Virus record (IMG/VR): IMGVR_UViG_3300005265_000764
DNA: 24,139 nucleotides
Direction: 5' to 3' (one strand)
DNA from: a virus
This document shows positions 1 through 24,139 of this stretch, piece after piece. The notes under the pieces were generated by a model, which had not been told where the DNA came from, searched no databases, and worked only from the letters and a program-made list of their open reading frames with translations. The stretch's first letter is position 1. Each line of letters opens with the position of its first letter. Position numbers and translations under genes: made by a program.

Positions 1-156
1 AACACAAAAAGTGTATTAGATAAGGTTGTATACAAAGAGAATGTCTATTATTGTAGCATTTGTGGTGATGTAGCATTTAAAACAAAGAATGAATATCAAC
101 AGTTGTATGCTGAAAAAATTATTTGTTTAAGGTGTTTGGAAGATATTGAGGTTTAA
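1..156 (+). CDS. 3' end of a zinc-finger protein (partial, runs off the left edge)
   Basis: Frame 1 is open from base 1 to TAA 154-156: ...YYCSICGD...IICLRCLEDIEV*, two CxxC pairs. Confidence 0.7.
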   Translation, partial: NTKSVLDKVVYKENVYYCSICGDVAFKTKNEYQQLYAEKIICLRCLEDIEV

Positions 157-170
157 GATTGGTGTGGGAA

Positions 171-1016
171 ATGAAAGAAAAAGAAATAATTGAAATCGCA
201 GAGGAATTTCGTAAAGATAAGGAGTTTGAAACATTAAAAAAAGATATACTTGTTAGGGTTAAAGAGAAATTGTTAAAAATAGATAGTTTTCCTTACGACT
301 TTAACTCTAATGTTTTACATGATGTGATACATGACGAAATAGATAGTTTCGTTACAGGAATTAGTAGGGTTAAAGCATTACAGTTGATTGATTTTTGTGA
401 TAATGAGGAATACATAGACGCAGGGGCAATAGACGATAGTAATCTTGATAGAATAATTATGACAACTTGTTATGAGTGTTTGTATTTGAAACTTTTTGAT
501 GATGACTTGTTCATGGAGTTACAGGAGTATGAATTAACAAAAAAACAGAGAGATAGTTTTGTAAAGGAGATAGACGAAAGAATAGGAAAACATAAACATA
601 GTGAAGGTAGACATAGTAAAACACAAATATGGATTAAGACAGGTTTTGAGATTAGACCAGAGATGTTTAAAAAGCCGTATTTTGCAGAAAAACAGGTTAT
701 AGATTTAAATGATGGTATTGTAAAGATTTTAACTAACAATAATGAGATAAATAGAAATGCTGTTGTTTTTGAAAAACATGGAGAGAAGAGATACAGAGTT
801 TACCTGATGGATAAAGATAAGGATATTGATATACGGGATTTTTTTAAATATCGTTCTGTATCCTCACCAGATTATATTTTACATCCAGATTTTTATATAA
901 AAGGTAGAAATGAACCAGTTGGTAATAAGTATCCTTATAAAACAGAGTTTGAAGATAAAAAAGAGTTTATATTTTATGTAAATCAGATGGTAACAGAGTT
1001 AAATAAGAGGGAATGA
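171..1016 (+). CDS. hypothetical protein (~281 aa)
   Basis: Long ORF in the operon; ATG 171 preferred over TTG 159; no recognisable motif. Confidence 0.8.
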   Translation: MKEKEIIEIAEEFRKDKEFETLKKDILVRVKEKLLKIDSFPYDFNSNVLHDVIHDEIDSFVTGISRVKALQLIDFCDNEEYIDAGAIDDSNLDRIIMTTCYECLYLKLFDDDLFMELQEYELTKKQRDSFVKEIDERIGKHKHSEGRHSKTQIWIKTGFEIRPEMFKKPYFAEKQVIDLNDGIVKILTNNNEINRNAVVFEKHGEKRYRVYLMDKDKDIDIRDFFKYRSVSSPDYILHPDFYIKGRNEPVGNKYPYKTEFEDKKEFIFYVNQMVTELNKRE

Positions 1017-1017
1017 A

Positions 1018-1374
1018 ATGACACAGGATAATAAATTTAAAGAGTATGCTTTGGTATATGAACGGATTGTTTATAGTGATGGTTATAAAAGTTGGGATGT
1101 TAATGAGGTTATAACAGGGTTAATGGATAAATTCGGAAAGGAAAATGTTAAACTGGTAGAGGTTACACGTTACGGGGGGAGATATATCAAGATTTATGTA
1201 AAAGGCAATTTAGATAACATGATGGCTAAACAAAGGGAATATTGCAGAAAAAACGGGTTGCCTTTTTTTGCCCCTTACAATGCGATATGCTGGAGTTGTG
1301 GCAGGATTATTCCTGATACTGATAGTTATCATATTACTGGTTGTCCTTATTGTCATAGGAGTTTTTGTGAGTGA
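1018..1374 (+). CDS. hypothetical protein with C-terminal zinc finger
   Basis: CWSCG...CPYCHRSFC at the C-terminus; starts 2 nt after the upstream stop. Confidence 0.8.
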   Translation: MTQDNKFKEYALVYERIVYSDGYKSWDVNEVITGLMDKFGKENVKLVEVTRYGGRYIKIYVKGNLDNMMAKQREYCRKNGLPFFAPYNAICWSCGRIIPDTDSYHITGCPYCHRSFCE

Positions 1375-1379
1375 TAAGT

Positions 1380-1664
1380 ATGAAACCTGAAAATTGGGAT
1401 AAACTGGATAAAGGCGAGAAATACAAAATAGCAGTTGCATTACTTAAAAGTAAGAGGGGAGAGTATATACTTTCACAGGCACTATGTAAAGCAATAGAGG
1501 TTATGAAAAAAGAACCAGAGGGTAAAAGAGAGGTTAGTAATATAGAGGATATGGAGATTTTGTTAGAAATATTTCCACTGTTTAAAATATTTGAAGAGGG
1601 GAAAAAAGTATTTGAAAAGGGGGAAAAAAATGGATTTTATTTGGAAACACAAGGAAGGGGATAA
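1380..1664 (+). CDS. hypothetical protein
   Basis: ORF coupled to both neighbours; ATG 1380 after GAGTGA. Confidence 0.7.
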   Translation: MKPENWDKLDKGEKYKIAVALLKSKRGEYILSQALCKAIEVMKKEPEGKREVSNIEDMEILLEIFPLFKIFEEGKKVFEKGEKNGFYLETQGRG

Positions 1665-2343
1665 AGAAACAGAACTTTTATTCCCTATAAAGATTTATAA
1701 AGCAGTTGATAACGGTTGGCGACCTGAAACACACCTTATTTGTAACAAATGCGATGGGAGAGTATCACAGAAATATATTTGTGAAAAATGTAAAGCAGAG
1801 TATACAATCGGTGAAATAGAAAAAAGACATGATGTTGAACATGATATAATCTATAATATACATGACTATAAAGCATACATGGAGAGTGAGATACCAAAGA
1901 GTGTAAAGGTAGAAGAGGAGATACCTGTAACTGACATTTTACCAAACATTCTTTTTATCAAAAATGTATATGAGATTTATAACAATGATGATAATTATGC
2001 TGATGTTGTTTTAAAAATCTATAACTATCTAAAGAAAAAACAAATAGCCCTTGTAGTATCTTTTGGTAAAAGTCAGAAACAACGGGGGGGGATTATAGTT
2101 GCAACTGATAGGTTGGTATTGTTAGAGTTACGGGATTATCGGCTTATTAGACATGTTAAACAAAGCAATATTGTAGCAGAGGAAAATAATTCTACACAGA
2201 TTTTAAAAGCAGTATCAGAAAGTCAAGAACCACAAATATATGGAAAGTTTGTAGAAGCAGTTGTGAAGGGTGAAAAAATAGAGGTTAAAGAGAAGGTAAA
2301 GAAAGAAAAAGTAATCGTTAATGCTGACTTTTTAGAGGTATAA
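1630..2343 (+). CDS. ku: Ku-like DNA end-binding protein (prokaryotic/phage Ku core) with CxxC-CxxC in the bridge region
   Basis: MDFIWK...FPIKIYKA matches the Ku N-terminus (MRAIWKG...IPVKLYSA pattern). HLICNKCDGRVSQKYICEKCKAEYTIGEIEK matches the Ku bridge (LH..C.GRI.YKRVC..CG.EV...EIVKGYE). IALVVSF...QRGGIIVATDRLVLLELRD matches the later beta strands. Confidence 0.8.
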   Translation: MDFIWKHKEGDKETELLFPIKIYKAVDNGWRPETHLICNKCDGRVSQKYICEKCKAEYTIGEIEKRHDVEHDIIYNIHDYKAYMESEIPKSVKVEEEIPVTDILPNILFIKNVYEIYNNDDNYADVVLKIYNYLKKKQIALVVSFGKSQKQRGGIIVATDRLVLLELRDYRLIRHVKQSNIVAEENNSTQILKAVSESQEPQIYGKFVEAVVKGEKIEVKEKVKKEKVIVNADFLEV

Positions 2344-2345
2344 AC

Positions 2346-2471
2346 ATGATATTAACAATTGCAGAGGATATAGTAACTGATGGCAACATAGAAACAAAGA
2401 TGTGTAAAAACTGTTATGCAACAAATGAAGGATATAGATTGTTTTGTATTAATTGTGGTGAAAGACTATAA
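2346..2471 (+). CDS. 41-aa zinc-ribbon microprotein (below ORF-track cutoff)
   Basis: MILTIAEDIVTDGNIETKMCKNCYATNEGYRLFCINCGERL*; ATG 3 nt after the Ku stop. Confidence 0.7.
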   Translation: MILTIAEDIVTDGNIETKMCKNCYATNEGYRLFCINCGERL

Positions 2472-2492
2472 ATTGTTTATAGGAGATAAAAA

Positions 2493-2714
2493 ATGATAGA
2501 ACTTGAAGAAAAAGTTTTAAAGGTTATAGTGGAAAAACTTAAAACTGTATATACAACAGGGATTATCACAGTAAACGATGCTAAATATAAGATAAAAAAA
2601 GATGGAAACATATCAATTACATTAGTGTTAGAAGAGGATAATAATGTAAACTGGTATTTTCACCCAGTTGATAGCGATATTCCGATAGTAACTGAAAAAG
2701 CAGAGTTGATGTAA
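2493..2714 (+). CDS. hypothetical protein
   Basis: GGAG SD-like sequence upstream; operon context. Confidence 0.7.
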   Translation: MIELEEKVLKVIVEKLKTVYTTGIITVNDAKYKIKKDGNISITLVLEEDNNVNWYFHPVDSDIPIVTEKAELM

Positions 2715-2715
2715 T

Positions 2716-2883
2716 ATGAGTGAACTTGAGTATTTAATGACATGCCCATATTGTAACAAAAAAACAATTGTTATGTTCTCTGGTAGTGGCACTAAAGGGA
2801 GTTGTATGAATTGTGGAAAGAATTTACCCCCTGAAAAACACTACTATGATTATGAAGGTAGTGTAGTGTCGTATAATGGATGA
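2716..2883 (+). CDS. 55-aa zinc-ribbon microprotein (below ORF-track cutoff)
   Basis: MSELEYLMTCPYCNKKTIVMFSGSGTKGSCMNCGKNLPPEKHYYDYEGSVVSYNG*; starts 2 nt after the upstream stop. Confidence 0.7.
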   Translation: MSELEYLMTCPYCNKKTIVMFSGSGTKGSCMNCGKNLPPEKHYYDYEGSVVSYNG

Positions 2884-2914
2884 AGGAAAAATAATATCAT
2901 ATACAGGGATATAA

Positions 2915-3712
2915 ATGTTTGAAGTAATGAAACCAAAAAAGATAGATAGTATTCCTGTGAATAATGAGAGTGAAAAGTATATCTATGAGATTAAATATGA
3001 TGGGGGGAGTGGTATACTTGTTAAACAGGGTGAACATGTAGATGTTTTTCATAACGGGAATAATACTCCTGTAACATATCGTTATCCTGAACTTTTACCA
3101 GAGTTACATAACCTTAAAGATGGAGTGTATATTGCAGAGTTAATAGTGTCTACTAATGACATGGTTGGGGGGGATTTTGATTTATTCCAGAAAAGACAGG
3201 TTGAAAATCGTTTTAAAATAGAAAGACGTAAACAAATGTATCCTATTACAGCGATAGTTTATGATATTGTTAAAAACGATGGTGAAGATATACGGGATTT
3301 AACTCTTTTTGAACGTAAAGAAATACTACATAAAAACGTATGCGATGGTGAACATATACGGGTTATTGAAAGTTTTTCTAATCCTGATAAGATACTTGAA
3401 AAACAGGATATATATGAAGGCATTGTTATCAAGGATATTAATAGTGTTTACAGGAATAGTAAACGTGATGGTTGGTTTAAATATCGTTTTAACAAGGAAG
3501 AGGTTGTCAGATTTGTAGATTTTGAGGATACTGAAACAGGTATTGTTTTACTTACAGAAGAGGGTAAACGTGTTAATCTCGCAGGTAAACGTAGTGAGAT
3601 AGCAAAGGAGAAGATAAAAAATAATGGTTTTGTGGATTGCGAGATTTCTTGGAATAAAAAAACCGATAAAGGTTTTAGGTTTTGTGTAGTAAAAAGAATA
3701 TTGGGGGATTAA
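2915..3712 (+). CDS. lig: minimal ATP-dependent DNA ligase (adenylation domain plus short OB-like C-terminus)
   Basis: Motif I EIKYDG, motif IIIa IVYDIV, motif IV EGIVIK, motif V WFKYR; 265 aa. Confidence 0.9.
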   Translation: MFEVMKPKKIDSIPVNNESEKYIYEIKYDGGSGILVKQGEHVDVFHNGNNTPVTYRYPELLPELHNLKDGVYIAELIVSTNDMVGGDFDLFQKRQVENRFKIERRKQMYPITAIVYDIVKNDGEDIRDLTLFERKEILHKNVCDGEHIRVIESFSNPDKILEKQDIYEGIVIKDINSVYRNSKRDGWFKYRFNKEEVVRFVDFEDTETGIVLLTEEGKRVNLAGKRSEIAKEKIKNNGFVDCEISWNKKTDKGFRFCVVKRILGD

Positions 3713-3714
3713 AA

Positions 3715-3951
3715 ATGGAATGTGAAACTGAAACTAAAAATAGGTTTAAAGCAGGTGTGTTTCAACTCTCTGAACATGAACTTGAGATGTTAGCACCAGA
3801 GTTTATGGAGATACATAATATTATCTCTCTTGCTAAAGTTGATACTGGTGTTAAAAATATACTCTTGACAGAGGTTTTACGGGAGTTTTGGAGTGAATTA
3901 CAACAACAATTTTATGACTATTTCGGTAGTCAAGGAGTTATCAAGGAGTGA
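3715..3951 (+). CDS. hypothetical protein
   Basis: ATG 3 nt after the ligase stop, GGGGG upstream. Confidence 0.65.
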   Translation: MECETETKNRFKAGVFQLSEHELEMLAPEFMEIHNIISLAKVDTGVKNILLTEVLREFWSELQQQFYDYFGSQGVIKE

Positions 3952-3952
3952 G

Positions 3953-4135
3953 ATGATGGATAAAAATAAACTTTTTGAAGAAATATATCAAAAGTATGAT
4001 GGTAAATATGGTGATTTGGTTGGCAAGTATGTTGATTTACGAATAGCGTATGATATTCTAATGGAATATTGGGATAGTTTACCTGATGAACAGAAACCAG
4101 AGATAAATGAAAGGTTAAAAGAGTTGGGGTTATAA
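3953..4135 (+). CDS. hypothetical protein
   Basis: ATG 3953 after GGAGTGAG; MMDKNKLFEE... Confidence 0.65.
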   Translation: MMDKNKLFEEIYQKYDGKYGDLVGKYVDLRIAYDILMEYWDSLPDEQKPEINERLKELGL

Positions 4136-4145
4136 GGGTGAGATT

Positions 4146-4256
4146 ATGCTGACTAAAGAACAACTTGAAGCAATTGAACAGTTTGAAGCCGAGTTAGAAG
4201 TTAAAGAAAAAGAGAAAAAAGAGATTAACCATCCCTATGGAGATGATTTAATATGA
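4146..4256 (+). CDS. 36-aa acidic microprotein
   Basis: MLTKEQLEAIEQFEAELEVKEKEKKEINHPYGDDLI*; GGGTGAG SD; stop overlaps the PCNA ATG (ATGA). Confidence 0.55.
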   Translation: MLTKEQLEAIEQFEAELEVKEKEKKEINHPYGDDLI

Positions 4257-4948
4257 ATAAAGATTTTAAAGTTAATATTGATAAAAAAGCACTTCTAAAT
4301 GTGTTAAGACGTGTAAAGCCACTTATTCCTGAAATACGTATCTGTTTTAATGCAGAGGGTATACATGTTAGAGAAGTAGATTATGGTCATGTTTGCATGT
4401 ATGATGCAACTATATTTAAAAAATTTAATTTAAATAAGGATGTTGTTTTTTGTGTTGATGTAGAAAAATTTGAAACAGTTTTATCTCTTGTTAAAAGTAA
4501 CAATGTAACTCTTGAGTTTGATGGTAAACTTGTTGTTGATAAAAACTATAAAATTGGTTTACTTGAGATGCCTAAAGAGGATAAGTTGAAAATTCCTAAT
4601 ATTAAATTTGATGTAGAAGTTACACTTGATAGTTTACAACGTATTAAGAGAATAATATCTACAAATGTTAATGATTACTTGACTTTACAGGTTGATAAAA
4701 ATAAAACCTGTTGGGTTGATTTTAAAAGTGATGAAATAGAAATACATGAACCACTTGGTAAGGCACGGATGTTATCAAAAGAAGTAAACTATCCTGTTAC
4801 GGCTATGTATAGTATTGATTATTTTAAAAACATTATACATGACCTTGATACTGCTATTCTCAGATTTTCTACTGATGTTCCTATACAGGTTGTTGAAGAA
4901 AAAGATAACGAAAAGCATTTGTTTTTACTTGCACCACGTATTGAGTGA
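4253..4948 (+). CDS. pcn: PCNA-like DNA sliding clamp
   Basis: 231 aa; EGIHVREVDYGHVCM (D..HV.M motif), VTAMYSIDYFKNI (S.YS.DYL pattern), C-terminal FLLAPRIE typical of archaeal PCNA. Confidence 0.9.
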   Translation: MNKDFKVNIDKKALLNVLRRVKPLIPEIRICFNAEGIHVREVDYGHVCMYDATIFKKFNLNKDVVFCVDVEKFETVLSLVKSNNVTLEFDGKLVVDKNYKIGLLEMPKEDKLKIPNIKFDVEVTLDSLQRIKRIISTNVNDYLTLQVDKNKTCWVDFKSDEIEIHEPLGKARMLSKEVNYPVTAMYSIDYFKNIIHDLDTAILRFSTDVPIQVVEEKDNEKHLFLLAPRIE

Positions 4949-4960
4949 GGGGAAAAAGAA

Positions 4961-5614
4961 ATGACTTGGACAGAGAAGTATAGACCAACATGTTTAGATG
5001 AAGTTGTTGGTCAGGAAAAAGTTGTATCTTATTTCAAGAGATGTTTACAAACTGGAGATATAGACCATTGTATTTTTACTGGGAAGAGTGGAACAGGAAA
5101 AACTACAATGGTAAAAGTAATCGCTAATGAATTCGGTAAACAAGTTATAAAGTTTAGCCCTTCTGATATTAATAAACGTGGTAAAGATTTTGTTCACGAT
5201 GATGTTATACCAGCCATGAGGCATTTATCTATTGACGGGGGTTGGAAGTTAATTTTTATAGAAGAATGTGAAACATTATCACGGCAGGCACAGGAAGAAC
5301 TGCGAACTCCTCTTGAGGATTACTCCCATATTGCAAAAGTGATTTTTGCCTGTAATGATGATAGTAACATTATTCCAGCGATAAAAAGTCGTTGTATCCT
5401 GTTTACTTTTTTACCTATTTCTACACCTGATATGAAAAAACGGTTGCAGGTGATAATTGATAATGAAGGTATTGTAATAGATGAAACTGATTTAGATACA
5501 ATCTGTGAAAAAAGTCATGGAGATTTACGTAAAGCAATCAACTTGTTAAAAGCATATCATAACAATGCTCTTGAATTTAAAGATGAATTTAGTAAATTGT
5601 TTATGAGAGGATAA
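4961..5614 (+). CDS. rfcS: RFC small-subunit-like clamp loader AAA+ ATPase, lacking the C-terminal collar domain
   Basis: WTEKYRP (RFC box II), Walker A GKSGTGKT, Walker B variant IFIEECE, IKSRC (SRC motif), HGDLRKAINLL; only 217 aa. Confidence 0.88.
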   Translation: MTWTEKYRPTCLDEVVGQEKVVSYFKRCLQTGDIDHCIFTGKSGTGKTTMVKVIANEFGKQVIKFSPSDINKRGKDFVHDDVIPAMRHLSIDGGWKLIFIEECETLSRQAQEELRTPLEDYSHIAKVIFACNDDSNIIPAIKSRCILFTFLPISTPDMKKRLQVIIDNEGIVIDETDLDTICEKSHGDLRKAINLLKAYHNNALEFKDEFSKLFMRG

Positions 5615-5616
5615 AA

Positions 5617-6111
5617 ATGCCGAGAGTATATTTTGTAAAAAAAGCAAGAAAAGACTACCCAGCATTTGGGATAAAAAAAGGAGATAGTTACTACTGGTGG
5701 AAATTTAGATACGGCGGGATATATAAAAGTAAAACTCGACCTCGACCAAGCCAACTCACGCAATCAGAGTTTTTATCGACAATATATGCTATTATAGAAG
5801 AAATACAGGATGTAACAATTGATGATTTTAACGGTATAGAAGAACTTAAGAGTTTTATTGAAGAAAAAGCAGAAGAAATAAGAATACTTGGTGAAGAACA
5901 GGAAGATAAACTATACAATATGCCTGAAGGATTACAAGACGGTGAAATAGGATGGCTATTACAAGAGAGGGCAGATGCGTGTTATGAGATGGCTGATGAG
6001 TTAGAAAATATTGATACTGAGATAGATGAGGAGTTGTCAGAAGAGGAGAGAGAAGAACGGTTACAAGAAATACTTGATGAAATACAGAATATAGAATATT
6101 GTGGGGAATGA
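5617..6111 (+). CDS. hypothetical virus-type protein with basic/aromatic N-terminus and very acidic helical C-terminus
   Basis: ARKDYP..GIKKGDSYYWWKFRYGG followed by an E/D-rich region; coupled to the RFC stop. Confidence 0.8.
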   Translation: MPRVYFVKKARKDYPAFGIKKGDSYYWWKFRYGGIYKSKTRPRPSQLTQSEFLSTIYAIIEEIQDVTIDDFNGIEELKSFIEEKAEEIRILGEEQEDKLYNMPEGLQDGEIGWLLQERADACYEMADELENIDTEIDEELSEEEREERLQEILDEIQNIEYCGE

Positions 6112-6114
6112 AGA

Positions 6115-6360
6115 ATGTATCTTGTGTTTAAAGAAGATTTAGAACGGCTTAAAGCAGGTGAAATAGATATAGAAGATTTAACAAAACCAGAACGAGAAGC
6201 ATTGTTTACTTATACTGGTGAAGACATAAAAATCATACTGGAGAAGAAAAAAAAGAAAAAAGACTTAGAAACAGTTGTAAAACATGTTAGAAAAGGACTT
6301 GAACACTGTGATTGCTGGGCTTGCATAGATTGTGCAATGTGGGATGTTTTAGGGGAATGA
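6115..6360 (+). CDS. hypothetical protein with Cys-rich C-terminus
   Basis: HCDCWACIDC; operon coupling. Confidence 0.7.
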   Translation: MYLVFKEDLERLKAGEIDIEDLTKPEREALFTYTGEDIKIILEKKKKKKDLETVVKHVRKGLEHCDCWACIDCAMWDVLGE

Positions 6361-6593
6361 AAATGAATTTAGAAGAATGGATTAAATATATTGAAGAGGG
6401 AATGAACAAGGGAGAAATTGAAAATAAATGTTGTTGGTGTGGTTCTCCTCTTCATGCTCAGGATTTAAAAAGGTATCCTCATGGTGATGGTTGGACAGTT
6501 GATGGTGAAGGGAAACAATGGCTGTATATCCCCTGTAGGAAATGTGGATATGAATGGGCTATCTGGAAGTTAGGAGTTGATAGAGAATGGTGA
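6357..6593 (+). CDS. zinc-finger protein
   Basis: CCWCG...CRKCG; ATG 6357 overlaps the upstream stop (ATGA). Confidence 0.72.
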   Translation: MKMNLEEWIKYIEEGMNKGEIENKCCWCGSPLHAQDLKRYPHGDGWTVDGEGKQWLYIPCRKCGYEWAIWKLGVDREW

Positions 6594-6820
6594 AAGAGAA
6601 ATATAAAAAAATTTTAGAAAGCATTAACATACTCTTAGAGTATGAAAAAGAACATAAAATAAAATTGTTAAATAGGAGATGTAGGCAGTTGCATAAAAAA
6701 ATTGAGGAAAAACTAACTGAAGAACAAAAAGTAGACCTTGAAGACCGAGTGATACGTCTTGAAAAAGAGATAAACAAACTATCACACATGCTTAAAGAGT
6801 TTAAGGTGGTGAAAGAATAA
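6587..6820 (+). CDS. hypothetical coiled-coil protein
   Basis: Heptad-like K/E-rich sequence; overlaps both neighbours. Confidence 0.7.
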   Translation: MVKEKYKKILESINILLEYEKEHKIKLLNRRCRQLHKKIEEKLTEEQKVDLEDRVIRLEKEINKLSHMLKEFKVVKE

Positions 6821-7005
6821 TGGTTTTAACTAAAAGAGAAAAAAAATACATTATTAACGAGTTTTTAGATATTCTATCCTGTAACCTTATAGGTGGTGGC
6901 GAGGTTACTCTGGATAACTACAAAAAATTTACAATAGATGATTTTACATATATTAAAACAAAAGATTTAGACCTTATTATTTCAATAATTGATAAACTGA
7001 AATAG
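6820..7005 (+). CDS. hypothetical protein
   Basis: TAATG coupling to the upstream gene. Confidence 0.6.
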   Translation: MVLTKREKKYIINEFLDILSCNLIGGGEVTLDNYKKFTIDDFTYIKTKDLDLIISIIDKLK

Positions 7006-7011
7006 AAACAA

Positions 7012-7082
7012 ATGGCGAGAGAGAAGGGAAAATTCCAAATCATTCATCTCCTGGATTGATTTTTTTATCCCTTCTCCGTCAT
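7012..7082 (+). other. long imperfect inverted repeat (stem-loop) upstream of the MCM-like gene
   Basis: ATGGCG/CGTCAT, 3-nt bulge, GAGAAGGGA(7021-7029)/TCCCTTCTC(7068-7076), AAATCA(7037-7042)/TGATTT(7057-7062). Confidence 0.55.
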
Positions 7083-7100
7083 AATTATTAGAGGGAAAAC

Positions 7101-8024
7101 ATGGGTGATGATGAGGAAACACTTGAAGAGTTATTTGAAAAACTGGCACGAGAGAGAGAACCACTTGATTTCCTCTCGCAGTTTATCTGCCCTACGTTAA
7201 TCGGTGACATATGGGAATATATTAGGAAAGCAACTTTACTTCTTCTTGCTACACAAAACGATACAAACACAACAAGGATTAGACTACATACTCTCTTAGT
7301 TGGTTCACCAGGAACGGGTAAAACTGTTTTTTTATCATGGGTACAGGAAAATCTCGGTGGGATTTTAATTAGTTCAGAACATACAAGTAAAACTGGATTA
7401 GTAGGAGATGCTCGTGGTCATCGTATTACTCCTGGTCTCCTCGCTGATTATGATGGTAACATCGTATTACCAGATGAGTTAGACAAGATGAGTGGATTAG
7501 ACCAGAGTGGGCTTTTGCAGGCTATGGAAGAGGGTAAGTACATGATTGTTAAAGGGAAGCAACGTATGGAGTTTGATGCAGAAGTGAGAGTTATCGCTGG
7601 TGCTAATCAACTTGACAAAATTGTTAAACCTCTTCAGGATAGGTTTGATTTTATTTTTAAATTATCTGTTGTTAAACGTGAGAAACGTGCTGAGAATGTT
7701 GATAAACTTATTAAAGCATTTTTTGGAACAAACGAGATGGAAAAAAGTCAGTTGATACTTGAGTATCTACGATGGGTAAAAGACTTTAAACCAGTTATTG
7801 AGGAACAAGATTTTGAAGCTATCTCTGAGATGATGGCTATGTATATTCGTAAGACTTCTACAAAGATTGATAATGTTAGTATTCGTAATCTTGAAATGAG
7901 TATACTGAGGATTGCTTATGCTATGGCTAAACTTGAAAAATCAAATATTAAACCTAAACATGTTAAAAGAGCAATTCTTTTTAAAAATGCTGTTTTGAAA
8001 AAACTCGTTGGAGAACGAGAATAG
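7101..8024 (+). CDS. mcm: MCM-family AAA+ helicase core lacking the N-terminal Zn/OB domain
   Basis: Walker A LLVGSPGTGKT, SKTGLVG, Walker B DELDKM, LLQAMEEG, IAGAN, arginine finger PLQDRFD, sensor-2 SIRNLE; in-frame TAG at 7089 rules out N-terminal extension. Confidence 0.85.
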   Translation: MGDDEETLEELFEKLAREREPLDFLSQFICPTLIGDIWEYIRKATLLLLATQNDTNTTRIRLHTLLVGSPGTGKTVFLSWVQENLGGILISSEHTSKTGLVGDARGHRITPGLLADYDGNIVLPDELDKMSGLDQSGLLQAMEEGKYMIVKGKQRMEFDAEVRVIAGANQLDKIVKPLQDRFDFIFKLSVVKREKRAENVDKLIKAFFGTNEMEKSQLILEYLRWVKDFKPVIEEQDFEAISEMMAMYIRKTSTKIDNVSIRNLEMSILRIAYAMAKLEKSNIKPKHVKRAILFKNAVLKKLVGERE

Positions 8025-8046
8025 TAATACTATGGACATTTTAGCA

Positions 8047-8265
8047 TTATTGCCCCCTTAGAATTTTTTCCCAAACAGATAATGGTGCTGTGGCTAGAAT
8101 GCCTATCTCTGATGCTTTAAACCAGTTGATAAGGTCACGTAATCTACTACCGACTATCTGTTTGTTTTCTTTATAATACTCTCCAAATTCTTTGAGAAAA
8201 CACAACGTACCATCTGGCTGGAGAAGCCCCATATCACAGACACATATTTTATCCTTCGTTTTCAT
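8047..8265 (-). CDS. hypothetical protein
   Basis: Last gene of the - strand run, convergent with MCM; coupled to the upstream gene. Confidence 0.6.
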   Translation of the reverse strand: MKTKDKICVCDMGLLQPDGTLCFLKEFGEYYKENKQIVGSRLRDLINWFKASEIGILATAPLSVWEKILRGQ

Positions 8266-8608
8266 ATTTCACCCGTAGATATTTATTATACAATGCCTGG
8301 ATTTTTTCATCAACATATCCTTCTCTAAGGAAACGTTTCGGGTCGAATTTGTTCCTTGAAATACCAAGAATAACGGCGTTAGCGTTATCAACCAGGTGTA
8401 CTGGTAGCCATCTTCTATCTTCACTACAATGAGGGTTAGACTCTCTGAAATCACGCATAATATCAAGATTTACTCTATCCTGTAACTCTGTCACTCTGTA
8501 TAATACTTCTGATTTACAACTAAGTCTTTTATCAAAGTCTTTAAAAGTATTACAACTCTTCAGTTCTTCCTCCACATCAAATTTCGCAGAGTTTACGCCA
8601 TGTTTCAT
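8249..8608 (-). CDS. hypothetical protein
   Basis: ATG 8608 (MKHGVNS...) preferred; operon coupling. Confidence 0.7.
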   Translation of the reverse strand: MKHGVNSAKFDVEEELKSCNTFKDFDKRLSCKSEVLYRVTELQDRVNLDIMRDFRESNPHCSEDRRWLPVHLVDNANAVILGISRNKFDPKRFLREGYVDEKIQALYNKYLRVKYENEG

Positions 8609-8801
8609 AACCAACGTCTCCACCTTCTACCTGTACCAGCCATTGAGCAATACATGCAGCCATCTTTGGTTTACCTTCTTTAGCGAAAAACACTTGAGCC
8701 TTACTAAGCAACAGAGGGTTAGTAGGTGGACTTATACTCTCTCTAACAGCGTTATATATCTCATATGCCTCTTTCTTACTAATATCAATATCCATTTTCA
8801 T
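8577..8801 (-). CDS. hypothetical protein
   Basis: GAGGG SD; ATG 4 nt from the upstream stop. Confidence 0.6.
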   Translation of the reverse strand: MKMDIDISKKEAYEIYNAVRESISPPTNPLLLSKAQVFFAKEGKPKMAACIAQWLVQVEGGDVGYETWRKLCEI

Positions 8802-8804
8802 CCC

Positions 8805-9146
8805 TCATCTTTCTATCTTACAACTCCATATTGAACCTTTTACATCACCATTAAAAGTTATAACTCCTGTATCTGGGCGGATATTAATTATATCCCCGTT
8901 TTTACTTATTAACATAAAACTATGTTTATTTCTTTCAATGTTTTTAATGCTAAACAGGTCTACATGTGACATACCAGTAGAAACACTAACGGAAGGGGAT
9001 GTTGTATCAAGTGCTAAAAGGATGGGGTTAAACTCTTTTCTAGGGATTAAACAATATCTTTTACCAAGGGATGTCGTTACTTCGCCATCCCATGCTTCAC
9101 ATACTTCACCAAATTCTTTTATCAACCTATCGAGATTTTCTACCAT
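8805..9146 (-). CDS. hypothetical protein
   Basis: GGTGA SD upstream of ATG. Confidence 0.7.
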   Translation of the reverse strand: MVENLDRLIKEFGEVCEAWDGEVTTSLGKRYCLIPRKEFNPILLALDTTSPSVSVSTGMSHVDLFSIKNIERNKHSFMLISKNGDIINIRPDTGVITFNGDVKGSIWSCKIER

Positions 9147-9197
9147 TTCTCTTTCACCTTACAATGATAAACCTGTGTCCAATAATCCCCACTTATT

Positions 9198-9458
9198 TTA
9201 CAGTTTTCCCATTTCATCAGGATGTAAACCACAGAAGACTTCTACCTCTCCACCACTTCTCTCATAGAAATCACAGGTTACTGGTTTTTTGAACAAAACA
9301 AGTGTTCTACGTTCACCTGCAACTGTTTCATCCTGCAACTGTGCTATATCATTTAGCCAAAGACTATGTGTTGCACGTGGTTTTATAACATGTTCTTTGT
9401 TGATGAAATAGATTTTTTCAAGTGAGATGCCTATCCTATCAACATTTTCCAGTCTCAT
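9198..9458 (-). CDS. hypothetical beta-rich protein
   Basis: ATG about 30 nt downstream of an AAAAAAGTTTTTAT BRE/TATA-like box. Confidence 0.65.
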   Translation of the reverse strand: MRLENVDRIGISLEKIYFINKEHVIKPRATHSLWLNDIAQLQDETVAGERRTLVLFKKPVTCDFYERSGGEVEVFCGLHPDEMGKL

Positions 9459-9495
9459 AGTTTTTAGAAATAGTTTGAATAGATAAAAACTTTTT

Positions 9496-9518
9496 TGGAA
9501 AAAAAGGGAAAAAAGGGA
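9496..9518 (+). promoter_or_regulatory. 9-bp-phased GGG motif, site 1
   Basis: TGGAAAAAAAGGGAAAAAAGGGA with G-runs at 9497/9506/9515, upstream of the TATA-like box of gene 9198..9458. Confidence 0.6.
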
Positions 9519-9521
9519 TTT

Positions 9522-9680
9522 TTATGTGAATTTCTTTTTAGAAACGAGAAGGATTACAGTTATCACCGCAACTAACATCACTGGAAGGATTATAAAAAAA
9601 GGAGGAATTATACTTACTACTCCGATACATCCAAAGACTGCGAGTAGAAAACCAAATTTTTCATACTCTGATTTAGGCAT
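9522..9680 (-). CDS. 52-aa membrane microprotein (below ORF-track cutoff)
   Basis: MPKSEYEKFGFLLAVFGCIGVVSIIPPFFIILPVMLVAVITVILLVSKKKFT*; start overlaps the upstream stop (ATGCCTAA). Confidence 0.75.
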   Translation of the reverse strand: MPKSEYEKFGFLLAVFGCIGVVSIIPPFFIILPVMLVAVITVILLVSKKKFT

Positions 9681-10905
9681 TTAGTAGCCACCATATAAAA
9701 CCTGGTAGGAAGAATTTTCTATCTTTTTCTTTAGTGGTGAAATACCAGATGTCTCCTTGTGTTTTTTCTCCATGTGGGTCTTTTACGTCTATTCTCCAGT
9801 AATACGTAGTCTCGTGGTCTACATCTCCAACATCGTACTCCCATAGTATATCTTTAGTTACATCTTTTTTTACTAATGGTGGTGGGTTTGTTGTTCCGAA
9901 ATAAACATCACATTTAAGAGATTCCTCAGGGTCATTAGGGTCGCTACACTCCCACCTTAAATATCCATCTGCATCTGCATCTGTTGCCCCGTTCTCTGGG
10001 TAGGGGTTTGATGCTTTATTTGGTGGTTTATTACGTTCAGGGTATTTGATTACTATTTTACTTAAAACACTTCCATCTTTCAATTCATCTGCTTCAAAGT
10101 CGGCTAAATAGCCATACATGTAACCCCAATCAATTAATGCACCTAGGGCTCTTACTTTTATAGCTGCTTGTACTTCAATATAGTAATAATTTCCCTCTAT
10201 AAGTTTCTTTTCCGCATACATTTGGTAAAAATGTTTACCAAAACGGTTTTTAAGTACCATATGAATTATAGGAATTGATTGGTCGTAACAAATCTCTTCC
10301 CGTTCAGTCATAACGCCAGAGATTATAAAAAACACTACGGATTCTACAGAAATACATGCGTCTATACCTGTAACCGACCCGTCATACCAGCCTTCGATAT
10401 CATATTCAAAATGAATATTGTATTCATCTGTATACGGGGCACAATAATATATCCCATGTGTAATCCATACAGTCATAGAGGCTTCTCCAGCCCCTGGACC
10501 TGCTACGGCAGCAACATGAGTCCATCCTTGGTATGCATCGGCTGTTCCTTCACAACCTGCTTCTGATATGCCCCATTTTTCCTCTTTATATGTAATATCA
10601 TGTACTCCCCATGGGGGTTCAAATATCTCTGTTGTATAATCACCTGTAGACACGGTATAAGCTGGTTTTTGAATTTCAACATGCTCTGGAGTTGCTAGGT
10701 TTGGTTTAATCTTTACTTTTTCTATATATTCTGCAACTTCTTCATCAGTCATGTCTTTACAGTTTGGGTCAAAGTTTTTAATTAATTCTTCCATTGTATA
10801 GTTTTTATAGTTTTTAGTTGGTTTAGAAAGTTTTATAGCACTTGTATTACCTGCTAATATCAAAAAACATACTGCGATAAAAATCGCAAAAATTTTTTTG
10901 TTCAT
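9673..10905 (-). CDS. secreted/surface protein with C-terminal FN3-like module
   Basis: Signal peptide MNKKIFAIFIAVCFLILAGNTSA (ATG 10905, GGGTGA upstream, TTTATATA box); PPNKASNPYPENGATD...DVYFGTTNPPPLV...YYWRIDVKD...GDIWYFTT FN3-like module; hydrophobic tail FFLPGFIWWLL. Confidence 0.85.
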   Translation of the reverse strand: MNKKIFAIFIAVCFLILAGNTSAIKLSKPTKNYKNYTMEELIKNFDPNCKDMTDEEVAEYIEKVKIKPNLATPEHVEIQKPAYTVSTGDYTTEIFEPPWGVHDITYKEEKWGISEAGCEGTADAYQGWTHVAAVAGPGAGEASMTVWITHGIYYCAPYTDEYNIHFEYDIEGWYDGSVTGIDACISVESVVFFIISGVMTEREEICYDQSIPIIHMVLKNRFGKHFYQMYAEKKLIEGNYYYIEVQAAIKVRALGALIDWGYMYGYLADFEADELKDGSVLSKIVIKYPERNKPPNKASNPYPENGATDADADGYLRWECSDPNDPEESLKCDVYFGTTNPPPLVKKDVTKDILWEYDVGDVDHETTYYWRIDVKDPHGEKTQGDIWYFTTKEKDRKFFLPGFIWWLLNA

Positions 10906-11022
10906 TTCCTCTTTCACCCACATTGTAATATCTTTACCAATATATAAAATTTGTGGCATAAATAAATGATATTAAAACCATAAATGTTTTAAGCATGCTC
11001 AGCATATTTTTTTGTGATTACT

Positions 11023-11346
11023 ATGGATGAGGTAGAGAAAAAGATACTTGAAAAAATCAAAGAAAAAAAGAAAGAAATAGAAGAAAGGAAGAAAATAGAG
11101 CGGAAAATGGAAAAGATGGAAAAAAGAAAGGTCTTTACCTATCCTCAGCTGCAGTTTTACTCGGCAATGTTAACAGAATTATGGAATAGACTAATGAGTC
11201 TACTCGGGACTAAAAACAGGGAAAGAGAAAAGGAACAATTGTATAAACGGGCTGAAGAGTTAAAAGAATTACTGGAATACACTGAACTAAGTGAAAGAGC
11301 ACGCAGGACTTTTGAACTTGCAGAAAAAGTTATTAAAGAAATTTAG
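11023..11346 (+). CDS. hypothetical charged coiled-coil protein, isolated on the + strand
   Basis: K/E-rich helices; divergent AT-rich intergenic region upstream. Confidence 0.7.
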   Translation: MDEVEKKILEKIKEKKKEIEERKKIERKMEKMEKRKVFTYPQLQFYSAMLTELWNRLMSLLGTKNREREKEQLYKRAEELKELLEYTELSERARRTFELAEKVIKEI

Positions 11347-11355
11347 GATAGTTTT

Positions 11356-11490
11356 TCAGCTATACACTTGTTGAACTCGCTGATACCCCAGACAGTGCCA
11401 CCTTTGTATTACTGCACTGGATGGGAAGAATTTTCCGCCTGATTCTTTCAAAACAAATTTTTGCCCTAAAATGTATCCTCTCATTGCCAT
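11356..11490 (-). CDS. 44-aa microprotein
   Basis: MAMRGYILGQKFVLKESGGKFFPSSAVIQRWHCLGYQRVQQVYS*; strong AGGAGGT SD and its own TATA-like box. Confidence 0.6.
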   Translation of the reverse strand: MAMRGYILGQKFVLKESGGKFFPSSAVIQRWHCLGYQRVQQVYS

Positions 11491-11542
11491 ATGTTTTTTT
11501 ACCTCCTTATTGTAACAGAATATGTAACACGTTATAAAAAAG

Positions 11543-11568
11543 TTACTGGTTTTAATGGGAAAAACGGG
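11543..11568 (+). repeat. 26-bp exact repeat B, copy 1 (contains phased GGG site 2)
   Basis: TTACTGGTTTTAATGGGAAAAACGGG, identical to 19301..19326. Confidence 0.9.
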
Positions 11569-11575
11569 TAAAAAC

Positions 11576-13033
11576 TTATAGTAGGTCATCTGGAAGTTTT
11601 TGTTTTTTGAAAGATATTTTTGGTAAAGAGGGGAGTTTTTGTTTTTTTATTAAGATGTAGACTATGATTATAACGGCGATTATGGATAAGATTGCTATGT
11701 ATATCCATGTGTAATCCTCTGCAGGTGGGGTGTATGCTACTGGTATAGATGTTTCTGAGTAGAGTGTGAATGTATCTGATGGATTGTATTTTAGGGTATA
11801 CATGGTTGCTTGTTGTTGTGGTGTCCAGAGTATTGAACCACCTGTCAGGGTAAATGTTTTTATAGGGAAGCCATCTGCTTGTATCTCTATATCCCCTGTG
11901 GCTGTGAGTGGTTTATTGGTATCATCTGTTATCTGTATTAATACTGGTTTATTTATTTGTATTTTTGTTATTATTTCATTGTTTTCATTTTTTAAGAGTA
12001 TATTTGTTTTTGTTTTTACTGAAAAAGTTGCTTTGTTTTGTTGAGTGTCTGTTCTTGCGATTACAGAATATTTCCCAGGAAACGGAGGTATGAAGGATAT
12101 TTTTCCTTCACTATCTGCTGTGTATTGCCATGTCATTTCATCTTTTTGTATGATTACTGTTGCACCCTGTTGTGTTTGTATTGTTATCTGTTGATTTATT
12201 ACTCCTGTTTCTGGTACGGTTAACTGTAGAGGTTTTGGTGTAACGTTGAATGAAGCTGTTATTGAACCATCGTATACGTTAGCTGTTAATATCCATTCTC
12301 CTGTTTCACCTACTTGGAAAGATGTTTTTCCATCCATATCGGTTGATTTACTATATGTTTTACCAGAAGGGGTTTTGATGGTTACTATTGCATGTATCGG
12401 TTCTCCACCATAGAATACTTGAAGGTTTTGTGTTGCTCCGCTTTGTAGGGTTGGTATGTAATCCATATATATGTTGCCTTTGTATTTAGATTGAATGACA
12501 AAATGAGTGGTATGTCCTTTTATGTATACTGTTGCATTCCCATAATCCTCTTCTTGTAATGATATAAGTGCTAATCCTTCATGCAGTTGGAACAGGTATA
12601 CATTGTTTGTCTCTTGGCATAGTATGTATCCTGTTGAATTTGAGTCTTCATATAGAACTATCATGTTTTTTCCTGCTTGAGGAGATGCTGGTGCTATTGT
12701 TATATCTGATTGTATATTTAGTACTATAATGTTTATTGATTGATTGTTTACCCATATCTTGCTTGTGAAAGGAGTATCTTTTATTATTAATACTGAGATT
12801 GTTTTAGATGAATTAGCAGAAATATTAAAATTGTTTTCATGAAATAGTATTTTTGATGAGGGTGTTGATAGTGTAACATTTACGCTATGGTTTAAAGGGT
12901 TGAATATCGTGAATTCTACAGTTTCATATGTTCCATCTGCATAGGTTACATATGAGTCTGGAGTGATTGTTAAAGCTGATGCTGATGTTGATACTATAGT
13001 TAGTGTTAGTAGTAAAATAAGAATTTTTTGCAC
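11576..13033 (-). CDS. membrane-anchored surface protein with tandem Ig-like beta domains
   Basis: GTG start; signal peptide; repeated G..S.TDMDGK.SF...G.W/Y.. strands; C-terminal TM (WIYIAILSIIAVIIIVYILI) plus basic tail; N-x-S/T sequons. Confidence 0.85.
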   Translation of the reverse strand: MQKILILLLTLTIVSTSASALTITPDSYVTYADGTYETVEFTIFNPLNHSVNVTLSTPSSKILFHENNFNISANSSKTISVLIIKDTPFTSKIWVNNQSINIIVLNIQSDITIAPASPQAGKNMIVLYEDSNSTGYILCQETNNVYLFQLHEGLALISLQEEDYGNATVYIKGHTTHFVIQSKYKGNIYMDYIPTLQSGATQNLQVFYGGEPIHAIVTIKTPSGKTYSKSTDMDGKTSFQVGETGEWILTANVYDGSITASFNVTPKPLQLTVPETGVINQQITIQTQQGATVIIQKDEMTWQYTADSEGKISFIPPFPGKYSVIARTDTQQNKATFSVKTKTNILLKNENNEIITKIQINKPVLIQITDDTNKPLTATGDIEIQADGFPIKTFTLTGGSILWTPQQQATMYTLKYNPSDTFTLYSETSIPVAYTPPAEDYTWIYIAILSIIAVIIIVYILIKKQKLPSLPKISFKKQKLPDDLL

Positions 13034-13045
13034 GTGTTTTTTCCC

Positions 13046-13249
13046 TCACTCTAACTCACGTGATGGAACTCCACGGTGGTGATATTTTATTGCTTGTAAA
13101 ACTATTGTGTCGGGGTCGTTTGGATTTGTTTTTTTACGGATGATGCATTTACCATCTTCATCCATGACTCCTTTTAACGCAGCACATGTTTCTGCGTCTA
13201 ACTTATCAGAACGAAGTATTTCTTCATCTATTCTATCTCTTCTAATCAT
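13046..13249 (-). CDS. 67-aa hypothetical protein
   Basis: GGAGG SD; AATATTAA box and phased GGG site upstream. Confidence 0.7.
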   Translation of the reverse strand: MIRRDRIDEEILRSDKLDAETCAALKGVMDEDGKCIIRKKTNPNDPDTIVLQAIKYHHRGVPSRELE

Positions 13250-13267
13250 TCAAAACCTCCACGCCTT

Positions 13268-13307
13268 AATATTATTCCCATTTTTTATACTTTTCCCTTG
13301 AAACCCA
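13268..13307 (-). promoter_or_regulatory. 9-bp-phased GGG motif, site 3, plus AATATTAA box
   Basis: CCC on + at 13277, 13295 and 13304 (spacings 18 and 9), directly upstream of gene 13046..13249. Confidence 0.5.
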
Positions 13308-13310
13308 TTT

Positions 13311-13667
13311 TTAGAGACTTTTGATTTTATATATCATCAATACATCATCTATTCTGTAGTAAAAAAGTTTTAAATGTACATCCAAGGGGGGTGGACACAT
13401 TCCTTCTATAAAACACATCTGATACGTGTTTTTAGCAGTGCCATGATATTCATCAGCAAGGGAGACATTCCAAATAGAAACAGTTTTATTGTTAAGGTTT
13501 AAGGTCTGGTTTGTTTCTGCTGAATATACCACCCATCCTGTAACATATTGTTCTTCTACTTGTTCTTGCTGTAAACCGTTTATGTAAACAAAAACTATAA
13601 CTGCTACCGTTATAACTATTGCTATCAATAAAATTATGCCTACAATGGCTGATACTGCTCTTCGCAT
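13311..13667 (-). CDS. archaeal type IV pilin-like protein (class III signal peptide)
   Basis: MRRA|VSAIVGIILLIAIVITVAVIVFVYI fits the PibD/FlaK-processed K/R-A/G|VSP/AIVG.ILL pattern; sequons NQT, NKT, NVS. Confidence 0.8.
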   Translation of the reverse strand: MRRAVSAIVGIILLIAIVITVAVIVFVYINGLQQEQVEEQYVTGWVVYSAETNQTLNLNNKTVSIWNVSLADEYHGTAKNTYQMCFIEGMCPPPLDVHLKLFYYRIDDVLMIYKIKSL

Positions 13668-13688
13668 GAAATAAAAATATGTTACGTG

Positions 13689-13719
13689 GTTAATATATTT
13701 TTCCCTTTTTTCCCATTTT
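13689..13719 (-). repeat. 31-bp exact repeat A, copy 1 (phased GGG site 4 fused to TATATTAA; pilin promoter)
   Basis: + strand GTTAATATATTTTTCCCTTTTTTCCCATTTT, identical to 21468..21498. Confidence 0.9.
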
Positions 13720-13972
13720 GTGTGAAAAAGTTTTTAGTATCAAAAATAGATTTAAAAACGGTGATAAAATCTCTATAAGTAAAAAACTTGGGTTTTATGT
13801 ATCTCTTAGTTTTCTTGTTTTACTTGCTAGTGGTTTGTGGTCTATAGTATTGTTTAACGATGAATTTGTGTTAGGTAGGTTTTTAGCTAATGGTTTTTTT
13901 ACAATTATTGTGATGTGGTTAGCTGTACTGCTAACCAAATACTCTAAAAGGAGAGGAGAAGAAAATGATTGA
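13718..13972 (+). CDS. 2-TM membrane protein, start uncertain (possibly decayed)
   Basis: Two hydrophobic helices; the TTG start lies inside a promoter-like sequence and there is no in-frame ATG before the TM segments. Confidence 0.45.
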   Translation: MCEKVFSIKNRFKNGDKISISKKLGFYVSLSFLVLLASGLWSIVLFNDEFVLGRFLANGFFTIIVMWLAVLLTKYSKRRGEEND

Positions 13973-14096
13973 AAAAATATTGAAAGGTTTAGAGCATAAC
14001 CCTAACCATTATATTCGTGTACACTTGTTTGGGAGAGAATACCGTTTTTGTAGTCGTTGTCTTGGAATTAACTATTCTATGAATGACCGCAGTTAG
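13965..14096 (+). pseudogene. truncated fragment resembling the N-terminus of an archaeal HxxH...CxRCxG membrane protein (DUF2085-like)
   Basis: MIEKILKGLEHNPNHYIRVHLFGREYRFCSRCLG, then runs into the antisense of the next gene; expected TM region absent. Confidence 0.4.
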
Positions 14097-14190
14097 AACA
14101 TGTGAAAGAGTAGTATGGAGTTCCGTCTGCATCTGTGTACACGTTTCCAATTACTTCTTTTCCACAGTTTTCACAAATTTCAGTATGCAT
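14077..14190 (-). CDS. 37-aa zinc-ribbon microprotein
   Basis: MHTEICENCGKEVIGNVYTDADGTPYYSFTCSNCGHS*. Confidence 0.7.
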   Translation of the reverse strand: MHTEICENCGKEVIGNVYTDADGTPYYSFTCSNCGHS

Positions 14191-14247
14191 GATATCATAT
14201 CCATTCTTTTAAATCAATAATAATTTGATATTCTTTCATTTTATCCC

Positions 14248-14964
14248 TTATATTGTTTCTGGGTGTTTGTTGTATTGAAACCAGTCTTTTTCAATTGGTG
14301 TTAAACATTTCTTTTTAACAAGTTGTTTAATGTATCTTTCTACTGTTTTAGGTGAACGAATCCATTTAAGGTTGGTTAGTAGGTGTTTATGTATTTCTTC
14401 TCTTGTTATTGCTGTTTTTGATTCAGCAAGTTTTAGTATTTGGTCTTCAACTGGGTCGTATCCTCTTCTTATTTTGATTGGTTGTTTTTTTGTTTTTAGT
14501 TTTACTCCGCAGTAGTATTTCCCTGCATGTTGGTATAGTAGCCCACTTAATGACCCATTGTGCATCTCATCTATGTATCTCTCTGCAAGACGTACATTGC
14601 TTATTACTCTTTTTTCCTGTGTTAAAAAGCGAATGATGTCTCCTTTTTTTGCTCCATTTGGTTGTTGTTTAACATAGTAGTATATCAGTTGTATGAACGG
14701 GTTTTCACCTATGTATAGTACGTCTTCTTCATGCATTAATGGTATTTCTTTCTCGCCTGTAGGGGTTATAATGTATTGTGGTTTCCTATATTGCGGGTCT
14801 GGCTGTAAAGGGTACATATGGTTTGTTAATGGTGTCCAGGGTATTGGTTCGTCTTCTGTACCATCTGATTTTATAACCCGTATGATTGAATGCATAGGTG
14901 ATGGGTTTTCAACGGCTATGTGTAAATCTGAGCCTGGTCTATTTGAAAGGATAAACCGTCGCAT
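14248..14964 (-). CDS. protein with probable winged-helix domain(s)
   Basis: C-terminal QILKLAE..TAITREEIHKHL....IRSPKTVERYIKQLVKKKCL wHTH-like pattern; a similar internal segment. Confidence 0.7.
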   Translation of the reverse strand: MRRFILSNRPGSDLHIAVENPSPMHSIIRVIKSDGTEDEPIPWTPLTNHMYPLQPDPQYRKPQYIITPTGEKEIPLMHEEDVLYIGENPFIQLIYYYVKQQPNGAKKGDIIRFLTQEKRVISNVRLAERYIDEMHNGSLSGLLYQHAGKYYCGVKLKTKKQPIKIRRGYDPVEDQILKLAESKTAITREEIHKHLLTNLKWIRSPKTVERYIKQLVKKKCLTPIEKDWFQYNKHPETI

Positions 14965-15406
14965 TTACATATTCTCCAATGTGTTGTTCTATTCTTTGTA
15001 TTTCAAAAAATGGTTTAATCTCATGGGTGGTGTATATGTTTTGTAGTTCTCCTATAAGTTGTGCCCTTAGCATGTCATATTTGGATAAGTGTTTTTTTTC
15101 TATTGTTCGTGGTTTATCCTCGCCCCATAGGTAGAATGCTTTGTTGTTGATTAGGATTACTGGTGTAAATCTTCCACCTACTCTCTGGGAATACCAGTGG
15201 AAGAATTGTTCGTCTTTACCACCAAGTGTACCGTTTATATCTACTATTTTTAAATCAATGAGTGGTAAAGGATGCATTCCTTCTTCTCGTAATTTACGTG
15301 AGAGGATGTCTCTTCTCGCTATCATGTTTTCAAGTATGTGTTTTTGTACATAGTTGCATACTGGGCAGTTGTGTTCAATGTATATAGTGATAGTTGCTGT
15401 TTTCAA
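14939..15406 (-). CDS. thioredoxin/glutaredoxin-fold protein
   Basis: IYIEHNCPVC (beta1-CxxC) and FTPVILIN (cis-Pro strand); TTG start with GGAGG SD. Confidence 0.7.
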   Translation of the reverse strand: MKTATITIYIEHNCPVCNYVQKHILENMIARRDILSRKLREEGMHPLPLIDLKIVDINGTLGGKDEQFFHWYSQRVGGRFTPVILINNKAFYLWGEDKPRTIEKKHLSKYDMLRAQLIGELQNIYTTHEIKPFFEIQRIEQHIGEYVNATVYPFK

Positions 15407-16155
15407 AGCTGTTCCTCCTCTTCTTTTCTAGCGTATTTTGCTTCTATCTGTGCCAGCCTAGTAGCTAACTCGTTTTCATCTTCACCTAGTCCTTCTGCTA
15501 TATCCTGTATAGATATTCCTTTTTTTGCTAAAGTATATAATTCCTCGTCACTAGCTTGTATTATCACTGGTGGTGCTATTATCCTCATGATAGATGTAAA
15601 TAGTTTGCTAAATGATTGAGATAGCTCGTTTAAAACACTTTCTTTGGGAGTGGCTGTTCTGAGTTTGCTAAGTGCTGCCTCGCATGCTGGTATGTTTTGC
15701 AGTATTACTGAGTAATAGTTGTAAATTGTTCCTCCTATTTTTTTCATCTCTGGCTCTAACTCCTGTATTTCATCGAAACACCCCAGGATATACGGCATGT
15801 TTTCTTTTGGGTCTTGCAGGAAGAAAAAACGTAAATCCTCTCGGAGTAGCCGTAAACGTTCTATTGGAGTATGTACAAGGTATGACGTTCTACTGATTTC
15901 ACCCAGCATACTATATAGTTTTCTTGTTTTAGTGCGACCTGGAGAGTATGTACGTAAAACATAGTCAAATTCTTCAAACAAGTTATGGATTTTTTCACAA
16001 TCAACGGTACGTGTCTGGTAATATTTCAGTAATTCTTCTTTAAGCTGATTAGCATTATATGCCGTTTCTTCATAGTCTCCCTCTGAAATGTTTCTAAAAA
16101 GTTTAGCCATATACTTTCTAGCATCTTCCGAGGGGAAAAGCCTAAGGCTCACCAT
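15403..16155 (-). CDS. alpha-helical protein with C-terminal HTH-like motif
   Basis: GISIQDIAEGLGEDENELATRL; GGTGAGG SD before ATG 16155. Confidence 0.75.
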   Translation of the reverse strand: MVSLRLFPSEDARKYMAKLFRNISEGDYEETAYNANQLKEELLKYYQTRTVDCEKIHNLFEEFDYVLRTYSPGRTKTRKLYSMLGEISRTSYLVHTPIERLRLLREDLRFFFLQDPKENMPYILGCFDEIQELEPEMKKIGGTIYNYYSVILQNIPACEAALSKLRTATPKESVLNELSQSFSKLFTSIMRIIAPPVIIQASDEELYTLAKKGISIQDIAEGLGEDENELATRLAQIEAKYARKEEEEQL

Positions 16156-17005
16156 GTTCCTCACCAGGTGATTCTTTTTCAGCAGCAGGTGTTAAGTTTT
16201 TTAACAGGTTTATTATTTCTTCTTTCATCTTCCGTACATCTGTTTTTGTAGCATACTCTGTAAAACTACCTGCTCCTATCTCATCTAGTTTCTTTTTAGC
16301 CTCTGCTTGTTTCGTTGCAGCTTCTACAATTATATCAGCACTGTCTTTACCAAGTAGTTCTCCTCTCTTGCTTGCTCCTTTCATTTTTTCCTCGAGATAT
16401 CCTTCTTCTTCAAGGCGTTCAGTGTATCTCTCTTTCAACATGTTTTTATAGTATTCAGCACGGTTTTCAGCGAGAGAAAGCCGCATTAAAAGGTTTGATA
16501 CTTTTTCACGTAAAGATTTAGCTTCGCTACCATATGCTTCTGCTTCGCTTTGATGATGCTCTCGTTTTTTAATCTCCGCCTGCAACCGGTTGTTTAAATC
16601 TCGTATAATCCTGTTTTTTTCTTTAATTTCATCAAGCCTGTCTTTGATTTCATTAACCGTATGAGGATTAAGGAAATATTGAAAGTTTTCATCATCGTCA
16701 TCATCGAGACTTGAAGAAGAACGAGCTGTTACCACTATGAAATCGTTTTTCATCTGTATAATATCTTCTAACTCTCCTGTTCTCTTGTTTTTTCTATCCA
16801 AGGGTTCTTCAAATTTTTTTCCATCAACGGTTACTCCTCTAGCCCATAACCTCATAACTCCCCACGAGTGGTCGTATTTATGTAAAACCTTAGTAATTAT
16901 GCCTACAAGTTCCATTCCTCTAGCTCGTACTAGGAATAAAAAAGGTGATTCACGAAATGGTTCAAGCTGACTAGCAATAGTTGAAAGAAGTTTTTTTTCA
17001 TTCAT
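16142..17005 (-). CDS. long coiled-coil protein with N-terminal beta domain
   Basis: About 140 aa of heptad-like K/E/R-rich helix after a beta-rich N-terminus. Confidence 0.8.
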   Translation of the reverse strand: MNEKKLLSTIASQLEPFRESPFLFLVRARGMELVGIITKVLHKYDHSWGVMRLWARGVTVDGKKFEEPLDRKNKRTGELEDIIQMKNDFIVVTARSSSSLDDDDDENFQYFLNPHTVNEIKDRLDEIKEKNRIIRDLNNRLQAEIKKREHHQSEAEAYGSEAKSLREKVSNLLMRLSLAENRAEYYKNMLKERYTERLEEEGYLEEKMKGASKRGELLGKDSADIIVEAATKQAEAKKKLDEIGAGSFTEYATKTDVRKMKEEIINLLKNLTPAAEKESPGEEHGEP

Positions 17006-17014
17006 AATTTTTTC

Positions 17015-17221
17015 CTATCTCTCCATCATCCGGTTGAGGGAGTTAACTATTTCAATAGTAACTTTTTGAATACGTACCCCTGGTTGGTTGTCTTTTATAA
17101 ACATCAAGTGGTCGTTATCTTTTATGTTTAAAATATCTCTGACTGCTTTGGGGAATGTTATCCGTTTTCTTGATTTAACTTGTATAATTTTTATAATGGT
17201 TTCTTTTGGCTGTTCAACCAT
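17015..17221 (-). CDS. AbrB/MazE/SpoVT-family DNA-binding protein
   Basis: IIQVKSRKRITFPKAVRDILNIKDNDHLMFI matches the V...G.ITIPK.IR..LGI..GD.L.F pattern. Confidence 0.8.
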   Translation of the reverse strand: MVEQPKETIIKIIQVKSRKRITFPKAVRDILNIKDNDHLMFIKDNQPGVRIQKVTIEIVNSLNRMMER

Positions 17222-17252
17222 ATAAATCAAGTTGTAATGTGTTTTTTGCTTT

Positions 17253-17274
17253 TAATATTTTCCCATTTTTCCCA
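17253..17274 (-). promoter_or_regulatory. 9-bp-phased GGG motif, site 5, in the divergent AbrB/radical-SAM promoter
   Basis: - strand TGGGAAAAATGGGAAAATATTA; + strand CTTTTTAAAA box about 13 nt downstream, before the radical SAM gene. Confidence 0.7.
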
Positions 17275-17324
17275 TTTTTCACAACCTTTTTAAAACCAAA
17301 CGATATTACAAAGCTGGTGATGGT

Positions 17325-18284
17325 TTGGAGTTAAAAGAGTTAGTGATATATTTATCAAATGAATGTAATCTTAAATGTAAACACTGTTTCGTTAATCAGA
17401 GAGAAACGCAATCGTTAACATTAGCTGATTTAGAATGGATAAGGGAGACTTTTAAATCTAAAAAAACTATTCTTCTTGGCGGTGAACCTTTACTATATGA
17501 GCATCTTGAAACTGTTTTTAAAATGTTTCCTAATATCCAGATTAGCACGAATGGTTTGTTAATTGATAAGAATCTTAGGCTTTTGAAGAAATATAATGTT
17601 GTTTCTCAACTATCTATAGAAGGGGGTGAGAAAGAAACTGATTCTATACGGGGGTTGGGTGTTTGGGATAAAGTCATGGAGAGTGCTAAGTTGCTTCAAA
17701 AATATAAACTTGAGTTTTATTTCCGTGTAGGGTATCATTTTGGTAATTTGAAAATGCTTGATGAAGTGTTTGATGCTGCTAAAAAGTTTAAAGCGAGAGT
17801 TGTTTTGTTTCCACGGATTGATTTACCACCGTTGTCTACTAAGCTTCAGGAGGAATTATTTGAGTATGCTTTAAACATGAATAGTGTTGTTGCTCAGCCT
17901 CATTTTTTTAGATACTGTGGTAAAGAAGGGCGTTGTGGTGCTGGTAGTGAACGGCTTAACATATTTTATGATAAACGTATTACTCCTTGTAACCTTGACC
18001 TTGATTATACCATTGGTAGAATCGGGGATGATGAGGAAAGTATAAAGCGAAATATCAAGATTTATTTGGAAGAGTATAAAGTTCCACCTGTTGAATGCAC
18101 TGGGTGTAAATATAGTGGTAGTTGCAGAGGTAGTTGTTACGTTGCCAGGTCATACTTGGGGTGTCCTCTTAGGTTGAATCATAGCCTTGAGGATTATATT
18201 GTTACTAACCGTCTTGATGCTGAAAAAGTGCATAAACAGGTTGATGTTAATACTGATTTCATTAAAAGCGTTATAGTATGCTAA
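17325..18284 (+). CDS. radical SAM protein with C-terminal SPASM domain
   Basis: CNLKCKHC (CxxxCxxC), LLGGEP, STNG, SIEG, then CGAG...ITPC...CTGCKYSGSCRGSC SPASM cysteines; TTG start after GGTGA. Confidence 0.9.
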   Translation: MELKELVIYLSNECNLKCKHCFVNQRETQSLTLADLEWIRETFKSKKTILLGGEPLLYEHLETVFKMFPNIQISTNGLLIDKNLRLLKKYNVVSQLSIEGGEKETDSIRGLGVWDKVMESAKLLQKYKLEFYFRVGYHFGNLKMLDEVFDAAKKFKARVVLFPRIDLPPLSTKLQEELFEYALNMNSVVAQPHFFRYCGKEGRCGAGSERLNIFYDKRITPCNLDLDYTIGRIGDDEESIKRNIKIYLEEYKVPPVECTGCKYSGSCRGSCYVARSYLGCPLRLNHSLEDYIVTNRLDAEKVHKQVDVNTDFIKSVIVC

Positions 18285-18443
18285 AATATTTTACTCCTAA
18301 GACTAATGCACCGAGTAAACTCGTCAACTACCACCGTTTGAAAGGTGGCTTGTCTGGTGACAGGCAACGTAAGAGTTGATTAGGAGGCATAAGAAAATAT
18401 GCAGAAGTTATTAGTAGAGCAACAGAAAGTTTTCTTTTTTCAT
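18271..18443 (-). pseudogene. 25-aa membrane micro-gene interrupted by a 95-bp insert
   Basis: Deleting 18323..18417 yields MKKENFLLLSLLGALVLGVKYFSIL*, with a GGGGTGA SD overlapping the upstream stop; as it stands it reads MKKENFLLLY*. Confidence 0.65.
18323..18417 (+). mobile_element. 5'-end fragment of an IS200/IS605-family IscB element (HEARO/omega-RNA-type), no ORF retained
   Basis: Begins GTCAACTACCACCGTTTGAAAGGTGGCTTG (CCACC/GGTGG hairpin), second hairpin TTGTCTG-GTGA-CAGGCAA, closing GTTGATTAG able to pair with the 5' end, then GAGGCAT...ATGCAGAAGTTA; this is the layout I recognise from HEARO/IscB left ends. Confidence 0.75.
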
Positions 18444-18447
18444 AATT

Positions 18448-18819
18448 TCACCCCATTAATGGTGAAGCAGTTATTATCATCATAAGCCCTGCTCCGAAGA
18501 TGTATCCTTGTGCAGGTCCAAGTGTACGTAATGCTTCCCCTAGTTTACCTGTGGCTTTACTATAGTAACTACCGATGAAACTTAGAGTAACTAAAGATAG
18601 TCCTATTATAATATTTATAGGGTAGGAGAAGATAAAGTTTTTTAGGTCTTCAGCAAATTTTGAGAGTTTTTCATAGAACGAGGCGTTTTGTGGTTGAAAA
18701 GTTGTTTGTTTTATTGTTGTTTCATAACTAGGTGGGCTTAAAAAAGATAAAAATAAAACAAAAAAAAGAATTAGGGATGCCCCTAACAATATTTGTATAG
18801 TTTTATCTAAACGCTGCAA
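18448..18819 (-). CDS. membrane protein (3 TM)
   Basis: TTG start after GGTGAG; three hydrophobic segments. Confidence 0.75.
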   Translation of the reverse strand: MQRLDKTIQILLGASLILFFVLFLSFLSPPSYETTIKQTTFQPQNASFYEKLSKFAEDLKNFIFSYPINIIIGLSLVTLSFIGSYYSKATGKLGEALRTLGPAQGYIFGAGLMMIITASPLMG

Positions 18820-18844
18820 GAAGGCTCACCTATTAGTTTTGAAT

Positions 18845-19270
18845 TTAGTCTTCAAGTATGCCTAGTTCCCATCCTGGATATTTTATCTCTGGTTTAACTG
18901 CGATGATGGTGTCTTTGTGGAATAACGATGCAAGTAGTATCAGTTGTAAAGCGAAGACTATTACTCCTGCTGGTGTGAGAACAATGGACAGTATGCCTAA
19001 GACTACTCCTATCATGTTTAGAACTACTGCTACTAACCAAGCGTTTTTATCGAGATTCCAGAGATATATCGCCAATACTAGGTAGACTATAGCCAATGCG
19101 AATAAGAAAACAGATACACCGGCTGTGAACGAAACTAAAGGAAAAATGTCTGTGATTATTCCCTGGCTTGTTAAGATACCTAGTACCCCAAAAAGGCTAG
19201 TAACTCCAGCGATGGCGAACATTATAACGTTTAATACTATGCCCCATGGTTTGTTTATATTTATCACCAA
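18845..19270 (-). CDS. membrane protein (4 TM)
   Basis: Four hydrophobic helices; TTG/GTG start about 25 nt after a TATA-like box adjacent to repeat B. Confidence 0.8.
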   Translation of the reverse strand: MVININKPWGIVLNVIMFAIAGVTSLFGVLGILTSQGIITDIFPLVSFTAGVSVFLFALAIVYLVLAIYLWNLDKNAWLVAVVLNMIGVVLGILSIVLTPAGVIVFALQLILLASLFHKDTIIAVKPEIKYPGWELGILED

Positions 19271-19300
19271 CTCTTAGAACCAGTTTTTTGGATATAAGTT

Positions 19301-19326
19301 TTACTGGTTTTAATGGGAAAAACGGG
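19301..19326 (+). repeat. 26-bp exact repeat B, copy 2 (phased GGG site 6)
   Basis: Identical to 11543..11568. Confidence 0.9.
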
Positions 19327-19395
19327 AATATATCGGGAGGAAAGAAAACCTTTGGAGGCATGCTGTGTAACAGATTTTTGCCTAAGTTTTTTTCC

Positions 19396-20379
19396 TTATC
19401 CCGTATTCCCTTTTTTCTTTTTATTATTTTTAGCTAGTAAAACTACTAAAAATAAACTAAACACGGGGATAATAAACAGTATAACAGGAAATACTTTTTT
19501 GGGATAATCGTGAGGGTTTAGAGGGTCTGTCCCGTAGATTTTTATCTCGTCATAATCACTGTATCCATCACCATCTGTATCTTTTTTGTAAGGGTCCGTG
19601 CCATAGTTTTTTTCTTCTGCATCTGTAAGACCATCGCCATCACTATCTACATTGTATAATGGTGGTTTTCCTGCTCCACCTCCTCCCCCAGATGGTGGGG
19701 CTATTGTGGATGTAGTAAAAGTTTTAGAGGCAGAGGCGTTACCCCCAGTAAACGAAATGCTGCAGAGACCAACATATGTTGTAGATGGATTGATACAGTA
19801 TATCCTTTCTGACCCAGCGGGTACAGCAAAAGTATCTGCTCCACTGTCAAGAATAAAACCTGTGTCTACCCTGGAGAGTTGCCAAGATACTGTTATATCT
19901 GCATCACTTCCACCTGCATTTTCAACGATGCACATTATACTAAGGTCAGGAATTATTCCATCCAGTATAACAATGTCTTTTATATCAAAAAGAGCTGGTA
20001 TTTGCACTAGGATATAGCTTCCAGTATATGTTGACCAAAGATTAAATGTGGCATTATAGCTCCATGCACGGTAGTAGTATGTGTTACCGCTTACTACATC
20101 GCCATCTATATATGTTTCACCTGTTGAGTTGTAAACAAAGTCTCCATCAGTGATACTTGTAGGGTAACTATCTGGTTTACGTCTTATAAGCGTTGTATCT
20201 GCAGCGATATTTTTAGTCCAATTTATTTGTACTGTAGCTAAGGGTGTTAGAGAAAGAGTGAAATCAGATGGGGGAGCGATTACATCAATGGTAATATTAA
20301 AATTGTCTTGAGTATCTCCTAATGCATAACTAGCCGAAAAAAGAAGAAACAATATAACTAATACACTGCTACGCATCAT
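19396..20379 (-). CDS. membrane-anchored surface protein: FN3-like, Ig-like, Ca-binding TSP3-like repeats, C-terminal TM
   Basis: Signal peptide; GNTYYYRAWSYN; PPSGGGGGAG linker; DSDGDGLTDAEE..GTDP..DTDGDGYSDYDE..GTDP; TM plus KKKK. Confidence 0.85.
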   Translation of the reverse strand: MMRSSVLVILFLLFSASYALGDTQDNFNITIDVIAPPSDFTLSLTPLATVQINWTKNIAADTTLIRRKPDSYPTSITDGDFVYNSTGETYIDGDVVSGNTYYYRAWSYNATFNLWSTYTGSYILVQIPALFDIKDIVILDGIIPDLSIMCIVENAGGSDADITVSWQLSRVDTGFILDSGADTFAVPAGSERIYCINPSTTYVGLCSISFTGGNASASKTFTTSTIAPPSGGGGGAGKPPLYNVDSDGDGLTDAEEKNYGTDPYKKDTDGDGYSDYDEIKIYGTDPLNPHDYPKKVFPVILFIIPVFSLFLVVLLAKNNKKKKGNTG

Positions 20380-20419
20380 AGTATAATATGGATATTAGTT
20401 ATTAAATCTAATTGTTTAA

Positions 20420-21442
20420 TTAATACCATTTTCTTCTTCGTGATAAAAAGAGTATGAGAACAATGATTACAATGATGACAGCTATTATTATCATTAAGTA
20501 ATGTGTTGGGATTGAAAAAAATGAAAAACCTGTATTTCCTGTTCCATATGATACAGTTATTTTTCCTGTTAGGTATTCATCACCCATTGCGATAACATCA
20601 TATTTATAATTAAACCGAGTAGATGGCATTATAAAACTAGCGAGTCCTTCGTTGTTTATTGTCTTGGTTTCTCCATTGAATGTTACTTTTACATTATTTG
20701 GTATTTTACTCCATGACTTACTAGGCGGTCCATATGTTATTTTTACTCTAAATGGTTTTCCTTTTTCAATAGTATCTAATACTTGGATATGTAGTGGAAA
20801 TTTAAAAGATATAAGAACTCGTAAATCTACTCCACCAGTCATAAATTCTTTTTCATTAGTAGTTGTTTTTCCTCTAAGATGTACTTCCCAGTGTTTATCA
20901 AAGTTTTCTAGGATATAACTGTTTGAAGCATCATAAAGGATGTTGATATTACATGCTCCATGTGGAGAAATCATTTCTTCTGTTCTCCATGTATGATGTG
21001 CTATTTTTTTTAAATGAAAGTTCCCACTTGCTTCTATAGAAAGCATCTCATATTCATCTCTTGGCATCACATCATAAAAGATTAGATTATGTCCTCCACA
21101 TTTTGTACAAGTTCCTTCTAAAGGGTCTCCATATTTATATCCTGGAATTGCTTCATAACGTTGCATCTCATTATGACAATCTTTACATATTACCCTTGCA
21201 TGGTTTATTTCTGAAGGGATGACAGTAAACGTATTTCTATCGCTATATGGCATGACTATTTCAAAAACACCATACTTTGGGATATCATCTCCATTTATTA
21301 ACGTTGCATTACCTATCACCATTGTCCCTACTTGGTTGCTAGTGATAATCTCTGCAGGTCCAAAACCAGTAGCAGCAGAAACATGAGGCATTATACCCAT
21401 TAATGATAACAGCAATAAGAGGATTACCTTATTTTTAAACAT
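20420..21442 (-). CDS. membrane-anchored surface protein with internal zinc ribbon
   Basis: Signal peptide; CKDC...CTKCGG; C-terminal TM plus RRRK. Confidence 0.85.
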   Translation of the reverse strand: MFKNKVILLLLLSLMGIMPHVSAATGFGPAEIITSNQVGTMVIGNATLINGDDIPKYGVFEIVMPYSDRNTFTVIPSEINHARVICKDCHNEMQRYEAIPGYKYGDPLEGTCTKCGGHNLIFYDVMPRDEYEMLSIEASGNFHLKKIAHHTWRTEEMISPHGACNINILYDASNSYILENFDKHWEVHLRGKTTTNEKEFMTGGVDLRVLISFKFPLHIQVLDTIEKGKPFRVKITYGPPSKSWSKIPNNVKVTFNGETKTINNEGLASFIMPSTRFNYKYDVIAMGDEYLTGKITVSYGTGNTGFSFFSIPTHYLMIIIAVIIVIIVLILFLSRRRKWY

Positions 21443-21467
21443 AGTTATAAATAAAATGTACTATGAA

Positions 21468-21498
21468 GTTAATATATTTTTCCCTTTTTTCCCATTTT
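21468..21498 (-). repeat. 31-bp exact repeat A, copy 2 (phased GGG site 7 fused to TATATTAA; promoter of 20420..21442)
   Basis: Identical to 13689..13719. Confidence 0.9.
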
Positions 21499-21501
21499 TT
21501 T

Positions 21502-21624
21502 CTAATGTTTGACTAATGTTGCTGTTACGGTTATACTCTGTTGCTCTCCAGTACTGGTACTAGTAGGTGCATCAAACCGTAAATCAAAGGTTTCATTCTG
21601 CCCAGCAGGGATCAATCCAAATAT
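21502..21624 (-). pseudogene. orphan C-terminal beta-strand coding remnant, out of frame with the large surface gene
   Basis: NIFGLIPAGQNETFDLRFDAPTSTSTGEQQSITVTATLVKH*, in the +1 frame relative to 21593..24139, with no convincing start of its own. Confidence 0.55.
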
Positions 21625-24139
21625 ATTCTAGTTGGTAATCAGTATAGTTGTTTGGGTCAGTACCCTGTTGATATTCATCATAATCAGAAACGCCATCATT
21701 ATCTGTATCACTAAGGAAAGGACTAGTGTATGTACTAAATAGTTCTTGATAATCATTTAGTCCATCATTATCACTATCCATACTAGATAATGTACTATTT
21801 GATGGAATATTAAAAATTAGAAAACTAATAACAGAACGATTCGATATTACCATTGGAAAATGTCCATTACTATCAATTATTGATACAAATTCATAAATAT
21901 CATTATCCACATAATTGGATGATGGTAAATAAGATGGTACATTTAATAATCCAGCATATAAATTAAAAGTATCATTATAATGTGTTTTTCCTGAATCCCA
22001 GTAAATATGAGATTGGCATTCACTGGCATTAATGTCACTGATTGATGCGTCAAATGTTTCAAGTGGACATTCTCTAGTTTTATCATATCCAATATTTTCT
22101 AGATTGCCATTATCAGATGACCACCAAACATGAAAATATATGTTTTTTAATTTCCAGGATGGAATACATACTGTTTCGTCAAACCAAAAAGCAACATATG
22201 ATGAACAATCTCTTTCTTCAATGGTCTCACTAGGTATTGTAGAATTTATAATTCCAGTATCATATTCACTTCCATCTGGTCCTTGGTCATGTCTAAGTCT
22301 ATCTTTTTTCCATGTTGTAGCTGTGGAATAATAAGTACTATGATAATAATATGGGTTATAGCTTATGTTCTCTGTTGTGCAACCTAATTGTACAAATCTT
22401 CTAAATAAACCTCCATCAATACCAACTTTTTCCCATTTAGATATATTTGATACTGCATTGTTATATGCTTTAATGTCAAAACTATAATTATACCCACTTG
22501 ATACAGAAATATTGCCAGAAGTATTAATTTCCCAATAATCGCCACCAGTATTTGTAAGGGCATAAGTATCATTAGTCCAAGTTGTTTCATTTAACCAGTT
22601 TAGATAAACGGTTGTTGCATTAGTAATAGTGCAGTTTATATAAATCCAATTTTCTATTTGTCTGCTATCATTAGTGTAATATCCTTCTCTCCATTCCACA
22701 ATATTATGATTTGATAAATTCTGCGATTCCCCTGGAGGTTGCCAATAAGGACCACCTGAATCCGATAAGTTACCTGCAAAATTAATAGTTATCGTAGGTG
22801 TAATACTTGTTGTTGTTTGTGTTTTTTCAGATGTGTATGTGGTTTCTGTTGCATCGCCGTTACGATATTTTACACGGAAACCATATGTTGTACCTGGTGA
22901 TAGACCTGTGCAGTTATAGTACCATCGGCTACCAGTGTAGTTTGTACCGCCGGTTATCCAACCGCTATCTGGTGGTGTACCAGTAACACCATCGAAGTAA
23001 CAACCGGTAGAACCAGTGTTGTAGTTTGGTGGAACAGATACACTCATGTTAATCCAAGATGTTCCATAGCTATCAATTGTGAACTCTGCATCAGTTGGTG
23101 GGTCAACAGCGGTGTACTCGTAACTAATACTACTGTAACTACCCTCATTTGGAGTAGAAGCACTATCCTTTGCTTTTACACGATAGCCATACCGGGTATT
23201 CTCAGATAAACCAGTGTCACTATATGTTGTGCTAGTCTGCCAACCACTATCTGTCCCACCAGTGTTACCAGTGACTTCATCAAAATAGTAATAAATAGGT
23301 GGACTGCTATCTGATGCTGTAGTTGCAACCATACTAATAGCACTACTGCTTGTTTCATATGGTTCAGTATCCCAAGTCATTGGGTCGGGACTGGGTGGGG
23401 TTGTATCAGCAGTAGAATATGTAACCTCTAGATAAGGGTCTCGGCTAGTGCCTGTATAATCAGCATAATAAACACCACAACGATAATTACCATTTGGTGC
23501 AGAATCGAGATAATCATGGTTGTATTCACGGCAACAAATCTTAGTAGTACCTGTCTTGTCAATATCGCTACATCCCTGACTGTTAAAACTAATACTATTA
23601 TAAGTGCTGATAGACCAAGAAGTGTGACCATACTCACTACCAGTAAAACTATCATAATCGCCTGAGGAAAGAGTAGAACCTTGTGTACCTTTCATAGCAC
23701 AAACACTACTTTCAGCATAATAAAAACCATATAGATAAAGAGTAGCACTATCAACTGTAGCAGTATCGGGAATACTGCTCGTGTCGAAATAGAAGAAAGA
23801 ACGATGAATTTCATAAACAAGAGCGTAGGATGCAGCGATTCCATTATTTAAACGGGTGCTAGTTGTATCTAGATTCCCAGAAGTTGCATCGTGACAAGTA
23901 TCCCAATTAAGATTAGAATAATAAACGGTCCCATCGTTTGTACTACTATAAAACGTACTAGTGGGGTCAAAAACCACAGGGAACTGCATCTGATTCAATG
24001 TTGTAACCTTGATACCACTAAAAAGATAGTAATAACCACCTATTTTTTTAAACCTAAACACTAAGTTTTTAGCATTAGAAACATTAAACTTTTCAAACAC
24101 AAAACCCACAGGGAGTGTGAAAAGAATCTTACCCTCAGC
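21593..24139 (-). CDS. large modular surface/adhesin-like protein (partial, N-terminus beyond the window): FPVVFDPT, DNRLRE-like domain, two FN3-like repeats, glycosylated beta region, TSP3-like repeats
   Basis: Frame open to the window edge (AEGKILFTLP before the GTG); HRSFFYFDTSSIPDTATVDSATLYLY; DSGW...TGLS..T.YG.RVK twice; DSDNDGLNDYQE..DTDNDGVSDYDE..GTDPN. Confidence 0.85.
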   Translation of the reverse strand, partial: AEGKILFTLPVGFVFEKFNVSNAKNLVFRFKKIGGYYYLFSGIKVTTLNQMQFPVVFDPTSTFYSSTNDGTVYYSNLNWDTCHDATSGNLDTTSTRLNNGIAASYALVYEIHRSFFYFDTSSIPDTATVDSATLYLYGFYYAESSVCAMKGTQGSTLSSGDYDSFTGSEYGHTSWSISTYNSISFNSQGCSDIDKTGTTKICCREYNHDYLDSAPNGNYRCGVYYADYTGTSRDPYLEVTYSTADTTPPSPDPMTWDTEPYETSSSAISMVATTASDSSPPIYYYFDEVTGNTGGTDSGWQTSTTYSDTGLSENTRYGYRVKAKDSASTPNEGSYSSISYEYTAVDPPTDAEFTIDSYGTSWINMSVSVPPNYNTGSTGCYFDGVTGTPPDSGWITGGTNYTGSRWYYNCTGLSPGTTYGFRVKYRNGDATETTYTSEKTQTTTSITPTITINFAGNLSDSGGPYWQPPGESQNLSNHNIVEWREGYYTNDSRQIENWIYINCTITNATTVYLNWLNETTWTNDTYALTNTGGDYWEINTSGNISVSSGYNYSFDIKAYNNAVSNISKWEKVGIDGGLFRRFVQLGCTTENISYNPYYYHSTYYSTATTWKKDRLRHDQGPDGSEYDTGIINSTIPSETIEERDCSSYVAFWFDETVCIPSWKLKNIYFHVWWSSDNGNLENIGYDKTRECPLETFDASISDINASECQSHIYWDSGKTHYNDTFNLYAGLLNVPSYLPSSNYVDNDIYEFVSIIDSNGHFPMVISNRSVISFLIFNIPSNSTLSSMDSDNDGLNDYQELFSTYTSPFLSDTDNDGVSDYDEYQQGTDPNNYTDYQLEYIWIDPCWAE

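Follow-up and report, generated by a model that had tools for sequence, protein, structure and literature searches.

Gene organization of the locus

The window analysed here is the whole 24,139-nt stretch of IMG/VR virus record IMGVR_UViG_3300005265_000764. A Ku homologue and a minimal ATP-dependent DNA ligase are encoded 1.6 kb from its start, and the following features were assigned to the pair and its surroundings:

159..1664, + strand: three tightly packed ORFs upstream of Ku, same gene array (ORF list)
1630..2343, + strand: Ku homologue, 237 aa (PF02735, predicted fold, alignments)
2346..2471, + strand: zinc-ribbon micro-ORF, 41 aa, CxxC...CxxC (Pfam Zn_Ribbon_1, E=1.9e-4, sub-cut-off)
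2493..2714, + strand: micro-ORF, 73 aa (no family match)
2716..2883, + strand: zinc-ribbon micro-ORF, 55 aa, CxxC...CxxC (weak S27e-like and Lar-like matches, sub-cut-off)
2915..3712, + strand: minimal ATP-dependent DNA ligase, 265 aa (PF01068, predicted fold, motifs)
4253..4948, + strand: PCNA-like sliding clamp (NCBIfam sliding-clamp models, best E=4.1e-24, sub-cut-off; Pfam PCNA_N weak)
4961..5614, + strand: RFC small-subunit-like clamp loader, 217 aa (NCBIfam PRK00440, E=6.4e-50, sub-cut-off; Pfam AAA, RuvB_N, RFC lid)
7101..8024, + strand: MCM AAA+ core and lid, 307 aa, usual N-terminal domain missing (Pfam MCM, E=1.6e-19; MCM_lid)

The three ORFs upstream of Ku code for proteins of 285 aa, 118 aa (with a C-terminal zinc finger) and 97 aa, the last of which overlaps the Ku start by 35 nt. 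None of them matched a family above cut-off, and no useful Atlas match was obtained for the 285-aa protein. A sequence-only reading of the window had described Ku and a 265-aa KxDG ligase as co-oriented and about 570 bp apart, with three micro-ORFs in between, two of them zinc ribbons. The measured gap is 571 nt and harbors exactly three co-oriented micro-ORFs, and the two zinc ribbons are borne out by the ORF list and the weak Pfam matches. The same reading had placed the pair in an archaeal replicon, in agreement with the PCNA-like, RFC-like and MCM genes downstream and with nearest relatives in Thermoplasmata/Thermoplasmatota MAGs.

The Ku homologue belongs to a distinct subfamily

The ATG at position 1630 agrees with the N-termini of homologues in the alignment. 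Residues 17-176 matched Pfam PF02735 with E=2.6e-9 and 37.7 bits, above the curated cut-off of 25, which confirmed the proposed identity of 1630..2343 as a Ku gene. The bacterial Ku equivalog TIGR02772 gave 27.7 bits versus a cut-off of 150. The AF2 model was only moderately confident (pLDDT 61, pTM 0.59), and its top Foldseek matches were the Ku proteins of B. subtilis and M. tuberculosis and human Ku70/80 (best E=3.7e-10, probability 1.0), at a TM of only about 0.36 because the arm was modelled as a monomer. With solved bacterial and human Ku structures as its top matches, the predicted protein would align and fold as a Ku beta-barrel, as had been proposed.

In the bridge region a zinc ribbon CxxC-x9-CxxC (C38, C41, C51, C54) was found, whose cysteines are invariant in the subgroup of the window and at least 90% conserved over the 51 aligned sequences of the clade. 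The C-terminal ADFLE tail is likewise invariant in the alignments. The clade comprises 65 clusters (E<=1e-10). No match for the window Ku was obtained among INPHARED phages, nor in IMG/VR when queried with single Ku proteins or with Ku alignments not too divergent for searching. By sequence, the window Ku is a member of a distinct Ku subfamily.

The ligase is minimal and not of the LigD type

The ligase matched PF01068 with E=3.6e-20, as predicted for an ATP-dependent DNA ligase, and carries motif I (KYDGG) at K27. The AF2 model (pLDDT 94) consists of a nucleotidyltransferase domain (approximately aa 1-193) and a small OB domain (approximately aa 194-263) and nothing else; the latter is modelled as a five-strand barrel plus helix, yet did not match Pfam PF04679. 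Together with PF01068 as the only Pfam match, this agrees with the earlier statement that polymerase and phosphoesterase domains are absent from the protein. An N-terminal DNA-binding domain is lacking as well, because motif I is preceded by only about 20 aa. Conservation extends to motifs I, III, IIIa, IV, V and VI, and K27, E75, E168, G169, K173, K189, R255, K260 and R261 are invariant among 19 sequences of the family. All Foldseek matches of the model were DNA ligases (best E=1.6e-15). Judging from these residues and the predicted structure, the ligase looks catalytically complete but minimal.

The ligase family comprises 31 clusters, and its next-best relative was found at E=7e-7. The LigD ligase model TIGR02779 gave 69.9 bits versus a cut-off of 227.75, true LigD proteins are 25-31% identical to the ligase over two thirds of the query, and the family profile reached M. 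tuberculosis LigD with E=8.7e-4 only. By these comparisons the ligase is not LigD, and a horizontally acquired bacterial ku-ligD operon was rejected as the origin of the pair because the ligase fell short of every LigD criterion. The Lig1-type model TIGR00574 (dnl1) gave 51.6 bits versus a cut-off of 217.8. The best PDB profile matches of the family were replicative archaeal Lig1 proteins, with coverage of the adenylation domain only. NCBIfam scores lean slightly to the LigD-lig and PRK07636 models, while the PDB profile ranking leans to archaeal Lig1. In archaeal Lig1 the PCNA-binding motif sits in the DNA-binding domain; inspection of the window ligase by eye revealed no canonical motif of this kind. 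A search of longer proteins returned no Ku-ligase fusion, and the window ORFs scanned included neither an NHEJ polymerase nor a phosphoesterase.

Ku and ligase are adjacent in all readable lineages

The proposed survey of related contigs revealed Ku followed by ligase, in the same order and orientation, in 9/9 lineages in which both sides were readable. The pair was seen in the window and in L001/L002, L004, L005, L006/L007, L009, L011, L014, L016 and L028, and pairing holds down to 35% identity of the ligase and about 29% identity of Ku. Wherever the DNA upstream of a family ligase could be read, Ku was the gene immediately preceding it, while the more distant phage ligases L017-L027 have no such Ku adjoining. 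Both families are small and distinct, and all contigs on which they were seen are element-like and binned with Thermoplasmatota; 185,579 species genomes yielded a single match, on a 14.9-kb contig without housekeeping genes. G001 keeps the pair while PCNA is absent and only a sub-threshold MCM-like match was obtained, and L028 keeps it with no PCNA, RFC or MCM among its nine largest flanking ORFs. The adjacency of Ku and ligase therefore persists in G001 and L028 independently of detected replisome genes. At the level of sequence comparison, this conserved pairing on a mobile element provides strong comparative evidence for a putative functional link between Ku and ligase.

The zinc-ribbon micro-ORFs behaved differently. 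They are confined to the three closest lineages, and homologues of the 41-aa and the 55-aa micro-ORF were found only in L004 and L005. The 73-aa micro-ORF is 94.5% identical in L004 and absent in L005, L007, L009, L014, L016 and L028. In five other lineages the zinc-ribbon micro-ORFs are missing or their place is taken by unrelated small ORFs; four of the five have a gap of only 35-195 nt between Ku and ligase. The suggestion that the zinc-ribbon peptides are accessory factors was thus not upheld, and they were rejected as core factors because they are limited to three close lineages. A 38-nt segment is identical between the window and L004.

Genome position, element and host

Of ten long relative contigs, nine have the inward-reading pair at 0-3.2 kb from one of their ends, while in L028 7 kb precede Ku. 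G001, a distant relative outside the lineage of the window, is the only complete one; its Ku is preceded, at a distance of 1.2 kb, by a bounded palindrome (arm length about 210-240 nt, 3-nt centre, dG -130 kcal/mol, z -25) located exactly at the pseudo-circular contig junction. Neither the window nor the termini of the other contigs showed a palindrome, and searches of G001 for a protelomerase (ResT/TelK), a tyrosine recombinase or an Hjc resolvase were negative.

Virus hallmark genes (capsid, terminase) were found neither in the window nor in G001 using Pfam and PHROGs, and the archaeal element is described here as virus- or plasmid-like. Its assignment to Thermoplasmatota hosts comes from MAG binning only. 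In G002 (2.6 Mb), the one searchable genome of a host bin, this pair supplies the sole Ku and the sole PF01068 ligase; no other Ku and no LigD were found. The hosts therefore appear to be without a Ku/LigD system of their own. As far as a single genome tied to the element by binning can tell, this fits the earlier proposal that the module acts independently of the host.

A putative end-joining module and its alternatives

Taken together, we consider it probable that 1630-3712 is an element-borne, minimal two-protein module for Ku-dependent end joining. Because all related elements examined carry the pair, it probably represents a portable kit with which the element joins its own DNA ends, broken or linear, in hosts that seem to be without such a system. 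A Ku homodimer would thread onto the element's own double-strand DNA ends and hold them. The co-expressed 265-aa ligase, itself devoid of a DNA-binding domain, would be brought to these ends, possibly via the conserved C-terminal [D/S]-F-L-[D/E] tail of Ku, and seal them. The likely use would be to circularise the element's linear DNA once it has entered a cell, or to mend breaks introduced by host nucleases. We infer a physical or functional coupling of Ku and ligase, as well as the DNA substrate and the life-cycle stage of action; the role itself may be circularisation, break repair or end maintenance. Of the self-contained NHEJ-like module proposed from sequence alone, the two genes stood as genuine, intact-looking members of a conserved pair, while the zinc-ribbon partners are not conserved. 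The inward-reading position near a genome discontinuity was counted in favor of the module.

Several points count against the module: in the window the pair sits in one co-oriented block with PCNA, RFC and MCM, the best PDB profile matches are to replicative archaeal Lig1, neither a fusion among the longer proteins searched nor an NHEJ polymerase or phosphoesterase among the scanned window ORFs was found, the Ku model is only moderately confident, and the host is assigned by MAG binning only. Because the pair shares one block with PCNA, RFC and MCM, the ligase could simply be a replicative nick sealer. In such a DNA-metabolism block of early genes the two proteins would have separate functions, the ligase joining Okazaki fragments or nicks with PCNA, RFC and MCM and Ku on its own protecting ends from host exonucleases, like Gam. 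In the window, 540 nt separate the ligase from the downstream PCNA/RFC genes, the best sequence-profile and fold matches of the ligase are to replicative archaeal Lig1, and a replicative role is common among minimal viral ligases. A protective Ku would resemble Mu Gam, which shields ends from nucleases (PMC8987985). However, the adjacency is kept without PCNA and MCM in G001 and with none detected nearby in L028, Ku is directly upstream of every family ligase with readable upstream DNA, and the ligase shows neither a canonical PCNA-binding motif by eye nor the domain that carries it in archaeal Lig1. A separation of functions is weakened by these findings, and we regard it as rather unlikely.

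Contig ends cluster just upstream of the module or within it, and the G001 palindrome lies at the pseudo-circular junction, 1.2 kb from Ku; such palindromes are a signature of replicated hairpin-telomere junctions (PMC13685816). The pair could thus serve telomere maintenance in a linear replicon whose ends are hairpins or inverted repeats, where Ku would cap the ends and the ligase would seal nicked hairpins after resolution of concatemer junctions, and this would explain its place beside a genome end or palindrome. Yet a circular genome with a palindromic origin gives the same assembly pattern, and G001 has neither protelomerase, tyrosine recombinase nor Hjc. Moreover, the palindrome occurs in a distant relative and not in the lineage of the window, neither the window nor the other contig ends have one, and Ku of L028 is preceded by 7 kb, so that a telomeric role seems improbable. 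NHEJ genes do move horizontally between bacteria and archaea (PMC7719229), and the pair might be passenger cargo or the decaying remnant of a cellular NHEJ operon without a role for the element. This is hardly credible, given that both ORFs are intact with catalytic and structural residues conserved across 35-99% identity, that the ligase is not LigD-type, and that the pair occurs only on element-like contigs, its one match in the species genomes included.

Ku-dependent end joining is rare in archaea, with Ku in 10/243 genomes (PMC7719229), and a literature search brought up neither a description of it for archaeal viruses or plasmids nor a paper on this pair of Ku and mini-ligase. New here is the Ku-then-ligase order conserved across nine divergent lineages. 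If the end-joining module is confirmed, no self-contained end-joining kit smaller than Ku and its own 265-aa ligase on one element would be known, and the combination would have arisen independently of the bacterial Ku-LigD pairing. Two questions become open to testing: by what means mobile elements of archaea deal with their DNA ends and withstand host nucleases, and whether end joining by a ligase that has no DNA-binding domain requires Ku. The pair may also serve as a compact two-gene end-joining tool for archaeal or bacterial genetics. The telomere reading, if true, would provide a prokaryotic, element-borne counterpart of Ku at eukaryotic telomeres.

Comparison with known systems

In bacterial NHEJ the ligase is recruited and stimulated by Ku. 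The window resembles the bacterial Ku and LigD systems (M. tuberculosis, B. subtilis YkoV/YkoU) in that a Ku homodimer-type gene lies beside an ATP-dependent ligase, and the window Ku shares the core size of about 240 aa and, by its model, the fold of bacterial Ku. In contrast to these systems, the window ligase has no polymerase or phosphoesterase, the window Ku keeps the full zinc ribbon, and the pair is element-borne and archaeal. The NHEJ system of Methanocella paludicola consists of separate Ku, Lig, Pol and PE genes. It is likewise archaeal, with a stand-alone ligase rather than a LigD fusion (PMC7719229), but it is chromosomal and has a LigD-family ligase with AEP polymerase and phosphoesterase partners, which were not among the window ORFs scanned.

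Among mobile elements, mycobacteriophages Omega and Corndog circularise their genomes with a Ku of their own, according to a passage in PMC3706429 that cites Pitcher et al. (2006). A virus-encoded Ku and the proposed end joining of an incoming linear genome are shared features, whereas these phages rely on host LigD and the window element has its own ligase and an archaeal host. As the window Ku is predicted to be, Gam of phage Mu is an end binder of the Ku family encoded by a mobile element; it is homologous to Ku and can promote end joining with a ligase (PMC8987985). Unlike the window Ku it has no dedicated ligase gene adjoining, uses a host ligase and mainly blocks RecBCD.

With respect to the ligase, the NTase+OB architecture and the size class are those of the Chlorella virus ligase, Lig E and the B. 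subtilis LigB/PRK07636 type. The window ligase differs from them in forming its own family that is always paired with Ku; to our knowledge, Ku pairing has not been reported for these ligases. The best NCBIfam model was PRK07636 with 87 bits, far below every family cut-off, and Lig E (6gdr) aligned to the ligase model with a TM of 0.69.

Results

The Ku-ligase locus

The window (24,139 bp, ~33% G+C) carries on its + strand, from 159 to ~8,000, a dense array of co-oriented genes which overlap or are separated by short gaps. The array includes:

1630-2343, + strand: Ku, 237 aa (Pfam PF02735, 37.7 bits, above the 25-bit cut-off)
2915-3712, + strand: ATP-dependent ligase, 265 aa (PF01068 adenylation domain, E=3.6e-20)
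4253-4948, + strand: PCNA-like clamp, downstream of the pair
4961-5614, + strand: RFC small-subunit-like ATPase, downstream of the pair
7101-8024, + strand: short MCM AAA+ core, downstream of the pair

Three micro-ORFs (41, 73 and 55 aa) lie in the 571 nt between Ku and ligase; those of 41 and 55 aa encode CxxC...CxxC zinc ribbons. The sequence-only reading had described the locus in these terms (Ku, ligase, an interval of ~570 bp, three micro-ORFs, two zinc ribbons) and was correct in all details checked. Its proposal that the zinc-ribbon peptides could be accessory factors did not hold for the core of the module, as both ORFs are confined to the window and the related contigs L004 and L005, are replaced by three unrelated small ORFs in the interval of L007, and Ku and ligase lie 35-195 nt apart in L009, L014, L016 and L028.

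The Ku protein

The Ku identity initially proposed for 1630-2343 was borne out by the Pfam match and by structural comparison. An AlphaFold model obtained from ten sequences was of moderate confidence only (pLDDT 61, pTM 0.59), and its Foldseek matches were exclusively Ku (probability 1.0), among them B. subtilis Ku (9vnq, E=3.7e-10), M. tuberculosis Ku (9i91) and human Ku70/80. With the bacterial Ku equivalog model, 27.7 bits were obtained against a cut-off of 150 bits. Among 5.8 billion proteins, a word-indexed search retrieved only nine clusters of relatives (37-98% identity), the closest of which, from a Thermoplasmata MAG, is annotated as a hypothetical protein and nothing more, while a profile search in which all 1.84 billion representatives were read yielded 82 proteins (65 at E<=1e-10, 49 at E<=1e-30). 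Judging from these sequence searches, the window Ku is a member of a small but real Ku subfamily with proteins of 230-270 aa.

The close alignments show no substitution at four cysteines (C38, C41, C51 and C54; CxxC-x9-CxxC), and among 51 sequences from the clade these are conserved to at least 90%. The Ku bridge is said to derive from a zinc ribbon, a view reportedly put forward by Krishna and Aravind in 2010, and the conserved cysteines fit that view. Most members further share an acidic-hydrophobic C-terminal tail (ADFLE in the window, commonly [D/S]-F-L-[D/E] elsewhere), which looks like a short docking motif, with the ligase or PCNA as candidate partners. Members of the close family all carry ADFLE[V/M/I] at the extreme C-terminus (window 2311-2340).

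The mini-ligase

The ligase call for 2915-3712 was likewise upheld by the PF01068 match, by motif I (KYDGG) and by a structure model in which, as predicted, no polymerase or phosphoesterase is present. The mini-ligases, 247-307 aa long and 38-99% identical, make up a compact family (31 clusters); beyond it, the best relative of similar length reaches only E=7e-7. K27 of motif I, E75, E168, G169 and K173 of motif IV (EGxxxK), K189 of motif V and the motif VI-like residues R255/K260/R261 are invariant in the alignment. The excellent model (pLDDT 94) comprises a nucleotidyltransferase domain followed, at aa 194-263, by a five-strand barrel and one helix, modelled as a small OB domain; beyond these two domains, neither a DNA-binding domain nor a latch was found in it.

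Foldseek matches of the model were DNA ligases from all classes, with archaeal Lig1 leading. The family profile retrieved archaeal Lig1 first from the PDB (E ~3e-18), followed by human Lig1 (6e-11) and lastly Mtb LigD (8.7e-4). In NCBIfam the minimal type PRK07636 scored highest (87 bits), ahead of LigD-lig (70) and dnl1 (52), all far below their cut-offs. The only longer proteins related to the mini-ligase were true LigD enzymes (25-31% identity). Membership in LigD was rejected on the LigD-lig score and the PDB match to Mtb LigD, and membership in Lig1 on the dnl1 score and the missing DNA-binding domain. Since fold matches extend across the ligase classes and every NCBIfam model stays below cut-off, the mini-ligase appears to represent a new family of minimal ligases that is neither LigD nor Lig1.

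Conservation of the pair

Contigs of relatives were gathered via identical proteins and pattern scans and were scanned with HMMs derived from the Ku and ligase alignments. In this co-occurrence survey, which had been proposed with the sequence-only reading, Ku followed by the mini-ligase in one orientation was found in the window and in all of these relatives: the 98% identical strain L001/L002/L010 (62.7-62.9 kb), L004 (42.6 kb), L005 (59.6 kb), L006/L007 (51.6-kb contig of a Thermoplasmatota MAG), L009, L011 (40.4 kb), L014, L028 (Thermoplasmatales MAG contig) and L016, the locus of the IMG/VR genome G001 (UViG_3300033145_002956, 51.4 kb, CheckV 100%). Identity among carriers falls to 35% for the ligase and ~29% for Ku; the Ku of L009 was confirmed by profile comparison (probability 100%). 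The same scan found no such Ku in L017-L027, phage contigs with only distantly related ligases. No homologue of PCNA was found in G001, whose sole MCM-like match, in a 649-aa HTH protein, is sub-threshold; in L028, the nine largest flanking ORFs yielded no PCNA, RFC or MCM gene. Replication genes are inconstant partners of the pair; this and the missing Ku beside distant phage ligases support a functional link between Ku and ligase, and the pair is, as far as gene content tells, the conserved unit.

Among 185,579 species-representative genomes, only one contained a match, on the 14.9-kb contig L028, which has no recognisable housekeeping genes. In this genome, the 2.6-Mb MAG G002, the pair provides the sole Ku and the sole PF01068 ligase detected; no cellular Lig1 was found in it, possibly due to MAG incompleteness. 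The MAG labels indicate hosts related to Thermoplasmatota, an assignment that rests on binning, and the clamp, clamp loader and MCM, being of archaeal type, point the same way. Capsid or terminase genes were not recognisable in the window or G001.

Contig ends and a palindrome near the module

Position of the module relative to the nearest contig end (contig, length, position); the module reads inward throughout

L005, 59.6 kb, Ku start 274 nt from end
L002/L010, 62.9 kb, Ku start 596 nt from end
L001, 62.7 kb, Ku start 623 nt from end
L016 (G001), 51.4 kb, Ku start 1,284 nt from end
Window, 24.1 kb, Ku start 1,629 nt from window start
L004, 42.6 kb, Ku start 1,725 nt from end
L007, 51.6 kb, Ku start 3,144 nt from end
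L006, 20.2 kb, Ku start 3,151 nt from end
L011, 40.4 kb, end within Ku
L008, 135 kb, end between Ku and ligase
L028, 14.9 kb, exception, 7.1 kb upstream of Ku

Although some assemblies may share reads, random breakage of a 50-60-kb circle would place the module this near an end and in this orientation in only ~5% of cases per contig. The clustering hints at a repeat, a hypervariable spot or a true end of the genome. In the long contigs (L001, L002, L004-L008, L011, and position 1 of the window) the end almost always lies within ~3 kb upstream of the module or inside it; many other Ku-bearing contigs are short (0.8-4 kb).

In G001, the single complete relative, whose contig closes by a 48-nt direct overlap, the sequence at 50982-51111 recurs in reverse complement at 1-130, and the 196 nt between these two segments also form a palindrome (110-nt arms, 93% complementary, 3-nt centre). 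The resulting bounded palindrome (50982-51355 joined to 1-130, at the pseudo-circular junction; L030:1500-1874) has arms of ~210-240 nt, lies 1.2 kb upstream of Ku and folds at -130 kcal/mol (z = -25). One arm contains a 27-nt tandem duplication. Such palindromes break short-read assemblies, and this one is a possible cause of the contig ends near the module. Possible identities are a palindromic origin and a hairpin-telomere junction. A bounded palindrome is what one expects of a circular genome that has a palindromic site, or of a linear one that ends in hairpins or inverted repeats and was assembled across their replicated junction (PMC13685816). The lead is limited: searches of G001 revealed neither a protelomerase nor a tyrosine recombinase nor Hjc, and no palindrome was seen in the window or at the other readable contig ends. 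The association of module and contig end is unexplained and probably relevant.

Discussion

In prokaryotes, Ku bound to DNA ends brings in an ATP-dependent ligase and stimulates it. It is rather probable that Ku and the mini-ligase would constitute an element-borne minimal end-joining system working on the element's own DNA, because Ku is strictly paired with a ligase devoid of any DNA-binding module, because the pair persists where replisome genes change or are absent, and because host NHEJ is apparently absent. The module may circularise the element, mend breaks left by CRISPR or restriction, or do both.

A replicative ligase accompanied by an independent Gam-like Ku would also agree with the Lig1-like profile matches and with the gene neighbourhood of the ligase in the window, but the conserved Ku-ligase pairing speaks against this explanation, which we regard as unlikely. 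Mu Gam, a Ku homologue, protects ends and is able to promote joining (PMC8987985). Telomere maintenance, for which only the G001 palindrome and the contig-end pattern speak, is a very improbable function of the module.

Ku is rare in archaea (10 of 243 genomes; PMC7719229), and NHEJ is believed to circularise the genomes of mycobacteriophages that have 4-nt overhangs and encode Ku (PMC3706429). Full-text literature searches turned up no account of a Ku from an archaeal virus or plasmid, nor of one that is paired with a minimal ligase outside LigD. NHEJ by Ku and ligase is already known, as is Ku encoded by viruses.

Additional observations

The window proteins encoded at 4961-5614 and 7101-8024 are truncated versions of replication proteins: the RFC-like protein (217 aa) aligns only to positions 7-208 of the RFC small-subunit model (322 positions), the C-terminal part being absent, and the MCM consists of AAA+ core and lid alone, without the N-terminal domain. 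The window MCM is intein-free (307 aa); in L011, a 98%-identical strain, the gene (5858-8305, 815 aa) is split by an intein that contains a homing endonuclease of the LAGLIDADG type. Two kinds of gene in G001, radical SAM and phosphodiesterase, likewise hold inteins.

Compared with L004, the 73-aa micro-ORF (2493-2714) shows 94.5% identity, against 73% for the flanking Ku and 80% for the ligase. At the DNA level 2369-2881 is 87% identical, against ~75% around it, which suggests recent exchange or strong constraint. A stretch of 38 nt inside a 285-aa ORF (813-850) is identical to L004 at a background identity of 71% and may be a cis element conserved within coding sequence.

Follow-up and report, generated by a model that had tools for sequence, protein, structure and literature searches.

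A probable one-ended relic of an IscB insertion sequence in a disrupted gene of an archaeal mobile element

Gene content of the locus

The window (the whole stretch of 24,139 nucleotides that was analysed, from an IMG/VR virus record) is GC-poor (~33%) and of the archaeal mobile element type, with genes for Ku, an ATP-dependent ligase, PCNA-like and RFC-like proteins, MCM and an archaeal pilin. A preliminary description of this DNA, made from its letters alone, had placed Ku and a ligase on the element, and both genes are present on the + strand, Ku at 1591-2343 and the ATP-dependent DNA ligase at 2915-3712. Together with + strand genes at 4253-6111 and 7101-8024 they make up a replication/repair module (Ku, ligase, PCNA-like, RFC-like AAA+, MCM-type helicase), which points to an archaeal plasmid- or virus-like element that would carry its own end-joining genes.

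The feature under study, a short stub of an IscB insertion sequence (18323..18424, + strand), lies downstream of a radical SAM gene of the same orientation (17325..18284, + strand; Pfam Radical_SAM, 2.7e-15), which is a likely source of read-through transcription into the former omega-RNA. An identical radical SAM neighbour was found in five public contigs; at the three places shown, 18260-18460 is the same as in the window. The stub allele is carried by the samples ERZ23491060, GCA_008297785.1 and SRR6301444. Searches of viral_contigs seeded with the proteins of the two neighbour genes gave no match, and neither did a blastn search of the region against the phage collection.

The space between the radical SAM gene and a 123-aa gene is filled in the nearer relatives, and the intact allele is carried by the samples ERZ27227317, SRR6478754 and 3300021503. 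In L005/L006, whose radical SAM neighbour is 96% identical to that of the window, an intact 173-aa minus-strand gene is found there (protein MKKENYLIL...SLLGALVLGVKYFSIL); L265-L267 encode an 89% identical protein at the same position, and L268/L269 carry a 264-aa variant with an extra internal domain. Among more distant relatives, the gene is absent in L007 and L009/L010, and L008 has a 75-aa ORF at its site. The slot is thus variable in the element family, being occupied by the 173-aa gene in L005 (5034-5555) and its counterpart in L265 (3001-3522), the 264-aa variant in L268 (2068-2862) and the 75-aa ORF in L008 (1160-1387), and being empty in L007 (1305-1308), where the flanking genes overlap by 4 nt.

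The window retains both ends of this gene on the - strand. The 3' remnant (18271..18322) consists of the last 16 codons (SLLGALVLGVKYFSIL) and the stop codon, is identical or near-identical to L005 5034-5085 and to L265/L267, and overlaps the 3' end of the radical SAM gene by 14 nt. The 5' remnant (about 18425..18443) comprises the start codon (18443-18441) and the first 5-6 codons (MKKEN...), aligned with AAGATAGTTTTCTTTTTTCATAATTTC of L005, and is preceded by a ribosome-binding site at about 18448-18454. Homology between the window and L005 extends up to 18322 (GAGTAAACTC) and resumes at about 18425-18429 (AGTTTTCTTTTTTCAT); about 455 bp of the L005 gene interior have no counterpart in the window, and ~102 nt of omega-RNA stand there instead. 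In the uninterrupted alleles, the flank GCACCGAGTAAACTC is followed by ATAATTCC or ATTATTCC, the empty site reading GAGTAAACTC then ATAATTCC in L005 and GAGTAGGCTC then ATTATTCC in L265/L267.

These alleles change the picture of what was interrupted. The preliminary description had seen a 95-bp insert within a 25-aa membrane micro-gene, precise removal of which would restore the frame. The arithmetic was right, as excision of 18323-18417 does leave an open 25-codon minus-strand frame, but no micro-gene is restored thereby, since the intact allele in L005/L006, L265-L267 and L268/L269 encodes 173 aa (or 264 aa). By comparison with these relatives, the supposed micro-gene can be recognised as the two ends of a membrane-anchored 173-aa gene whose interior has been lost. 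As ~102 nt of omega-RNA now replace ~455 bp of the gene, it is a coincidence, of the kind expected one time in three, that 18417 and 18418 join in frame. An annotation trap is corrected here, in which the ends of a normal gene with a lost interior had the appearance of an interrupted micro-gene.

Structure and identity of the stub

On the + strand, the sequence from 18323 onward reads GTCAACTACCACC-GTTTGAAA-GGTGG-CTTGTCTG-GTGA-CAGGCAA-CGTAAGAGTTGATTAGGAGGCAT...ATGCAGAAGTTA. It consists of the GTCAAC transposon terminus and about the first 102 nt of an omega-RNA scaffold, arranged as a TnpA-type subterminal hairpin (CCACC/GGTGG), a second hairpin, a closing helix (GTCAAC/GTTGAT) and then GGAGGCAT..ATGCAGAAGTTA. 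The part from GTCAAC through the two hairpins to GTTGAT (18323-18385) folds more stably on the + strand than shuffled sequences (z -2.8), and the 5' domain of HEARO / IscB omega-RNA (GUCAAC, two hairpins, closing helix) was recovered by the cmscan alignment, the fold and the parent alignment alike. The hairpin structure described earlier from 18323 onward is therefore real.

The Infernal search that the preliminary description had proposed gave a hit below threshold. A permissive Rfam scan of 18150-18600 returned HEARO (RF02033) on the + strand at 18323-18397 with 21.7 bits (E 0.018 in this 451-nt search), far under the gathering score of 83 bits for this family; it was the sole Rfam hint in the region, and its alignment matched roughly model positions 1-62 with 143 positions absent. 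At the gathering score, no Rfam match was found anywhere in the window, nor in 20 related loci, real IscB elements among them. Because complete relatives with iscB fail the gathering score too, the HEARO threshold is too narrow and uninformative for this Thermoplasmatales clade. The cmscan alignment also placed GAGGCATAAGAAAA of the window against the last 14 HEARO positions, as if two separate pieces had been joined; this option was rejected, the parents being contiguous there with the first domain.

The identification is carried instead by DNA homology to complete elements. The parents were reached from the part of the stub beyond the 5' motif, which led to a Thermoplasmatales MAG (L166/L185) and from there to the genomes of that order. 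When window positions 18300-18450 were searched against 118 Thermoplasmatales genomes, the first ~88 nt of an omega-RNA followed by an IscB element in G027 (L257) matched 18323-18410 at 90% identity (E 6.8e-28); further matches were obtained in G001, G041, G102 and G073, and all strong matches begin exactly at 18323 (GTCAAC). From this match, the sub-threshold HEARO hit and the multiple alignment, the stub can be assigned to the omega-RNA-bearing terminus of an IscB (IS200/IS605-type) insertion sequence, as the preliminary description had proposed. The position between 18322 and 18323 is likewise a true transposon junction, because two independent copies in G073 share the GTCAAC start within unrelated flanks. 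The left junction of the stub is clean, and the right one was destroyed by deletion, which bears on any target-site duplication.

The right limit of the stub (~18424) carries an uncertainty of about +/-4 nt. In a multiple alignment with L257, L264, L259 and L260, the window tracks L257 nearly base for base to ATGCAGAAGTTA (about 18410) and past this point resembles L264 (TTATTAGAAGAG...CAACA), homology being kept through CAACA at about 18424; the alignment with the 173-aa gene picks up again at a matching position. Two earlier statements are superseded here. The piece is about 102 nt long and does not end at 18417 as a 95-bp insert, and the proposed continuation ...GTAGAG, with its AG microhomology to the flank, gives way to parent sequence that can be followed as far as CAACA. 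The GGAGG...ATG behind the first domain is conserved among the parent elements and did not arise by accident at the junction, the whole GGAGGCAT...ATGC stretch being contiguous parent sequence. The next conserved omega-RNA block (ACACACC and a hairpin with compensatory changes among the parent elements, after nt ~105) is missing from the stub. Homology thus ends at ~nt 102 of a complete scaffold that would span about 200-300 nt with downstream hairpins (about 270 nt in the parents), and more than half of the scaffold is gone.

No IscB or TnpA ORF was found in the window by tblastn or Pfam, in agreement with the preliminary description; the adjacent downstream same-strand iscB ORF (RRXRR/RuvC and HNH) that is present in L257, L259, L260 and L264 is absent here. 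Exact 21-26-mers of the stub were found neither in viral_contigs nor in genome_contigs, where no immediate parent (an identical omega-RNA with iscB) was recovered. The proposed search for parents and empty sites yielded full-length IscB relatives and empty-site alleles, the latter encoding 173 aa and not 25.

Complete elements and the 5' motif

In L257, the ORF downstream of the omega-RNA is RRXRR-positive (1.2e-57), and in its sister elements L259, L260 and L264 the encoded protein is IscB, 451-462 aa long and with both RRXRR (up to 2.8e-65) and HNH domains. The two G073 copies (L259, L263) have ~1.5 kb in common, from GTCAAC to about 67 nt past the stop codon, with unrelated flanks and no tnpA inside. 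The far end of complete copies repeats the subterminal hairpin of the omega-RNA end; a hairpin repeated at both ends is expected of IS200/IS605-type elements. A far-end tail (TCTyCTTGG..GTGATA) is found in these complete copies (L259/L263) as well as in collapsed mini-elements of ~50 nt (L253, L254, L261), and none is present at the stub.

The bare motif GTCAACTACCACC-N6-10-GGTGGCTTG is very abundant in bacteria and archaea, with more than 240 occurrences in public data (metagenomes and genomes). Among the matches listed, 113 unique loci have at least 1.5 kb downstream; a long same-strand ORF was found at 51 of them, and only 4 of these 51 ORFs are RRXRR-positive in Pfam. The bare motif alone is therefore no proof of an IscB locus, and the identification of the stub rests on the long DNA match instead. 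The other 62 of the 113 (L011-L250, among the matches listed) have no long same-strand ORF nearby, and several multi-copy motif families, deltaproteobacterial MAGs providing one example, have the look of structured elements without genes.

A separate observation concerns the conserved GGAGG-ATG at about nt +82 of the omega-RNA. The frame that starts there runs without a stop, and in phase, across the scaffold as far as the PLMP/RRXRR domain in several IscB/IsrB elements (L257, 1580 onward; L259, 164-1516, - strand; L260, 1527-2912, + strand; L264, 1574-2944, + strand; L036, 1031-2221, + strand; L050, 1734-2924, - strand), giving a ~60-aa N-terminal extension (MQKLE...). The compensatory hairpin changes fall in the same omega-RNA stretch as this frame, and L053 has a stop codon in it; the RNA scaffold may also code, or the frame may be open by chance.

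Relation to known IscB systems

IscB insertion sequences, the subject of Altae-Tran et al. 2021 and Meers et al. 2023, belong to the IS200/IS605 superfamily and carry HEARO/omega-RNA. The stub resembles them in its GTCAAC terminus followed by the first omega-RNA domain, in the outside flank at the guide position and in its co-orientation with the upstream gene, and its parents do so in encoding RRXRR and HNH proteins and, in complete copies, in repeating the subterminal hairpin at the other end. It differs in having no iscB, far end or tnpA and about 102 of about 270 nt of scaffold. Its archaeal (Thermoplasmatales) clade also departs from the Rfam HEARO family, remaining under the gathering score even when complete.

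Meers et al. (bioRxiv 10.1101/2023.03.14.532601) state that IscB takes its guide from the 5'-adjacent flank beyond the element boundary, transcribed from outside the element, which bears out the guide rule that the preliminary description had invoked. The would-be guide flank here is 18303..18322 (+ strand, ...GCACCGAGTAAACTC), adjoining the terminus and present in the empty-site alleles L005, L265 and L267. Genes upstream of iscB were reported to be biased to the same orientation (Meers et al., bioRxiv 10.1101/2023.03.14.532601), and the shared orientation of stub and upstream radical SAM gene fits this bias. The same authors call the omega-RNA-bearing end the transposon right end (bioRxiv 10.1101/2023.03.14.532601), so the earlier name "left end" holds only if the element is drawn in iscB orientation.

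Proposed history and alternatives

The reading that we favour, and regard as highly probable, is that an IscB element inserted into the 173-aa gene and that one subsequent deletion left an inert stub. An element of about 1.5 kb, lacking its own tnpA and made up of an omega-RNA of about 270 nt, a 450-460-aa IscB (RRXRR/RuvC, HNH) and a short far end, would have entered the membrane-anchored gene between GAGTAAACTC and ATAATTCC, antisense to it and co-oriented with the upstream radical SAM gene. A single later deletion of about 1.9 kb would then have begun at about nt 103 of the omega-RNA and taken out the rest of it together with iscB, the far end and, beyond these, ~455 bp of the host gene, and the terminus with its ~102-nt omega-RNA stub would remain between both ends of a dead gene. 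The preliminary description had likewise started the deletion within the omega-RNA, which stands, but had let it stop at the element end, beyond which it in fact ran about 455 bp into the host gene.

The alignments bear directly on what the stub is, where exactly it begins on the left, how relatives keep the gene intact and the 455-bp loss, all of which we consider demonstrated at the sequence level; the two-step order (an insertion followed by one deletion), the pathway of repair and the absence of function are what we infer from them. All five stub-allele contigs (5/5) are identical across the stub, and none of them preserves an earlier stage, for instance this gene with the complete element still in it, that would establish the two-step order.

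One-step capture of filler DNA would start from a break in the 173-aa gene that was resected and end-joined, for example by the element's own Ku and ligase, with a stray IscB fragment of ~100 nt captured in the process. Such a course would account for the net replacement (455 bp out, ~102 nt in) with enzymes encoded in the window. It is nevertheless very unlikely, as the piece begins on its left precisely at the transposon terminus, like all bona fide copies, whereas chance would put the start of a random fragment there only about once in a hundred possible positions; its orientation also matches the known co-orientation with the upstream gene, and the junction is TnpA-typical on the left only.

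A mobile gene-less mini-element of about 95-105 nt (PATE/MITE-like), with the 455-bp loss as a separate event, had been offered earlier as an alternative and appears very improbable. Gene-less minimal IS200/IS605 derivatives, PATEs, are known (Meers et al., bioRxiv 10.1101/2023.03.14.532601, Extended Data Fig. 2e), collapsed two-end units of about 50 nt exist in the same family in G001 and G040 (L253, L254, L261), and the stub is also short and gene-less with a transposon end. However, PATEs retain the two transposon ends and are mobilisable in trans, whereas the stub is one-ended, lacking the far-end hairpin tail, and abuts a deletion in the host gene. Omega-RNA sequence continues without a break through its 3' part, and the motif is present in a single copy in the window rather than in multiple copies with identical boundaries. 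Other short copies end elsewhere: independent stubs in related archaeal genomes are cut at 70 nt (L252) and at about 93 nt (L258), and no copy with the same right boundary was found in the Thermoplasmatales genomes searched. Stubs cut at such differing points indicate haphazard truncation rather than a defined mini-element.

That Ku/ligase end joining followed self-cleavage by IscB, or that the stub with its flank guide was retained as a decoy or antisense RNA, is very doubtful; the right junction can be placed only to within a few bases and no exact parent was found, which limits any attribution to microhomology or to Ku and ligase. Domestication as a small RNA in particular, with the read-through stub acting as a decoy for a host IscB or antisense to the 123-aa gene, is exceedingly improbable. 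Co-orientation with the upstream gene would permit transcription, the retained part still folds, and the stub is identical in contigs from several samples; yet these contigs are identical across the whole aligned 201-bp stretch, and such identity is silent on selection. The conserved hairpin block after nt ~105 is among what the scaffold has lost, and mutations in hairpin 1 and GGAGG show the sister stub L258 to be in visible decay. With more than half of the scaffold gone, binding of the stub to IscB is unlikely, judging from the published architecture, and the decoy idea of the preliminary description finds no support. Most likely, the stub is an inert scar.

Chance resemblance of ordinary intergenic DNA to HEARO, which the low Rfam score and the frequent bare motif with its few RRXRR-positive neighbours might suggest, can be dismissed, as it is refuted by the 90% identity over 88 nt to a real IscB element and as bona fide full-length elements of the clade fall under the gathering score as well.

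The stub is therefore a commonplace relic with one end, left by an insertion sequence of a known kind, and a routine scar in a destroyed gene. It also shows IscB insertion sequences invading, and decaying in, a family of Thermoplasmatales plasmid- or virus-like elements with Ku, ligase, PCNA, RFC-like and MCM genes.

Related relics in Thermoplasmatales genomes

Two Thermoplasmatales MAGs link the element family to this IscB clade: a radical SAM relative shares one contig with an IscB element in G102 (C72) and with the 70-nt stub in G001 (C9). From this co-occurrence, the mobile-element family was apparently invaded repeatedly by this clade. PF14239 was not found in G001, an incomplete MAG, in a search in which the control genomes were silent too.

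The 70-nt stub of G001 is joined to a 96-nt stretch (L252 1560-1655 compared with L254 2334-2429) which matches, at 99% identity, the 3' part of a 315-aa gene lying on a different contig of G001, so that its join would be another deletion or rearrangement junction at an IscB end.

Units of ~50 nt in G001 (L253 on C8, L254 on C3) and G040 (L261 on C20) consist of the omega-RNA-end terminus and hairpin fused to a far-end-like tail (TCTCCTTGGAGTGATATT), each directly preceding an ATG that opens an unrelated ORF. Their make-up suggests collapsed two-end IscB relics, which would now supply a GGAG ribosome-binding site. Both they and the stub are decay products of the same kind of element; the collapsed relics measure about 45-50 nt with both termini around one hairpin, whereas the stub is one-ended with about 100 nt of omega-RNA.

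In G043, at least 7 copies of a related terminus (GTGAACTACCACCGTTTGAAAACGGTGG...) were found on contigs C60, C75, C83 (position 24-54), C44, C25 and C82, most of them within tens of bases of contig ends, which points to a multi-copy element at which the assembly of this Thermoplasmatales MAG is interrupted.
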